This document shows positions 1 to 64,000 of a stretch of 64,000 nucleotides of DNA, one piece after another (position 1 is the first letter of the stretch; each line of letters starts with the position of its first letter). The position numbers were made by a program, and so were the translations under genes. Under the pieces are notes generated by a model that was given only the letters and a program-made list of their open reading frames with translations, had not been told where the DNA came from and did not search any database. Origin of the DNA: Escherichia phage 215Ecol030PP; the sequence record PP328843.1. One strand, given 5' to 3'.

Positions 1-465
1 AATAACTCGGCAGCGTGACTGAAGCGGTTTAATAATACCATCAATATTGTTAGCAGTAATAATAATACTACAGTTTGAACTATAAGCTTCCATAAAGGAA
101 CGAAGATGTCGCTGAGACTCTGCTAGCCCTGAACGGTCAAATTCATCAATAACGATTACTTTTTGACGACCATCAAATGAAGCTGCACTGGCAAAATTAG
201 TCAAAGGACCGCGAACGAAATCAATTTTACAATCTGATCCATTCACAAACATCATATCAGCATTTACATCATGACACAATGCTTTTGCTACAGTTGTTTT
301 ACCTGTTCCTGGAGAAGGAGAATGAAGAATAATATGTGGAATCTTACCTTTACTTGTAATAGATTTAAAGGTTTCTTTATCAAAGGCGGGAAGAATACAT
401 TCATCGATAGTAGATGGACGATATTTCTGTTCAAGAATGTGTTCTTTTTCATTTACGGTAATCAT
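1..465 (-). CDS. 44: clamp loader large subunit gp44, N-terminal part (gene runs off the window start)
   Basis: Reverse-strand translation from ATG (463..465) reads MITVNEKEHILEQKYRPSTIDE...GTGKTT (Walker A)...IDEFD (Walker B); matches remembered T4 gp44 N-terminus. Confidence 0.85.
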   Translation of the reverse strand, partial: MITVNEKEHILEQKYRPSTIDECILPAFDKETFKSITSKGKIPHIILHSPSPGTGKTTVAKALCHDVNADMMFVNGSDCKIDFVRGPLTNFASAASFDGRQKVIVIDEFDRSGLAESQRHLRSFMEAYSSNCSIIITANNIDGIIKPLQSRCRVI

Positions 466-500
466 AATTTCCTCATTCAAGTTTTAGTGTAAATTATAAA

Positions 501-512
501 GGGCCGAAGCCC
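501..512 (-). promoter_or_regulatory. C(UUCG)G tetraloop hairpin between genes 45 and 44
   Basis: GGGCcgaaGCCC on plus strand gives GGGC-UUCG-GCCC on the minus-strand RNA, directly after the gene 45 stop. Confidence 0.6.
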
Positions 513-516
513 TCTA

Positions 517-1203
517 TTAAAAATCGTGGGTAGAATCAGCTTCAAGAGCTACTACATAATTCGCGTGTTCACCTTCAAATTTAGCAGCGCCTTGTTTACC
601 TTTTGCCCAGAGCAGAAGTTTATAATTTCCTGGTTGCATTTTCATATTTGCCATATTGATAATGAAATTAAATGTATTTTCACCATCATAATCACCAAGA
701 GTCAAAGAATATTTAACACGGGTCAGAGCAGAATCTTCTACTTTATTAAAACCGTTAATTACGATTTTACCTTCTTTTACCGTGATAGCAATTGTATCAA
801 TTTGCAGACCACGAGATACACGCAACAGTTGTTGAAGGTCTTCAGCTTTAATTTCAGTAACAACAGATGCTATCGGGAATGGAATTGGTTTATTAGGAGC
901 AACTACTGTACTCGGATCGGCTGCTGGCCAAAAAATTGTTGAGCGAGCATCAGCAATTTTAATATTACCATCTTCTGACTGGGAAATTTCTGCATCATCA
1001 TTAACTAAAGACAGAATACCGAGAAAACCGTTCAAATCGTAAATCGCTACATCAAAATCAATAACGTCAGAAATATTTGCTTCCGCATAAGTTGTACCAT
1101 TAACTGCGCGAGTCATAATAAATTGACCGGATTTAAGCATAATACCGGAGTTAATAGTAGCGAAATTTTTCAAAATATTCAGTGTATCTTTAGACAGTTT
1201 CAT
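517..1203 (-). CDS. 45: DNA polymerase sliding clamp gp45
   Basis: 228-aa ORF, MKLSKDTLNILKNFATINSGIMLKSGQFIMTRA...; length and sequence match T4 gp45. Confidence 0.9.
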   Translation of the reverse strand: MKLSKDTLNILKNFATINSGIMLKSGQFIMTRAVNGTTYAEANISDVIDFDVAIYDLNGFLGILSLVNDDAEISQSEDGNIKIADARSTIFWPAADPSTVVAPNKPIPFPIASVVTEIKAEDLQQLLRVSRGLQIDTIAITVKEGKIVINGFNKVEDSALTRVKYSLTLGDYDGENTFNFIINMANMKMQPGNYKLLLWAKGKQGAAKFEGEHANYVVALEADSTHDF

Positions 1204-1232
1204 GTAATTTCCTTCAATTCAAATGAGATTTA

Positions 1233-1258
1233 ATTTTATAACTAATTTAATAAAGCAA
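1233..1258 (-). promoter_or_regulatory. candidate MotA-dependent middle promoter for gene 45
   Basis: Minus-strand TTGCTTTA (MotA-box-like) followed about 10 nt later by TATAAAAT, about 30 nt upstream of the gene 45 ATG. Confidence 0.4.
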
Positions 1259-1648
1259 TTAACGATTAAAATCAGCCGCAATTGTTTCCGCAACAATTTG
1301 TGCAGCAACAATTAGACGTTCATCTGCATTACCGCAATAATCATCTTCAAGGCGTTCACCACATGAAGTCATAATAAATTTAGCACCGGCGTTTAGGGAT
1401 TCTGCAGTATGTTTGCGCATTAGTTCAATCCATTTATTACTTACTTCACGATCGATAGCTTCATAATACGCATGACGAGCAGGTGCAGATTTAATTTTGT
1501 TCTGAATAACTTCCATTGCGTTATCAGAAAGAGACAAAACCCATGCTCGACGAATTTTATTTTGGTTTTGTGGATTTGATTCAGAACGCACGTGTTTTGG
1601 CTGAATATCTTTTACGTCAACAGTATAATTCACAGTAATTTTAGTCAT
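1259..1648 (-). CDS. rpbA: RNA polymerase-binding protein RpbA
   Basis: 129-aa ORF in the T4 position between 46 and 45; length matches T4 RpbA. Confidence 0.7.
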
Positions 1649-1657
1649 AATACACCT

Positions 1658-1846
1658 TTAGTCATAATAATCAGTAACAGTCCAAGCTTCATTTCTATTG
1701 GACATTATTTTTGTATATTCTGCTTTAAATGCATTCTTAAGCATAAATTCAGTAACTATATGCTCTTCATTAGAAAAATTATTTCTCAGAATATATCGTT
1801 TTATTTCAGGAATAGTTAATAGATGCTGTCCAGTTGAATATTCCAT
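1658..1846 (-). CDS. hypothetical small protein (62 aa)
   Basis: ORF in co-directional gene series between 46 and rpbA. Confidence 0.5.
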   Translation of the reverse strand: MEYSTGQHLLTIPEIKRYILRNNFSNEEHIVTEFMLKNAFKAEYTKIMSNRNEAWTVTDYYD

Positions 1847-1901
1847 GTTTTTCCTCCATAGAGATTATACTCTAATAAATTAAAGCATAATCTCTTATAA
1901 A

Positions 1902-3584
1902 TTAAACCATTACAGTAAATCGACCAACTTTCTTCATTTGAAGATGCTGACCATATTCTTGTGGGTCATGGTCTTTATGCGAAATTATAAAAACGTTAGT
2001 GTTTTTCATTGAATTTATAATATTAGCTACACCTTTAATACCTTCGGCATCAAATGACCCATCAAACACTTCATCAAGAATTAATGTACTAATACTAACA
2101 CCAGATACGATAGAAGCAATATCACGCCAAGTAAATAAAAGAGCAATATCAATTCTTGCTTTTTCACCTTCACTAAATGAAGCATAACTAAAATCTTCAC
2201 GACCACGGGATTTAATTGTCTCATTAAATTCTTCATCTAATGTAAACACATAATCCGCTTCCATTATTTTAAGATAATGGTTAATCTGCTTATTAAATAA
2301 TGGAATGTACTTTTTAATAATAGCACCTTTAATACCAGAATCTTTGAGCATATCAGTCAAAATTCCTCGGTGGTATTTTTCCATTACTAAATTAGTTTTT
2401 GTCTTAACAATTTTATCAAGTTCTTCTTGAAGCAGTGCTATTTCATCAGCATGGTCAATAAACTCAGAAGATGCTTTTTCTATAGCCGCTTTAACCTTTT
2501 TGGCTTTATCTACCGTCGTGATTAGAGATTGCTTTTTATTGCGAATATCATTTGCCAACGACTGTTGGGTTTTAATATTATCTCGGTATTCATCAACAAG
2601 AACTTTTAAATTATCACGGTGTGTTGAAAGCTGTTCAAACGAATGCGTGCATTCAGAAACTTTATCTTTAATTTTAGAAACAACTTTATCACCGGAACTT
2701 AATTGTGACAAACAGGTTGGACATAATCCACCTTCGTGATACATATTAATGACTTTATTATACGAGTCAATTTTTGATTTAATTAAAAATGCTTCTTGGC
2801 CGATTTTATTAAATGCATCAGTCGGGTCTTCATCCAAAACAATATTAACTAATCTTTCATTAGCTTCTTCTATTTCCGATTTTAGCGTTCTAGCTTCTTT
2901 TGCCAAATCATCATACATATTTTGAAGACGAGTAAGGTTGTCACCCGTTAATTTTTTCTGGCGTTCAACGTTATCATTATATATTTTAATTTGTTGGATA
3001 ATACTATCTTTTTTAACATCAAGCACTTGGTTCTGCGAATTTAATTCGCGTATTAGTGCTTTATTAAGCTTATCCATTTCAGCTAATGTTCCTACCTCAA
3101 GCAGGTCTTCCACAAGCTTTCTTCGCGCAGGGGTCGACAAACCCATGAAAGGGGTATACCCTGCTGTACCAAGGACAACAATCTGCTTGAAACTGGCATA
3201 TGACATTCCGATAAGCTGTTCAAATTCTGCTTGGAAATCTTTACTGCTGGCAGATTCATTAAGACGTGTACCGTTAACGGTGATTTCGAAAACGTTTGGT
3301 TTTTGTCCTCTTTTGATATAATACTTTTTCTCATCATATTCCATCCACAGTTCAACTAAAAGTTCTTTCTTATTTGTGCTGTTTATTAATTGGCCTTTCT
3401 TTACATCACGAAATGGCTTGCCAAAAAGCCCAAATGTGATGGCTTCTAGCATAGTAGACTTACCACCGCCATTTCGTCCAGTAATAAGAGTTTTTTGAAC
3501 CTTATCTAATTGAATGTCAATCCCATTTTGACCAACTGACATTATATTTTTATATTTTACTCTATTAAGTTTAAAATTCTTCAC
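1902..3584 (-). CDS. 46: recombination endonuclease subunit gp46 (Rad50/SbcC-like ATPase)
   Basis: 560-aa ORF; N-terminal Walker A GRNGGGKST, long central coiled coil, C-terminal LILDEVFDGSFD signature/Walker B region; length equals T4 gp46. Confidence 0.9.
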   Translation of the reverse strand: MKNFKLNRVKYKNIMSVGQNGIDIQLDKVQKTLITGRNGGGKSTMLEAITFGLFGKPFRDVKKGQLINSTNKKELLVELWMEYDEKKYYIKRGQKPNVFEITVNGTRLNESASSKDFQAEFEQLIGMSYASFKQIVVLGTAGYTPFMGLSTPARRKLVEDLLEVGTLAEMDKLNKALIRELNSQNQVLDVKKDSIIQQIKIYNDNVERQKKLTGDNLTRLQNMYDDLAKEARTLKSEIEEANERLVNIVLDEDPTDAFNKIGQEAFLIKSKIDSYNKVINMYHEGGLCPTCLSQLSSGDKVVSKIKDKVSECTHSFEQLSTHRDNLKVLVDEYRDNIKTQQSLANDIRNKKQSLITTVDKAKKVKAAIEKASSEFIDHADEIALLQEELDKIVKTKTNLVMEKYHRGILTDMLKDSGIKGAIIKKYIPLFNKQINHYLKIMEADYVFTLDEEFNETIKSRGREDFSYASFSEGEKARIDIALLFTWRDIASIVSGVSISTLILDEVFDGSFDAEGIKGVANIINSMKNTNVFIISHKDHDPQEYGQHLQMKKVGRFTVMV

Positions 3585-3844
3585 AAAAGATTCCTTTTAA
3601 TGTATCTTTTAGACCATTCTATCATATCATCATAATCTAAAAAGTATTCATCAAATTCAGCCATGCAAACAACACCTTGTGCTGCTTTTGATGTGATATA
3701 AATTATTCCAACATATCTAGAATCTTCTTCGGTATAATCAATGTTTGCTATGAATTCATCATTAATGTCAAATGTCGAAAACTTCACAGTATGCATCCTT
3801 AATACAAGATACGGCCATATCTCGCAATGATTTAGGTGTGTCAT
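3581..3844 (-). CDS. hypothetical protein (46.1-like position); true start may be internal
   Basis: 87-aa ORF overlapping the next ORF by 77 nt; an internal Met would give about 71 aa. Confidence 0.45.
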   Translation of the reverse strand: MTHLNHCEIWPYLVLRMHTVKFSTFDINDEFIANIDYTEEDSRYVGIIYITSKAAQGVVCMAEFDEYFLDYDDMIEWSKRYIKRNLL

Positions 3845-4031
3845 TATCTAAAATGTTGAAGTTAAAAGATACAGCCCAGTCAGTGCAGACCGTGACCTTT
3901 TTAATACAATTATCTTCAACCTCTAGCGGTTCAAACCAATATTCAATAATTTCTTTATGCCCAATATCATCTTTTACTTCGCATTCAAAATGCTGACTCA
4001 TCATAACATTTTTAAATTCATCAAAAGTCAT
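3768..4031 (-). CDS. hypothetical protein (46.2-like position)
   Basis: 87-aa ORF translationally coupled to gene 47 stop. Confidence 0.5.
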   Translation of the reverse strand: MTFDEFKNVMMSQHFECEVKDDIGHKEIIEYWFEPLEVEDNCIKKVTVCTDWAVSFNFNILDNDTPKSLRDMAVSCIKDAYCEVFDI

Positions 4032-5047
4032 TGTGTTGCCTCTACATATAGCTGATTTGCATATTGAATAAGTGCTTCGCGATCAGAATCAGTGATGTCT
4101 GGAATTGCATTAATATACTCTTCCATTAATGTCTGAAGCGATTGAACTTCAACTTCTTCACTGTCATCTGACTCGACAGAGTTATCAATCTTTGACACAA
4201 CTCGTAATGAATGCACAACTTTTTCTAGTTCAGATTCGAACTTCGTTAGATTTTTGTCTACTTCAGTTACTATAACACGTACTGATAGATTTGTAAAATC
4301 TTTATAGTCAATTTTTCCTTTAAATGGATAATGAATTCTACGATGCCAAGTAGTGTTGTTTGGAATAAATTCCATTCGTTCTGTTTCTGTATCAAACATC
4401 CAGAACCCACGAGGGTCATTCTCGTCACCTGCAGTTAGTGTCCATGGTGTCCCAATATATCTGACGTTAGCAGCCTCAGAGATAGTATGGAAGTGACCAG
4501 ACCACACTTCTTTATAAGTCTTAAGGAAATCAGGTTCAAGACCGTGAGATTTCATTCCTTTATAAAAATAAAATCCATTCAGTTCCCAGTGACCAACACA
4601 AAAAGAAGCAGATGAAGTTTTGATATGCTCAAGAATTTCACCAGTATTTTCTTCACACATCCAAGGAATTAAATCAATTAAACATCCGTCAAAATCTACT
4701 GTAGTAGGCTTATCATATACTTTAACATTAGGATATTTAGCCAAAAGCTCAGTAGAGGCATTTGGAGTTAAAGTATTTTTAAAGTGCATATCATGGTTTC
4801 CTACAACAGTATGTAGGGTAATACCAGCATCATCAAGCATTTGAACTATTTCACGAGCGAACTCCATAGTTTTATGCGTGATTGCTTTTCGCACATCAAA
4901 AATATCACCATATTGAATCCATACAGTAATTCCATTTTTCTTAGAATATTCTATCGCTTGCTTAATTCCATCAATTTGAATACCGCGAATCCACTCATCA
5001 TCAGCTTTAACGCCTAAATGCCAATCACCTAAATTTAAAATTTTCAT
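4028..5047 (-). CDS. 47: recombination endonuclease subunit gp47 (Mre11/SbcD-like phosphoesterase)
   Basis: 339-aa ORF with calcineurin-like motifs (GDWH, GDIFD, GNHD, GHWE, GHFH); length equals T4 gp47. Confidence 0.9.
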   Translation of the reverse strand: MKILNLGDWHLGVKADDEWIRGIQIDGIKQAIEYSKKNGITVWIQYGDIFDVRKAITHKTMEFAREIVQMLDDAGITLHTVVGNHDMHFKNTLTPNASTELLAKYPNVKVYDKPTTVDFDGCLIDLIPWMCEENTGEILEHIKTSSASFCVGHWELNGFYFYKGMKSHGLEPDFLKTYKEVWSGHFHTISEAANVRYIGTPWTLTAGDENDPRGFWMFDTETERMEFIPNNTTWHRRIHYPFKGKIDYKDFTNLSVRVIVTEVDKNLTKFESELEKVVHSLRVVSKIDNSVESDDSEEVEVQSLQTLMEEYINAIPDITDSDREALIQYANQLYVEATQ

Positions 5048-5207
5048 ATATCAAGAACCGTCATTGAAATGCAAAATAAAATTATTGAAATAAATTCATC
5101 TGGAGTACTAAAGAACCCAATCCAACACGCTCTGGTGAATAGATAAAATGCAAGAAAAAGTATCACATATCCAAGAAATATCATTATATCAAACTCCGCA
5201 TAAAGCT

Positions 5208-5225
5208 AAAGGGCCGAAGCCCTTT
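5208..5225 (-). promoter_or_regulatory. C(UUCG)G hairpin downstream of a-gt
   Basis: AAAGGGCcgaaGCCCTTT palindrome with UUCG loop on the transcribed strand. Confidence 0.6.
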
Positions 5226-6426
5226 ATTTTGTAATAATGTCAAACTGTTCTTTAAAGCAGAAGCTTGAATCTTGATGCTGATACAAAAATTCATATGCTT
5301 TTTCTCGCTCACGGTCATAAAGAGCTCGGTCAGATGACAGTTCTTTAATACGCTCGAATGTTGATTCCATGTCATTTTCATCAAACCAAACGATACCGCT
5401 ATCATGAGAAATTAATGGAGTGTTATCAACACGGAATTTTAAATTTTCGCCTGTAGATTTCCAAAATACCGGAATTGTTCCACATGCACCAAGCTCGAGA
5501 TGAGTATATTCTAAAGAACGTTGTAGATATTTTTTATCTAATTTACTCAGCTGATAACCAAATCCGGATTTACTCATGCGTTCAAGCATTTCGCTATTTA
5601 CATAACGATCGAGAATTTGCGTTGGCAAATTAGGAGCAATTTTAATTTGGTCTACTTGATGAAGACGATAATACTCGTATGGAATTCCTTTTTCTTTAAT
5701 AGGAATGAACGCTGGAGAACGTTCCAGACCTTCCATAATAGTACTCAATCCCGCAGGTTTAAGATGTTTTTCATGAAAATCAAACATCTGATAAAAGCCT
5801 TTCCATGTAGTAGTACGACCAATCCAACGGTTGATATTCATGTTAATTTCAGAAACATCTTTCCAGTAGGTTGATCGAACCTTCGCAATATCCATAGGAG
5901 GCTGAAAGTTATATACGGTCGGTGCTTCTTCAATATCATCAAACAAAGAAACAGTTTCCGGATACCATTCTTTCATTAAAACTTTATTAAAATCACCATT
6001 ATCAGAATGGCTAAAAATAACATCAGCTCGACGAACAGTTTCTTCTAATCCCAAATTTCGACGCAAAGAAAGAGAAGAATGGTCATGCTGATAAACTACA
6101 ACACGAACCGAAGGTTTAATGTTATCAATAATTTTTTTATAGTTATTAATAGTGTCTTCTTCGACTGAAGTAGCAGGAACTGAATTGATAACTAGAATAT
6201 CACAATCATTTACCAGCTTAAGTGTTTTATCGTATTCTTTTGCCAATAAAACCGGAATTGAAAATGATTTATAATCATGCGCGCAATTACGGGTAAATGA
6301 TTTATCTTTAGCATAAACCAAAGTTACTTCATGACCATTTTTAATAAACCAATCACGCTGCTCGAGTGAGAATTTTGTTACACCACAACCTTCAAGACCC
6401 CGAGCCATAAAAATGCAAATACGCAT
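5224..6426 (-). CDS. a-gt: DNA alpha-glucosyltransferase
   Basis: ORF beginning (internal Met) MRICIFMARGLEGCGVTKFSLEQRDWFIKNGHEVTLVYAKDK, matching T4 a-gt N-terminus; about 400 aa. Confidence 0.85.
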   Translation of the reverse strand: MRICIFMARGLEGCGVTKFSLEQRDWFIKNGHEVTLVYAKDKSFTRNCAHDYKSFSIPVLLAKEYDKTLKLVNDCDILVINSVPATSVEEDTINNYKKIIDNIKPSVRVVVYQHDHSSLSLRRNLGLEETVRRADVIFSHSDNGDFNKVLMKEWYPETVSLFDDIEEAPTVYNFQPPMDIAKVRSTYWKDVSEINMNINRWIGRTTTWKGFYQMFDFHEKHLKPAGLSTIMEGLERSPAFIPIKEKGIPYEYYRLHQVDQIKIAPNLPTQILDRYVNSEMLERMSKSGFGYQLSKLDKKYLQRSLEYTHLELGACGTIPVFWKSTGENLKFRVDNTPLISHDSGIVWFDENDMESTFERIKELSSDRALYDREREKAYEFLYQHQDSSFCFKEQFDIITK

Positions 6427-6484
6427 AGTTTTCCTCTTTTCATTCAATAAATCATGTAAATAATATTTTATTTTCTATAAAACG

Positions 6485-7279
6485 CTACGAATAGGCCCAA
6501 ACATATCCATAAGCAATTTTGCTTTTTCCAGATATGCACTTTTTAATATTAGACATGCATCCTTTAACGGATACAGCTGCGTCTTTAATTTTAGGAAATA
6601 CTCGTAATAATTTTCCAGTAGTATCATATTGAAATACTGGCACATTTCTTTTCTGAGTTATCCCACGTTTAGATTTAGACATTTTTTGTTTAGTTGCATT
6701 AGACATCCTAGAGGGCTTTCCTATGTTATCAGAATAATAATATTTCCATTGAAATCCTCCAGCGGTTTTCCTTTTCCCATCTACACATTGTTTAATTGAA
6801 CTTGAACAGCTATATGACATATCTTCTGCAGCATCTGTAATACATCTATATTTGCGAATAAAATTTCCATTTAAATCATATTGATAAATTGGTTTTCCAG
6901 CATTTCGTCTAGCGTTAGACATGTATTTTTTATTATCATCATCTTTCCAGAACTCTTTCATGCCTTCCGATATTGAGGAAGATACGGCTGTTTTAATCCA
7001 TCCATACATTTTATTATTTAGTCTTGTTCCGTCAGAACTATAACACATCATACGAATAGCTAAAGCCAATTTAGGAAGTCTATAAATTTTAAATAATAAT
7101 AAATGCGCGGTAAAATGTTCTTCTGGTGTCAAAAGAACTAAATTAGTTTTATCATCTGTACCACCCATACATCTAGGAATTATATGATGAGTTTCAGTAT
7201 AGTATGTCAAAAGACTTTTATCATTGCCTCTGTTTAGTCCTTTTTCGATCAGTAAATTATATATGTTTAAATAATTCAT
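6485..7279 (-). mobile_element. freestanding HNH homing endonuclease gene (Mob family, mobB-like position) with tandem C-terminal DNA-binding repeats
   Basis: 264-aa ORF: MNYLNIYNLLIEK..., HNH core HHIIPRCMGGTDDKTNLVLLTPEEHFTAH, two C-terminal repeats (IYQYDLNGNFIRKYRCITDAA... / VFQYDTTGKLLRVFPKIKDAA...) typical of intron-encoded-nuclease DNA-binding modules. Confidence 0.8.
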
Positions 7280-7312
7280 TTTAATTATTTTACCAAAAAT
7301 TTATAAAGCAAT

Positions 7313-7332
7313 ATAGGAGCCGAAGCTCCTAT
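7313..7332 (-). promoter_or_regulatory. C(UUCG)G hairpin
   Basis: ATAGGAGCcgaaGCTCCTAT palindrome. Confidence 0.55.
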
Positions 7333-7502
7333 CCACATAATACGCCATATAGAGGCTCATTTGAACTTTTAAATCGAATGGGCTTGTACGTAATAGTTCC
7401 TTCGGCTTTAGCTTTATCATAAGACTCTTTAAAACGTCTCATTCTTTCTGCTTTGCCTTTACGGATTTTATCGAAATTTTCAGAAGTCTGGATGTTCATC
7501 TT

Positions 7503-7709
7503 TCACAGTTGCCACCATTTTTTGACTTGATAAGAATCAACCCACACTTTCATATTAGGGTCTGCTCTTATAATAGGAGGATTAACTTCTTTAATTGAAC
7601 TATCATGGTATTCTTTTTCAGAAATTTTCACACAAAGATGACCGTTCAAAGATTCAGTAAATCCTGCATTAATTTTAAGACGCTTGAATTTTACGTGTGT
7701 AAGCATCAA
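7503..7709 (-). CDS. hypothetical small protein (68 aa)
   Basis: ORF in a-gt/55 intergenic gene block. Confidence 0.45.
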   Translation of the reverse strand: MMLTHVKFKRLKINAGFTESLNGHLCVKISEKEYHDSSIKEVNPPIIRADPNMKVWVDSYQVKKWWQL

Positions 7710-7992
7710 TCATATCCTCAATCTGTGATCTAGTAGTCTTCCAAAGAATACTAATGAGTTCATCGTTATATGGCTGTTTTAGAATATCCCGACTTTTCTT
7801 GATAGCATATTCGTATTGAGCAAAATTATTGTTTTCAGCTGCAATCTGAGCGTGCTTATAAAGACGATTCAGTTCGCGTTTGTTTTTAGACAATAACTTA
7901 TTTGCTTTTCTTTCTGCTTCAAGACGGTTCTTTTCTTCAATAGAAGAAATAAGCTTTTCCACTTCATCATTGATTTCGGGTTTATCAGTCAT
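7675..7992 (-). CDS. hypothetical protein (105 aa)
   Basis: ORF with charged coiled-coil-like composition. Confidence 0.5.
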   Translation of the reverse strand: MTDKPEINDEVEKLISSIEEKNRLEAERKANKLLSKNKRELNRLYKHAQIAAENNNFAQYEYAIKKSRDILKQPYNDELISILWKTTRSQIEDMIDAYTRKIQAS

Positions 7993-7993
7993 A

Positions 7994-8212
7994 TTATTTC
8001 TCTAATATAAAATAAAAATCATCATCTGTTAAATGATACCGATAGTTTAATTCTACACCATTAGATTTAAAAGCGGTATCATATGGATTTTCTGGATCAA
8101 TATCAATGTCAAGAGCTAAAACTTCCCTGAGATACATTTTAAGTAAATAGGGAATAGCTTCAACTTCAGGTATTTCTTCCAAGAATCCGGAGAGGTTAAT
8201 CGTTAGCCTCAT
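7994..8212 (-). CDS. hypothetical small protein (72 aa)
   Basis: ORF immediately downstream of gene 55. Confidence 0.5.
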
Positions 8213-8753
8213 ATAAAAAATCCAAACTAGGAGAATCGTCTACAACACTTTTCTTTTCAGCCCCCGGTGTTCTATAGGTTGATTCTTCGTAATGCGTCAT
8301 TTTATCGTAGATGTCTTGAATAAAAGTTTCATCTACTAACGCAACCATATCGTCGTCACGGCTGTCATAGACATTGTGAACGAAGTAACTATATTTCTTT
8401 GCAACTTCCTTACGTTCTTTTTTAATACGTTGGACGAATGCATTAAAACAAGCTTGAGTTATATACGCATGTGGGTTTTTATATTTCGTTTCATCAAAAT
8501 TATGAAGCCCCTTAATAGAAGCTTCTATACCATCTGCAATCATTTCTTGTTTCCAAGACTGGGTGTATCCTGAAAAGTTGAAACGTTTAGATAAGCCTTC
8601 TGCAATAAGCATAATGGCTAATCCGATAGTATCATTCTGACGAACTACTTTATTTGGGTCTTTATTATTTGCTAATTCTGTTTTCCAATCAATAATAGCT
8701 TGTAAAAGCTCTTTATTGTTTACGTAATTATATTTAGGCTTAGTTTCTGACAT
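8196..8753 (-). CDS. 55: late-transcription sigma factor gp55
   Basis: ORF (start at second Met) [24 protein letters not shown]..., about 185 aa, matching T4 gp55. Confidence 0.9.
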
Positions 8754-8831
8754 TTTCACCTCTTAGCTCAATTCATAGATCTATTATATCATAACATTTG
8801 AAGATCTATCTTAAAGCATAGAGGATATCAG

Positions 8832-9101
8832 TTATCTAAGTAAGCAGTATGCTTGGAATACTTTCTCCATCATCTTTTTAAATTCATGAATATCTATATA
8901 ATGACTAGTTAGATCAGCATGATATAAAAAGTCTAAAAACTTTTCATGTGTGCTAACATATTCGCTTTCATTTAATTCAGAAACATGGCTTTCCCAATAT
9001 CCAACACCAGTCTTATTTGGGAAAAATGAAATTTTCATGTATTGGTCAACATAGAAAATGCCATAATTTTCAATAGTAATAGAAATATTAATAAATTTCA
9101 T
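8832..9101 (-). CDS. hypothetical protein (89 aa)
   Basis: ORF upstream of 55 in co-directional series. Confidence 0.5.
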   Translation of the reverse strand: MKFINISITIENYGIFYVDQYMKISFFPNKTGVGYWESHVSELNESEYVSTHEKFLDFLYHADLTSHYIDIHEFKKMMEKVFQAYCLLR

Positions 9102-9313
9102 ACATTCATCAACTTAGCCGCTTCAAGAGCTGCATCTAGTGAATCAAATTGGTCAACGTATTCAATCAATTCGCCATAATTGGCATATAACCACCATTGG
9201 CTAAATTCATACTCAAGGATGAATCCGTTTCCTTCAATTTGAGTTAAACCAATGCCATTTGTATTTACTTCATATCCAGCAAGACGCAAATCGTTAATAA
9301 GAGCTTCGTTCAT
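9098..9313 (-). CDS. hypothetical small protein (71 aa)
   Basis: ORF, start overlaps upstream stop. Confidence 0.5.
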   Translation of the reverse strand: MNEALINDLRLAGYEVNTNGIGLTQIEGNGFILEYEFSQWWLYANYGELIEYVDQFDSLDAALEAAKLMNV

Positions 9314-9315
9314 AA

Positions 9316-9642
9316 TTATGCCTTAGTAATTTTCAGGTCAGCAAATTTTTTCTTGCGTTGATTTTTCATGCGACGAATAGTTTTATCGGAAATTTCATGC
9401 TTTTGATAAGCTTTAGATTCTACACCAAAAGCTTTAACATCAAATTCTGACAAGATATATTGAACCAACAATTCACGGACAGTATTGCGTCCAATCTTCT
9501 GATCATTCTGTTTCATCGTCTGATGAAGCTCTTTTTCCCATTTATCCAAAATTTGAGGAGTTACAATATCGCCTTTTTCTAGCAAAGAAACTACTTTATC
9601 ATATGCGTAAGAATTAATGACGTTTTTAATTTGAATAGTCAT
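9316..9642 (-). CDS. hypothetical protein (108 aa), basic C-terminus
   Basis: ORF with RBS; lysine/arginine-rich tail. Confidence 0.5.
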   Translation of the reverse strand: MTIQIKNVINSYAYDKVVSLLEKGDIVTPQILDKWEKELHQTMKQNDQKIGRNTVRELLVQYILSEFDVKAFGVESKAYQKHEISDKTIRRMKNQRKKKFADLKITKA

Positions 9643-9680
9643 ACATTATCCTCAATTACGTTAAAATTTTATTATCCAAA

Positions 9681-9696
9681 AAGGGCCGAAGCCCTT
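9681..9696 (-). promoter_or_regulatory. C(UUCG)G hairpin
   Basis: AAGGGCcgaaGCCCTT palindrome. Confidence 0.55.
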
Positions 9697-9895
9697 AGCT
9701 AAACTTTTTGGCACCCTTCCAGCCTTCGTACATCATTGCGACTGACAATGACAAAGCTCCTTCACATGCTGCATACTTATTATTCCAGAACCAATTTAGA
9801 AAAACTTCATCCTCAATACCATTGTGTTTCATGTTCTGGAAAAATTTGGCGCGTTCTTCAGCAATTCGCTGCGATAATTTAGATTCAGGATTCAT
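9695..9895 (-). CDS. hypothetical small protein (66 aa)
   Basis: ORF. Confidence 0.45.
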   Translation of the reverse strand: MNPESKLSQRIAEERAKFFQNMKHNGIEDEVFLNWFWNNKYAACEGALSLSVAMMYEGWKGAKKFS

Positions 9896-10114
9896 TTAAA
9901 TTTCCCACCAATTGCCATTTTCATCAATGAATTTAATCCAGTCATTTACTGACCACTTAGTTGTATCGCCTTTTGGAGTAACATTTAAAGTGTATAACCC
10001 TTGCTTAAAAAGCATTCGTTTGATATTCATATTTTCCTCAGCTGTAACGATAGCACTCGTTTGATTTACGTTTAGCAACTCGTTGAGAAGTATTATAATC
10101 AAAATCATCATCAA
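9896..10114 (-). CDS. hypothetical small protein (72 aa)
   Basis: ORF. Confidence 0.45.
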   Translation of the reverse strand: MMMILIIILLNELLNVNQTSAIVTAEENMNIKRMLFKQGLYTLNVTPKGDTTKWSVNDWIKFIDENGNWWEI

Positions 10115-10331
10115 TGTAAACTGATTTTTTCAACTTTCTTACTTCACTACGTAATTGACGATTTAGCTCATCTTTAACTTCTGAATCAATACCTTTCATT
10201 CTACGCCATTTATCTGAGCGAAAAATGTTTTCAACCATATCTTTATGACTTACACCATCAGGAGCTTTACGCTTTCCGAAATAGTCATAATCACGCACTT
10301 TTAAGTCTTTACGACGATACGTTTTACCCAT
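10038..10331 (-). CDS. hypothetical basic protein (about 97 aa from internal Met)
   Basis: ORF MGKTYRRKDLKVRDYDYFGKRK..., highly basic. Confidence 0.45.
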   Translation of the reverse strand: MGKTYRRKDLKVRDYDYFGKRKAPDGVSHKDMVENIFRSDKWRRMKGIDSEVKDELNRQLRSEVRKLKKSVYIDDDFDYNTSQRVAKRKSNECYRYS

Positions 10332-10506
10332 GGAGTTTAATTTCCTTAGCAACTGAACTAAATACAGCACGATCACAAATCATCTGTTTATGTAACTTGA
10401 GTATAAGATAATAAACTTCAAAACCGTTTACATAAGTAACACGAACAACATTACCATTAATAAAATAATATTGTCCCTTTTTAATTTCTTTATCAACCAC
10501 AACCAT
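10324..10506 (-). CDS. hypothetical small protein (60 aa)
   Basis: ORF directly downstream of an early promoter. Confidence 0.45.
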   Translation of the reverse strand: MVVVDKEIKKGQYYFINGNVVRVTYVNGFEVYYLILKLHKQMICDRAVFSSVAKEIKLHG

Positions 10507-10536
10507 ATCAAATCCTCAAAGGCAATTCATATGTTA

Positions 10537-10566
10537 ATAATACCATAGTTTGAACTTCTTGTAAAC
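10537..10566 (-). promoter_or_regulatory. T4-type early promoter
   Basis: Minus strand AAAGTTGTTTAC (-35 GTTTAC), 18-nt spacer, TGGTATTAT (-10). Confidence 0.6.
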
Positions 10567-10640
10567 AACTTTGTGAAAATTATTTTAGGGAATGATAAGA
10601 AGGGAACAATAGCTTAGAATGGTAATATACAGAATGTGAG

Positions 10641-10661
10641 AAAGAAAGGCCCAGAGGGCCC
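10641..10661 (-). terminator. intrinsic terminator downstream of nrdH
   Basis: GGCCC-aga-GGGCC hairpin followed on the minus strand by UUUCUUUCU. Confidence 0.55.
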
Positions 10662-10664
10662 GTC

Positions 10665-10973
10665 TTAGTCTTCTATGATATCTCTATCATATCCAAGTGA
10701 AATGAGAGTTTCTTTGAAGTGTTTAATGTTCTTTTGTCTAGAATCATTAATGAAAATGACTGGATAACGAATGTTAAGAGATGTGAATCCAGCGCGTTTA
10801 GCAAGAGATACAATCAGCGGACGATCATACTCAATCTTACCATTATTTGTAAGAACTTTATAGAAAGTAAAAGGAGCATTGAGCTCCTTTAGAAGTTTTG
10901 TAACTGATTGACATCCAGGACAACGACCTACTTCATCTGGAATTCCATAGACTTCAATCTTATTTTGTTTCAC
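10665..10973 (-). CDS. nrdH: glutaredoxin-like protein NrdH
   Basis: 102-aa ORF with CPGC redox motif near the N-terminus, adjacent to nrdG as in T4. Confidence 0.75.
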   Translation of the reverse strand: MKQNKIEVYGIPDEVGRCPGCQSVTKLLKELNAPFTFYKVLTNNGKIEYDRPLIVSLAKRAGFTSLNIRYPVIFINDSRQKNIKHFKETLISLGYDRDIIED

Positions 10974-10975
10974 AA

Positions 10976-11188
10976 CTATTCCTTACTAAGAGCAGCATTC
11001 AGCTTGTTAGTAATTTTATCCAGACGCTCACTGAACTCACTGGAAGATAAGCCTTTTTCTGGAGAAATTAAACTAATCACGAAAAATATAGCAATAAAAG
11101 GAATAAGGAAAATAGCTCCAACTGCCATAAACAGAAAGAATGTTACAGTTGTAAGAAAATCAGCTAAACCTTTACGAAATTTATACAT
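10976..11188 (-). CDS. small membrane protein (70 aa)
   Basis: ORF with one long hydrophobic helix (FFLFMAVGAIFLIPFIAIFFVISLI). Confidence 0.5.
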   Translation of the reverse strand: MYKFRKGLADFLTTVTFFLFMAVGAIFLIPFIAIFFVISLISPEKGLSSSEFSERLDKITNKLNAALSKE

Positions 11189-11303
11189 ATTTTACCCTTA
11201 ATTGATTAACCAAGCATTGATAAGCACTAAACTATACTGCGAATAAAATTCTGGACCAAAATGAAAAATCATATCATTTATAGTATCCATAATGCAATTC
11301 AAT

Positions 11304-11774
11304 TTAATCATGTTTCCACACCCCATCGGTATTTGACCAAAGTCGCTGATTATCTGATCCTCGCCACAACTTTTTGGTCGGAAGATTTTTCTCATACTTC
11401 CCATCAATAATAACATCAACATATTTAAGCATTTCTAGTTGTTTAATATCTTCAAACTTATATCCTGTCCACAACCAGATATCTTTCTTCGGAAATCTTG
11501 CTTTAACCCAAGAAACTAAATTTGAAATCTCTTCTCGGTTCTGTGGATAAAGTGGGTCACCACCGGTTAAGGTAAGGCCTTGGATATACGATTTGCTTAA
11601 ATGGGACGCAAGTTCTTTAACGGTATTCATAGTGAATAACTGTCCGTTACGAGCATTCCAAGTACTACGATTATAACAACCTTCGCATTTATGCAAACAT
11701 CCAGTGACGAAGAGAACGACCCTGCATCCAGGACCATTAACAAAGCAGCACGGGTATATTCTATCATAATTCAT
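11304..11774 (-). CDS. nrdG: anaerobic ribonucleotide reductase activating protein NrdG (radical SAM)
   Basis: MNYDRIYPCCFVNGPGCRVVLFVTGCLHKCEGCYN... (CxxxCxxC cluster motif), 156 aa from the Met at 11774. Confidence 0.85.
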   Translation of the reverse strand: MNYDRIYPCCFVNGPGCRVVLFVTGCLHKCEGCYNRSTWNARNGQLFTMNTVKELASHLSKSYIQGLTLTGGDPLYPQNREEISNLVSWVKARFPKKDIWLWTGYKFEDIKQLEMLKYVDVIIDGKYEKNLPTKKLWRGSDNQRLWSNTDGVWKHD

Positions 11775-12396
11775 CTTTATATTTCCAAGTATATCCCTTA
11801 TGAATAGATTGAATTCCTTTGCAACATTTATAAACAGCAGAATGAAAAAATCCTGCATTTCTTATTTCAGTTGCTCCAGTTAGTTCTATTGTATTTCCGT
11901 CTGGTGAATAGCCAATAACCGTTTTGGTGTTAAAGCGATTTCTAGAACTATTTTTGATATGCTCTTTATGACTAGTAGACAAAGTTCTTCCTGTTAGCCC
12001 ATCAGATATCCTTTTTCCAAAATCATCAGGAAGAGTTACTTTAGACCTAGCTATGCTCATTAGCTTCTTAGTTTTATCGCTTCTTTTTGCGCCACGCTGA
12101 TTTTCAAATTTCTTAGCTTTTGCATACGCGTATTGTGAAGAAGTAACTTTTCTATGCTTACTATTACTCATTATCCAATATGCATCATACATCTTTCCAC
12201 CATATATTTTAGCCAATAAATGGTGAGCAGTATAGTGGGCCTTATAAGTTAAAAATACTAAGTTGTCTAAATCATCTGAACCACCCATACTTCTTGGAAT
12301 TATATGATGAAGTTCATACCCGGCTTTAGTTTGACGGGGCTTAGATGGGTGTTCAGCAGAATTAACTAGATTTGAATAGATTCTGTCATAATTCAT
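11764..12396 (-). mobile_element. freestanding HNH homing endonuclease gene (Mob family, mobC-like position between nrdG and nrdD)
   Basis: 210-aa ORF MNYDRIYSNLVNSAEH..., HNH core HHIIPRSMGGSDDLDNLVFLTYKAHYTAH; stop overlaps the nrdG start. Confidence 0.8.
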
Positions 12397-12408
12397 TGGT
12401 GTTTAACC

Positions 12409-13708
12409 CTATGCATGTTTTACTCGTTTTACCATTTCTTTCATTTTACCTAAATTCCATGGAACAACGCTAGGAGTTCCAAGATATCCGCATGTTCTTC
12501 TTATTGTGTTCATCTTTTTAGGATCAGTTTCTCCACAAATAGAACAAACAAATCCGTTTTCAGTAGGAGTCATTTCATGGGTACTTCCACACGTAAAACA
12601 TTTATCTACTGGCATATTAACACCAAAATAATCTAAATGTTGTGCAGCATAATCCCATACAGCCTCAAGACCTTTTAAGTTATTTTTCATATCAGGAAGT
12701 TCAACATAAGAAATGTGACCACCTGTCGCAATGAAATGATATGGCGCTTCACGAGAAATCTTTTCAAACGGAGTAATATTTTCTTCTACTGAAACATGGA
12801 AACTGTTAGTGTACCAACCTTTATCAGTAACATCCTTTACACTTCCATATTTTTCTGTATCGAGTTTACAGAAGCGATAACAAAGGTTTTCAGCAGGAGT
12901 CGAATATAAACTAAAAGCAAATCCAGTTCTTTCAGTCCACTGTTTAAGACGAGCATTCATTTTAGTTAAAATTTCTCGTCCAATATCACGACCGGCAAGA
13001 ATATTCAATTCGTGAATACCAATGTATCCTAGGGACACTGAACTTCTACCGTTTTTAAATAACTCAATTATGTCGTCATCAGGTTTAAGACGAACCCCGA
13101 ATGCACCTTCTTGGTAAAGAATAGGAGCAACAGTCGCTTTAACTCCTTTTAAGGAACTAATTCTACACATCAAAGCTTCAAAACATAAATCCATTCGCTC
13201 ATTGAATAATTCAGTAAATTTCTGTTCATTGAACTGTGTTCCAATATAAGAATCTAACGCGATGCGAGGAAGATTCAGTGTTACAACACCAAGATTATTA
13301 CGTCCATCAAGAATTTCATTACCAGTCGAATCTTTCCATACGCTCAAGAAACTACGGCAACCCATTGGAGAAACAGGAATAGATGAACCAGTGATAGCTT
13401 TATTGTTCTTAGCTGAAATAATATCAGGATACATCCTTTTGCTTGCACACTCTAGAGCAAGCTGCTTAATATCATAGTTCGGATCGTCTTTATAAAGATT
13501 AACACCTTCTTCAACAAACATAACAAGCTTAGGGAAAATAGGAGTTATCCCATCACGACCGAGACCTTTAATACGATTTTTCAGAATTGCTTTCTGAATC
13601 ATTCGTTCAGTCCAGTCAGTTCCCGTACCAAATGTAATTGTTACAAAAGGAGTCTGTCCGTTTGAACTGAAAAGTGTATTTACTTCATCATTATATTCAG
13701 CATGAGTC
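12409..13708 (-). CDS. nrdD: anaerobic ribonucleotide reductase NrdD, exon 2 (5' boundary approximate, +/-15 nt)
   Basis: Translation ...EVNTLFSSNGQTPFVTITFG... to C-terminal glycyl-radical region (RTCGYLG) and Zn-ribbon CFTCGS...CSICG; no credible start codon of its own. Confidence 0.8.
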
Positions 13709-13714
13709 GCAAAT

Positions 13715-13919
13715 TCATGCTCGTTTATATGAAACAACAAAATTTGGATAGTCCATAGATATGCAACGTTCTTTTATAGTGCTAGGATGAAAATTTAGCG
13801 CTTTAGCTGCTTCTATATAAGACGTATACTTAATACCGTCAACAACCACATATTCAGGAACTTTATGAATAGTAGTCTTTATCTTTTATTTTAGTACAAC
13901 GTCTTTTTATCCATTTCAT
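13715..13919 (-). pseudogene. remnant of intron-encoded homing endonuclease (short N-terminal ORF plus out-of-frame C-terminal DNA-binding motif)
   Basis: ATG at 13917..13919 preceded by GAGGTGAAACA gives MKWIKRRCTKIKDKDYYS-stop; in another frame ...VVDGIKYTSYIEAAKALNFHPSTIKERCISMDYPNFVVSYKRA-stop resembles C-terminal helix-turn-helix tails of phage homing endonucleases. Confidence 0.55.
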
Positions 13920-13948
13920 TGTTTCACCTCGTATTCATAAGATAATCT

Positions 13949-13956
13949 TATTTATA
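13949..13956 (-). promoter_or_regulatory. late promoter (TATAAATA) inside the nrdD intron
   Basis: Minus-strand TATAAATA about 30 nt upstream of the intron ORF start. Confidence 0.55.
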
Positions 13957-14169
13957 CAAGATGACTGCTGCATGTCGCCATGCAGATTAGACTATATCTT
14001 CATCTTTCGATGCCGGCCGTTTCGAATAGCATTAGCTTCTATTCTACACCGCTACATTCATCACGGTTAGTCGTTAGGCATTTAGTTCAAAAGAACATTT
14101 AGCACGGGATTGTCTACTAGAGAGGTTCCCCGTTTAGACCGGTTTTACATGAGCCTGAATTAAATTAAC

Positions 14170-14705
14170 TCATACGCCTGGAATGCATCGTATACATCTT
14201 TTTCTGTTTTAGATTGAGCATAATTCAACGCATCAGCGATTTGCCATTTTTCTGCATCCTCAATATGTTTTGCATAGGTGCGTTTAACATAAGGAGAAAG
14301 TACTTTATCTACATTTGCAAAAGTCGTTCCGCCATATTGATGGGAAGCAACCTGCGCAGTAATTTGTGCCATAATTGCAGTAGCAACGCCAATTGATTTA
14401 GGAGTTTCAATCTGTGCATTACCTAGCTTAAATCCGTTCTCAAGCATTCCTTTTAAATCTACTAAACAGCAATTAGTAAATGGAAGAGCAGGGGAATAAT
14501 CAATATCATGGAAATGGATAATTCCGCTTTCATGCGCTTTCATAATAAAAGACGGGACCATATTTTTGGCAATGTGTTTAGACACAATACCAGCCATAAG
14601 GTCCCGTTGAGTTGGAAAAACACGAGAATCTTTATTAGCATTCTCGTTTAAAAGGTCTTTATTAGTTTTATGAATCAATCCTTCAATTTCTTTTTCAATT
14701 GTCAT
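14170..14705 (-). CDS. nrdD: anaerobic ribonucleotide reductase NrdD, exon 1 (3' boundary approximate)
   Basis: MTIEKEIEGLIHKTNKDLL...KDVYDAFQAY then in-frame stop inside the intron; continues in exon 2. Confidence 0.8.
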
Positions 14706-15175
14706 TTTAAACTCTTTCTAAGCTGCTTCTTAAATGAAGCTATTAACTGTGTTTTGGTGTCAGATTCATTATATTCAAATCCTCTTTGAAGCATCTCGGC
14801 CATCATTTCCTCTTTTCCTAAACGAGAAAATTCCTTTGATTTATCTCCAACAAAGTTAGGGTGAATATTATTTTGGGTGTAATCGGATTTTAAATAAGTA
14901 AGTAAATTTTCTAACCATTCAAGATAATCAACACCTTGTCCCTTTAAGCCAGAACGATTAAATTTATGCTTCATTTGACCTTCTGCAGCATTGCAGAGAT
15001 TACAAAGCAATCCACGTATCTTTCCTGCTTTTGGTCCATTTAATTCATGGTCATGATCAAGATGATTAGCTTGAACATCAGGATTTAGTTCTCGTTGGCA
15101 AATTAAGCATTTACCGTTTTGTGCATTATAAAATTTCTGTTTTTCTTCTTTGTATAATTTGCCAGTCAATAACAT
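14702..15175 (-). CDS. 49: endonuclease VII (Holliday junction resolvase) gp49
   Basis: 157-aa ORF with Zn/HNH-like motif CLICQ...HLDHDHELNGPKAGKIRGLLCNLCN; length equals T4 endo VII. Confidence 0.9.
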   Translation of the reverse strand: MLLTGKLYKEEKQKFYNAQNGKCLICQRELNPDVQANHLDHDHELNGPKAGKIRGLLCNLCNAAEGQMKHKFNRSGLKGQGVDYLEWLENLLTYLKSDYTQNNIHPNFVGDKSKEFSRLGKEEMMAEMLQRGFEYNESDTKTQLIASFKKQLRKSLK

Positions 15176-15181
15176 AATAAA

Positions 15182-15206
15182 ACCCTTACCTTAAATAGAT
15201 AAGGGT
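15182..15206 (-). promoter_or_regulatory. hairpin sequestering the gene 49 Shine-Dalgarno
   Basis: Minus-strand ACCCUUA-UCUAUUUAAGG-UAAGGGU followed by UUUAUU-AUG; the AAGGG Shine-Dalgarno lies in the 3' arm. Confidence 0.6.
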
Positions 15207-15217
15207 ATTTATTATTT

Positions 15218-15394
15218 TTAAGTATTGTAAAACATTCGATGCAATCGTTTATACTGTCGAATCATCTTTTTAGTAGGACGAGAATAGGTTCCTACGCAAG
15301 TGGTCATATGAGGGTCCGTAGAATGTCCTTTAATAAAAAGTTTCCAAACCTTACCGCCATTTAACTTTTCAGTATAAACCAATTCGGTTTTCAT
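15218..15394 (-). CDS. small ORF (58 aa) lying between a pair of direct repeats
   Basis: MKTELVYTEKLNGGKVWKLF...IRQYKRLHRMFYNT; shares its last 14 codons with the ORF at 15431..15934. Confidence 0.4.
   Translation of the reverse strand: MKTELVYTEKLNGGKVWKLFIKGHSTDPHMTTCVGTYSRPTKKMIRQYKRLHRMFYNT
15220..15266. repeat. direct repeat copy A (about 47 bp)
   Basis: aagtattgtaaaacattcgatgcaatcgtttatactgtcgaatc, near-identical to copy B at 15433..15479. Confidence 0.7.
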
Positions 15395-15430
15395 TAAAAT
15401 GCCTTGTCAGAAAAAGAATTTTGAGTTTTT

Positions 15431-15934
15431 TCAAGTATTGTAAAACATTTGATGCAATCGCTTATATTGCCGAATCTTTTGGTCAGAAAAAGAAATTTGA
15501 TTTTCAAGCCATTCAATGTATTCTGCGGCAGCTTGCATCAGGTTACCTTCATAGCCATCGTTATTTTCTTGTGCAGCTAATTTAGCTAATGCGTATGAAA
15601 TACGTTCACCTTGAAAATCGGCTTTAGGCTTCTGAACAACTTGATTAGTTTGCTCTACAACTTCTTCAATTTCGCCATTTTCTACTGATTCAGTATTCCA
15701 CAAACACCAATACGTAATTGGTTTATCGTAGATGTTAATAATCTTTCCATCAGAAAGTTCAATTTCAATAATTCCAGTATCAGGTTCTATATCATCTTCA
15801 CATTCTTTTGCAAGTTCACGAACTTTAAAGACAGTACCTGCACTAAGTTCCGGCCAGTAATTACATAGCCCTGTATCAGCACGATTAATTCTAAACCACT
15901 TATCTACTGTAATCATGTCCCATCTCCACATCAA
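15431..15934 (-). CDS. hypothetical protein (167 aa; possibly the T4 pin-position gene)
   Basis: ORF between nrdC and 49; acidic central region; C-terminus duplicated in downstream small ORF. Confidence 0.5.
   Translation of the reverse strand: MMWRWDMITVDKWFRINRADTGLCNYWPELSAGTVFKVRELAKECEDDIEPDTGIIEIELSDGKIINIYDKPITYWCLWNTESVENGEIEEVVEQTNQVVQKPKADFQGERISYALAKLAAQENNDGYEGNLMQAAAEYIEWLENQISFSDQKIRQYKRLHQMFYNT
15433..15479. repeat. direct repeat copy B (about 47 bp)
   Basis: aagtattgtaaaacatttgatgcaatcgcttatattgccgaatc. Confidence 0.7.
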
Positions 15935-16038
15935 TTAAGTCATTTATCGTTGGTTCATTATATACTGTTTCTTCATCAGTGTAAACCGGTTCTTCCGGCT
16001 CTGGCTCTACAGTTTCCCATCTAGCCGCCCACCAAGGT

Positions 16039-16233
16039 TTAACCCCGAAGCTTATTAAGTTCTTCATAACCAATCCAGGATTCTAATCCTGATGGCAGGT
16101 CACATTCAATTTCCCAAAGAAGTTCTTCAATTTTATGAAGACGATCTAATTCTTCAGCTGGAATAGTAACCATTGATGGAGTTCTTGATACACTAATATC
16201 GTAAATCATATTTACCCCAGTTTGACCATGCAA
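16039..16233 (-). CDS. hypothetical small protein (64 aa)
   Basis: ORF. Confidence 0.45.
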   Translation of the reverse strand: MHGQTGVNMIYDISVSRTPSMVTIPAEELDRLHKIEELLWEIECDLPSGLESWIGYEELNKLRG

Positions 16234-16427
16234 TCACCGTATTTCCACTTAGAAATAGACTTTTCACCATTAGAATAATAAACTTCGAGTTTAGCACGAT
16301 TATTTTTAATTTGAATAACCTTGGCTGTCATCAAAGTTCCATACCCATAGTAAACTGCAACTTCATCACCTACATATACCGCGCTTCCGCGGTAATCATG
16401 GATATAATCAGTTCCTTCGAGAATCAT
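16212..16427 (-). CDS. hypothetical small protein (71 aa)
   Basis: ORF, start overlaps nrdC stop. Confidence 0.5.
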   Translation of the reverse strand: MILEGTDYIHDYRGSAVYVGDEVAVYYGYGTLMTAKVIQIKNNRAKLEVYYSNGEKSISKWKYGDCMVKLG

Positions 16428-16687
16428 TTAAAGTATTCCCGCAATTGGTCAAATCCACCAATATGACTTCCATCAGGAGCAAATACCTGAGGCATCGTCA
16501 ATCCGATTTGAGTATCACGACCTAGTTTAGTCAGAAGCTCAGCAATTTTCTCATCATCAAAAACACCTTTTTCCGGCATAATGTTGATAAATTCAAACGG
16601 CTGTTTCTTCACAGTCAAAAGACGTTTTGCATTATCACAATACACACATTTATGAATGTTGCTATCATAACCATATACTTTAAACAT
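16424..16687 (-). CDS. nrdC: thioredoxin/glutaredoxin NrdC
   Basis: 87-aa ORF MFKVYGYDSNIHKCVYCDNAKRLL... with CVYC active site; length equals T4 NrdC. Confidence 0.85.
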   Translation of the reverse strand: MFKVYGYDSNIHKCVYCDNAKRLLTVKKQPFEFINIMPEKGVFDDEKIAELLTKLGRDTQIGLTMPQVFAPDGSHIGGFDQLREYFK

Positions 16688-16688
16688 A

Positions 16689-16931
16689 TTATTCCTTAAT
16701 TCCTAATACTTGTTTAAAAGTCTCGTCGTAATCAAGACTTTGGCCCGTTTGTTCTTTATGTTTGTATATAATATCACTTACTTCTGATAGCATATTTTTA
16801 TATGAACGAGTTAAAGCTGATTTAAGCACGCTGTATCTATCAGGAAATTTACCATGTTCATTATAATAAGCTATTGCTAATTCACGGACTGCCTTTTCAG
16901 CAGTCTCCATATATTCTTTACGCTTGGCCAT
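16689..16931 (-). CDS. hypothetical protein (about 81 aa from internal Met)
   Basis: [33 protein letters not shown]... Confidence 0.45.
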
Positions 16932-17235
16932 TTTCTTCTCGGTCAAATCGGTGTTTACAATGGCGACATTTATAACGAAGATTATTAGTCTGCCAATGGA
17001 CCAATTGCACCTGTTCAGTTCCACATTCAGGGCAATTAGGAACGTTTTTAGAAGCCCTTTCGCGACGTTCAACCATAACCATAATAGCATCCCAGGCTGG
17101 GGGTTTAAAATCTAAATCGTCACAGCCATGAATCTTTCCACGCATTTCCATATCATCTTCCTCACCAGCCATAATAATTTTAATTAGACTAGAATTACTT
17201 GAAGCTGCAATGTCTTCTAATAGACGCTTTTTCAT
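16918..17235 (-). CDS. zinc-ribbon protein (105 aa)
   Basis: C-terminal CPECG...(17)...CRHCKH four-cysteine ribbon. Confidence 0.5.
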
Positions 17236-18158
17236 TTCAATACCTCAATAGCATTACGTAAACCATTTGCTTTTGCATTAAGAGCTTTTAACAATTTGGT
17301 GTGTTCTGCAATTTGGGCTTCAACTTCAATCAAACGAGCATTGAGATATTCGCGTTCTTCACTCAGATTATCAACCTTTTCTACTTTAGGTTCTTTTACA
17401 ACTGGCTTATACGTATTAGGGTTCTTCAGTTTAATTAGAATGCGTGAACTGTATAACATTGAACCATTATCTTCGGTTTCGTCATACATTTCTACTACGT
17501 CCATAATTTTTAACATCATGCGAAGTTTATAAGACAACGAACGAATAGTTTTGTTGTGCTTATTAATTTCTCTAGCTGTCATGGTGCCGAGATTACGTGA
17601 GTAATAATAAGGAACCTGGATATTAATTAATACTGATGAACCACCTGGCTTGTGTGTTACTTCATCAGCAATAACCCAGTCCTTAACATGAACTGTATTT
17701 GTACGGTCATCACCCGCGGTAAACAGTTTGCGAGCATGCTTAAAAAGCATATTCACTTGGGTATTGAATTGACAAGCAAATTTATCAGCAAATTTAGTTT
17801 CAGGAATGGTAGATAACCAATCAGCCAAATGGGTCTTTTTAACATCGTTAACAATAGTAAATTCAACCAAATCGGTTATAGATGTCTCAGATTTAATAAA
17901 GCTCGGCTTCATAAAGTTTTCAATGTTATCACGAGCTACAGTAGAAGATAACATACGAGAACGTTTAAACCATTCAAGCAAATTGCCTAACGAATGAGAA
18001 TAAGCGTTTTGAGTATCTTTACAGATATGATTTTCCTGGCCAACATATTGAAGGAAATCACGAAGAATATTATTAATTACTGCTCTGTGTCCGATCTGAT
18101 AATTGCGGTGTTTAGTAATAAGACTGTCAAAATAATCAATATAATGTTTACGAGTCAT
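17232..18158 (-). CDS. hypothetical protein with C-terminal coiled coil
   Basis: About 308 aa from MTRKHYIDYF...; last 45 residues are a heptad coiled coil. Confidence 0.5.
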   Translation of the reverse strand: MTRKHYIDYFDSLITKHRNYQIGHRAVINNILRDFLQYVGQENHICKDTQNAYSHSLGNLLEWFKRSRMLSSTVARDNIENFMKPSFIKSETSITDLVEFTIVNDVKKTHLADWLSTIPETKFADKFACQFNTQVNMLFKHARKLFTAGDDRTNTVHVKDWVIADEVTHKPGGSSVLINIQVPYYYSRNLGTMTAREINKHNKTIRSLSYKLRMMLKIMDVVEMYDETEDNGSMLYSSRILIKLKNPNTYKPVVKEPKVEKVDNLSEEREYLNARLIEVEAQIAEHTKLLKALNAKANGLRNAIEVLK

Positions 18159-18186
18159 ATTAATCTCCTCAGTAGAAAGTAAGAAC

Positions 18187-18216
18187 ATTATACCACATCC
18201 TTGTGGCAAAGTAAAC
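18187..18216 (-). promoter_or_regulatory. T4-type early promoter
   Basis: Minus strand GTTTAC, 18-nt spacer, TGGTATAAT. Confidence 0.55.
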
Positions 18217-19238
18217 TAGTTCAGTGCATTTAGTGCGTTGTTCAGTTTAGAACGTTGCTTCGTAAGATTTTTGACTTTTTCTTGAGCTTTTTCCAGCATC
18301 TTTTCAGCTTCTAGCACTTCATTGGTCGCTTTAACGAGTTCATCATCTACTGCCTTAAGAGACTTCTCAATCGCATCCGCGTGCCATTTTTCAACAGGTT
18401 TAAGACTCGGATTTTCAATAGGAAGAAAATTCACTTTATTGAATTTCCATGCATCTTTATTACCTGAGCTATACATCCAAAATTTAGGATCGTTTGATGA
18501 GCAATTAGATAAATTTAAGTTATCTTGCACTTCCTGCTTTTTCTCTTGCGGGACTTCATCCTTTCTCAAAAAATCGTATTTAAATGAAACGATCATATCA
18601 AGTTCATACGTTGTTGTATGTTCCCAATTTCGCTCAAAATGAGGTAAAATCTTAGACTGAACAGCGGCAACAACATCCATATACTTAAATGCTTCTGTCA
18701 ACTGTGATTTAAGGCATTCACAAATTGAAAGAGAATTTTTTGTATTAGGTTTAAAGCTAATTCGTGCAGTTCTATTATTTTCTTTTAATGGTCTTACTTC
18801 CATCTGAAGAGTATAACCATCAAATTTCAGGTTCTTTAAGTTAATGTCAGAACCTTTTAATCGACTAGCCGTCGACAAAATTTGCTTTAATTGTTTACGG
18901 AATAGAGCAATAAATCTCCATTCAATACGATAATGATTTGGATTGAAAAATCCAGATGATAAATCGACCTTACTTTGACCAACGCCTTGAACAATCAAAG
19001 GATTTTTATAATCAATAGTTTTACAGAAATCGGTGAGCTGCTCACGAGCAGTCATTTGCGTAATATACCCTGCTTTATTAAAATTACGCACCCATTCACT
19101 GCTATTCTTATACTTAAAGTGATGAATAGTACGATTAACTTTATCAAGGTCTAAATTATTTTCACACAAAAATGTCATAACATCACGAGTATCGCTGGCA
19201 TTACGAACCATATCTTCAATTTGAGAACGAGTTTTCAT
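18216..19238 (-). CDS. hypothetical protein with C-terminal coiled coil (340 aa)
   Basis: ORF; C-terminal 50 residues heptad-rich. Confidence 0.5.
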   Translation of the reverse strand: MKTRSQIEDMVRNASDTRDVMTFLCENNLDLDKVNRTIHHFKYKNSSEWVRNFNKAGYITQMTAREQLTDFCKTIDYKNPLIVQGVGQSKVDLSSGFFNPNHYRIEWRFIALFRKQLKQILSTASRLKGSDINLKNLKFDGYTLQMEVRPLKENNRTARISFKPNTKNSLSICECLKSQLTEAFKYMDVVAAVQSKILPHFERNWEHTTTYELDMIVSFKYDFLRKDEVPQEKKQEVQDNLNLSNCSSNDPKFWMYSSGNKDAWKFNKVNFLPIENPSLKPVEKWHADAIEKSLKAVDDELVKATNEVLEAEKMLEKAQEKVKNLTKQRSKLNNALNALN

Positions 19239-19246
19239 GGTGTTCC

Positions 19247-20155
19247 TTAAGATTTAAGTAAATCAACAATTTTAATTAACTTTTCACGCTCAGATTTAGC
19301 TTTACTACTCAATCCAGATAGTCTGAAAATTTCATCGTCATATTGTTGAATAGAAATATTCAGCTCTTCAATCTGCTTATTAAAATAATCAATTTGTTCA
19401 GAATGTTTTTCGTTACTACGAACTGGTACAGGTTTTGTAGGCAATTTGGTTGAACTGGATTCATCCGGGCGATAAATTAAAATACAACTTGAACCAATCG
19501 GGCATTTTGCCCCAGATGAATATTCTAATGTTCCAGCTTCTTTTAAAACTTCAAAAGCCAAACAGAGATGATGCCCCATATTAACATAATCTGTAGAGCG
19601 AGCTCTGATGTAATAATCATCTCCACGAGTACTAAATTTAAAGCATTTAAGGTCTTCTGTATTATTGGTCTTAAAAATCATTTGTTTATCTAGACCTTTA
19701 GCTAATCGAGCGCCTAATGCTAATAATCGTCGTTGATTTTCCCACAAATCCGCAATCATTTGGTCAAATGATAATTTCGGCATTAGTCTACCATAAAGGT
19801 CATATCCTTTATTATAATTGCGAAGGATTTCACTCGCATTAATACGAGACAACGCTCCAATTTTATTAAGGGCTTTCATGATGCGATTAGATAAACCCAT
19901 TCCAGATCCGTTTGTTCGTTGCAAATGTTTATCTAACCCAAACCCAATATCAACTTTAAATTTATCTAAAATTTCAGCATGAACATCTCTGTCAATAACA
20001 TTCAAATCCAAAGTTGGGTTAAATCTATGAAAAAATTTATCTGGCTCTCCACGACGAAGTACAGTCCATTCATTTAATTTTTTATTAACTAAAGATTTAA
20101 TTACTGCATTGACATTATTAATTACTACTGACATATTTTCCTCACTCAATTTCAA
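19247..20155 (-). CDS. hypothetical protein with C-terminal coiled coil (302 aa)
   Basis: ORF; C-terminal coiled coil. Confidence 0.5.
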   Translation of the reverse strand: MKLSEENMSVVINNVNAVIKSLVNKKLNEWTVLRRGEPDKFFHRFNPTLDLNVIDRDVHAEILDKFKVDIGFGLDKHLQRTNGSGMGLSNRIMKALNKIGALSRINASEILRNYNKGYDLYGRLMPKLSFDQMIADLWENQRRLLALGARLAKGLDKQMIFKTNNTEDLKCFKFSTRGDDYYIRARSTDYVNMGHHLCLAFEVLKEAGTLEYSSGAKCPIGSSCILIYRPDESSSTKLPTKPVPVRSNEKHSEQIDYFNKQIEELNISIQQYDDEIFRLSGLSSKAKSEREKLIKIVDLLKS

Positions 20156-20549
20156 TTTTACTAAATATACAGAATAAGATGGAACAGACTATATAAGCAC
20201 CACACACAGATTGAACTAATACCATTCCAAAGAACCAAACAATATTATCAAACAATGTCTGTTTTACGTCGAAAGGACGTAAACTTACAGTAATATTATC
20301 GCCTTTTTCTATTGAAGAATACATCTCTGGGGAAATATATTCACTAAATCTATAACCGTCTTTGAGTTCATATACGGCAATAAACGATAAACTAGACCCC
20401 TTTCCTTGAGTTCCTATAAGGGTATTAACTACAGTAACATCATAATCTTTATAATGCATATAATCATTAATTGCATAATAACCATATGCAACTACTACAC
20501 ATAAACAACATATCAATAAATTCAATCTTTTAATTATCAACTGTTTCAT
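20142..20549 (-). CDS. membrane protein (135 aa)
   Basis: N-terminal and C-terminal hydrophobic helices. Confidence 0.5.
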   Translation of the reverse strand: MKQLIIKRLNLLICCLCVVVAYGYYAINDYMHYKDYDVTVVNTLIGTQGKGSSLSFIAVYELKDGYRFSEYISPEMYSSIEKGDNITVSLRPFDVKQTLFDNIVWFFGMVLVQSVCGAYIVCSILFCIFSKIEIE

Positions 20550-20604
20550 AATAATCTCAATTAAAAGGGCTTAGAACCATTATACCATCCTTGGTATAAA
20601 GCGG

Positions 20605-21132
20605 TTATGCGAGTACCGTCTTTAACCGTTCTTCAAACTTCCGAAGAGTATTTTGGCGTTCAGCTCTTTGCTTTTTGTAAGTTTCAATACGCTCTGAAAT
20701 GAGAGTGTATCGTTCATTTACTGATTCTTTCATAAAATCAGGAATTTCACGAGAAGCTTTAATCTCGTCAAATTTATCAATAACAGCTTGCTCTTCAGCA
20801 ATTAAGTTATCATACATCAAAATATCTTTCTTGATGAACTCAATATCTTCTTGAGTTACACGAGATAATTTAGATGCTTTATCCTTTTTGTACTGTTCAT
20901 TAGTATCACGAGACCAGTGTAATGTACGATTTTTATTCGTATTTTTGTAAATTTCTACAATACCAATCTCATCGATAATAACGATCCAATTCCAACGAGA
21001 TTTGTAAATTTGTCCTCCATCAACCGTGATTTCACCTCCAATTGAGATGTCATTAAAGAACTTGCTTTGAGCTTCAGATTTAAATTTACCATCATTGTAG
21101 TTTACCAAGTTGAAAATATCTTTAGCATTCAT
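20605..21132 (-). CDS. hypothetical protein with C-terminal coiled coil (about 175 aa)
   Basis: Start at MNAKDIFNLVNYN... preceded by GAGGAACAGAAA RBS. Confidence 0.5.
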   Translation of the reverse strand: MNAKDIFNLVNYNDGKFKSEAQSKFFNDISIGGEITVDGGQIYKSRWNWIVIIDEIGIVEIYKNTNKNRTLHWSRDTNEQYKKDKASKLSRVTQEDIEFIKKDILMYDNLIAEEQAVIDKFDEIKASREIPDFMKESVNERYTLISERIETYKKQRAERQNTLRKFEERLKTVLA

Positions 21133-21160
21133 TTTCTGTTCCTCCGTAGTTGATAGTTGT

Positions 21161-21190
21161 ATAGTACCACAAAGGAACAGTCTTGTAAAC
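21161..21190 (-). promoter_or_regulatory. T4-type early promoter
   Basis: Minus strand GTTTAC, 18-nt spacer, TACTAT. Confidence 0.55.
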
Positions 21191-21192
21191 AA

Positions 21193-21507
21193 CTAAAAGA
21201 AACTTCTTTCACAATTTTTTCCACTGAACCACGCGCTCACCGCTTTCTTAGTCTCAGGAGCAGTGTTATCCATAAACCATTCAAAAGCAGCCTTTTTATG
21301 ATTCTGGAGGGCTTCTCGGGCTTTAATCTGCTCACGGTCTATTAACACTAACATATGAGCCTTTCTTGTCACCATGGGCTTCTTATGATTTTTTGAATAC
21401 TCCCAATCATTTGTCCATCGCATCGTTGTTGCGAACTGAAATACAGCTTCTTTAATCTTAGTTTCGTAAATTTCACGAGCCTTTGAGTATAACATCACTA
21501 CCTCCAT
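21193..21507 (-). CDS. hypothetical protein (104 aa)
   Basis: ORF. Confidence 0.5.
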   Translation of the reverse strand: MEVVMLYSKAREIYETKIKEAVFQFATTMRWTNDWEYSKNHKKPMVTRKAHMLVLIDREQIKAREALQNHKKAAFEWFMDNTAPETKKAVSAWFSGKNCERSFF

Positions 21508-21596
21508 TTACCAGTTTAATTCTAGTCATCTTTTTGATGGCAGTCCATATAATCTATTTCTGAACTGCCTTTTTGTCTTAGAAGGCCTCTTATGAA

Positions 21597-22565
21597 TTAT
21601 TTCAGAAGAGTAACCTCAGCAATTTCTTCCCAACCGTTTTTGTCGGTCATAATAAAGTCAGCAAGATAAAGTGCAGTACGCAGTGAAACATTGCGTAAAC
21701 GGTTAACATTGACTTTCATCCATGATAATGCTTTATAAGTTTCTTCATCAGAAAGACCGCGCTTTTGCATCATGTCGGTTGAAAGAATAACATCTTCAAC
21801 CCTGACCATAATTTCTTCATTAGTGTGAACACCCAAATCTAAATAAACTGAGCGGGACACTAATGCTTGTAAATGTGGAGCGAGTTTAGTACCACGGTCT
21901 AATTCGCGGTCAATATCAACGTTTGTGATAAAAACAATCGTTCCTTTAAATTCAAACTCACGCTCAATGCCTTTTTCTTCTAAGTAAGAAGATGCAGTGC
22001 TCCAGCAGACTTTACGGGTCTCTCCAGTGTCCAGAGCAGCTTTCAGAAGATTAAGAATGTCCATATCAGAGAAAACATCCACATCATCAATCAAAAGGAC
22101 AGAATTCTCTTCACGATTATTCCAAAGCTGCTCATAAAGACCGATACCGGAGATTTTACCATTAATGCTTTTATACTCAATGTATCCAATATCATTTGCT
22201 TTATTCAAAGCTTTATCTAAAGAATACGTTTTACCAATACCTGCCGCACCAGAGATAATTAATGAACGAATGTTTCCGTTAATAATACCATTCGTCATCA
22301 TTCCCATAACATTAAATCTTTTATTAATGCGGGTTTTCATATCTTCATATGATTCTTTAACTTCTTCAACTTTTACACCATCATATGAAATGTCTGATTT
22401 GTAAACCCAAACACCGCGACGCTTACCGTCAATTTCAACAAAAACTTTACCATCTCCTTGTGCATCTACCGGAGCATTATCTGGGAACCATTCACCTAAG
22501 AGCTCAAAAGTTCCAGAGATTTCTTTACCGAAGTAGATACCCTTATTGATAGTTACAGTTTTCAT
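21597..22565 (-). CDS. P-loop NTPase (about 322 aa)
   Basis: Walker A GAAGIGKT and Walker B LLIDDVD. Confidence 0.6.
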   Translation of the reverse strand: MKTVTINKGIYFGKEISGTFELLGEWFPDNAPVDAQGDGKVFVEIDGKRRGVWVYKSDISYDGVKVEEVKESYEDMKTRINKRFNVMGMMTNGIINGNIRSLIISGAAGIGKTYSLDKALNKANDIGYIEYKSINGKISGIGLYEQLWNNREENSVLLIDDVDVFSDMDILNLLKAALDTGETRKVCWSTASSYLEEKGIEREFEFKGTIVFITNVDIDRELDRGTKLAPHLQALVSRSVYLDLGVHTNEEIMVRVEDVILSTDMMQKRGLSDEETYKALSWMKVNVNRLRNVSLRTALYLADFIMTDKNGWEEIAEVTLLK

Positions 22566-22601
22566 TTTATTCTCCAATTTCACATTTGTTTTGATAGGGT
22601 A

Positions 22602-22631
22602 ATAGTATCACACTACTACCCTTCTGTAAAC
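22602..22631 (-). promoter_or_regulatory. T4-type early promoter
   Basis: Minus strand GTTTAC, 18-nt spacer, TGATACTAT. Confidence 0.55.
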
Positions 22632-22634
22632 AAT

Positions 22635-22898
22635 TTATTTTAACGTTCGCCAAATTTTTACTGCTTCACGGCGAGATACTTCTACAGCTCCAAGTTCTAC
22701 AGCTTTTTGGCGTCGGCGAGCGTGTAAGTCATAATGTTTAATGCGTTTATCTTGAAACCAAGAACGTTTCATTCCTATTGCTTCTGCCATTTCATGAAGC
22801 TCTTCAATATCTCCATCAGTGAACATATGACAATTTTTAGTTGGATGACCGCGAAGTTTCCATCCATGATTCATTAAAACATCTACGTAAACTGTCAT
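22635..22898 (-). CDS. hypothetical protein (87 aa)
   Basis: ORF. Confidence 0.5.
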   Translation of the reverse strand: MTVYVDVLMNHGWKLRGHPTKNCHMFTDGDIEELHEMAEAIGMKRSWFQDKRIKHYDLHARRRQKAVELGAVEVSRREAVKIWRTLK

Positions 22899-23081
22899 TG
22901 ATTCTTCTCCAAATAAGTTTCGATAATTTTCTGGGCGAGATAAACCGCGTTATCTTCAGTTGCGTCTTCTAAGAAACTTTCAAAACACTCTGAAATTTCT
23001 TCTGTGTCAATCAACTTTTTTACTTCAATTGGTGTAATTTTCATTTTGTTTTTCCGTTTAAGTGTTTGTTTTGATAGTTGT

Positions 23082-23111
23082 ATAGTACCATAAAGCTTTA
23101 TGCTTGTAAAC
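23082..23111 (-). promoter_or_regulatory. T4-type early promoter
   Basis: Minus strand GTTTAC, 18-nt spacer, TACTAT. Confidence 0.5.
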
Positions 23112-23168
23112 TGTTTTGTGAAAAATTTTTGAAATAAAAAAAGGGACCTCTAAGGCCCCTTTATGCTT

Positions 23169-23654
23169 TTATTCCATTTCTATTATATGCATGTTCTTTT
23201 TGCTATCAAAATATATGTTTTTAACTGTTAACTCCGAATTAATTGGCAATAAAAACTCTCTTTCATAATCTACCATACAAAGGTTATCATAAAGCTTGTT
23301 AAGCTTATCATCGTCAGTTTGGCCAGATTCTTCAACTGCGATTAAATTTTCTAAAATGTCAATCATAGCAGTCGAATAGTCAAAAACGTTTGCATTTTTT
23401 AACACTACTAAAACATTAGTCATATAGCGTTCTGCAGCAAACGTTTCAGCTATATGAGACTCACTGCTAAAGGAAGTTATTCTTTTAAATTTGATTCTCC
23501 TATTAACTTCAAACTTATAAGATAGTACTTCCTCTATTGTAAGTCCTCTAAAAAGCACGTCTTTAATCTCAAGTTTGTCTTTAATGTAATCATTAACACG
23601 CTTATGATTAAAATCATTAATTTTGTTGCCAAGGCATTGCATTAAAATATGCAT
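23169..23654 (-). CDS. hypothetical protein with ADP-ribosyltransferase-like R-S-E motif pattern (161 aa)
   Basis: Ordered motifs VLFRG (Arg), SFSSES (Ser-rich strand), DYEREF (ExE) with spacing seen in R-S-E ADP-ribosyltransferases; motif-level only. Confidence 0.35.
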   Translation of the reverse strand: MHILMQCLGNKINDFNHKRVNDYIKDKLEIKDVLFRGLTIEEVLSYKFEVNRRIKFKRITSFSSESHIAETFAAERYMTNVLVVLKNANVFDYSTAMIDILENLIAVEESGQTDDDKLNKLYDNLCMVDYEREFLLPINSELTVKNIYFDSKKNMHIIEME

Positions 23655-23700
23655 TGTATTCTCCTCAATTTTTAAAGAGCAATTAATTAACTACACGTAT

Positions 23701-23730
23701 ATTATAATATGCTTTGCGGCAGAAGTAAAC
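23701..23730 (-). promoter_or_regulatory. T4-type early promoter
   Basis: Minus strand GTTTAC, 18-nt spacer, TATAAT. Confidence 0.5.
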
Positions 23731-23759
23731 AACTTTGTGACGTCATTTTAAACAAAAAA

Positions 23760-23775
23760 GGAGCCCGAAGGCTCC
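23760..23775 (-). promoter_or_regulatory. C(UUCG)G hairpin
   Basis: GGAGCCcgaaGGCTCC palindrome. Confidence 0.55.
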
Positions 23776-23778
23776 CTA

Positions 23779-24792
23779 TCATTTATAATAACTTCGGTGG
23801 TTTTCAAGATAGACCTTCTCAAGGAAGTCATCCCAGAAACTCATGTCTACTGTTTTAGGCATACCGTTCTTAGAAGCTTCAGTAGATGCTGCTTCTACTT
23901 GATCGACCACATCTTCCAAAAACTCTTGAACTGTTTTAAATGGATGTTTACCCAACTTCACGTCGAGAATAAATGGAGCATCTTGAAGTGGATAGACTAA
24001 GTCACCAGTTTTGTAAATTTCCAATAGTTGGAGTCCACCACGGCAAGCATGACTCAGAGCTTTCCAGTCAATGCCTTCATTGGCTTCGGCCTTACGAGCA
24101 CGTTCACCGTATTCAGCATCTAATTTGTTCAGTGACTGCTTAAGCTCAATAAGAGAAAGCGTTGTCTGATATTTACGACCCAACACAGTGTAGAACATTT
24201 GTGGGCCTGTTTTCTCATGATTATGGAACACCCATTCACAGAATTCGTTTTCTGGAAGACGATGCTTAATATCTTCAACTTTAGTACGACGCTGCTTAAT
24301 GGAACCGTCTTCTTGGTAATCAACCCATTGCTCAGGGATTTGATTAACTACTTTCAATACATCGCGTAATGCAGCCAAACGAGAACCCTTGACACCGTAT
24401 TTAGAAGCTTGCTTGCGAACATATCCTAAATAGGATTTCATGTTAGTCGTATAAAAACGAGAACGGTTGTCTTGAATAAACTTCCACACATCAGGCAAAT
24501 CAGATTTAACCACTAGTTCAGGTGGAGTGTGAAGCATATCCAACGCTACAGTTTCACCATCTGCTGCTAATTTAAAGAAATATTTAAGACTGTATAGTTC
24601 ATGGTCAATATCATCTTTAGTGTTTTTAGATGATGTGTTGTTAGTGTTTTTACTCATGTGCTCTTTGACATTTCCGATAAGAATATCGCGAGCAGGAGGA
24701 ACAAAGATTTCTTTAAAATCTACATCAGATTCTGGGGTAGAAGTTCCATAAAGATGGCTACCAAAATAACTTTTCATTACTGTTTTCATCAT
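23779..24792 (-). CDS. putative Pol-beta-superfamily nucleotidyltransferase (337 aa)
   Basis: N-terminal FGSHLYGTSTPESDVDF fits the NTase signature GS...G...SD[VI]D; a third acidic residue in TVALDMLH follows about 60 aa later. Confidence 0.5.
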   Translation of the reverse strand: MMKTVMKSYFGSHLYGTSTPESDVDFKEIFVPPARDILIGNVKEHMSKNTNNTSSKNTKDDIDHELYSLKYFFKLAADGETVALDMLHTPPELVVKSDLPDVWKFIQDNRSRFYTTNMKSYLGYVRKQASKYGVKGSRLAALRDVLKVVNQIPEQWVDYQEDGSIKQRRTKVEDIKHRLPENEFCEWVFHNHEKTGPQMFYTVLGRKYQTTLSLIELKQSLNKLDAEYGERARKAEANEGIDWKALSHACRGGLQLLEIYKTGDLVYPLQDAPFILDVKLGKHPFKTVQEFLEDVVDQVEAASTEASKNGMPKTVDMSFWDDFLEKVYLENHRSYYK

Positions 24793-25250
24793 TCAGCCTT
24801 ATATTCAATAACAGGACATACTTTAGCTTTACGAGCTTTTAAAAATTCAACGATAATCGATTTCTTGGGTTGAATAGGAGGTAAACCTTTATACGCTCTA
24901 TCAATATTTTCTACGTGTAAAGCATAATCCTTCTTCCATTTATAATCTTTATATTTTTCACGCAAATGTGCAGGAATAACAAATGAACCGATAATAAGTA
25001 AAACAACCAAAAGCGCAAGTATAAATGCTGATGGAAGCAAAGTCCATAAACTACCGAAAATAAGCCAACGTTGTAGACTTTCTGCACAAATAATTGTTAG
25101 CCCTACGAGTATAGTACATCCGAAAAAAGAAACGAAAAATGTAGGAATGGCAATAGACCAAAAGTATGCGCACAGCGTCTTAGGTCGTTGCCATTCATCG
25201 TTAAACAATTTGAATAATTTATAGTGCCAAGAGTTTTCATTAATAATCAT
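24789..25250 (-). CDS. membrane protein (153 aa)
   Basis: Three predicted transmembrane helices; stop overlaps the nucleotidyltransferase-like gene start. Confidence 0.5.
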   Translation of the reverse strand: MIINENSWHYKLFKLFNDEWQRPKTLCAYFWSIAIPTFFVSFFGCTILVGLTIICAESLQRWLIFGSLWTLLPSAFILALLVVLLIIGSFVIPAHLREKYKDYKWKKDYALHVENIDRAYKGLPPIQPKKSIIVEFLKARKAKVCPVIEYKAE

Positions 25251-25252
25251 AA

Positions 25253-25774
25253 TTATCCTTTCATTGAAGGTGTAACAGTTGTTAAATACTTAATCATAGC
25301 TTCAGCTTCTGATTTTGATAATGAAATTTCTTCATTGTTTTGACGAATAGAAATAAAATCCGGATGACGGTCACCACCAGCTTTTAAAACACACATATAA
25401 GTATCAGTTTCATCTTCAATATCTGAAATGATTGAAGCAGTTCCACATGAATGTGGTTTTTGATAAATCAATACAGCTTTTCTTCCACCGTTTGACTGTT
25501 CATAAACTTTTAACACATCAAACAAATCGCTTCTTTTATCAATAGCTAAGATGTTGTTTTCATCTTCAATATTAAATCCTTCGGATACTTCATAAAGTGT
25601 CACCCATAAATCACCAATATCAATAACAGCGTTCACTTTTCCATGACTTTCAAGAGTATGACAAATTTTCTTGATTTCGTCATAACTCATTTTAATAATA
25701 TCATCTCCTTGAATAAGGAAGATGTCATTTTTAAATTCAACACGAATTAAACCACTTCCACTTGAAATAAACAT
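25253..25774 (-). CDS. hypothetical protein (173 aa), paralogue of next ORF
   Basis: C-terminal ...EAEAMIKYLTTVTPSMKG resembles ...DEAIALKTYLDSVIPTMISK of the adjacent ORF. Confidence 0.5.
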   Translation of the reverse strand: MFISSGSGLIRVEFKNDIFLIQGDDIIKMSYDEIKKICHTLESHGKVNAVIDIGDLWVTLYEVSEGFNIEDENNILAIDKRSDLFDVLKVYEQSNGGRKAVLIYQKPHSCGTASIISDIEDETDTYMCVLKAGGDRHPDFISIRQNNEEISLSKSEAEAMIKYLTTVTPSMKG

Positions 25775-25780
25775 ATTTCC

Positions 25781-26338
25781 TCACTTTGAAATCATAGTTG
25801 GAATGACAGAATCGAGATAAGTCTTTAGCGCAATAGCTTCGTCTTTGGTAAATGTGACAATATACGATCGAAAATCATCAATTTGACGAATAGTTAAGAC
25901 ATCACCATCTTCATAGCATTTTGATACGTTTAAAACAGTTTCATCATTCTGATTGCAAGCGTTAGTAATAATAGCATTGCAATTTTTGAGCCATTTTAAA
26001 CTATGTTTTCTTTCATTAGAATAATAAAAATATTTAATCTTATCTATAAAACTATCCCAATGGATAACTGATAAACACATTGACTCACTTTTAATATTAA
26101 ATCCTGGGCATGAAGAATAAAAATGAATTTTGTGCTCATCATTGATGCTTACTATTTTATCAGTATAAGGATATTCAATTTGGGTTAAATGAATGATTTC
26201 ACTAGGCGTAAAATATAGCATATCGTCTTCTTGTGTCAAACGATACATATTATTTACTTTTTCTATAGCTAATTCACCAAAAAGCGGACTAACTTCTAAT
26301 ACTAATCGTTTCATATTGATTCTCTTCGACTCACCCAC
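25781..26338 (-). CDS. hypothetical protein (185 aa), paralogue of previous ORF
   Basis: See 25253..25774. Confidence 0.5.
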   Translation of the reverse strand: MGESKRINMKRLVLEVSPLFGELAIEKVNNMYRLTQEDDMLYFTPSEIIHLTQIEYPYTDKIVSINDEHKIHFYSSCPGFNIKSESMCLSVIHWDSFIDKIKYFYYSNERKHSLKWLKNCNAIITNACNQNDETVLNVSKCYEDGDVLTIRQIDDFRSYIVTFTKDEAIALKTYLDSVIPTMISK

Positions 26339-26668
26339 AATTACATACTCCTTTGAATAATATCAATAATGTTGTTCACCAGATTATAAGTAAACATTGG
26401 ATAATTATATTGAATCATCACATACACAACAAACAAAACTTTCATTCTCTTCTCCTTGGCAGTTGACAAGATTACTATATCATAATCTTGTCAACTTGTA
26501 AACCATTAAATGACGTTTTCAATAAAATTCTGAAGCTTTGTGTGAGCATCAACCATGATTTTCATTTCTTCTTTGGCGAAAGCTGTACCTCTTTCCCGAG
26601 AAGAACACTCATAGTCAGAAACTGCATTAGCATATTCTTCAATTAGTTTCATTAAAAACATCTGCTTT

Positions 26669-26863
26669 TCAGTTTTCATTGTTCCACCTAATCATTTCAA
26701 GATATTGAACTAACTTAGCTTTAGATTTATCCAAATCCTTTTTAGCTGCTTCTATACCATCGTATGAATATCCTTCACAATGCTCAACTGCTAATTGATA
26801 TGAATCTATTTCAATATCACGTGCTAATTTAATGATTTTTTCAAACTGTTCACGTGTTAGCAT
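26669..26863 (-). CDS. hypothetical small protein (64 aa)
   Basis: ORF. Confidence 0.45.
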   Translation of the reverse strand: MLTREQFEKIIKLARDIEIDSYQLAVEHCEGYSYDGIEAAKKDLDKSKAKLVQYLEMIRWNNEN

Positions 26864-26865
26864 AA

Positions 26866-27105
26866 TTAAACTCTCGTATTATGATCGATAATTTCATCAA
26901 GAAACATATCTAACGCTTCTAAAGCATTATCAACTTTAGCTTCAAATTTTTCAATACCTTTATTTGCAATGCCTGCCGAAAACCAAGCAAAGTCACTAAG
27001 TTCCTCATCTGCTTTACGAATTGAAGCCACTAATTCCTTGATTTTATCCGCTTGTTCGATACTAATCATTATTCCACCACATATGAAAGAGAGAACATTG
27101 CACAC
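26866..27105 (-). CDS. hypothetical small protein (79 aa)
   Basis: ORF. Confidence 0.45.
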
Positions 27106-27257
27106 GCCATATGAGTTGCAGCTTCATCACACATATCATAACGTTTCTTAAGAAGTTCTACAAGTTCTTCACTAGTAACTTCATCCATGTCGACGAAAAA
27201 ATCACCATTAATGATGACGTAGATATTTCCTTCTTGATTAAGTGCTTCAATTTTCAT
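27069..27257 (-). CDS. hypothetical small protein (about 62 aa)
   Basis: Start [19 protein letters not shown]... Confidence 0.45.
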
Positions 27258-27285
27258 GATGTTCTCCTCTTTATCCGATAGTTGT

Positions 27286-27315
27286 ATAGTACCACAGCTC
27301 AAACGGAAAGTAAAC
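27286..27315 (-). promoter_or_regulatory. T4-type early promoter
   Basis: Minus strand GTTTAC, 18-nt spacer, TACTAT. Confidence 0.55.
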
Positions 27316-27331
27316 CGGTAAAATGAAAAAA

Positions 27332-27347
27332 GTCTCCCGAAGGAGAC
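27332..27347 (-). promoter_or_regulatory. C(UUCG)G hairpin
   Basis: GTCTCCcgaaGGAGAC palindrome. Confidence 0.55.
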
Positions 27348-27352
27348 TAATG

Positions 27353-27739
27353 TTATTCGAGGGAAAGAAGATACTTACTCTGGTAAAACATTCCAGTAAT
27401 ATCATCTATCGTGCTTTGGATGGCTGGAGGCATTTCTTTATAAATGCTGTTAGATTGGTCTAGTATGCGATCAATCATTTTAATTGTGTCGGTAGGAAGT
27501 TTACTAGCATCTGGAATTGAAGGTGTGTATTTTCTACCAGAATACCCCAAATATCGCTCACCAAATTTATCAATCAAATCTGGCAACTCGGAGAAAATAA
27601 AATCGTATGCTTTGTGTCTAGCATAATTTTTAGTTTCAAAATGTGCAGAATGAAAATAAGCTTGTGCAGCCATTAATAAACCTAAGTATTCATCTGCCTT
27701 TGAAGGTTTTCCACTTTGTGAAAAGTCGCTGAATTTCAT
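27353..27739 (-). CDS. hypothetical protein (128 aa; rI.1 position)
   Basis: ORF downstream of rI. Confidence 0.5.
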
Positions 27740-28029
27740 TCAGTCTCCAATTTAATGTTCATAATTCTAGCGTATGATTGTGCCATCTCCGCGCCTCGTT
27801 CTATACATTCAAAATCAGAAGAGCACGGGTCATTTTTATAGGTCGTTCTCATAAAACTATAGAATTGTTCAGACGATTCTACGCTTTTATTTTCAAAAAG
27901 CATATAAACGTGCCTAATACCAGATTCCATAAATTTATCAAAATGAGGATCGACATTCGCTTCAATCGATGGAGATAAAACAAATGACAATCCTAGCATG
28001 GCAAATAGTGCCGTTGCTTTTAAGGCCAT
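27736..28029 (-). CDS. rI: lysis-inhibition regulator RI (periplasmic antiholin)
   Basis: 97-aa ORF MALKATALFAMLGLSFVLSPSIEANVDPHF... with signal-anchor; matches T4 RI. Confidence 0.85.
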   Translation of the reverse strand: MALKATALFAMLGLSFVLSPSIEANVDPHFDKFMESGIRHVYMLFENKSVESSEQFYSFMRTTYKNDPCSSDFECIERGAEMAQSYARIMNIKLETE

Positions 28030-28041
28030 AAAGGCCTCCTA

Positions 28042-28254
28042 TCATTTTTGCCCTGTATTTACTTTATGCCGATGCACGGCCTTAACTTTATCAAGGTATT
28101 TTTCAAAATTTCGCAATCTAGTATAGTCTGCCGGAGATTGGTTGAGTGATACTTCTCGACGCAAAGCTGAAATGATATTTCCAACTTCCCTACGAATTTC
28201 ATCTAATTGAAGAACGGTAAGATTGCGAAGTTGCTTTTCAGTTAATTGTAGCAT
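28042..28254 (-). CDS. hypothetical small protein (70 aa)
   Basis: ORF upstream of rI. Confidence 0.5.
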
Positions 28255-28296
28255 ATATACCCCTTTAGTTAGATAAACCTATTTATAACTTTTGCA

Positions 28297-28878
28297 CTAA
28301 CCGAGCTTTTTAGTTAATTCATTCCAATGTTTTCTACACAAAGAAACATAAATTTCATCACCAATACAGATTTGATTACCTTCTTTAACTGGTGTTCCAT
28401 CTTCCATTAATCGAGCTGTCATAATAGCTTTTTTACCACAATGACAAACTGCCTTTAGTTCAATAAGTTTATCTGCAATCGCTAAAAGTTCTTTAGAACC
28501 TTCAAACAATTTTCCAGCGAAATCAGTCCTTAATCCATAAGCCATAACAGGAACATTATATGTATCAACAATTCGACTTAATTGATGCACTTGTTCAGTT
28601 TTTAAAAACTGGGCTTCATCTACAAATACGCAATGAATATCTTTTTGTGCTTCAGCCCATTTATAGAACTCGAAAATATCCATATCATCTGTAATAATAT
28701 TTGCTTCCTGCCTAATTCCAATGCGAGAAACGACTTCACAGACAGAATCGCGAGTATCAATAGCAGGCTTAAGAACTAATACACTCATTCCGCGTTCTTT
28801 ATAATTATGTGCAGCAGTCAAAAGAGAAGCAGATTTTCCAGCATTCATTGCTGCATAAGTAAAAATTAAACTCGCCAT
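28297..28878 (-). CDS. tk: thymidine kinase
   Basis: 193-aa ORF with P-loop AAMNAGKS, VDEAQF and C-terminal zinc cysteines (CHCGKK...CRKH). Confidence 0.9.
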   Translation of the reverse strand: MASLIFTYAAMNAGKSASLLTAAHNYKERGMSVLVLKPAIDTRDSVCEVVSRIGIRQEANIITDDMDIFEFYKWAEAQKDIHCVFVDEAQFLKTEQVHQLSRIVDTYNVPVMAYGLRTDFAGKLFEGSKELLAIADKLIELKAVCHCGKKAIMTARLMEDGTPVKEGNQICIGDEIYVSLCRKHWNELTKKLG

Positions 28879-28887
28879 ATCACCTTC

Positions 28888-29073
28888 TTAAAGCGTATTC
28901 ACATAAGCTATTAATTCGTTTTCTTTCTTATCAAACCGATCAGCAAATTCTTCTTGCTGTTCGGGAGATAGCGGGCCGTATTCATCATAAAAGGTGTTTG
29001 CTTCTGTATGCTCATCTAGAAGTTCATGGATAAGCTCAAACAATTTGTCTTTTTGTTCTTTGCTTAGGCTCAT
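28888..29073 (-). CDS. hypothetical small protein (61 aa)
   Basis: ORF. Confidence 0.45.
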   Translation of the reverse strand: MSLSKEQKDKLFELIHELLDEHTEANTFYDEYGPLSPEQQEEFADRFDKKENELIAYVNTL

Positions 29074-29239
29074 ATATTAATTTCCAGAAGTTTTAAAATA
29101 ATTCGCTTTTGCTTAAATATTTCCACAGTTAAATGATCAGTATCTTTTTGACCAATTCCAATGGCAAAACCTTTATTAACAGCGAGTTCAATTAAATTAT
29201 CAAGTTCACGTAACACTTCATATTGTAACTCAGAACTAT

Positions 29240-29467
29240 TCATTTCGGTTTACCTTCTTTAACGAAATCTGGATAAGGATAAAATCCCGAATAAAATCCT
29301 TCACCTTTATGATTGATGCATCCTTTATTAGAACAATAGCACCAATAATCGAAATCACAAGCCATTTCATCATTACATAAAGCAAAAACAACAGGCCATT
29401 TACACTTTTCACAATGGGCATTTTTAAGAATACTAGTTTGGCTCATAACCATGTAACCTTTAAGCAA
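29240..29467 (-). CDS. cysteine-rich small protein (75 aa)
   Basis: ORF with 9 Cys (CEKCKW...CNDEMACDFDYWCYCSNKGC). Confidence 0.45.
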   Translation of the reverse strand: MLKGYMVMSQTSILKNAHCEKCKWPVVFALCNDEMACDFDYWCYCSNKGCINHKGEGFYSGFYPYPDFVKEGKPK

Positions 29468-29655
29468 TATTCTTCTACATGTTGTTTACGACCTTTCTTA
29501 TCAATAAAGGTATATTCAACGAATGTTCCAATGTAGTCTTTATCTACATCATGTGGACTATTAATTGGACATTTAGTACGGCAAATGCGTTCCCATTGAC
29601 GAATAATTTCCACTTTGTTTTTAGGATCAAACGGATGTGGGTAATGTACTTTCAT
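29443..29655 (-). CDS. hypothetical small protein (70 aa)
   Basis: ORF. Confidence 0.45.
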   Translation of the reverse strand: MKVHYPHPFDPKNKVEIIRQWERICRTKCPINSPHDVDKDYIGTFVEYTFIDKKGRKQHVEEYCLKVTWL

Positions 29656-30106
29656 AATCCACCACTATTAAATCAATATCAGGAGTAAACATGTCGATTA
29701 ATTTAGAAACCTTATCCCAATCGCCGCCAGCAATACCACAACCTATGCGTGGAATGTAAATTACTGGTTTAAACAAAAGGGTTTCTGCCTGTAGATTTAA
29801 TTCTATCATGCAGTTTACTAAAGCACCATAATCAAGATTAGGACCTGGTTCGTATTGCGTATACAGGTTATAGCATATACCAAAACCATTAGGTTTATGT
29901 TTAAAAACAATAGACATATCGCCTAATTTATCACGAGAACCGTACTCAGTAGTGGTTTTATCTATTTCTAAAATTTTGGGATAGGCTCTTGCTAATTGAC
30001 CAGCTACACCTGAACCCATAGTATGAAAACAATTGCACCCGTGCGCAATAATATTACCTTGAAGAAATAGGGCGACAATATCGCCCTTGATATATTTTAC
30101 AATCAT
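29627..30106 (-). CDS. macrodomain protein (ADP-ribose binding/processing)
   Basis: 159-aa ORF with macro signatures NIIAHGCNCFHTMGSGVAGQL and glycine-rich GCGIAGG loop. Confidence 0.6.
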   Translation of the reverse strand: MIVKYIKGDIVALFLQGNIIAHGCNCFHTMGSGVAGQLARAYPKILEIDKTTTEYGSRDKLGDMSIVFKHKPNGFGICYNLYTQYEPGPNLDYGALVNCMIELNLQAETLLFKPVIYIPRIGCGIAGGDWDKVSKLIDMFTPDIDLIVVDYESTLPTSV

Positions 30107-30444
30107 CTAGTACTCAATCCTCGATTATAAGAATCTACCAAACGGTCAACCATTGAATGACAAGCGGCTTTATCTTTCTCCTCCGCAACTGAACATTCTA
30201 AGGTATTCCACTTTTTAGCATATCGTTTTAATAAAGTATCATTTTTGTATCTGCTTGATTTATCTCTTTCTCCGTCTTTATATGCATATATTAATTTCTG
30301 CGCAAATTCAGCTTGGCATGCTTTATTTTTCCCGCAATAATCCGCTGCAGTACGGTTTACATACTCTCTAATTTCAGTATATGATGTATCTGCTAACGCA
30401 GAAAATGAAATTAATCCTATACATAAAACCAAAATTTTAGTCAT
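30103..30444 (-). CDS. small secreted protein (113 aa; positional equivalent of T4 vs, identity tentative)
   Basis: N-terminal signal peptide MTKILVLCIGLISFSALA. Confidence 0.45.
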   Translation of the reverse strand: MTKILVLCIGLISFSALADTSYTEIREYVNRTAADYCGKNKACQAEFAQKLIYAYKDGERDKSSRYKNDTLLKRYAKKWNTLECSVAEEKDKAACHSMVDRLVDSYNRGLSTR

Positions 30445-30982
30445 TTACTATTTCCAAAAGTTTATTATTTTTAAGGTAATTAGCCTTTTCTAGGACTTCA
30501 GAAGCATATTTAGAACCAGCTTTAACATTCCATCCCGAATTATAAGAGGATATTGCTTTTCTTATATCGCCCTTATGTATATTTAACCAATAAGAAAGTT
30601 CAATGTACGCCCAGGAAGCTGAATTGGATCGTTTATTCAACATTCTTTTTATTTCAGCATCGGTCATATTATAACCAAGTTCCTTAACTCTTGCTCGCAT
30701 AGTAGGCAAATAATTTTGGAACATTCCATAAGCGTGATGCTTTGGTTTAGATTTTAAATTAACTCCGCCAGAGCTTTCTTGCCATAAAATAGCAGCCATT
30801 ATATGACCTAATCCGCTCTTGTGGATATTTTTGTGTGTTTTATATTTTCCATCCTTAGAAAATTGTTCCCCGAATTGATACGCGTAACGCATGTTATCGA
30901 GTTGGACATTACTGAAAGTATGCTCGGAGCTATGTGCCATCATTGAAATGGCCAATAGACCAGCGAGTAGTGCTTTTCTCAT
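30437..30982 (-). CDS. secreted lytic transglycosylase-like protein
   Basis: Signal peptide MRKALLAGLLAISMMAHS; SLT-domain motifs LWQESSGG, YGMFQN, SYNSGWN. Confidence 0.55.
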   Translation of the reverse strand: MRKALLAGLLAISMMAHSSEHTFSNVQLDNMRYAYQFGEQFSKDGKYKTHKNIHKSGLGHIMAAILWQESSGGVNLKSKPKHHAYGMFQNYLPTMRARVKELGYNMTDAEIKRMLNKRSNSASWAYIELSYWLNIHKGDIRKAISSYNSGWNVKAGSKYASEVLEKANYLKNNKLLEIVND

Positions 30983-30989
30983 GTTTACC

Positions 30990-31451
30990 TCATTGAGTTT
31001 TAATTACTGCTTTAGAAGCCTTTCCTGGTAAACGACGACTGTTGATAATTGCCATCCTACATTGAAGTGACGGGTCTTTGAACTTCGCGTTAGGTTTACA
31101 AACTGTAAATCCAAGCCAAAGATTTCCATCTGTGATTTCTAAACGTCCAGGACGATATTCAACTCCATCAATAAAATCCTCATCAATGTCAGGACGCGGA
31201 GGCATACTCAGGAATTCATTAACTTCTAAAACATGGTCTTTTATTTTATGGAATAATTCAAAAACGTATGTCTCATCAATCTCCCGTTGAATTGCGCGAT
31301 CAAGAAGATGTTGAGAATATTTTAGATGAAACGATGAGACTCCTGCTGCTTTTGATGCCTCACGAATCTCATTGTTAATTTGACGAAACTCCGACTCAAA
31401 GTGACGACGAAGCTTATTTCGACGGATAAAAACTTCTGTATTGATAGTCAT
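30990..31451 (-). CDS. regB: endoribonuclease RegB
   Basis: 153-aa ORF in T4 regB position; length equals T4 RegB. Confidence 0.8.
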   Translation of the reverse strand: MTINTEVFIRRNKLRRHFESEFRQINNEIREASKAAGVSSFHLKYSQHLLDRAIQREIDETYVFELFHKIKDHVLEVNEFLSMPPRPDIDEDFIDGVEYRPGRLEITDGNLWLGFTVCKPNAKFKDPSLQCRMAIINSRRLPGKASKAVIKTQ

Positions 31452-31478
31452 GTTATTCTCCTCTTAACTGATAGAAAA

Positions 31479-31508
31479 ATTATACCACAGTCAAGAGGAA
31501 AAGTAAAC
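31479..31508 (-). promoter_or_regulatory. T4-type early promoter upstream of regB
   Basis: Minus strand GTTTAC, 18-nt spacer, TGGTATAAT. Confidence 0.6.
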
Positions 31509-31510
31509 AG

Positions 31511-31831
31511 TTATTCTTTAAATCTAATCAATTTATTCATAGACTTTGAAACTTCTGCACGAACCTCATGTAGATTTTTGAGCTGTTCAAGACGCTGCTC
31601 ATAGTAAGCAATTTCATCTTCTTCGAGACAGTCCTGTGAATCTTCTTTAAGATAACGTGCATAGTCCTGGAAAGCGTTACGAACTACTTCTTGGAAGTCA
31701 TCAAGACTTTGAATTTTCTTAGGAGCAACAGATACACGACGAGGGGCAGTATAATACTCATAACCAAACCCTGCGCTTAATTGAGCCATTAATATTTTTC
31801 CTCTGGTTGGAACACAGCACGACAAGCCCAC
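31511..31831 (-). CDS. hypothetical protein (about 92-106 aa)
   Basis: ORF; probable start [13 protein letters not shown]... Confidence 0.45.
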
Positions 31832-32091
31832 ATACTGGCTTCTTTGAGTTTCGTTTTAGCAATAGTTAACTGATCAAGACTTTCAGCATAATTCTTCGCG
31901 AATTCACAGTCTTCACAATTATCTAGTGCTTCCCAGAATTCATCATATAAAGCATCAAAGATAAGTCCTAAACGAACTTCAGCGTCTTTGATAGCATTCA
32001 CTTTACCGATTTTCTCTTCAGTATGTGGTTTATAACCCTTAATATCTTCAATCATATTTGACTTCCTCACCAGTGCATAAATCGTATTCAA
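31789..32091 (-). CDS. hypothetical small acidic protein (positional candidate for T4 vs.4/Acb2; unverified)
   Basis: 88-100-aa ORF two genes upstream of the GrcA-like gene; assignment by position only. Confidence 0.3.
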
Positions 32092-32269
32092 CTAAACGAA
32101 TAGGTTCATGAATGCCATATCCCTGAACAGAAATTTCTGTCGTAGGATAAATTCCATCAATATCACCCATATTCCAGGCTTCATTAAATTGCTGTTCGCC
32201 TGAATTACTAAACCACTCGGCGAAAGCATTTAGCACATCTTCAGAACCTTCAATAATTATCTTTGCCAT
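32048..32269 (-). CDS. hypothetical small protein (73 aa)
   Basis: ORF. Confidence 0.45.
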   Translation of the reverse strand: MAKIIIEGSEDVLNAFAEWFSNSGEQQFNEAWNMGDIDGIYPTTEISVQGYGIHEPIRLVEYDLCTGEEVKYD

Positions 32270-32631
32270 TACAAACTCTCGGTAAAGGTACGAGCGATAA
32301 CATCGCGCTGCTGTTCCGGAGTCAGAGAGTTAAAGCGAACTGCATAACCGGATACACGGATGGTCAGCTGCGGATATTTTTCCGGATGCTTAACTGCATC
32401 TTCCAGAGTTTCACGACGCAGAACGTTAACGTTCAGGTGTTGACCACCTTCAATTTTAACTGTAGGTTGTGTTTCAATTTCAATTTCACGGGCATGCAAA
32501 CCATAGAAAATTTCTGGGTCTACAAAAGAGTCCTCTTTAAAGGTTTTAGAAACGATAATTCGTGCTTGAATACCATCTTCAAAATAAATAGTACCTTTAT
32601 GTGTGCCTTCAAGAATTTGATATGCTTTCAT
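32269..32631 (-). CDS. autonomous glycyl radical cofactor (GrcA/YfiD-like)
   Basis: 120-aa ORF ending ...[60 protein letters not shown], the glycyl-radical domain (RVSGY). Confidence 0.8.
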
Positions 32632-32638
32632 ATAAACC

Positions 32639-33019
32639 TCAATTAGAAAATAAATTTATCCAAGATTGTTCTTTAATTAAAAATGGCTCAGAATCATATG
32701 CCATTAAACTCTGTGTGATTAGTCCTTTAAAAGGCCCATCAATAAATTCCATGGTAAAATATGGAATTTTATTCATTAGCCGTGCATTAGGAGCAGTACA
32801 TAAAACTCTGCATCCTTTGAATACACCTTTTTGTAATTTGTATTGCTTGGGATAAAATTCGCTCAAAATGTTATTATTTGCTAAAATTTCAAAATGATTC
32901 ACCAATTTATTTTTAATAGTTTTTGGCGAAAAATAAAGATATTCGAAAAGCTGAGTGTCTGTCATCATTGCATTCCGATTACGAAAAACTGTGGACGAGT
33001 AATACCACCAATACAACAT
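32639..33019 (-). CDS. hypothetical protein (126 aa)
   Basis: ORF. Confidence 0.45.
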
Positions 33020-33552
33020 TTAATATTACAGCAGCAGTGTACAGTGTCAATATGGACACTATAAATCTTATCCATATCAGGAGATTTGACAGGCTCATCA
33101 ATTATATACAAAATTCGCGAAAGCGATAAACCTCTGAACTTGCTTCCTTTATTACCAATAAAACTGCGTACAGAATCAGTAAATAAACGAAAACGTATAT
33201 CATCATTAGAATAACGTGAAAATTCCTTTTTAATGTTATTTGCAGAAATTTTAGCGTAAGCTGAAGTATTAGAAAGAACAATAACTGTTCCGCCATCATA
33301 CAACCAATTAGCAGCAAAGTTAGTCACAGCAATTGATTTACCAGATTGACGTCCACCGTCTAGTCGAAGTGTGCAATACTGTTTAAGTAAGTCTTCAAAT
33401 GGCGGGATATATTCGTTTTTACAAATTTCTTCTACTCTAGCATCAGAATGGTGTGTAAAAGCATTCATCAGGGATAGATAAGGACCAGTTAAAAATGTTC
33501 TCATTTTGTTCTCTCTAGGTTTGGGCCATTCCATGGCGCATGAATTGTCCAT
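32965..33552 (-). CDS. P-loop protein (195 aa)
   Basis: Walker A-like GGRQSGKS. Confidence 0.45.
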   Translation of the reverse strand: MDNSCAMEWPKPRENKMRTFLTGPYLSLMNAFTHHSDARVEEICKNEYIPPFEDLLKQYCTLRLDGGRQSGKSIAVTNFAANWLYDGGTVIVLSNTSAYAKISANNIKKEFSRYSNDDIRFRLFTDSVRSFIGNKGSKFRGLSLSRILYIIDEPVKSPDMDKIYSVHIDTVHCCCNIKCCIGGITRPQFFVIGMQ

Positions 33553-33649
33553 TTCTGTATTTACCCATTACCGCACTTGGGCTCGACCTTATTACAGGTT
33601 GGCGGGAATCCCTCACAGAATCATGAGGTCCAGGTTATTCCCATGTTAT

Positions 33650-34066
33650 TTAAATGTAAATATTTTTGCCGTAATACTTATACCAGTGTGGCTTCATTAA
33701 AATTTTTTCATCGAGTCGTTGTTGACTCAACTTAATAGCTGATTTACATGGATTATAATCATTTTTCCATTCTACTGGAATATCGCTGATGTCAGGAACT
33801 TCAGTATCTTTTATACTGAACCCGCGTTTTAAGCATTCCGTTATAATGTCCGATTGACGCTTTCGCAAAAATTCTAACTTATCGTAAAAGAAAGTAACAT
33901 GACCAGAACCTAAAATAAATTTAGAAGATATTTTAAAATCTTTAACGCGCTTACCGTTTGCCACATGCTTACGAACTATACCAAAAACACGCGGCAATTC
34001 ACGGTATTCTGCGATTAAATGTTGATCAGCAAGTTCAGATACTAAAGTCAAATTAATACGAGTCAT
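33650..34066 (-). CDS. denV: endonuclease V (pyrimidine-dimer DNA glycosylase) DenV
   Basis: 138-aa [32 protein letters not shown]...WYKYYGK; matches T4 DenV with a few substitutions. Confidence 0.9.
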
Positions 34067-34091
34067 TTTATCCCTCCAAGTAACTGTGAAT

Positions 34092-34121
34092 ATACTATCA
34101 CAGTTTTAGGAGAAAGTAAAC
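34092..34121 (-). promoter_or_regulatory. T4-type early promoter upstream of denV
   Basis: Minus strand GTTTAC, 18-nt spacer, TGATAGTAT. Confidence 0.5.
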
Positions 34122-34125
34122 AACT

Positions 34126-34656
<531 letters not shown>

Positions 34657-35112
34657 TTAAAAGAGGTTGTTCATTATTCGGTAAAGTGAAGGACCCATCA
34701 CATATTGCCACTGAGTACGAGGAATAAGAGCAAAAGCGTCCATCTCTGGAATCATAACGCCATCTTTATTTTCAAAATAAGACTCGCAATGGCAATTTCT
34801 AAACATCTCATGCTCTACTGGAATCGTATAATAAAATAACTGTAAGTCTTTATTACTAGAATATTTAAATACACCTAGGTCTTCTAGAAGGTCTGGATTA
34901 TAATCGATAAAACCAGTCTCTTCTGAGCATTCTCTTTTTGCAGCTTCCAGTGCATTCAAATCAGAACTTTCTACACGGCCCTTTGGAATATCCCAGCGAT
35001 GTGCCATCATTCCAGGCTTACGAGAACCAGTAACCCGACCCATAAATAAATCTTTATCTTCTGTCATAAAGATAATACCAGCTGATAGTGTTTTCATTTT
35101 AATTTCCTGCAT
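34657..35112 (-). CDS. nudE: Nudix hydrolase NudE
   Basis: Nudix box GRVESSDLNALEAAKRECSEETG. Confidence 0.85.
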   Translation of the reverse strand: MQEIKMKTLSAGIIFMTEDKDLFMGRVTGSRKPGMMAHRWDIPKGRVESSDLNALEAAKRECSEETGFIDYNPDLLEDLGVFKYSSNKDLQLFYYTIPVEHEMFRNCHCESYFENKDGVMIPEMDAFALIPRTQWQYVMGPSLYRIMNNLF

Positions 35113-35582
35113 TCAGTGATAAAGTTATTTAAATTTTGAGTATATTTCTTTTCATCAAAAATCTTTTGTTGTCTGCGTAAACGCCATGGCATTTCAATGA
35201 ACATACGCCATATTCCTGATAATACTGCTGCTGTAAAAATATTAACAAGTATAGTTAAAAGAACCCAATCTCCTATTCTGTCCATTGGATTTTTTATAAA
35301 AAAGTAAAATACGAACGATGATATAGGAAGACTAATGATATACCACAGAAGAACCTTCTTATCTGTGAACCAATCAGCATTCGTTAACTTAGCGCGACCG
35401 TTTTGAATACATACGAACTTATCATCTGTTACAGTAAATGGCTTAACTGGTTGATATCCCATTCTAAACTCCCTAATCAACAAATTTTTCATATCTTCGG
35501 AACAGCCAGTCCAGTCAACTCTATCAACTGAAATGCCATCATCCCCATCATCTAAATCATACCAGCGAGTTTTTAAAATCAT
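35094..35582 (-). CDS. membrane protein, paralogue family member 1 (162 aa)
   Basis: Two TM helices, basic segment WRLRRQQK, C-terminal ...FITECRKLK. Confidence 0.5.
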   Translation of the reverse strand: MILKTRWYDLDDGDDGISVDRVDWTGCSEDMKNLLIREFRMGYQPVKPFTVTDDKFVCIQNGRAKLTNADWFTDKKVLLWYIISLPISSFVFYFFIKNPMDRIGDWVLLTILVNIFTAAVLSGIWRMFIEMPWRLRRQQKIFDEKKYTQNLNNFITECRKLK

Positions 35583-35941
35583 CTGATTTTCCTACAATCA
35601 CTCACAAACTCTTTCATTGATTCATTTTCAATATAAGACATATAGCTATTATATTCTTTTAATTGTATTTTGTAATCCTTTTTTCTTTGCCAATTTATTT
35701 TAAAATTATCATAATGAAAATATAGTATAGTGCCAAAGAATGAAAATAATGAAATTGCTATAGTAAAACGAAGTTCACTCCAAACCTCTGTTATAATTGC
35801 TGAACCATCGATGTTTAAAATAAAACAGTCAATCATTAATCCAATAAGACTACCCGCAAGAGCTGCAAATACTGACACGGCAAGAATTAACAGTGCCTCA
35901 AGAAACGAATATTTGACTTTATTTAGTTTTGGCTTTTGCAT
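35579..35941 (-). CDS. membrane protein, paralogue family member 2 (120 aa)
   Basis: Two TM helices, WQRKKDYK, C-terminal ...FVSDCRKIR. Confidence 0.5.
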   Translation of the reverse strand: MQKPKLNKVKYSFLEALLILAVSVFAALAGSLIGLMIDCFILNIDGSAIITEVWSELRFTIAISLFSFFGTILYFHYDNFKINWQRKKDYKIQLKEYNSYMSYIENESMKEFVSDCRKIR

Positions 35942-36336
35942 CGTGATTCCTTAACAAATTTCATAATTTCATTAAATTCATACTCAGCAAGTTTAAGCTG
36001 GTGTTCCTTTTTAATCTTTTTACACTGAGCTTTCCAATCACGTACGCGTTTACGATAATGCCTTCCTTGATACCAGTATCCTACCCAATTTACGGGTACT
36101 AATAAAAGTGGAACTATTAATGGAAGAATTAGCATTAACACAAGTATTTCGCCAGAATCAATATCAGTCATAACATCTAAAACACCTCCAATAATCAATA
36201 GAATTACAAATGATATGAGTATAACAGGACCTATTAACACATCAGTAGAAATTATCTGACGCTTTGGTTCATACTTCACAGGTTTACTTGGAAGGTATAG
36301 TGATGGTTTTGACATATTCTCTACATTCCTTAACAA
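35923..36336 (-). CDS. membrane protein, paralogue family member 3 (137 aa)
   Basis: Two TM helices, YRKRVRDWK, C-terminal ...FVKESRCKSQN. Confidence 0.5.
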   Translation of the reverse strand: MLRNVENMSKPSLYLPSKPVKYEPKRQIISTDVLIGPVILISFVILLIIGGVLDVMTDIDSGEILVLMLILPLIVPLLLVPVNWVGYWYQGRHYRKRVRDWKAQCKKIKKEHQLKLAEYEFNEIMKFVKESRCKSQN

Positions 36337-36898
36337 ATTTTTCTAGTAATAAATCACTTTCAAAATTAGGATTTTCCACTAATTTATCAAAAAGATCATC
36401 AACAATATTCAAGATATTTCTTTTACTAAGAATACGTTTATTTTCATGCTTCGTTTCAGAATCAACTATAAGAGTAAAGAAATATTTCTTGCCCTGAAAT
36501 TTTACAGTAGTATCAATATAAAATAAATTTGACTTTTGTAAATTACGTTTAAACCATGCGTCACTTAAACTATAAACACCGAGATAATCAAAATCGTCGT
36601 TTAAATAACAAACCGTCCATTCAGGAGAAATGAAATCAGTAAATTCAACATCAAAATCACACGTCAATGAATGAATTGATTCAATACTGTTAATAAGTAT
36701 TCCAGGACGTATTAAAGACTTTTTACCTCTGGAAAATCTTCCAGAAAGACTTTCATCAGTTTCATATGAAGACCCCCAATAGTAATTACGTCCTTCTGCC
36801 ATGCGTTTAAGAGCATTTAGTAATTGGTCTGGAACATCAACCTGTCTTTGGAACTCTTCAAACATTGAATTGAAATCACTTTGCATTTTCATTTTCAT
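36284..36898 (-). CDS. hypothetical protein (204 aa)
   Basis: ORF. Confidence 0.5.
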   Translation of the reverse strand: MKMKMQSDFNSMFEEFQRQVDVPDQLLNALKRMAEGRNYYWGSSYETDESLSGRFSRGKKSLIRPGILINSIESIHSLTCDFDVEFTDFISPEWTVCYLNDDFDYLGVYSLSDAWFKRNLQKSNLFYIDTTVKFQGKKYFFTLIVDSETKHENKRILSKRNILNIVDDLFDKLVENPNFESDLLLEKFVKECREYVKTITIPSK

Positions 36899-36915
36899 TC
36901 CTATTTACTCCAAGT

Positions 36916-36937
36916 ATAAGGGGCCGAAGCCCCTTAT
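36916..36937 (-). promoter_or_regulatory. C(UUCG)G hairpin
   Basis: ATAAGGGGCcgaaGCCCCTTAT palindrome. Confidence 0.55.
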
Positions 36938-36939
36938 CA

Positions 36940-37533
36940 TTATTTCAGAGAATTAATGTATTCCTGAACATCGGCAGAGGTAGTTTCAACCCCAGAAATA
37001 TTACCGTTAAAGGTTTCAACTCGAGCAAGGGTATCTTCAATATCAACCTTAGTCAGCGCTGCAATTTCAACTACATCATCAGCAGTACTAATTCCAAGGG
37101 CATTCGCTGCACGAGTTTCACGGATATATTCCAATTTAACTGCAAGTTCTTGGCGAGCATCATCTAACTCAACTACTTTCTTAGCGATTTCAATTCGCAT
37201 TTCAGCATAACCATCAGCTTTAGTAGTCAACTGCTCAGCTGTTCGACGATATAGTAAACCGAGTTTAGCATGCATTGTTACATCTTGACCTTCGGAAAGA
37301 AGCTTGCGAATTTCACGCTCTTTTGATTCAGCCTGTTTATTCTTTTCAACGATAAGTTCACGAATACGCTTTTCTTCATTAATAGATTTAACGGAAGCAG
37401 TTTTTAGATCTTTAATTTTATCAAGTAGTTTTGCTGCCGCAGCAGTATACTGTTCTTCAACAGATAGATTTTTAGCCATAGCAGAACCAAGTTTAGTGCG
37501 AATAAACTCAACAATTTTCTTCAGTGTGTTCAT
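36940..37533 (-). CDS. coiled-coil protein (197 aa)
   Basis: Long charged heptad-rich helices. Confidence 0.5.
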
Positions 37534-37824
37534 AGTATTTCCTTAGGTTAATTAAGGGTTTTATAATCCATGGGAGTATTATACTCCGGATAGTTTGTAA
37601 ACTATTTCAACATCGCCTTTTGCTGCTTTATAACCTTCAGCCCAAGATACAACCGAGTTTTTATCCGAAGATTCAAATTCTGGCATTGGGCTTTCGCCAA
37701 TGTTCACGCAGTATGTTTCTTCATTTTCGTCGAACCAAATAATTAAAGTAGTCATTTATTTCTCCGTTTTCTGTATTTGTTTTGATAAGTCTATAATAAC
37801 ACCGTCCTTGGCGTTTGTACACAA

Positions 37825-38100
37825 TTATTTCATATTATTGAAATATTCTTCTGCGATTTCATCGTTATCATGGTAAACTTTAGAAGACAGTTTAACATAA
37901 CCTTCAGCAGTGAACATGTTAATCACAACCTTTACAGTATACCACTGACCATCTTCATTACCCATTACTGCGTAAGTTTCAAACATCGGATGATCAGGAC
38001 CGATAACTTTAATATCATTCACTGTACGACCAAAATCTTCTGAAACGCATTTCATAAAGAAGTTGAACAGTTCGCCGTAATTATCCATTTCGTTCTCCAA
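37825..38100 (-). CDS. hypothetical protein (91 aa)
   Basis: ORF downstream of an early promoter. Confidence 0.5.
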   Translation of the reverse strand: MENEMDNYGELFNFFMKCVSEDFGRTVNDIKVIGPDHPMFETYAVMGNEDGQWYTVKVVINMFTAEGYVKLSSKVYHDNDEIAEEYFNNMK

Positions 38101-38131
38101 GTTGTTTTCTGTATCAGTAGTTGATAGTTGT

Positions 38132-38161
38132 ATAGTACCATAGAAGAACAGGGATGTAAAC
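38132..38161 (-). promoter_or_regulatory. T4-type early promoter
   Basis: Minus strand GTTTAC, 18-nt spacer, TACTAT. Confidence 0.55.
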
Positions 38162-38295
38162 CGTTTTGTGAAAAATTTTTTAAAAAGTTTTGGGGGAATT
38201 CTAGGGCAGGGAGGGGCAATTAAAGGATAGGATAATATATTATAAAGGATAGAAACTAAATGATGCCTAGAGAGGCCCGGAAAGGCCTAGATACC

Positions 38296-38322
38296 AAAAA
38301 GCCCCAACCTTTTGGTCGGGGC
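38296..38322 (-). terminator. intrinsic terminator (twin copy 1)
   Basis: Minus-strand GCCCCGACC-AAAA-GGUUGGGGC then UUUUU. Confidence 0.7.
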
Positions 38323-38330
38323 TAAGAATG

Positions 38331-38804
38331 TTATTTGATTTGTTTAGCAGACCAAATGCGGTCTTTAATAATTTTTTGGATGTCTTCAACATACTCAAGA
38401 GAGTGAACATGTGGATTATCTTTGAAACTATAAGCACGGGCTAACTTTTGGCCTTCGGTTTTGATTACTAAAAGCTCTTTAAGGATAGCTTCATATTTGG
38501 AGATAATTCCTTTAACAATATTTTTCTCTTGTGTGACTTTAGGATCTGCTTTAGGAGCAGGTTTACCTGAAGCCTTTGCAAAAGCAGCTCCAGTAGCAAC
38601 TAAACTTTTCCAAGCCATACTAACTGCATTCCCTGTAAATCCTTCGGCTTTCATATCACGAGCAAATTGGAATCGTGATTCATCGGAAGCATCTTTATAG
38701 GAATATTTACCCGCGGCAATGGCAGCTTTTGCAACAGCTTGAATTTCAGTGCTAGATGCTTCATTTAACACCGCTTCATTTAAAAATTGAGTATATGATT
38801 TCAT
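38331..38804 (-). CDS. internal-protein-like protein with capsid-targeting-sequence-like N-terminus (157 aa)
   Basis: Start MKSYTQFLNEA... resembles the T4 internal-protein leader MKTYQEFIAE; RBS AGGAAA; late promoter immediately upstream; flanked by twin terminators. Confidence 0.5.
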   Translation of the reverse strand: MKSYTQFLNEAVLNEASSTEIQAVAKAAIAAGKYSYKDASDESRFQFARDMKAEGFTGNAVSMAWKSLVATGAAFAKASGKPAPKADPKVTQEKNIVKGIISKYEAILKELLVIKTEGQKLARAYSFKDNPHVHSLEYVEDIQKIIKDRIWSAKQIK

Positions 38805-38842
38805 CTTATTTCCTGTTTTAATTCGGGGTTTTAATATACTAA

Positions 38843-38850
38843 TATTTATA
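38843..38850 (-). promoter_or_regulatory. late promoter (TATAAATA) for the internal-protein-like gene
   Basis: Plus-strand tatttata about 40 nt upstream of the ATG at 38804. Confidence 0.55.
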
Positions 38851-38852
38851 CT

Positions 38853-38879
38853 AAAAAGCCCCAACCTTTCGGTCGGGGC
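38853..38879 (-). terminator. intrinsic terminator (twin copy 2)
   Basis: Minus-strand GCCCCGACC-GAAA-GGUUGGGGC then UUUUU; differs from copy 1 by one loop base. Confidence 0.7.
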
Positions 38880-38886
38880 TAAGCCT

Positions 38887-39196
38887 TGCGGCAACCTTGT
38901 CGGGGTTCCACCTGCTAAGGCAAGTGTTTGTACGAAACGCCGGGATTCGAACCCGGTTATTAAGCAGTTGACGCTACTCAATATTTTTAAAAGGCCATAT
39001 CTCGACCATATCCGAACGTTCCGTCAAAAACGCTACTCGGCTTATGGCAAAGATATTTCCTCGAATCGATAATTCGGTGCGCCGTTTCTGCTGTGATATA
39101 AGGGGGCATTAACAAAACATAAAGATTTATTAATGCCAGTCCTTAAACAGGGAACATCAGTCCGACGACTTGCCGGTAGCGACCCGGCTTCTTGTC
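38887..39196 (-). ncRNA. structured RNA region downstream of tRNA-Arg (positional equivalent of the T4 small stable RNAs)
   Basis: About 310 nt non-coding between tRNA-Arg and the terminator; tRNA-like T-arm CCGGG-TTCGAAT-CCCGG at 38941..38956 but no full cloverleaf. Confidence 0.35.
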
Positions 39197-39272
39197 TGGT
39201 CGAGGCAGTAGGGATCGAACCTACGACCCAGGACTTAGAAGGTCCTTGCTCTTCCTTCTGAGCTATGCCCCG
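39197..39272 (-). tRNA. tRNA-Arg (anticodon UCU)
   Basis: Hand-folded cloverleaf: acceptor CGGGGCA/TGCCTCG, anticodon loop CTTCTAA, T-loop TTCGATC, CCA encoded. Confidence 0.8.
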
Positions 39273-39276
39273 TAAT

Positions 39277-39352
39277 TGGGGTGACCGATGGGAGTCGAAC
39301 CCATGACTACGAGAATCACAATCTCGAGTTCTACCAACTGAACTACGGCCAC
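39277..39352 (-). tRNA. tRNA-His (anticodon GUG), no encoded G-1
   Basis: Acceptor GTGGCCG/CGGTCAC, anticodon loop TTGTGAT, discriminator C73, CCA encoded; base at -1 is U. Confidence 0.75.
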
Positions 39353-39466
39353 ATTAATACCTACTCCAACAATCAAGATGTCTTCACACGAAATTAAGAG
39401 AAGAGTGATCAGTTCAACCCCTATAATCGCGTCAAGTAGATATTAATGTGACAGTTGTCACAAATT

Positions 39467-39541
39467 TGGCGGACGTGATAGGATTCGAACCTATAACCAA
39501 TCGCTTAACAGGCGATCGCTCTGCCATTGAGCTACACATCC
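39467..39541 (-). tRNA. tRNA-Asn (anticodon GUU)
   Basis: Acceptor GGATGTG/CACGTCC, D-arm GCTC..GAGC, anticodon loop CTGTTAA, T-loop TTCGAAT, CCA encoded. Confidence 0.8.
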
Positions 39542-39545
39542 AAAT

Positions 39546-39632
39546 TGGTGGGGAGTGATGGAGTCGAACCACCCGAGTCGCAATGACAATGGATTTACAG
39601 TCCACACCGCTACCTCTACGGGATAACTCCCC
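39546..39632 (-). tRNA. tRNA-Tyr (anticodon GUA), long variable arm
   Basis: Acceptor GGGGAGT/ACTCCCC, anticodon loop CTGTAAA, about 14-nt variable arm, T-loop TTCGACT, CCA encoded. Confidence 0.75.
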
Positions 39633-39645
39633 TTAATTCTTAATT

Positions 39646-39720
39646 TGGTGGCCCTGGGTGGAATTGAACCACCATCTGGCGATTATGAGTCGCTTGCTTG
39701 AACCTTCCAGCTACAGGGCC
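39646..39720 (-). tRNA. tRNA with anticodon CAU (probably Ile, lysidine-type, as in T4; Met by naive reading)
   Basis: Acceptor GGCCCTG/CAGGGCC, anticodon loop CTCATAA, T-loop TTCAATT, CCA encoded. Confidence 0.7.
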
Positions 39721-39728
39721 AAATTTTC

Positions 39729-40214
39729 TTATTTTATGTAATATTTATTTAAAAACTTTCTAGCTTGAGTATGGCTAACATTTATAGCGTTTGCATAATT
39801 TTTAATAAAACCTCGTTCATCCATATTAAAATTTTCTAATATTTTTAATCGTCTAGTTATCTCATCTTGACTTAAGGTACTTGCATTATTTTTAGAAATT
39901 TTTTCTAAGGACTGTGCCGAGTGTTTTCGACCATTAAAATTAAAATTTTTAGATTTTGGAGGAAATCTAGCATTTAATCTCGCATCTTTTGTATTTTGAT
40001 TATTAGTTGCGCAATATATGTTATTTAATGAATATGGTCCTTTATCGCCGAAACGGCACATGCAGTATTCATGACCCTTTCTTCCACGCTTATCATAATT
40101 TCCCGTTGATTTCCACCAATGCAGCCATTCATCAAAAGTTAAATTCCATTCAATGTTTCTACGTATAGCAGAATTCCGCTGAGAAATATATTTTGCATAA
40201 TCTTCTTTCATCAC
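39729..40214 (-). CDS. hypothetical basic protein inside the tRNA cluster (segB position), possible DNA-binding/nuclease-like; family unresolved
   Basis: 161-aa ORF; no GIY-YIG or HNH motif recognised; Cys/His cluster GHEYCMCRFGDKGPYSLNNIYC and C-terminal helix-turn-helix-like tail. Confidence 0.45.
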   Translation of the reverse strand: MMKEDYAKYISQRNSAIRRNIEWNLTFDEWLHWWKSTGNYDKRGRKGHEYCMCRFGDKGPYSLNNIYCATNNQNTKDARLNARFPPKSKNFNFNGRKHSAQSLEKISKNNASTLSQDEITRRLKILENFNMDERGFIKNYANAINVSHTQARKFLNKYYIK

Positions 40215-40258
40215 AAATTTCTCTACTTATTCAATACACTGAGCTAAATCAGCAAAAC

Positions 40259-40348
40259 TGGCGGAGGCGATAGGATTTGAACCTATGAGTCGCCGGAGCG
40301 ACTGCCGGTTTTCAAGACCGGTGCATTAAACCACTCTGCCACGCCTCC
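40259..40348 (-). tRNA. tRNA-Ser (anticodon UGA), long variable arm
   Basis: Acceptor GGAGGCG/CGCCTCC, anticodon loop CTTGAAA, long variable arm, CCA encoded. Confidence 0.8.
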
Positions 40349-40350
40349 AG

Positions 40351-40424
40351 TCTCCGCGGCAGGATTTGAACCTACGACATTCTGCTCCCAAAGCAGACGC
40401 TCTACCAAACTGAGCTACACGGAG
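40351..40424 (-). tRNA. tRNA-Pro (anticodon UGG)
   Basis: Acceptor CTCCGTG/CGCGGAG, D-arm GCTC..GAGC, anticodon loop TTTGGGA, T-loop TTCAAAT. Confidence 0.8.
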
Positions 40425-40434
40425 TAAATTAAAT

Positions 40435-40508
<74 letters not shown>

Positions 40509-40513
40509 AAATT

Positions 40514-40600
40514 TGGTGCGAGAAGTGGGACTCGAACCCACAAGGAAATCATTCCGCAGCATTTTAAGTGCTGTGCCTTTACCAATTTGGCCATTCTCGC
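40514..40600 (-). tRNA. tRNA-Leu (anticodon UAA), long variable arm
   Basis: Acceptor GCGAGAA/TTCTCGC, anticodon loop CTTAAAA, long variable arm, T-loop TTCGAGT, CCA encoded. Confidence 0.8.
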
Positions 40601-40601
40601 G

Positions 40602-40674
40602 CTGGGAATAAAGGACTCGAACCTTTGCATCCTGGAATCAAAATCCAGTGCCTTACCAACTTGGCTAATTCCCA
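40602..40674 (-). tRNA. tRNA-Gln (anticodon UUG)
   Basis: Acceptor TGGGAAT/ATTCCCA, anticodon loop TTTTGAT, T-loop TTCGAGT. Confidence 0.8.
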
Positions 40675-40771
40675 ATTATTAACAAAGGCTCTTAAGCAAG
40701 AACCCTTGATGATAGAGGGTATTAATCAGTGCGATATGAGTTAATAATAACAAATAATTCTTAAAGCATAT

Positions 40772-41059
40772 TTACCATTTATAATAATACATATTTACGA
40801 TGCATTCAAGACCCAAAGGATTCTTGAAAATATCATATTCAAGAGGACCTTTTTCTGTTTCAATAAAGAAATCAAAATTTACTGTATTAAATTTACGTTC
40901 TTCCTTCACTAATTTAACTTGAGAAGATGAACGGTCAATGTAAACCTTTTCAACTTCAAAACATGTTAAAATGCCATAATCATCAATCAAAGCTTTAGCC
41001 GCGTCTTGATCATATTTATATCCATTTTCAACGGACGATACTTTCGCATAAAGAATCAT
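40772..41059 (-). CDS. hypothetical protein (95 aa)
   Basis: ORF upstream of the tRNA cluster. Confidence 0.5.
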   Translation of the reverse strand: MILYAKVSSVENGYKYDQDAAKALIDDYGILTCFEVEKVYIDRSSSQVKLVKEERKFNTVNFDFFIETEKGPLEYDIFKNPLGLECIVNMYYYKW

Positions 41060-41061
41060 TA

Positions 41062-41460
41062 TCAGCCTTCATCAACAATAGTGTGAGTATTAGCATTTAC
41101 GATTTGCCACCAATCAAAGCGATTAGAATCCATCGGTTTGTTTTCATTTTCTTTGATAATGTCACGGAGTTCATCTTCAGAGAATGCTTTAGCAATTAAA
41201 TCGGTATACCCACCACGGGGATAATAATTATCACCTGCAAACAAAAGGAAATTTACCTTCCCGGAAGCAACATATGCTTCCTTAGGATACTTGTTTCCTG
41301 CGTGGTCAACCACTTCAATATAACGGTAAGGAATATCGGTTCTTTCAACCCATTGCCATGCCGCCGCAGGGGAATCGAAAGCATCTACACCTAAACGATT
41401 ATCTTCATCTTTAGACGGATTATTTTCGTAATCCGCATATACATAATATTCAACGTTCAT
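41062..41460 (-). CDS. hypothetical protein (132 aa)
   Basis: ORF. Confidence 0.5.
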   Translation of the reverse strand: MNVEYYVYADYENNPSKDEDNRLGVDAFDSPAAAWQWVERTDIPYRYIEVVDHAGNKYPKEAYVASGKVNFLLFAGDNYYPRGGYTDLIAKAFSEDELRDIIKENENKPMDSNRFDWWQIVNANTHTIVDEG

Positions 41461-41645
41461 TATTCACCTTTAGAAATTTTATCCATAACAATAGCAATTA
41501 AACCAATTAAAAATGCTACTACAAGTGAAAAAACATTTTCTGCCGTAGTCAATAATCCGCATATAAATCCAACAAACATTGAAAAACTGAAAGCGGAAGC
41601 AGAAATTGCAATAGCAACATTTCGAATTAATTCACAACGTTTCAT
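41460..41645 (-). CDS. small membrane protein (about 61 aa)
   Basis: MKRCELIRNVAIAISASAFSFSMFVGFICGLL..., two hydrophobic helices. Confidence 0.45.
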   Translation of the reverse strand: MKRCELIRNVAIAISASAFSFSMFVGFICGLLTTAENVFSLVVAFLIGLIAIVMDKISKGE

Positions 41646-41673
41646 TTTATTCTCCTCAGTAGTAGATAGGGTA

Positions 41674-41703
41674 ATAGTATCACTACCCCATCTAAAAGTA
41701 AAC
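41674..41703 (-). promoter_or_regulatory. T4-type early promoter
   Basis: Minus strand GTTTAC, 18-nt spacer, TGATACTAT. Confidence 0.55.
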
Positions 41704-41937
41704 TTATTTTTTACGAAAAATTGATTTATTTTCTGCTGCCCATTTTTCAATAACTGCAGCAGGACCAGTAACAACAATTTTATCACCGTAATCTTCTGCG
41801 GCGAGTTGACCGAAATTATCTAATGCATCACGAAGAACTCCATGAGGCATTTCACCCATTTTATCTTTCTTGCCAGTGTAAATAAACTCAACTTTTACAT
41901 CAGCAGTTTCAGCAATAAATTCTTGGTAAGTTTTCAT
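41704..41937 (-). CDS. internal protein with canonical capsid-targeting sequence (77 aa precursor)
   Basis: Begins MKTYQEFIAE, the T4 internal-protein leader, followed by a small acidic protein; adjacent to 57B as ipI is in T4. Confidence 0.65.
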   Translation of the reverse strand: MKTYQEFIAETADVKVEFIYTGKKDKMGEMPHGVLRDALDNFGQLAAEDYGDKIVVTGPAAVIEKWAAENKSIFRKK

Positions 41938-41971
41938 TTTGATTTCCATTTGGTTTTGTTTTGATAGGGTA

Positions 41972-42001
41972 ATAGTATCACAACTAAAACCCTATGTAAA
42001 C
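41972..42001 (-). promoter_or_regulatory. T4-type early promoter
   Basis: Minus strand AAAGTTGTTTAC, 18-nt spacer, TGATACTAT. Confidence 0.55.
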
Positions 42002-42013
42002 AACTTTGTGAAA

Positions 42014-42271
42014 TTATTTTAAATCTTCTAATCGTTTCTTCATCTTAGAGCCATTTTTAGCAATTTCTCCTGCATCGGAGCATAATGCTAAAAGTGCTTT
42101 AACTTTAGTTTGGTCTCCTTTAAAAGATGAAGGATCGACCGCAGCAGCAAGTTCTTTAATACGAGAGAAAAGACGCTCAGCTTCAGCTAAAGCCATTCCA
42201 AGCTTTACTTCCATACCGTGGGAAGATTCAGTGATAGTAGTTTTTGTAGCAAACTCTTTGAAAGTTTTCAT
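42014..42271 (-). CDS. second internal-protein-like protein with variant capsid-targeting sequence (85 aa)
   Basis: Begins MKTFKEFATK, a variant of MKTYQEFIAE. Confidence 0.5.
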   Translation of the reverse strand: MKTFKEFATKTTITESSHGMEVKLGMALAEAERLFSRIKELAAAVDPSSFKGDQTKVKALLALCSDAGEIAKNGSKMKKRLEDLK

Positions 42272-42302
42272 TTTTATTTTCCTAATTAATTTTGATGAGG
42301 TA

Positions 42303-42332
42303 ATAGTATCACTACCTCATCAGTATGTAAAC
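42303..42332 (-). promoter_or_regulatory. T4-type early promoter
   Basis: Minus strand AAAGTTGTTTAC, 18-nt spacer, TGATACTAT. Confidence 0.55.
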
Positions 42333-42344
42333 AACTTTGTGAAA

Positions 42345-43029
<685 letters not shown>

Positions 43030-43030
<1 letters not shown>

Positions 43031-43743
43031 TATAGTACCTTTAGTGTATTTTTAATTTTAGAAAAAAGTTCTTCAAGAGAACCATCGTTTGTAATTACTA
43101 AATCGCCATCACGAATTGGCAATCCAGCTTCTGTAATATGAGTATCATTGGATTTTTGACCAGAACGAACTACATGAATTACTGTAGCACCCATCGCCCT
43201 AGCCGCATCCATTTCATGATCTTGACGAGTATCAGGAACGATATAATAATCATAACCTGAGTTAAATTTATCAAGATAATCTAAAGCAAATAATTTTACC
43301 CAATACATGCGGTCGAAGTTATTAACAATCAAATCCGTACCTAGGGCTTGCATCAGACGACGGACTGACCATTGATCTTCAATATTATTTATAACGTCAG
43401 TAATCTTATTAAATGCTACGAAATTAACTGCGTCATCAAAAACAAACACACCCTTAATTGGGCTTTTACCGTTAAGATAGCAAAATGCTTGTTCCATAAT
43501 CGTGATTACTTCTGATTTAGTCAGATTTAAATTAGTCTCACGATCATAGTCAATTCCTTCAAACTCTTTACGAGTTAAGCAAGGATAGTCAGTGTTTGCT
43601 GCAAATACTCCCCATGCATAAGCCAATGCATCCTTAATAGGACCAGCAAGTTGGTATTTAACTGCAGAATAATTGCTCATGATAAAATCAGCAGTAGTAT
43701 CTTTTCCACTACGCTTTACGCCGCTTAAAAAGATTAGTTTCAT
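43030..43743 (-). CDS. 1: deoxynucleoside monophosphate kinase gp1
   Basis: MKLIFLSGVKRSGKDT (P-loop) start; about 237 aa; T4 gp1. Confidence 0.85.
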
Positions 43744-43792
43744 ATGTTTCTCCTCAAATTTAATTAAGATTATAACACACAAAACTGAAGCA

Positions 43793-44323
43793 TTAAACTT
43801 CTGCTATAATTTTACCATCTTTTTCTACTTGAAAATAGGTGTAAGGAATCGTAGCTGTACATACTAAAGCCGGGTCTGAATCTTCTGTGTAGCTAAATTC
43901 TACTTCAGATAGGTCAGAAACCCAAGGCTTATAAAAATTTATTGACATCACGATTTCAGTTTTGCTATTATCTAAGATGTAAAGCGTAATGTACTCAGGA
44001 CCTGTTTTTTGGGCAGTATTTTCACCTGTAAGATAGTTGCTAGTTCCTAGCATCCATTCATACATTCCTATCCATGACTTAAGTTCTTCATCAACTATAA
44101 ATCTCACAATGAGTGGATCATACTCAAATGTAACACCTGGACGTTGTGCTCGGCCCAGTCCAAACGGCCCAGTCACGGTATCAGTAACAGGTATTCTAAT
44201 TCCTGGAATAGGAACTGACTGAGCATTTAAAGTAAAAGCAGATGTAGTATTACTATGTGGTATTGATACTACAAAGTTAGTTGTATTTGCTTGGTTAAAA
44301 ATTTGTTGCAGAGCTTGCGACAT
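43793..44323 (-). CDS. 3: tail sheath stabilizer/terminator gp3
   Basis: 176 aa from MSQALQQIFNQ...; T4 gene order 1-3-2-4. Confidence 0.75.
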   Translation of the reverse strand: MSQALQQIFNQANTTNFVVSIPHSNTTSAFTLNAQSVPIPGIRIPVTDTVTGPFGLGRAQRPGVTFEYDPLIVRFIVDEELKSWIGMYEWMLGTSNYLTGENTAQKTGPEYITLYILDNSKTEIVMSINFYKPWVSDLSEVEFSYTEDSDPALVCTATIPYTYFQVEKDGKIIAEV

Positions 44324-44429
44324 ATATTCCTCATAATGCTTTATAATTGTTGGTGGTATAATGGGTCTAAGTCCCTTCCATTCAATTCCATTTAGAACAA
44401 ACAACAGAAAAGAATGGAAGATAATAGAA

Positions 44430-45254
44430 TTAGATATTTGACCAGACTTTGTTTGCAGAGAAACGTTTTCCTTTGGAGTAGAAGCTTTGGAGTGGCATCA
44501 ACACAACGTTCGCCCAGTCTTTCGGGGCGATTTCAACAAGGCTACCCATAATATTACCAGGTATATATGCCTTAATCATTTGGTCTGCACCCCTAAATCC
44601 TTTCACTTGACTCCAATCAATTTTTAATTTCGTTTTATTAGTAATAGTAGGTGTATTTGCATATTGCTTTAAAAGCTCTTCTAGAAACTGTTGACGAGCT
44701 TTAGGTGGAATATAGTGCAAGTTTAATCCGTACATTAAATTATGCTTACCTAAACCAAGGTAAATTATCAAAGGAAATTTATCCCAGTAAGGAAGAGTTT
44801 CCTTGTGTTTAGCGTCATAAACAAAAGCATATATTCGTCCCGGCTGCGGGCGAACAACTTTATGTCCTTTTACTTGCTTAATAGTTTCAGCAAACCACTT
44901 TCTGGTTTTATTATTAATTGCTGCGCCTTCATTACGAATTTTATCACGCAATGTTTGCCTGAATGAATTTATCATAAGCAGTTGTCTTTCTTGCTTATTG
45001 AGTTTATTCATTGGTTTTGATTCAAGTTTTTGAATCTTTTCAGCTGTTTTAATTCCTGAAGCATATTTTGACATTGCTGAAGTAAACGTAGAGTATTTAA
45101 TTCCTCTTTCTTCAGCAAATTGCTTTCCTGTCATTCCTTTTGCTTTGGCCTTTTTATATTCAAGACCTATCTGAATCCATTTCTTTTCGTTTAATGATTG
45201 CTTAACCTTTGGAACTTGGGGAGTGCTTTCATTAATTATTTGAAAAATAGCCAT
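44430..45254 (-). CDS. 2: DNA end-protector protein gp2
   Basis: 274-aa basic ORF; length equals T4 gp2. Confidence 0.8.
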
Positions 45255-45706
45255 TATGCCCCCTTAAAGCCAAGAGCTCGTAATCCATCTTCTGTTAAAA
45301 TTCTAAATTTTATTCCACGCTTTTCAGCTAAAGCTTGCGCTGCTTTCCATTTGTCAGTATTAACGGAATATGTATAAATTTCATTCATAAATCTTTTCTT
45401 CGCTGCGGTTGTTAGATGTGCTGGTTTAACTGGTGGTTGTGTTTCTTTTTTAGGTTTTATTTCAATAAAAAATTCTTGTCCAGAAGAATCTTTCATCCAA
45501 ATATCCATGAAGTATCTACGTTTTTTCCCTTCTGCATTACAAAAATAAGGAATTACTGCTGTTTCACTACCCCATGCAATAATTTCTGGATTTTTATCTA
45601 ACCATTCAAAAAAGAATTTTTCCCAATTTGATCTATACGTAATTTTTTTAGGGTCACCTCTATACTTTGATATATTTTTAGGAACCCATTTTCCAGAATA
45701 TGCCAT
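45254..45706 (-). CDS. 4: head completion protein gp4
   Basis: 150-aa ORF; length equals T4 gp4. Confidence 0.8.
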
Positions 45707-45717
45707 TGGATTCTCCT

Positions 45718-45725
45718 TATAAATA
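45718..45725 (+). promoter_or_regulatory. late promoter (TATAAATA) for gene 53
   Basis: TATAAATA 29 nt upstream of the gene 53 ATG. Confidence 0.6.
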
Positions 45726-45732
45726 GATAATA

Positions 45733-45740
45733 TATTTATA
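45733..45740 (-). promoter_or_regulatory. late promoter (TATAAATA) for gene 4, divergent from the gene 53 promoter
   Basis: Plus-strand tatttata; about 27 nt upstream of the gene 4 ATG on the minus strand. Confidence 0.55.
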
Positions 45741-45753
45741 AACAGGAGGGCCC

Positions 45754-46344
45754 ATGCTCTTTACATTTTTTGACCCGATTGAATATGCGGCCAAAACGGT
45801 TAATAAAAACGCGCCGACTATTCCTATGACAGATATTTTTAGAAACTATAAAGACTATTTCAAACGTGCTCTTGCGGGATACCGCTTACGTACTTATTAT
45901 ATTAAAGGTTCACCCCGCCCGGAAGAATTAGCAAATACTATATATGGAAATCCACAGCTGTATTGGGTTTTATTGATGTGTAATGATAATTATGATCCAT
46001 ATTATGGATGGATTACTTCACAAGAAGCTGCTTATCAAGCATCTATACAAAAATACAAAAATGTAGGTGGAGACCAGATAGTATATCATGTGAATGAGAA
46101 CGGTGAAAAATTTTATAATTTAGTATCATACGATGATAATCCATATGTTTGGTATGACAAAGGCGATAAAGCTAGAAAATATCCTCAATATGAAGGAGCA
46201 CTTGCTGCGGTAGATACGTATGAAGATGCTGTTCTTGAAAATGAAAAACTTCGTCAAATAAAAATAATAGCAAAATCAGACATCAATTCATTTATGAACG
46301 ACCTTATACGTATAATGGAGAAATCTTATGGAAATGATAAGTAA
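45754..46344 (+). CDS. 53: baseplate wedge protein gp53
   Basis: 196-aa ORF; length and T4 gene order. Confidence 0.85.
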   Translation: MLFTFFDPIEYAAKTVNKNAPTIPMTDIFRNYKDYFKRALAGYRLRTYYIKGSPRPEELANTIYGNPQLYWVLLMCNDNYDPYYGWITSQEAAYQASIQKYKNVGGDQIVYHVNENGEKFYNLVSYDDNPYVWYDKGDKARKYPQYEGALAAVDTYEDAVLENEKLRQIKIIAKSDINSFMNDLIRIMEKSYGNDK

Positions 46345-48058
46345 TAACCTTAATTGGTTTGTTGGTGTTGTTGAAGATAGAATGGACCCATTAAAATTAG
46401 GTCGTGTTCGTGTTCGTGTGGTTGGTCTGCATCCACCTCAAAGAGCACAAGGCGATGTAATGGGTATTCCAACTGAAAAATTACCATGGATGTCAGTTAT
46501 TCAACCTATAACTTCTGCAGCAATGTCTGGAATTGGAGGTTCTGTTACTGGACCGGTAGAAGGAACTAGAGTTTATGGTCATTTTTTAGACAAATGGAAA
46601 ACTAACGGAATTGTCCTTGGCACGTATGGTGGAATAGTTCGCGAAAAACCGAATAGACTTGAAGGATTTTCTGACCCGACTGGGCAATATCCTAGACGTT
46701 TAGGAAATGATACTAACGTACTAAACCAAGGCGGAGAAGTAGGATATGATTCGTCTTCTAACATTATCCAAGATAGTAACTTAGACACTGCAATAAATCC
46801 CGATGATAGACCACTATCAGAGATTCCAACCGATGATAATCCAAATATGTCAATGGCTGACATGCTTCGCCGTGATGAAGGATTAAGACTAAAAGTTTAT
46901 TGGGATACCGAAGGATATCCGACAATTGGTATTGGTCATCTTATCATGAAGCAGCCAGTTCGTGATATGACCCAAATTAATAAAGTTTTATCAAAACAAG
47001 TTGGTCGTGAAATTACCGGAAATCCAGGTTCTATTACAATGGAAGAAGCGGTAACTTTATTTGAACGCGATTTGGCTGATATGCAACGTGACATTAAATC
47101 ACATTCTAAAGTTGGCCCAGTTTGGAAAGCAGTTAATCGTTCTCGTCAAATGGCGTTAGAAAATATGGCATTTCAGATGGGTGTTGGTGGTGTAGCTAAA
47201 TTTAACACAATGTTAACTGCTATGTTAGCCGGAGATTGGGAAAAAGCATATAAAGCCGGTCGTGATTCATTGTGGTATCAACAAACAAAAGGCCGTGCAT
47301 CCCGTGTTACCATGATTATTCTTACGGGGAATTTGGAATCATATGGTGTTGAAGTGAAAACTCCAGCTAGGTCTTTATCGGCAATGGCTGCTACTGTAGC
47401 GAAGTCTTCTGACCCGGCTGACCCTCCTATTCCAAATGACTCGAGAATTTTATTCAAAGAACCAGTTTCTTCATATAAAGGCGAATATCCTTATGTGCAT
47501 ACAATGGAAACTGAAAGTGGACATATTCAGGAATTTGATGATACCCCTGGGCAAGAACGATACAGATTAGTTCATCCGACTGGAACTTATGAAGAAGTAT
47601 CACCATCAGGAAGAAGAACAAGAAAAACTGTTGATAATTTGTATGATATAACCAACGCTGATGGTAATTTTTTGGTAGCCGGCGATAAAAAGACTAACGT
47701 CGGTGGATCAGAAATTTATTACAACATGGATAATCGTCTTCACCAGATAGATGGAAGTAATACAATATTTGTACGTGGCGATGAAACTAAGACAGTTGAA
47801 GGTAATGGAACTATCTTAGTTAAAGGTAATGTTACTATTGTAGTTGAAGGTAATGCTGACATTACAGTTAAAGGAGATGCTACCACTTTAGTTGAAGGAA
47901 ATCAAACTAACACAGTAAATGGAAATCTTTCTTGGAAAGTTGCTGGGACAGTTGATTGGGACGTTGGTGGTGATTGGACAGAAAAAATGGCATCTATGAG
48001 TTCTATTTCATCTGGTCAATACACAATTGATGGTAGCCGTATAGACGTAGGTTTATAA
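46328..48058 (+). CDS. 5: baseplate hub/tail lysozyme gp5
   Basis: 576-aa ORF MEMISNNLNWFVGVVED...; T4-lysozyme-like middle domain (DMLRRDEGLRLKVYWDTEGYPTIGIGHL) and C-terminal beta-helix repeats (VEGNGT..VKGNVT..VEGNAD..). Confidence 0.95.
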   Translation: MEMISNNLNWFVGVVEDRMDPLKLGRVRVRVVGLHPPQRAQGDVMGIPTEKLPWMSVIQPITSAAMSGIGGSVTGPVEGTRVYGHFLDKWKTNGIVLGTYGGIVREKPNRLEGFSDPTGQYPRRLGNDTNVLNQGGEVGYDSSSNIIQDSNLDTAINPDDRPLSEIPTDDNPNMSMADMLRRDEGLRLKVYWDTEGYPTIGIGHLIMKQPVRDMTQINKVLSKQVGREITGNPGSITMEEAVTLFERDLADMQRDIKSHSKVGPVWKAVNRSRQMALENMAFQMGVGGVAKFNTMLTAMLAGDWEKAYKAGRDSLWYQQTKGRASRVTMIILTGNLESYGVEVKTPARSLSAMAATVAKSSDPADPPIPNDSRILFKEPVSSYKGEYPYVHTMETESGHIQEFDDTPGQERYRLVHPTGTYEEVSPSGRRTRKTVDNLYDITNADGNFLVAGDKKTNVGGSEIYYNMDNRLHQIDGSNTIFVRGDETKTVEGNGTILVKGNVTIVVEGNADITVKGDATTLVEGNQTNTVNGNLSWKVAGTVDWDVGGDWTEKMASMSSISSGQYTIDGSRIDVGL

Positions 48059-48084
48059 ATTTACATCATTAGAGAATTCAACAA

Positions 48085-48621
48085 TTGGCTAATATACTTC
48101 CAATGAGCGCTGATTTAGGAGAATCCATGGAAGGTTCTTCTATCGACGTCACCTTTACCGCTCAATTAGAAACAGGTGAAACGTTAGTATCTATAAATAT
48201 AACTAGTTACGAAGAAACTCCTGGGGTTTTAGTAGAAGAAAATCGCTTATACGGAACATATGAATCTGTGTTTGGATTTGGAAATGACGCGTTGAAATAT
48301 CGTTTAGGCGATGAATTTAAAACTGCTGCTTCATGGGAAGAACTTCCTACTGATTCTGATACTCAGTTGTATTTATGGAAAGCTCCTCAAAACCTCCAGA
48401 AGACATTCACTTACGAAGTAACATTAATATATGACTACCAAGAACAAAGTGAATCTGGAGGTTCTGGCAGTAATTCTAGGTCATCTTCTGATACTACTGA
48501 ACCGACAGATCCTCCTGCTCCAGTAAGAAAAACTCTCGTTAAAAATTATACTAAAACTATAGTTGGAAATTGGAGTCGTTGGGCTAATAAATTAAGAAGC
48601 TATGTGTATGAGAGGTCATAG
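48085..48621 (+). CDS. hypothetical protein (5.1 position, 178 aa)
   Basis: ORF between 5 and 5.4. Confidence 0.55.
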
Positions 48622-48915
48622 ATGTCAGGATTAAGTTATGATAAATGTGTTACTGCTGGTCATGAAGCATGGCCTCCAACAGTTGTGAATGCTACACAAA
48701 GTAAAGTATTCACTGGAGGAATTGCTGTTCTCGTAGCAGGTGATCCAATTACAGAACATACAGAAATTAAAAAGCCATATGAAACACATGGCGGAGTGAC
48801 ACAACCCAGAACTTCTAAGGTATATGTCACTGGAAAGAAAGCTGTTCAAATGGCTGATCCAATATCATGCGGTGATACTGTGGCTCAGGCATCATCTAAA
48901 GTATTCATTAAATAG
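48622..48915 (+). CDS. 5.4: PAAR-type spike tip protein gp5.4
   Basis: 97-aa ORF; length and position equal T4 gp5.4. Confidence 0.8.
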
Positions 48916-48923
48916 GATTTAAA

Positions 48924-50906
48924 ATGGCAAATACCCCTGTAAATTATCAATTAACAAGAACAGCAAATGCTATTCCCGAGATATTCGTCGGGGGTACGTT
49001 TGCTGAAATAAAACAAAACCTCATTGAATGGCTTAATGGCCAAAATGAATTTTTGGATTATGATTTTGAAGGCTCAAGATTAAACGTTCTGTGTGACCTT
49101 TTAGCTTATAATACATTGTACATTCAACAGTTTGGTAATGCTGCTGTGTATGAAAGCTTTATGCGTACTGCTAACTTACGAAGTTCAGTTGTTCAAGCTG
49201 CACAAGATAACGGATATTTACCTACTTCAAAATCCGCTGCGCAGACCGAAATTATGTTAACATGCACCGACGCATTGAATAGGAATTACATTACTATTCC
49301 TCGCGGAACTCGCTTTTTAGCATATGCAAAAGATACTTCTGTTAATCCATATAACTTCGTTTCTACCGAAGACGTTATTGCTATTCGTGATAAAAATAAC
49401 CAATATTTTCCGCGTTTAAAATTGGCCCAGGGACGTATAGTAAGAACTGAAATCATTTATGATAAATTAACACCTATTATCATTTATGATAAAAATATTG
49501 ATAGAAACCAGGTTAAATTATACGTTGATGGAGCAGAATGGATTAACTGGACAAGAAAGTCAATGGTTCATGCTGGTTCTACATCGACAATTTACTACAT
49601 GCGTGAAACTATTGATGGAAATACTGAATTCTATTTTGGTGAAGGTGAAATTTCTGTTAATGCTTCTGAAGGAGCTTTGACCGCTAATTATATCGGAGGT
49701 CTTAAACCTACTCAGAACTCTACGATTGTTATTGAGTACATCAGTACTAATGGTGCTGACGCGAACGGAGCAGTCGGATTTTCATACGCAGATACATTAA
49801 CAAATATAACTGTCATCAATATTAATGAAAATCCAAACGATGACCCAGATTTTGTTGGGGCAGATGGCGGCGGTGATCCAGAAGATATTGAGCGTATCCG
49901 CGAATTGGGTACTATTAAACGCGAAACCCAGCAACGCTGCGTAACTGCGACTGACTATGATACATTCGTTTCAGAGAGATTTGGTTCTATTATTCAAGCA
50001 GTTCAGACTTTCACTGATTCTACTAAACCTGGTTATGCATTTATTGCTGCTAAACCTAAATCAGGTCTGTATTTAACTACTGTACAGCGTGAAGATATTA
50101 AAAATTATCTCAAAGACTATAATTTAGCTCCTATTACGCCATCAATTATTTCTCCTAATTATCTTTTTATTAAGACTAATTTAAAAGTCACATATGCTTT
50201 AAATAAGCTGCAAGAATCCGAACAGTGGCTCGAAGGTCAAATAATTGATAAAATTGATCGTTATTATACCGAAGACGTAGAAATTTTTAATTCATCTTTC
50301 GCTAAATCTAAGATGTTGACATATGTAGATGATGCAGATCATTCTATCATTGGCTCATCAGCGACAATTCAAATTGTTCGTGAAGTACAAAACTTCTATA
50401 AAACGCCTGAAGCAGGTATTAAATACAATAATCAAATAAAAGATCGTTCTATGGAATCTAATACGTTTTCATTTAATTCTGGACGAAAGGTTGTAAATCC
50501 TGATACTGGTTTAGAAGAAGATGTATTATATGACGTTCGCATAGTATCAACAGACCGAGATTCTAAAGGAATTGGTAAAGTTATTATTGGTCCATTTGCT
50601 TCTGGCGATGTTACAGAAAATGAAAACATTCAGCCATATACAGGCAACGATTTTAACAAATTAGCAAATTCTGATGGACGCGACAAATACTATGTTATCG
50701 GTGAAATAAATTATCCAGCTGATGTGATTTATTGGAATATCGCTAAAATTAATTTAACATCTGAAAAATTTGAAGTTCAGACCATCGAATTATATTCTGA
50801 CCCAACCGATGATGTTATCTTTACTCGCGACGGTTCACTGATTGTATTTGAAAATGACTTACGTCCACAATACTTAACTATCGATTTGGAGCCTATATCA
50901 CAATGA
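48924..50906 (+). CDS. 6: baseplate wedge protein gp6
   Basis: 660-aa ORF; T4 order and length. Confidence 0.85.
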   Translation: MANTPVNYQLTRTANAIPEIFVGGTFAEIKQNLIEWLNGQNEFLDYDFEGSRLNVLCDLLAYNTLYIQQFGNAAVYESFMRTANLRSSVVQAAQDNGYLPTSKSAAQTEIMLTCTDALNRNYITIPRGTRFLAYAKDTSVNPYNFVSTEDVIAIRDKNNQYFPRLKLAQGRIVRTEIIYDKLTPIIIYDKNIDRNQVKLYVDGAEWINWTRKSMVHAGSTSTIYYMRETIDGNTEFYFGEGEISVNASEGALTANYIGGLKPTQNSTIVIEYISTNGADANGAVGFSYADTLTNITVININENPNDDPDFVGADGGGDPEDIERIRELGTIKRETQQRCVTATDYDTFVSERFGSIIQAVQTFTDSTKPGYAFIAAKPKSGLYLTTVQREDIKNYLKDYNLAPITPSIISPNYLFIKTNLKVTYALNKLQESEQWLEGQIIDKIDRYYTEDVEIFNSSFAKSKMLTYVDDADHSIIGSSATIQIVREVQNFYKTPEAGIKYNNQIKDRSMESNTFSFNSGRKVVNPDTGLEEDVLYDVRIVSTDRDSKGIGKVIIGPFASGDVTENENIQPYTGNDFNKLANSDGRDKYYVIGEINYPADVIYWNIAKINLTSEKFEVQTIELYSDPTDDVIFTRDGSLIVFENDLRPQYLTIDLEPISQ

Positions 50907-53900
50907 CAGTAAAAGCACCTTCAGTCACTAGTCTCAGAATTTCCAAGTTATCCGCAAATCAGGTGCAAGTACGCTGGGATGACGTTGGTGCTAATTTCTA
51001 CTATTTTGTAGAAATCGCTGAGACAAAAACGAACTCGGGGGAAAATCTCCCGAGTAATCAATACAGATGGATTAACTTAGGATATACTGCAAATAACAGC
51101 TTCTTTTTTGATGATGCTGACCCATTGACATCATACATTATCAGAGTAGCTACAGCTGCGCAAGATTTTGAGCAGTCTGATTGGATTTATACCGAAGAGT
51201 TTGAAACTTTTGCTACAAATGCTTATACATTTCAAAACATGATTGAAATGCAATTAGCCAATAAATTCATTCAGGAAAAATTTACTCTTAATAATTCTGA
51301 TTATGTTAATTTTAACAATGACACTATAATGGCTGCATTGATGAATGAATCATTTCAATTCAGCCCATCGTATGTTGATGTTTCATCAATAAGTAATTTT
51401 ATTATTGGTGAAAATGAGTATCATGAAATACAAGGTTCTATTCAGCAAGTATGTAAGGATATTAACCGAGTTTATTTGATGGAATCAGAAGGAATTCTAT
51501 ATCTTTTTGAGCGCTATCAACCTGTAGTTAAAGTATCCAATGATAAAGGACAAACCTGGAAAGCCGTAAAGCTCTTCAATGACCGTGTAGGATATCCTTT
51601 ATCTAAGACAGTATATTACCAATCTGCGAACACAACATACGTTCTAGGATACGACAAGATTTTCTATGGCCGTAAATCGACTGACGTTAGATGGTCAGCA
51701 GATGATGTCAGATTCAGTTCGCAGGATATAACATTTGCTAAACTTGGCGACCAGTTACATTTAGGATTTGATGTAGAAATCTTTGGTACTTATGCGACTT
51801 TACCAGCGAATGTATATCGTATAGCTGAAGCCATTACTTGTACGGATGATTATATCTATGTTGTTGCCAGAGATAAAGTTAGATATATAAAAACGAGCAA
51901 TGCACCTATAGATTCTGATCCATTATCTCCAACATATTCGGAAAGGCTATTTGAATCTGATACAATGACTATAACTGGAAATCCTAAAGCAGTATGCTAT
52001 AAAATGGATTCTATTGGTGATAAAGTTTTTGCTCTTATTATCGGTGAAGTTGAAACATTAAATGCTAATCCTAGAACGTCAAAAATAATTGATTCTACTG
52101 ATAAAGGAATATATGTTTTAAATCATGACACAAAAACGTGGAAAAGAGTTTTTGGCAACACTGAAGAAGAAAGAAGACGTATTCAACCTGGGTATGCGAA
52201 TATGTCAACTGATGGTAAATTAGTTTCTCTATCTTCGAGTAATTTTAAATTTTTAAATGATAACGTTGTTAATGACCCTGAAACTGTAGCAAAATATCAG
52301 TTAATCGGTGCCGTTAAATATGAATTTCCTCGTGAATGGTTAGCTGATAAGCATTATCATATGATGGCATTTATAGCAGATGAAAAGTCTGATTGGGAAA
52401 CTTTTACGCCTCAGCCAATGAAATACTACGCAGAACCGTTCTTTAATTGGTCTAAAAAATCTAACACACGCTGTTGGATAAACAACTCTAATAGAGCTGT
52501 AGTAGTTTATGCTGATTTAAAATACACTAAAGTTATAGAAAATATTCCGGAAACATCACCAGATAGATTAGTTCATGAATACTGGGATGATGGTGATTGT
52601 ACGATAGTAATGCCAAATGTTAAATTCACGGGATTTAAAAAATATGCGTCTGGGATGCTTTTTTATAAATCTTCTGGTGAAATAATTTCTTATTATGATT
52701 TTAACTATCGAGTGAGAGACACGGTTGAAATAATTTGGAAGCCAACTGGAATATTTTTAAAAGCATTTTTACAAAACCAAGAGCGTGAAACTCCTTGGTC
52801 ACCGGAAGAAGAGCATGGATTAGCTGATCCTGATTTAAGACCATTGATTGGCACAATGATGCCTGATTCTTATTTACTACAAGATTCGAATTTTGAGGCA
52901 TTTTGCGAAGCATATATTCAATATCTTTCTGATGGATATGGAACTCAGTATAACAATTTACGAAATTTAATTCGTAACAAATATCCACGAGAAGAGCATG
53001 CATGGGAATATTTGTGGTCAGAGATATATAAAAGAAACATTTATTTAAATGCTGACAAACGTGATGCTGTTGCAAGATTTTTTGAATCACGTAGCTATGA
53101 TTTTTATTCTACTAAAGGAATTGAAGCATCATACAAGTTTCTTTTTAAAGTTCTTTATAATGAAGAAGTTGAAATTGAAATTGAATCTGGGGCTGGTACT
53201 GAATATGACATAATCGTTCAATCTGATTCTTTGACTGAAGATTTAGTAGGACAAACGATTTATACAGCCACAGGAAGATGTAATGTTACTTATATAGAAA
53301 GAAGTTATTCTAATGGTAAATTGCAATGGACCGTAACTATTCATAATCTTTTGGGAAGATTAATTGCTGGTCAAGAAGTTAAAGCAGAAAGACTCCCTAG
53401 TTTTGAAGGCGAAATTATTCGTGGCGTTAAAGGAAAGGATTTGCTTCAAAACAATATAGACTATATTAATAGAAGTAGATCATACTATGTAATGAAAATT
53501 AAATCCAATTTACCTTCTTCCCGCTGGAAATCTGACGTTATTCGTTTTGTTCATCCAGTAGGATTTGGATTTATAGCAATTACCCTTTTAACAATGTTTA
53601 TTAATGTTGGTTTAACTCTTAAACATACAGAGACTATAATTAATAAATACAAAAACTATAAATGGGATTCTGGATTGCCTACTGAATATGCTGATAGAGT
53701 AGCTAAATTAACTCCAACTGGTGAAATTGAGCATGATTCAGTAACAGGCGAAGCAATTTATGAGCCTGGCCCAATGGCTGGTGTAGAATATCCTCTTCCT
53801 GATGACTATAATGCTGAAAATAATAATTCAATATTTCAAGGTCAATTGCCGTCTGAACGACGTAAATTAATGAGTCCCCTATTTGATGCTTCTGGAACAA

Positions 53901-54001
53901 CATTTGCGCAATTTAGGGATTTAGTTAATAAACGTCTAAAAGATAATATAGGAAATCCAAGAGACCCTGAAAATCCAACACAGGTTAAAATAGATGAATG
54001 A
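50903..54001 (+). CDS. 7: baseplate wedge protein gp7
   Basis: 1032-aa ORF; T4 order and length. Confidence 0.85.
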   Translation: MTVKAPSVTSLRISKLSANQVQVRWDDVGANFYYFVEIAETKTNSGENLPSNQYRWINLGYTANNSFFFDDADPLTSYIIRVATAAQDFEQSDWIYTEEFETFATNAYTFQNMIEMQLANKFIQEKFTLNNSDYVNFNNDTIMAALMNESFQFSPSYVDVSSISNFIIGENEYHEIQGSIQQVCKDINRVYLMESEGILYLFERYQPVVKVSNDKGQTWKAVKLFNDRVGYPLSKTVYYQSANTTYVLGYDKIFYGRKSTDVRWSADDVRFSSQDITFAKLGDQLHLGFDVEIFGTYATLPANVYRIAEAITCTDDYIYVVARDKVRYIKTSNAPIDSDPLSPTYSERLFESDTMTITGNPKAVCYKMDSIGDKVFALIIGEVETLNANPRTSKIIDSTDKGIYVLNHDTKTWKRVFGNTEEERRRIQPGYANMSTDGKLVSLSSSNFKFLNDNVVNDPETVAKYQLIGAVKYEFPREWLADKHYHMMAFIADEKSDWETFTPQPMKYYAEPFFNWSKKSNTRCWINNSNRAVVVYADLKYTKVIENIPETSPDRLVHEYWDDGDCTIVMPNVKFTGFKKYASGMLFYKSSGEIISYYDFNYRVRDTVEIIWKPTGIFLKAFLQNQERETPWSPEEEHGLADPDLRPLIGTMMPDSYLLQDSNFEAFCEAYIQYLSDGYGTQYNNLRNLIRNKYPREEHAWEYLWSEIYKRNIYLNADKRDAVARFFESRSYDFYSTKGIEASYKFLFKVLYNEEVEIEIESGAGTEYDIIVQSDSLTEDLVGQTIYTATGRCNVTYIERSYSNGKLQWTVTIHNLLGRLIAGQEVKAERLPSFEGEIIRGVKGKDLLQNNIDYINRSRSYYVMKIKSNLPSSRWKSDVIRFVHPVGFGFIAITLLTMFINVGLTLKHTETIINKYKNYKWDSGLPTEYADRVAKLTPTGEIEHDSVTGEAIYEPGPMAGVEYPLPDDYNAENNNSIFQGQLPSERRKLMSPLFDASGTTFAQFRDLVNKRLKDNIGNPRDPENPTQVKIDE

Positions 54002-54998
54002 TTCAAGTGTTATCTATCGTGCGATAGTTACTTCAAAATTTAGAACAGAAAAAATGTTGAATTTTTATAATTCAATTGGAAGTGGTCCGGATAAAAACAC
54101 TATCTTTATTACATTTGGAAGATCAGAACCGTGGTCATCAAACGAAAATGAGGTGGGATTTGCCCCACCTTATCCCACCGATTCTGTGTTAGGTGTAACT
54201 GACATGTGGACTCATATGATGGGAACCGTGAAGGTTCTTCCATCTATGCTTGACGCAGTTATTCCTCGTCGAGATTGGGGAGATACTAGATATCCGGATC
54301 CATACACATTTAGAATTAACGATATTGTAGTGTGTAACTCAGCTCCTTACAACGCTACTGAATCAGGCGCAGGCTGGTTAGTATATCGTTGTTTAGATGT
54401 TCCTGATACCGGAATGTGTTCAATCGCATCTTTAACTGATAAGGATGAATGCCTTAAATTAGGCGGAAAATGGACACCTTCTGTTAGGTCAATGACTCCT
54501 CCTGAAGGTCGAGGAGATGCTGAAGGAACAATTGAACCTGGGGACGGGTATGTATGGGAATATCTATTTGAGATTCCACCCGATGTATCTATAAATAGAT
54601 GCACGAATGAATATATCGTGGTTCCTTGGCCTGAGGAATTAAAAGAAGACCCAACTAGATGGGGGTATGAAGATAATCTCACTTGGCAACAAGATGATTT
54701 TGGATTAATTTACCGGGTTAAGGCAAATACTATCCGTTTTAAAGCATATTTAGATTCAGTTTACTTTCCTGATGCTGCATTGCCAGGAAATAAAGGATTT
54801 AGACAAATATCAATAATCACGAATCCTCTTGAAGCTAAAGCTCATCCAAATGACCCAAACGTTAAAGCTGAAAAGGATTATTATGATCCAGAAGATTTAA
54901 TGAGGCATTCGGGTGAAATGATTTATATGGAAAATAGGCCACCTATTATCATGGCAATGGATCAAACAGAAGAAATCAATATTCTGTTTACATTTTAA
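53994..54998 (+). CDS. 8: baseplate wedge protein gp8
   Basis: 334-aa ORF; T4 order and length. Confidence 0.85.
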   Translation: MNDSSVIYRAIVTSKFRTEKMLNFYNSIGSGPDKNTIFITFGRSEPWSSNENEVGFAPPYPTDSVLGVTDMWTHMMGTVKVLPSMLDAVIPRRDWGDTRYPDPYTFRINDIVVCNSAPYNATESGAGWLVYRCLDVPDTGMCSIASLTDKDECLKLGGKWTPSVRSMTPPEGRGDAEGTIEPGDGYVWEYLFEIPPDVSINRCTNEYIVVPWPEELKEDPTRWGYEDNLTWQQDDFGLIYRVKANTIRFKAYLDSVYFPDAALPGNKGFRQISIITNPLEAKAHPNDPNVKAEKDYYDPEDLMRHSGEMIYMENRPPIIMAMDQTEEINILFTF

Positions 54999-55003
54999 AT
55001 TAA

Positions 55004-55029
55004 GGGAGCCCATGGGCTCCCTTTTTCTT
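55004..55029 (+). terminator. intrinsic terminator after gene 8
   Basis: GGGAGCC-CATG-GGCTCCC hairpin followed by TTTTTCTTT. Confidence 0.7.
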
Positions 55030-55037
55030 TATAAATA
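55030..55037 (+). promoter_or_regulatory. late promoter (TATAAATACTAT) for gene 9
   Basis: Exact TATAAATACTAT 25 nt upstream of the gene 9 ATG. Confidence 0.7.
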
Positions 55038-55061
55038 CTATAAACTCATAAGGAAACCGCT

Positions 55062-55928
55062 ATGTTCATTCAAGAACCAAAGAAATTGATTGATACCGGC
55101 GAAATTGGTAACGCTTCTACTGGTGATATCTTATTCGACGGTGGTAATAAAATTAATAGTGATTTTAACGCAATTTATAATGCGTTTGGCGATCAGCGTA
55201 AAATGGCAGTAGCAAATGGCACTGGAGCAGATGGTCAAATTATCCATGCTACTGGATATTATCAAAAGCACTCTATCGCGGAGTACGCAACTCCAGTGAA
55301 AGTTGGCACTAGACATGATATTGATACCTCTACTGTAGGTGTTAAAGTTATTATTGAAAGAGGAGAACTTGGCGATTGTGTTGAATTCATTAACTCTAAT
55401 GGATCAATATCAGTTACTAATCCTTTAACGATTCAGGCTATTGATTCAATTAAAGGCGTTTCAGGTAATTTAGTAGTAACTAGCCCATATAGTAAAGTAA
55501 CTTTACGCTGTATTTCATCTGATAATTCTACATCGGTTTGGAATTATTCTATTGAAAGTATGTTTGGACAAAAGGAATCACCAGCTGAAGGTACATGGAA
55601 TATTTCTACATCCGGATCAGTTGATATTCCACTATTTCATCGCACTGAATACAATATGGCTAAATTGCTAGTTACGTGCCAATCAGTAGATGGAAGAAAA
55701 ATTAAAACAGCAGAAATAAATATTCTTGTAGATACTGTTAATTCAACGGTCATTTCTTCTGAATATGCTGTCATGCGGGTTGGGAATGAAACCGAAGAAG
55801 ACGAAATCGCTAATATTGCATTTAGTATTAAAGAAAATTATGTAACGGCGACTATAAGTTCTTCAACTGTCGGTATGAGAGCAGCAGTTAAAGTTATCGC
55901 TACGCAGAAAATCGGGGTGGCTCAATAA
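55062..55928 (+). CDS. 9: baseplate wedge/long-tail-fibre socket gp9
   Basis: 288-aa ORF; T4 order and length. Confidence 0.85.
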   Translation: MFIQEPKKLIDTGEIGNASTGDILFDGGNKINSDFNAIYNAFGDQRKMAVANGTGADGQIIHATGYYQKHSIAEYATPVKVGTRHDIDTSTVGVKVIIERGELGDCVEFINSNGSISVTNPLTIQAIDSIKGVSGNLVVTSPYSKVTLRCISSDNSTSVWNYSIESMFGQKESPAEGTWNISTSGSVDIPLFHRTEYNMAKLLVTCQSVDGRKIKTAEINILVDTVNSTVISSEYAVMRVGNETEEDEIANIAFSIKENYVTATISSSTVGMRAAVKVIATQKIGVAQ

Positions 55929-57733
55929 TGAAACAAAATATTAATATCGGTAATGTTGTTGATGATGGTACCGGTGACTACCTGCGTAAAGGTGGTATAA
56001 AAATAAATGAAAACTTTGATGAACTTTATTATGAACTTGGCGATGGAGATGTTCCATATTCAGCCGGTGCCTGGAAAACTTATAATGCTTCATCCGGTCA
56101 AACATTAAAAGCTAAGTGGGGAAAATCATACGCTATTAATACCTCTTCTGGAAGAGTAACTTTACAACTTCCTAAAGGAACTGTTAATGATTATAATAAA
56201 GTAATTAGAGCTAGGGATGTATTTGCAACATGGAACATTAATCCAGTTACTTTAGTAGCTGCTTCTGGGGATACAATTAAAGGGTCGTCATCGTCAGTTG
56301 AAATTAATATTCAATTTAGTGATTTAGAGCTCGTTTATTGTGCTCCAGGACGTTGGGAATATGTCAAAAACAAACAAATTGACAAAATTATTAGTTCAGA
56401 TATTAGTAATGTAGCACGTAAAGAATTTTTAGTCGAAGTTCAAGGACAAACAGACTTTTTAGATGTTTTCCGCGGAACTAGCTATAATGTTAATAACATC
56501 CGAGTAAAACACCGCGGTAATGAATTATATTATGGCGATGTATTTAGTGAAAACAGTGACTTTGGCTCTCCTGGGGAAAATGAAGGAGAATTGATTCCTC
56601 TTGATGGATTTAATATTAGGTTAAGACAGCCTTGTAATATTGGTGACACTGTTCAAATTGAAACATTTATGGATGGTATATCACAATGGAGAAGTTCATA
56701 TACAAGACGCCAAATAAAAGTATTAGATTCAAAATTAACGTCAAAAACTTCTTTAGAAGGAAGTATTTACGTTACTGATTTATCAACAATGAAATCAATT
56801 CCATTCTCTGCATTTGGATTAATTCCTGGAGAACCTATTAATCCTAATTCTCTTGAAGTTCGTTTTAATGGAATTTTACAACAACAAGCTGGAACAGCAG
56901 GATATCCTCTGTTTTTGTGTGAAGGTGCTAACTCAGATACGCAAGCAGGATGTATATCTCTTGGTGGTGAATGGAAAGAATCGAACACAGATTATTCTAT
57001 AGAATATGAAGATGGAAAACCTACCAGTCTTTTATTTGATAGAAAATTTGAATCAGGTGATATAATCGTTATAACATGGTTTAATAATGATTTAGGAACT
57101 CTTTTAGAAAAAGATGACATTATTGAATTAACTGATGACCGTTATGTTAGTAAAGGATCATCTACTGAAGTTACTGGGGATGTAGCCTTAACAGATTTTG
57201 ATAAAATCGGTTGGCCAAATGTTGAAAAAGTTGATTCTTATACTAGAACGTATAATTCAATATCATCTATTTTCGATAGCATTTATCCCGTAGGTTCAAT
57301 TTATGAAAATGCTATAAACCCAAATAATCCGGTGACTTATATGGGGTTTGGTTCGTGGAAATTATTTGGTAAAGGACAAGTTTTAGTAGGATGGAATGAT
57401 GATGTTACGGATCCAAACTTTGCTTTAAACAATAATGATTTAGATTCTAGCGGAAATCCTTCACACACTGCCGGTGGAACAGTTGGAACAACGTCAGTAA
57501 CGCTTGAAAATGCAAATCTTCCTGCGACTAAAACTGACGAAAGAGTTTTAATTGAAGATGAAAATGGATCAGTTATTATTGGAGGTTGTCAATATGACCC
57601 AGACGAAACTGGTCCTATATATACAAAATATCGTGAAGACTACGCAACAACAAACTCTTCACATACTCCTCCTACTAATATTAGTAATATTCAACCGTCT
57701 ATTACTGTATACCGTTGGATAAGGATTGCATAA
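55928..57733 (+). CDS. 10: baseplate wedge protein gp10
   Basis: 601-aa ORF; T4 order and length. Confidence 0.85.
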
Positions 57734-58392
57734 TGAGTTTACTTAATAATAAAGCGGGAGTTATTTCCCGCTTAGCAGATTTTCTTGGTTTTAGAACTAA
57801 GAAAAATGATATTTCGGTTATGAATAATCAGCCAGTAGGCGCTGTAACAATTTCACAAATAGCAAAAGGTTTTTATGACCCGAATGTAGAATCTGCTATC
57901 AATGATGTTAGAAATATGGCAGAGCAACCGGTTGGAGCTGTATTAGTTAATATAAGCGGCGTATCTCCTACTGGCGTGCAACAAACCGACTATTGGTCAT
58001 TTGAAGGAACTGTTACTGATACTTCAGTCAAATCAGGTGACCCAGTTATTGTTAACATGTTTGGTATTCCAGTTAAAGCTACTAATGGAATGACTTCAAT
58101 TGAATTTACTAGTGCCGTTAGAATAGCTCTACAGGAAATGGTTGTAAAATTTATTGCAATTGATTCATTTGAAGACCATCCTACCATAGGAAATAAAATA
58201 CAAGTTAAGTATTTAGATAACCAAGAACATATCTTAGAACAATACTCTGATAAAGGAATTACTTTCAAACAGGAAATAATTTCTCCTTCTAAACCTGGGT
58301 ATGGAACTTGGCAATTATTAGGTGCGCAAACTGTTACGCTAGATAGTCACACACAACCTACAGTATTTTATTATTTTGAGAGAGTAGCATGA
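57733..58392 (+). CDS. 11: baseplate wedge protein gp11
   Basis: About 219 aa from [20 protein letters not shown]; ATG overlaps gp10 stop (TAATG). Confidence 0.85.
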
Positions 58393-59939
58393 GTAACAAT
58401 ACATATCAGCACGTATCAAATGAATCAAAATATGTTAAATTCGATCCTACTGGATCGAATTTTCCTGGCACTGTTACGACAGTACAGTCTGCATTATCAA
58501 AAATAAGTAATATCGGCGTAAATGGTATTCCTGATGCAACTATGGAAGTTAAAGGAATAGCAATGATTGCGTCAGAGCAAGAGGTTTTAGATGGAACTAA
58601 TAATTCTAAAATCGTTACACCAGCTACATTAGCAACAAGATTATTGTATCCAAATGCTACTGAAACTAAATATGGTTTAACGCGTTATTCAACAAATGAA
58701 GAAACATTAAAAGGCTCAGATAATAATTCATCAATAACACCACAAAAACTGAAATACCACACTGACGATGTGTTCAAAAATAGATATTCGTCTGAGTCAT
58801 CAAACGGGGTTATTAAAATATCATCTACACCTGCAGCTTTGGCTGGAGTTGATGATACTACTGCGATGACTCCGCTAAAAACCCAAAAACTTGCAATAAA
58901 ATTAATTTCGCAAATAGCTCCTTCAGAAGACACTGCAACAGAATCGGTGAGAGGAGTAGTTCAATTATCTACTGTTGCACAAATTCGTCAAGGAACTCTC
59001 CGCGAAGGATATGCAATTTCCCCGTATACCTTTATGAATTCTGTTGCAACACATGAATATAAGGGTGTTATACGCCTAGGAACGCAGACTGAAATTAATA
59101 ATAATTTGGGTGGTGTTGCAGTAACAGGTGAAACACTAAATGGTCGAGGAGCTACCGGTTCTATGCGTGGAGTAGTTAAATTAACGACGCAAGCCGGTAT
59201 TGCCCCTGAAGGTGATAGCTCTGGAGCATTAGCATGGAACGCAGATGTAATTAATACTCGTGGTGGACAAACTATTAATGGTTCTTTAAATTTAGACCAT
59301 CTTACAGCAAATGGAATTTGGTCACGCGGTGGAATGTGGAAAAATGGCGATCAACCTGTTGCCACTGAAAGATATGCGTCCGAACGAGTTCCGGTTGGAA
59401 CTATTATGATGTTTGCGGGTGATTCAGCACCTCCAGGTTGGATTATGTGTCATGGTGGAACCGTGTCAGGTGACCAATTTCCTGATTATAGAAACGTAGT
59501 TGGAACAAGATTTGGTGGCGATTGGAATAATCCTGGCGTTCCTGATATGCGGGGTCTTTTCGTCAGAGGAGCCGGCACAGGCGGTCATATTTTAAATCAA
59601 CGTGGACAAGATGGCTATGGAAAGGATAGACTGGGCGTAGGATGTGACGGAATGCATGTTGGTGGTGTTCAGGCACAACAAATGTCATACCATAAACATG
59701 CTGGTGGTTGGGGTGAATATAACAGAAGTGAAGGCCCATTTGGCGCGTCAGTTTATCAAGGATATCTTGGAACTAGAAAATATTCCGACTGGGATAATGC
59801 TTCATACTTCACTAATGATGGATTTGAATTAGGTGGACCGAGAGATGCTCATGGTACACTTAATCGTGAAGGATTAATTGGTTATGAAACTAGACCATGG
59901 AATATATCATTAAACTATATTATTAAAGTTCATTACTAA
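58389..59939 (+). CDS. 12: short tail fibre gp12
   Basis: 516-aa ORF with Ser/Thr-rich fibrous repeats; T4 order. Confidence 0.85.
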
Positions 59940-59948
59940 GGATTACAA

Positions 59949-61406
59949 ATGATTGAATTAAAAGAGTTACCTTTTGTTGATAGCGTTCCTGACGAAGGTC
60001 AGGAACGTATTTCATGGATTAAAAATGGTGAAGAAATATTAGGAGCTAGTACTAAGTATGGAAATGATGGATCAATGAATAGACCAATTGTTTCCGTGTT
60101 TAAAAACGTCGAAGTTCTTGATGAAAATGTGGGAATTCTTAAAACTGCCATTGAAACATCACAGAAAGATATTAAAACAATTCAAGGAGTTTTAGATGTA
60201 TCAGGAGATATAGAAGCACTATCGCAGATCAGTGTTAATAAAAATGACATATCGAATTTAAAGACACTTACCAGTGAACACACTGATATATTAACTGGAA
60301 CTAATAATACAGTTGACAAAATTATTGCTGATATAGGTCCATTTAATGATGAAGAAAACTCTGTTTATAGAACAATTAGAAATGATTTATTGTGGATTAA
60401 ACAGGAATTAGGACAATATTCTGGCCAAGACATTAACGGTCTTCCTGTTGTTGGTAATGCTAGCACAGGAATGAAACACAGAATAATAACAAATAGTACA
60501 TTATTATCTTCACAAGGCATTCGTTTAAGCGAATTAGAAAATAAATTTACTGAATCTGACGTAGGATCATTAACTGTTGAAGTTGGTAAATTACGTGATG
60601 AACTTGGTAATAAACCAGTAGATTTTGGGCCAAATATTTATAATAGATTAAACACTATAGATGATAAACAAACTTTAATAAATTCTGATATAGCAGAAAT
60701 TAAATCTTCTATTGGATACCCAGAAAATGTTTCTATAATAACAGAAATTAATAATAACAAAAGTAGCATTGAAGCTATTAATAATGAATTAAATCAGAGT
60801 GAAGGTGTTAAACAGCGCTTAACGGCTATTGAAACTTCTATAGGTTCAGATGATATTCCTTCTAGTATTAAAGGAAAAATTAAAAATCACACAACTTCTA
60901 TTGAGTCTTTAAACGGAATTGTTGGTGAAAACACTTCGTCTGGATTAAGAGCGAATGTTTCGTGGTTAAATCAAATTGTTGGAACTGACTCTAGCGGAGG
61001 ACAGCCATCTCCTTCTGGATCTCTATTAAATAAAGTTTCAGTGATTGAAGGAGAAGTTTCAGTTTTAAACAATAATGTTCAAAATATACAAGTTGAAATA
61101 GGAAATAATAGAACAGGAATTAAAGGTCAAGTTATTGAACTTACTTCACTTATAAATGGAAATAATCCTGACGGATCAACTGTTGAAGAACGAGGATTAA
61201 CTAATTCTATAAAAACGAATGAAACCAACATTGCGGCAGTCACACATGAAGTAAATACAGCTAAAGACAATATATCCTCTTTACAGAGCAGCGTTCAAGC
61301 TCTACAAGAAGCAGGTTATATTCCTGAAGCTCCAAAAGATGGCCAAGCTTACGTTCGTAAAGACGGCGAATGGGTATTGCTTTCTACCTTTTTATCACCA
61401 GCATAA
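59949..61406 (+). CDS. wac: fibritin (whisker) Wac
   Basis: 485-aa coiled-coil ORF ending in the foldon [27 protein letters not shown]. Confidence 0.95.
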
Positions 61407-61409
61407 CAT

Positions 61410-61425
61410 GGGGCCGCAAGGCCCC
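61410..61425 (+). promoter_or_regulatory. stable GNRA-loop hairpin between wac and 13
   Basis: GGGGCC-GCAA-GGCCCC; no clear U-run after it, so more likely a processing/stability element than a terminator. Confidence 0.5.
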
Positions 61426-61437
61426 AAAGGATTTTAA

Positions 61438-63948
<2,511 letters not shown>

Positions 63949-63989
63949 TAAATATTATAAACTAATTAAAGCCCAGATTAGGAGAAATC

Positions 63990-64000
63990 ATGTTTGGTTA
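63990..64000 (+). CDS. 15: start of tail sheath stabilizer gp15 (gene runs off the window end)
   Basis: RBS GGAG then ATGTTTGGTTA (MFGY...), matching the T4 gp15 N-terminus. Confidence 0.6.

Follow-up and report, generated by a model that had tools for sequence, protein, structure and literature searches.

The open reading frame (ORF) that interrupts the tRNA gene cluster of Escherichia phage 215Ecol030PP probably encodes a free-standing, two-domain homing-type DNA endonuclease targeting tRNA-cluster DNA, as suggested by sequence comparison, a predicted structure, and analogy with known enzymes. We analyzed the ORF within a window comprising the whole 64,000-nucleotide stretch of the phage sequence (PP328843.1), which originates from a Tequatrovirus, i.e., a T2/T4/T6-like coliphage. 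The first-pass annotation of this DNA had suggested, among other options, a mobile nuclease from another, possibly divergent, family. We now favor that option on account of the PacI-like fold, the NUMOD3/helix-turn-helix (HTH) module, and the presence/absence polymorphism of the gene; the catalysis is a prediction. The protein and its predicted parts map to the window as follows.

39729..40214, minus strand: coding sequence of the two-domain protein, from the ORF listing, matching phrog_16521 at E 5e-55
39969..40202, minus strand: N-terminal domain, residues 5-82 (approximate), with two helices followed by a beta-beta-alpha core; apparently PacI-like, with neither the histidine nor the zinc sites
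39975..40067, minus strand: beta-beta-alpha core, residues 50-80, the predicted active site with invariant R54, D57, G59, Y61, N65, and N74
39933..39968, minus strand: flexible basic linker, residues 83-94, with pLDDT below 50 at residues 87-93, varying in length and sequence among orthologues
39741..39932, minus strand: predicted C-terminal DNA-binding module, residues 95-158, comprising the NUMOD3-like motif GRKHSAQSLEKISKN and, after it, a helical helix-turn-helix

The ORF begins with GTG at 40214 and encodes 161 residues up to the TAA stop codon at 39731-39729. An ATG at 40211 directly follows the GTG, and the annotated homologues all start with ATG and comprise 160 residues; the true start is probably this ATG, resulting in a 160-residue protein. 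With a pI of 9.88 and 17 lysine plus 13 arginine residues (18.6%), the product agrees with the earlier description of a lysine/arginine-rich, 161-residue ORF at 39729-40214. The GC content of the ORF is 29.8% vs. 34.9% for the window. Intact copies from four phages differ by 13-15 synonymous vs. only 3-5 non-synonymous substitutions (pN/pS of 0.05-0.08). This low ratio, together with orthologues of 37-61% identity in other phage genera, shows that the frame is no chance occurrence but a real gene, with strong purifying selection on its intact copies.

The corresponding PHROG, phrog_16521, is labeled "unknown function", and some records annotate the product as a "putative site-specific homing DNA endonuclease". 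A Pfam search of the ORF returned no GIY-YIG, HNH, or HNH_3 match, with a sub-threshold DotZ hit alone, in line with the first-pass annotation, which had seen neither a GIY-YIG nor a canonical HNH motif. The NCBIfam search found nothing, and no RNA-binding or RNA-modifying domain was detected with either Pfam or NCBIfam. We found no dedicated promoter, as the promoter/terminator scan was no richer than shuffled sequence, and no RBS-sequestering hairpin for translational control in the style of I-TevI or T4 segB (z = 0.55). The gene is probably transcribed from upstream together with the tRNAs, by analogy with segB, for which such co-transcription was proposed earlier (PMC2330249).

[quoted passage not shown] The residues W30, R54, D57, G59, Y61, N65, and N74 are invariant in alignments of 16 and 64 family sequences, and the strict motif R-x2-D-x-G-x-Y-x3-N-x8-N is present in all 163 family proteins retrieved from two family searches. 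Invariant R54 occupies the end of strand 1, where the catalytic histidine would be located, and is preceded by Cys, Ala, Ser, or Gly in 167 of 167 motif copies. Some relatives contain two tandem copies of the N-terminal-type domain. From sequence comparison and the model, the domain looks like a histidine-less beta-beta-alpha-metal (His-Me/HNH) fold, for which the closest solved relative, through a remote link, is PacI (PDB 3ldy/3m7k; His-Me finger group 20, Jablonska et al. 2017).

PacI uses a tyrosine of the omega-loop in place of the histidine base, and an aspartate and an asparagine hold its single metal (PMC5714182; PMC4081073). When 64 family members were compared with nine PacI homologues using hhalign, 75 columns aligned with an E-value of 0.0016 at a probability of just 16%, and the comparison of the family with the single PacI sequence was insignificant (0.3% probability). 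The alignment pairs R54 with R93, Y61 with Y100, N65 with N104, and N74 with N113 of PacI, and places the N-terminal helix region of the family ("RGIeFxLTFxEW") opposite "EGHxLTLTKxEF" of PacI. Invariant Y61 thereby lies between the two strands as the counterpart of the PacI tyrosine, and N74 in the core helix is a candidate metal ligand. A Foldseek search against the PDB gave an E-value of 1.2 with no match at E <= 0.001, and the search against viral models returned almost exclusively uncharacterised proteins. A profile search of PDB sequences found no match even at E <= 10, and the domain likewise has no Pfam or NCBIfam match. Of the 64 family members, 30 matched the profile phrog_3118 ("HNH endonuclease") across the entire domain (profile positions 12-104, best E 5.6e-11), and all nine PacI homologues matched it as well (best E 6.4e-9), with PacI residues 35-121 falling on profile positions 23-101. 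This profile appears to bridge the two groups and to provide independent sequence-based support for the link between the family and PacI.

The two proteins also differ in several respects. PacI contains two Cys4 zinc sites and a metal-binding aspartate just before the arginine, whereas the corresponding positions are absent or occupied by Cys, Ala, Ser, or Gly in the ORF product and its family. C63 and C66 of PacI fall into an alignment gap and C109 and C112 pair with T70 and Q73, so that both zinc sites are missing, and Asp92 of PacI pairs with C53. That D57 substitutes for Asp92 in metal binding is a guess. The Cys/His cluster pointed out in the first-pass annotation, GHEYCMCRFGDKGPYSLNNIYC, is indeed present at residues 47-68 of the protein. 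We rejected it as a zinc or other metal site because its residues H48, C51, C53, and C68 are all variable across the family. PacI furthermore works on its own as a homodimer with an 8-bp restriction site, whereas the ORF product has a separate NUMOD3-like/HTH domain and is encoded by a polymorphic phage insert.

The absence of the canonical histidine, the preceding aspartate, and the zinc sites could also mean that the protein is a catalytically dead nuclease derivative, functioning only as a sequence-specific DNA binder that might control transcription of the tRNA cluster or shield tRNA-gene DNA from the SegB-type enzymes of competitors. Non-catalytic, DNA-binding His-Me fingers are known, e.g., the Smad MH1 domain (PMC5714182), and the PHROG search of the ORF weakly matched phrog_4592, "decoy of host sigma70". 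Purifying selection is equally compatible with such a role, as it proves that there is some function and not which kind. We consider a dead derivative doubtful. The equivalents of the PacI tyrosine and asparagine, together with the arginine and the second asparagine, are invariant in 163 of 163 proteins, which would be unexpected for a mere DNA binder, and the tandem nuclease domains of some relatives are what one would expect if a double-strand cut required two active sites.

In an exhaustive HMMER search through 1.84 billion representatives, with clusters defined at 50% identity, the domain family comprised 7,263 clusters with a cut-off of E <= 1e-3 and 5,257 with the stricter cut-off of E <= 1e-10. 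The partner domains in the family include NUMOD1, NUMOD3, the I-TevI DNA-binding domain, and HTHs of the sigma-70 region 4 type, located at either end of the protein. By comparison with known enzymes, such a mix is the modular pattern typical of homing endonucleases.

The C-terminal part of the protein connects the ORF to a different type of endonuclease from the same cluster. Residues 92-157 align with residues 145-212 of the SegB-like protein of phage RB18 with 33% identity (E 1e-15), and the aligned RB18 stretch has an HTH as well as a NUMOD3 match that is borderline in Pfam. Judging from this alignment, the C-terminal module is common to the ORF product and the RB18-type SegB-like GIY-YIG endonuclease; it corresponds to the helix-turn-helix-like tail noticed in the first-pass annotation. 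Both RB18 SegB-like and T6 SegB match the GIY-YIG family PF01541. A divergent SegB was one of the outcomes that, according to the first-pass annotation, would overturn its reading. This identity was rejected for the catalytic domain, as the ORF matches neither of the GIY-YIG families PF01541 and PF19835 and BLASTP detected no significant similarity to T4 SegB (E 0.81). T6 SegB is of the T4 type and lacks the C-terminal module of the ORF. T4 and T6 SegB recognise the T-psi-C region of tRNA genes (PMC2330249; PMC13096335). Carrying the T6 SegB recognition motif over to the ORF via the C-terminus was considered and rejected; T-psi-C recognition is not transferable because the T4 and T6 enzymes are without that module.

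The SegB-type enzymes (T4/T6 SegB and RB18/RB51 SegB-like) thus resemble the ORF product in being free-standing, in residing in the same tRNA cluster, and in combining a catalytic N-terminus with a DNA-binding C-terminus, but their catalytic domain is GIY-YIG, which the ORF lacks, and the C-terminal module is common with the RB18 type only. Their insertion sites also differ: the SegB-type genes lie between tRNA-Gly and tRNA-Ser in RB18, tRNA-Ile and tRNA-Arg in T4, and tRNA-Tyr and tRNA-Arg in T6, whereas the ORF lies between tRNA-Ser and tRNA-Ile. The following features define this insertion.

40259..40348, minus strand: tRNA-Ser(UGA), upstream flank, 100% identical in ORF-carrying and ORF-less phages
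40238..40253, minus strand: remnant of tRNA-Thr, its first 16 nt, GCTGATTTAGCTCAGT, recognised by aligning the window to JLBYU22, a phage lacking the ORF; the replacement has its upstream edge here
39646..39720, minus strand: tRNA with CAU anticodon, downstream flank, called Met here and Ile in T4

A search with the 1.7 kb around the ORF matched 1040 phage records, with identities reaching 97-98% for the top matches. ARAGORN identified ten tRNA genes, all on the minus strand, which form the cluster holding the ORF; in the direction of transcription, the order is Gln, Leu, Gly, Pro, Ser, the ORF, Met/Ile(CAU), Tyr, Asn, His, and Arg, after which come the small RNAs rnaD and rnaC. Rfam reported the tRNAs and otherwise sub-threshold noise. 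The tRNA(CAU) begins 8 nt past the stop codon of the ORF. ORF-less JLBYU22, RB18, T4, and T6 all have a tRNA-Thr gene between tRNA-Ser and tRNA-Ile(CAU), and ARAGORN, Rfam, and blastn found no tRNA-Thr gene anywhere in the window. In the alignment with JLBYU22, the window retains the spacer and the 16-nt start of tRNA-Thr, then departs into the ORF, and matches again from 8 nt before tRNA-Ile(CAU) onward, with both flanking tRNAs identical between the two alleles. Across eight inspected genomes, the ORF and tRNA-Thr are mutually exclusive. The ORF therefore came in by replacing most of the ancestral tRNA-Thr gene, of which the ORF-less relatives retain the full copy. The slot is not the one occupied by segB in T4, as had been proposed in the first-pass annotation, but an adjacent one, with segB located one or two tRNA genes further downstream in T4 and T6. 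Other endonuclease genes in Tequatrovirus are found in place of tRNA-Pro (RB18) and tRNA-Gln (OE5505).

The gene is present in 25 of the 1040 related records, with an intact frame in 16; the T2, T2L, and SV76 records account for the other nine and are frameshifted. The ORF corresponds to the full-length version of "trna.1" from phage T2L (AJ880101), which lies at the same locus with 97.9% DNA identity and was published without an assigned function (Brok-Volchanskaya et al. 2008; PMC2330249). Two deletions of 2 nt each, one in codons 8-9 and the other in codons 31-32, disrupt the frame in the T2, T2L, and SV76 copies, and the annotated 133-residue T2/T2L product begins at an internal, out-of-frame ATG, so that about 30 residues are missing from the start of the nuclease domain. 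The gene is, by these sequences, dispensable and decayed in T2. In crosses between T4 and T2L, trna.1 was found in only 0.4% of the progeny, having been almost wholly displaced by T4 segB (PMC2330249); the trna.1 used there was the frameshifted copy, facing a T4 with segB. Rarity, dispensability, and decay in T2 suit a selfish element better than a regulator, which further argues against a role restricted to DNA binding.

Orthologues with 37-58% identity reside between tRNA genes in four other genera of the Straboviridae, each with different tRNA neighbors: Citrobacter phage CkP1 (Karamvirus, Leu and Thr), Klebsiella phage KpV477 (Jiaodavirus, Tyr and Lys), Salmonella phage S16 (Gelderlandvirus, Gln and Arg), and Aeromonas phage 31 (Biquartavirus, Asn and Tyr). 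Each of the four abuts or overlaps its downstream tRNA. Presence and absence alleles could be aligned precisely in Tequatrovirus and in Biquartavirus, in which phage L9-6 has an empty Asn-Tyr spacer and phage 31 has the same spacer with the insert. This branch of the family resides in tRNA clusters across genera with a patchy distribution. The Biquartavirus phage 44RR2.8t has a T5orf172/MUG113 ORF in the next spacer instead. As several nuclease families occur at tRNA spacers, phage tRNA arrays are recurrent landing sites, in agreement with the reported association of SegB with tRNAs (PMC13096335).

The constant residence among tRNA genes also raises the question of whether the protein acts on RNA, by processing, modifying, or cleaving the tRNAs encoded alongside; a tRNA-processing or -modifying factor was the alternative named in the first-pass annotation. 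The ORF and its orthologues in five genera are always inside tRNA clusters, co-oriented, and probably co-transcribed, and the protein is very basic, as an RNA-acting factor might be. We nevertheless regard this explanation as very improbable. The Pfam and NCBIfam searches point to no RNA-related domain, the fold relative PacI is a DNase, and the partner modules throughout the family are the DNA-binding modules of homing endonucleases. There is no constant tRNA substrate because the neighboring tRNAs differ in every genus, and the gene is not needed to mature these tRNAs in most relatives (T4 and T6 among them), which lack it; in T2 it has been lost as a functional frame. Far from serving a tRNA gene, the ORF destroyed one. 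GIY-YIG SegB is likewise associated with tRNAs, yet it is a DNA endonuclease (PMC13096335).

An active endonuclease could instead have a non-homing role, in which the breaks it makes would promote recombination within the tRNA array, an anti-defence locus, or amplify segments of it. T6 SegB cuts within tRNA genes and amplifies tRNA-Tyr, by which the phage escapes Septu (PMC13096335), and the ORF is located one tRNA gene upstream of tRNA-Tyr. The strong purifying selection on the ORF and the recurrence of genes resembling those of homing endonucleases, from several families, in tRNA spacers would fit such a role. We consider it unlikely as the primary role: the low frequency of the gene among relatives argues against a general fitness benefit. 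Amplification would depend on the same predicted nuclease activity; the two readings overlap and do not contradict each other.

For the homing endonuclease that we favor, the HNH enzymes of the I-HmuI type (His-Me finger group 2) are a plausible functional model by analogy. They are phage-encoded, monomeric nickases in which an N-terminal beta-beta-alpha-metal domain is followed by NUMOD/HTH elements (PMC5714182). I-HmuI has the canonical D74/H75/N96 active site, whereas the ORF has an arginine at the histidine position and matches neither HNH nor HNH_3 of Pfam. The PacI-like HNH genes of lactococcal Skunavirus are another possible parallel, being phage-encoded, variably present, assigned to the PacI-like enzymes by HHpred, and regarded as presumptive homing endonucleases (PMC12724721), although they reside in the morphogenesis module rather than in a tRNA cluster. 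The one enzyme among them that was tested in vivo had no significant exclusion activity (PMC12724721), a result that would also fit a catalytically dead derivative.

We infer the catalytic activity, the roles of the residues, the target site, and homing itself, and propose the following mechanism. The NUMOD3-like/HTH module would anchor the protein on a long, loosely defined site in the tRNA cluster of ORF-less relatives, most probably in or beside their intact tRNA-Thr gene, and the flexible basic linker would place the N-terminal beta-beta-alpha-metal domain on the DNA. There, Y61 may replace the missing histidine as the base or nucleophile in the style of PacI, N74, probably with D57, would hold a single divalent metal ion (Mg2+), and R54 would sit at the canonical histidine position. 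[quoted passage not shown] In this proposal, the carrier genome would be immune because its own tRNA-Thr has been reduced to 16 nt. The points against a homing endonuclease are the low hhalign probability, the insignificant comparison with the single PacI sequence, the poor Foldseek E-value, and the empty PDB profile search; the missing histidine, Asp92, and zinc sites; the lack of significant exclusion by the Skunavirus enzyme; the 0.4% inheritance of trna.1, albeit of the frameshifted copy, in the crosses with T4; the lack of a dedicated promoter or hairpin; and the absence of the C-terminal module from the characterised SegB enzymes of T4 and T6.

PacI-like HNH genes were already known as presumptive free-standing homing endonucleases in lactococcal phages (PMC12724721). 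What is new here is the assignment of T2 trna.1 and a large unannotated family to a zinc-less and histidine-less PacI-like fold, the DNA-binding module in common with a GIY-YIG neighbor, the replacement of tRNA-Thr, and the tropism for tRNA arrays across genera. In itself, the ORF looks like an unsurprising new member of the set of mobile nucleases already described from phage tRNA clusters. More tentatively, with less than even confidence, we suggest that the N-terminal module represents a large unannotated family, of at least 7,263 clusters, of zinc-free, histidine-free, and tyrosine-dependent beta-beta-alpha-metal nucleases, which may be the engine of a distinct homing lineage. One branch of it would invade and remodel tRNA arrays, deleting one tRNA gene per insertion, with T2 trna.1 as a decayed member.

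If the PacI-like homing endonuclease assignment is correct, a T2 ORF known since 2005-2008 and left with "unknown function" would obtain a function, and a tyrosine-type, PacI-like His-Me finger would join GIY-YIG (seg) and canonical HNH (mob) enzymes among the homing endonucleases of T-even phages. Given the size of this still unannotated domain family, thousands of phage proteins would be better annotated once the assignment is validated, and the family might supply compact site-specific nickases or cutters. With a common DNA-binding module and unrelated catalytic domains, the two endonucleases from the same tRNA cluster clearly illustrate how selfish genes shuffle modules. The endonuclease genes of the Tequatrovirus cluster each reside where a tRNA gene is missing; such elements therefore shape the tRNA content of phages, a remodeling that has gained relevance since phage tRNA arrays came to be seen as anti-defence loci.

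Within a single tRNA cluster of Tequatrovirus, genes for endonucleases of more than one family are found at different positions, as observed in phages OE5505, RB18, T4, and T6 (loci L002, L005, L012, and L014, respectively):

L002 2908-3516, HNH-like gene of OE5505, at the place of the missing tRNA-Gln
L005 2210-2860, SegB-like GIY-YIG gene of RB18, at the place of the missing tRNA-Pro
L012 1754-2419, segB of T4, ahead of tRNA-Arg
L014 1257-1922, segB of T6, ahead of tRNA-Arg

In the window, tRNA-Arg is directly followed downstream by homologues of two small stable RNAs of T4:

39076-39192, minus strand, rnaD homologue (species 2), 86% identity
38931-39069, minus strand, rnaC homologue (species 1), 98% identity

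The mechanically called ORF 38331..38981 runs into the rnaC homologue, and the true CDS must therefore have an internal start; the corresponding CDS is annotated with 474 nt in REP1, a phage carrying the ORF under study. The trna.2 ORF of T2L is absent from the window. The spacer between tRNA-Asn and tRNA-His (39353-39466) comprises 114 nt, compared with 1–13 nt for most other spacers of the cluster. It gave neither a tRNA nor an Rfam match and may be what remains of a tRNA that has decayed, or else an element involved in processing.

In three phages from other genera, the orthologous ORF extends 10–18 nt into the 5' end of the tRNA gene that follows it downstream:

L008 1963-1980, ORF/tRNA overlap in CkP1
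L009 1956-1965, ORF/tRNA overlap in KpV477
L010 1983-1992, ORF/tRNA overlap in S16

Because of these overlaps, the stop codon would be lost when RNase P processes the co-transcript, which would be a down-regulation of the kind already proposed for T4 segB (PMC2330249). Unlike these three ORFs, the window ORF (39729..40214) has its stop codon 8 nt upstream of the tRNA.

Three proteins found by the family search (P0016, P0017, and P0022) contain the nuclease domain in two tandem copies, both of which keep the R-D-G-Y-N-N motif, and may represent single-chain pseudo-dimers. P0016 additionally bears four repeats resembling the DNA-binding motif of the I-TevI/NUMOD1 type ("TPxGxFxS").

Among the Aeromonas phages, 44RR2.8t carries an ORF in the neighbouring Tyr/Lys spacer, overlapping the 5' end of tRNA-Lys and absent from phages 31 and L9-6:

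L016 679-1233, 184-aa ORF with T5orf172/MUG113 domains (GIY-YIG-related)

In phage 31, tRNA-Asn upstream of the inserted orthologue (L011 1371-1456) is strongly diverged and longer compared with its counterpart in the ORF-less L9-6 (L015 424-496), whereas tRNA-Tyr downstream of the insert is identical in both phages. A co-conversion tract extending to one side only may account for the diverged tRNA-Asn, or this tRNA allele may have arrived along with the endonuclease gene.

Follow-up and report, generated by a model that had tools for sequence, protein, structure and literature searches.

The window analysed here, a stretch of 64,000 nucleotides from Escherichia phage 215Ecol030PP (PP328843.1), holds two consecutive small genes, which we call ip5 and ip6, between 57B (acb1) and trna.4. 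This part of the window is transcribed from the minus strand throughout, in the order tRNA cluster, trna.2, trna.3, trna.4, 77-aa ORF (ip6), 85-aa ORF (ip5), 57B, 57A and gene 1 (Table 1). On the upstream side, 57B is 99% identical to 57B of T4, T6 and RB18, while the gene on the downstream side is the one annotated Trna.4 in both fFiEco06 and T4. The T4 genome has the same gene order, but carries a single gene, ipI, in the slot between 57B and trna.4 where this phage has two. The initial annotation had placed two small genes with capsid-targeting sequences (CTS) next to acb1 at the variable ipI locus, and both ORFs, the Pfam assignment of Acb1 and the match to the T4 ipI slot bear this out.

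Table 1. Features of the internal-protein (IP) locus and its flanks, in window coordinates. An arrow in a leader marks the gp21 cleavage site.
Feature	Position	Strand	Remarks
tRNA cluster	39197-40674	(-)	
trna.2	40772-41059	(-)	
trna.3	41062-41460	(-)	
trna.4	41460-41645	(-)	61-aa hydrophobic protein; conserved flank on the downstream side of the locus; PHROG 1692, E = 6e-35
trna.4 cassette (third copy)	41661-41731	(-)	-35 at 41698-41703; -10 at 41674-41679; hairpin 41666-41691
ip6 CDS	41704-41937	(-)	77-aa precursor; begins MKTYQEFIAE; ORF and PHROG 8111
Ip6 leader	41908-41937	(-)	MKTYQEFIAE↓T; identical to the T4 IPII/IPIII leader
ip6 cassette	41959-42029	(-)	-35 at 41996-42001; -10 at 41972-41977; hairpin 41964-41995
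ip5 CDS	42014-42271	(-)	85-aa precursor; begins MKTFKEFATK
Ip5 leader and gp21 cleavage site	42227-42271	(-)	MKTFKEFATKTTITE↓S; aligns with the T4 IPI leader MKTFKEFTSTTTPVSTITE↓A
ip5 cassette	42290-42360	(-)	-35 GTTTAC at 42327-42332; -10 TACTAT at 42303-42308; hairpin 42295-42320
57B/acb1	42345-42803	(-)	conserved flank on the upstream side of the locus; Pfam Acb1, E = 3.4e-60
57A	42800-43030	(-)	
gene 1	43030-43743	(-)	dNMP kinase
TATAAATA late-promoter-like motif (nearest upstream)	43386-43393	(-)	within gene 1, 356 nt ahead of 57A

By sequence, the two genes are the ip5 and ip6 of T6-like phages, already named and already known. Both proteins match along their full length to a PHROG family, the 85-aa protein to PHROG 3499 (E = 1e-49) and the 77-aa protein to PHROG 8111 (E = 1e-52), and the annotations of these two families read “internal head protein” and “internal virion protein”. 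The genes are annotated under these names in T6, RB15, fFiEco06 and VR7, some records using the names ipV and ipVI. In classical T6, which has the arrangement 57B-Ip5-Ip6, Ip5 shows 100% identity and Ip6 99%, and the locus DNA agrees at about 99%; Ip5 is also 100% identical to that in the RB15 record “DNA for Ip5, Ip9, Ip7, Ip8”. Compared with the Ip5 and Ip6 of T6, T2, RB15 and their relatives (99-100% identity), the locus, gene order, cassettes and leaders are alike and we find no difference of substance. The window is a further T6-like Tequatrovirus with a well-sampled allele pair. The initial annotation was thus correct in reading CTS proteins at the ipI locus, and missed their identity as the named ip5 and ip6.

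Both genes are common among sequenced phages, with Ip5 in at least 245 and Ip6 in at least 268 of them. A megablast search with the 1.5-kb locus retrieved 770 phage records, 91 of them at least 99% identical, and in 220 records a single place aligns with 80% or more of the query. The T6 arrangement of the two genes is present in some 220 sequenced phages. As families they are very small, forming 5 (Ip5) and 11 (Ip6) clusters among 5.8 billion proteins, and an Ip6 profile run against 1.84 billion representatives gave only seven matches at E ≤ 0.001, five of which belong to the Ip6 family. As far as these searches reach, the Ip6 family is restricted to T4-like phages. Neither Pfam nor NCBIfam returned a family for Ip5 or Ip6.

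The internal-protein genes at the locus come in differing combinations: T2 has Ip5 (98.8% identity) followed by another internal protein, RB18 has Ip6 without Ip5, and RB15 has Ip5-Ip9-Ip7-Ip8. The adjacency of the two genes in Tequatrovirus and Gaprivervirus suggested an obligate Ip5-Ip6 pair, which we rejected, since of the two RB18 carries only Ip6, and RB15 and T2 only Ip5. Mosigvirus has a relative of Ip5 with 48% identity in the second IP locus, the one flanked by e and denV. The IP cassettes are mobile. The synonymous divergence from RB18, which is 0.37 for ip6 as compared with 0.05 for 57B and 0.19 for trna.4, is above that of both flanks and fits exchange of the cassette. A longer series is seen in the Escherichia phage EAWsc9 (Gaprivervirus), where positions 235-1755 of the compared piece hold five consecutive leader-bearing ORFs between acb1 and trna.4, an Ip5-like and an Ip6-like ORF included, with the leaders MNIKTYNEFLAE, MKTFNEFFNE, MQTFHEFLVE, MKTYQTFITE and MKTYQEFINE; three of the five are labelled “profilin”, “homing endonuclease” and “hypothetical protein”, and look mis-annotated.

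The start of ip6 needs a short comment, as the program-made ORF reaches four codons further upstream, to an in-frame ATG at 41949 (MEIK-MKTYQ). No Shine-Dalgarno sequence precedes this ATG, while a GGAA lies 6-7 nt ahead of the ATG at 41937; the GGAA is conserved and is probably the Shine-Dalgarno sequence of the true ip6 start. Within 41938-41949 (minus strand) the upstream in-frame ATG belongs to the sequence ATGGAAATCAAA-ATG, and a near-identical ATGGAAACTAAA-ATG stands ahead of RB15 ip8. Some database entries begin Ip6 at the upstream ATG, giving a protein of 81 aa in which the leader would be buried.

The N-terminal leaders are the most telling feature of the two proteins. A six-frame scan of the 64 kb with MK[TS][YF]x[ED]F and with a looser pattern gave two matches only, and these are the N-termini of the two ORFs, so chance is excluded; no other ORF in the window has such an N-terminus. 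Each leader is closed by an L/I-x-E site of the gp21 type: IAE at residue 10 in Ip6, and ITE at residue 15 in Ip5, aligned with T4 IPI's own ITE. The leader read at first for Ip6 (MKTYQEFIAE) stands, whereas that of Ip5, first taken as 10 residues, is of the T4 IPI type and 15 residues long. In T4, IPIII needs no more than its first 10 residues to be incorporated into the head; within its leader, residues 4 and 7 are important for targeting and residues 8 and 10 for processing, and the prohead protease gp21 cleaves after the glutamate of L/I-x-E (review, PMC9026906). In the Ip6 family these four positions are conserved. In the family alignments of both Ip5 and Ip6 the aromatic residue at position 4, F7 and the cleavage motif are invariant, with I13-T14-E15 invariant in Ip5 and M1, K2, E6, F7, I8 and E10 invariant in Ip6. 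An allele of Ip5 with a leader of 10 residues (MQTYQTFITE↓SSHG) has an unchanged junction to the mature part, and distant relatives of Ip6, at 48% identity, retain MKTYQEF(I/M)xE↓A. Both proteins show sequence traits of T-even internal proteins, namely a leader of the MKT(Y/F)(Q/K)EF type with 10-19 residues, a gp21 site at its end, and a place in a polymorphic, cassette-flanked IP locus.

Cleavage at these sites would give a mature Ip6 of 67 aa (residues 11-77), with a near-neutral pI of 6.5, and a mature Ip5 of 70 aa (residues 16-85), with a pI of 9.2 and 13 lysines and arginines among its 70 residues. The IAE at residue 10 is the sole L/I-x-E in the whole of Ip6. Ip5 has two extra motifs, LAE30 and IKE40, both within its predicted first helix, so mature Ip5 could be smaller than assumed.

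Ahead of each gene is a conserved cassette, a 71-nt direct repeat (family D1) present in three copies, before ip5, ip6 and trna.4, in each of which 17 nt separate GTTTAC(A) from a TG-extended TACTAT. The cassette of ip5 overlaps the stop codon of 57B with its 5′ end, and that of trna.4 forms the downstream boundary of the IP locus. A generic sigma-70 scan, with 14 sites found against 11.9 expected, did not discriminate, and our promoter assignment is therefore based on the conserved cassette. The window has four copies of its core (GTTTAC-N14-GTGATACTATTA), where none would be expected. The initial proposal that each gene has an early promoter of its own and of like architecture is upheld by the 71-nt cassette ahead of both. 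Repoila et al. in 1994 reportedly described just such an arrangement, with a flank of about 70 bp made up of an early promoter plus an inverted repeat, a conserved leader of 11 residues and ten different IP ORFs. Papers that later cited this work give the same picture in outline.

An inverted repeat spans the -10 element of each cassette, forming hairpins of 7-11 bp with z-scores of -2.4 to -3.4. The stems vary among the cassettes (GATGAGGTA with TACCTCATC in one, ATAGGGT with ACCCTAT in another) and their pairing is always kept, which suggests selection on the hairpin structure. Read-through transcripts might owe their 3′ end or their stability to the hairpin, which could alternatively be a signal for recombination. 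The ip5 cassette is identical to those ahead of T4 ipI and RB15 ip5, whereas the ip6 cassette is a mosaic, its 5′ half matching the T4 trna.4 and RB15 ip9 cassettes and its 3′ half the RB15 ip8 cassette, a pattern such as recombination inside the conserved core would give. The fourth core copy in the window, GTTTAC-N14-GTGATACTATTACC, lies at about 22598-22631 (minus strand), ahead of an unrelated ATPase-like ORF of 321 aa (21597-22565; MKTVTINKG...) with a Walker-A motif; the 5′-UTR is nearly identical to the RB15 cassette ahead of trna.4. The promoter cassette is thus not exclusive to the IP locus.

Strong early-type promoters, together with the absence of an own TATAAATA late-promoter motif at either ip5 or ip6, would also suit a different reading, in which the leader is a relic of the ancestry of the cassettes and the two products act only as early cytoplasmic proteins that never enter the head. 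T4 ipI argues against this, since it has the identical cassette and likewise no late motif of its own, yet IPI is packaged. The retention of leader and cleavage site while the mature parts diverged to 48% is likewise unexpected for a vestige, and we regard this reading as very improbable. The nearest upstream TATAAATA motif, in gene 1, is at the same offset in T4, and between it and ip6 we found no terminator-like site, making it a possible source of late read-through over 57A-57B-ip5-ip6. With the same cassette and the same late motif, the transcriptional setting of ip5 copies that of the packaged T4 ipI.

The mature parts of the two proteins are a different matter. That both might simply be orthologues of T4 IPI was put forward at the start as the finding that would undo the first interpretation, and alignment to T4 IPI and the other internal proteins led us to reject it: BLASTP aligns only residues 1-14 of Ip6 and 1-22 of Ip5, the leader region, and the likeness to IPI, IPII and IPIII ends there, the mature parts being dissimilar. 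In T4, Ip5 may be compared with IPI/IPI* (Ip1), the injected inhibitor of GmrSD-CT596, which occupies the same slot between 57B and trna.4 behind an identical upstream cassette and has the same type of leader with an ITE end; it is basic, as Ip5 is, and its mature form has 76 aa as compared with 70 in Ip5. Ip6, being near neutral, is unlike the basic IPI*. In its leader, Ip6 is identical to T4 IPII and IPIII (Ip2 and Ip3, injected inhibitors of GmrSD-ECOR21/GmrSD-ECOR17), and its packaging and processing presumably follow the same logic; the mature regions are unrelated. The loci differ as well, since T4 ipII and ipIII lie between denV and e, whereas ip6 lies between 57B and trna.4. In this phage denV (33650-34066) abuts the lysozyme gene e (34126-34620) and this second IP locus is empty, leaving Ip5 and Ip6 as the only small leader-bearing proteins within the 64-kb window.

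Both genes are under purifying selection, the dN/dS of the window against diverged alleles being 0.04-0.35 overall and 0.14-0.35 for Ip6. In AlphaFold2 models, built from shallow alignments, Ip6 is predicted as a ferredoxin-like beta-alpha-beta-beta-alpha-beta fold (mean pLDDT 82) and Ip5 as a two-helix hairpin (mean pLDDT 71). As modelled, both folds are compact and generic. Neither resembles a known inhibitor or shows the IPI* fold, in which two beta-sheets are flanked by N- and C-terminal helices, and sequence searches of the PDB gave no relative of Ip5 or Ip6. Ip6 has a long invariant loop, G22-x-K-D-K-M-G-E-M-P31, which is missing in its distant relatives and which we infer from this to be a candidate specificity determinant.

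These properties bear on whether the two proteins have a host target at all, or are mainly passengers of the head, filling the core or acting as counter-ions to the DNA and thereby aiding packaging or ejection, with the diversity at the locus a result of relaxed constraint. The basic character of mature Ip5 would suit such passengers, as would the lysines of T4 internal proteins that touch DNA phosphates (PMC3012670), and with the second IP locus empty Ip5 and Ip6 would be the sole small internal proteins in the window. Mature Ip6, however, is neutral, and purifying selection along the full length of both proteins, together with the conserved Ip6 loop, points to a fold and a surface that are specific. 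Furthermore, T4 IPII and IPIII were long given precisely this role and proved to be specific inhibitors (PMC12373910). We consider it distinctly unlikely that Ip5 and Ip6 are passengers of this kind.

The reading we prefer, at a probability of roughly 0.55, is that ip5 and ip6 are interchangeable IP cassettes, the products of which would be made early, packaged, cut by gp21 and injected, each blocking one host defence. Each gene would be driven by its own early promoter cassette, probably with added read-through from upstream, and the N-terminal leader would target the precursor to the prohead's scaffolding core. There, gp21 would cleave after IAE10 in Ip6 and ITE15 in Ip5, and the mature proteins of about 7.4 and 7.5 kDa would stay with the DNA and be injected along with it at the next infection. 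Once inside, each would bind and neutralise one specific host defence against the incoming glucosyl-hmC DNA, most likely a particular subtype of GmrSD type IV restriction, as is the case for T4 Ip1, Ip2 and Ip3. Packaging, gp21 cleavage and injection are proposed from T4 genetics on identical or near-identical leaders, which argue strongly for packaging; the neutralisation of a host defence is proposed by analogy only. Our literature search found no virion proteomics for Ip5 or Ip6, nor functional papers devoted to them, and an injected anti-restriction role for the two proteins is the field's standing hypothesis.

The analogy itself is well documented in T4, where Ip1, Ip2 and Ip3 block a different GmrSD each, with no cross-protection (PMC12373910), and where leaderless IPIII made in the host cytoplasm is active (PMC9391042). 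T6, with Ip5 and Ip6, and T2, with Ip5, are both restricted by GmrSD-ECOR21 and GmrSD-ECOR17 unless T4 Ip2 or Ip3 is supplied. A 2025 screen, in which expressed ip4-10 were set against members of the GmrSD clusters common in enterobacteria, saw no reproducible inhibition (PMC12373910). This negative screen favours the alternative that Ip5, Ip6 or both are packaged and injected, and that the target lies outside the GmrSD family, in some other host system that acts at once, the candidates being another class of modification-dependent nuclease, a sensor of DNA ends or of DNA entry, or an abortive-infection trigger. The folds of Ip5 and Ip6 are unrelated, so nothing binds the two to one target class, and the neighbouring acb1 shows that the region holds counter-defences against non-nuclease immunity. 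The screen is nevertheless weak evidence, because GmrSD diversity is vast and eight active systems were covered (PMC12373910), and the targets known for internal proteins, three in number, are all GmrSD enzymes. We therefore think a target outside the family rather unlikely; if true, it would extend the injected internal-protein arsenal past type IV restriction.

Of all phage proteins, the internal ones come into contact with the host cytoplasm first, and few of those in T-even phages are as widespread as Ip5 and Ip6, which classical T6 also carries. Their targets would account for part of the differences in host range between T2, T4 and T6 and would aid the selection of strains for phage therapy; to the targets themselves the window contributes nothing new.

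Finally, the tRNA cluster downstream of the locus contains an ORF of 161 aa (39729-40214, minus strand) between tRNA-Met and tRNA-Ser, at a position occupied by tRNA-Thr in the close relative fFiEco06. The protein matched no Pfam family but does match PHROG 16521, of unknown function (E = 6e-55), and the ORF may be a mobile insertion.
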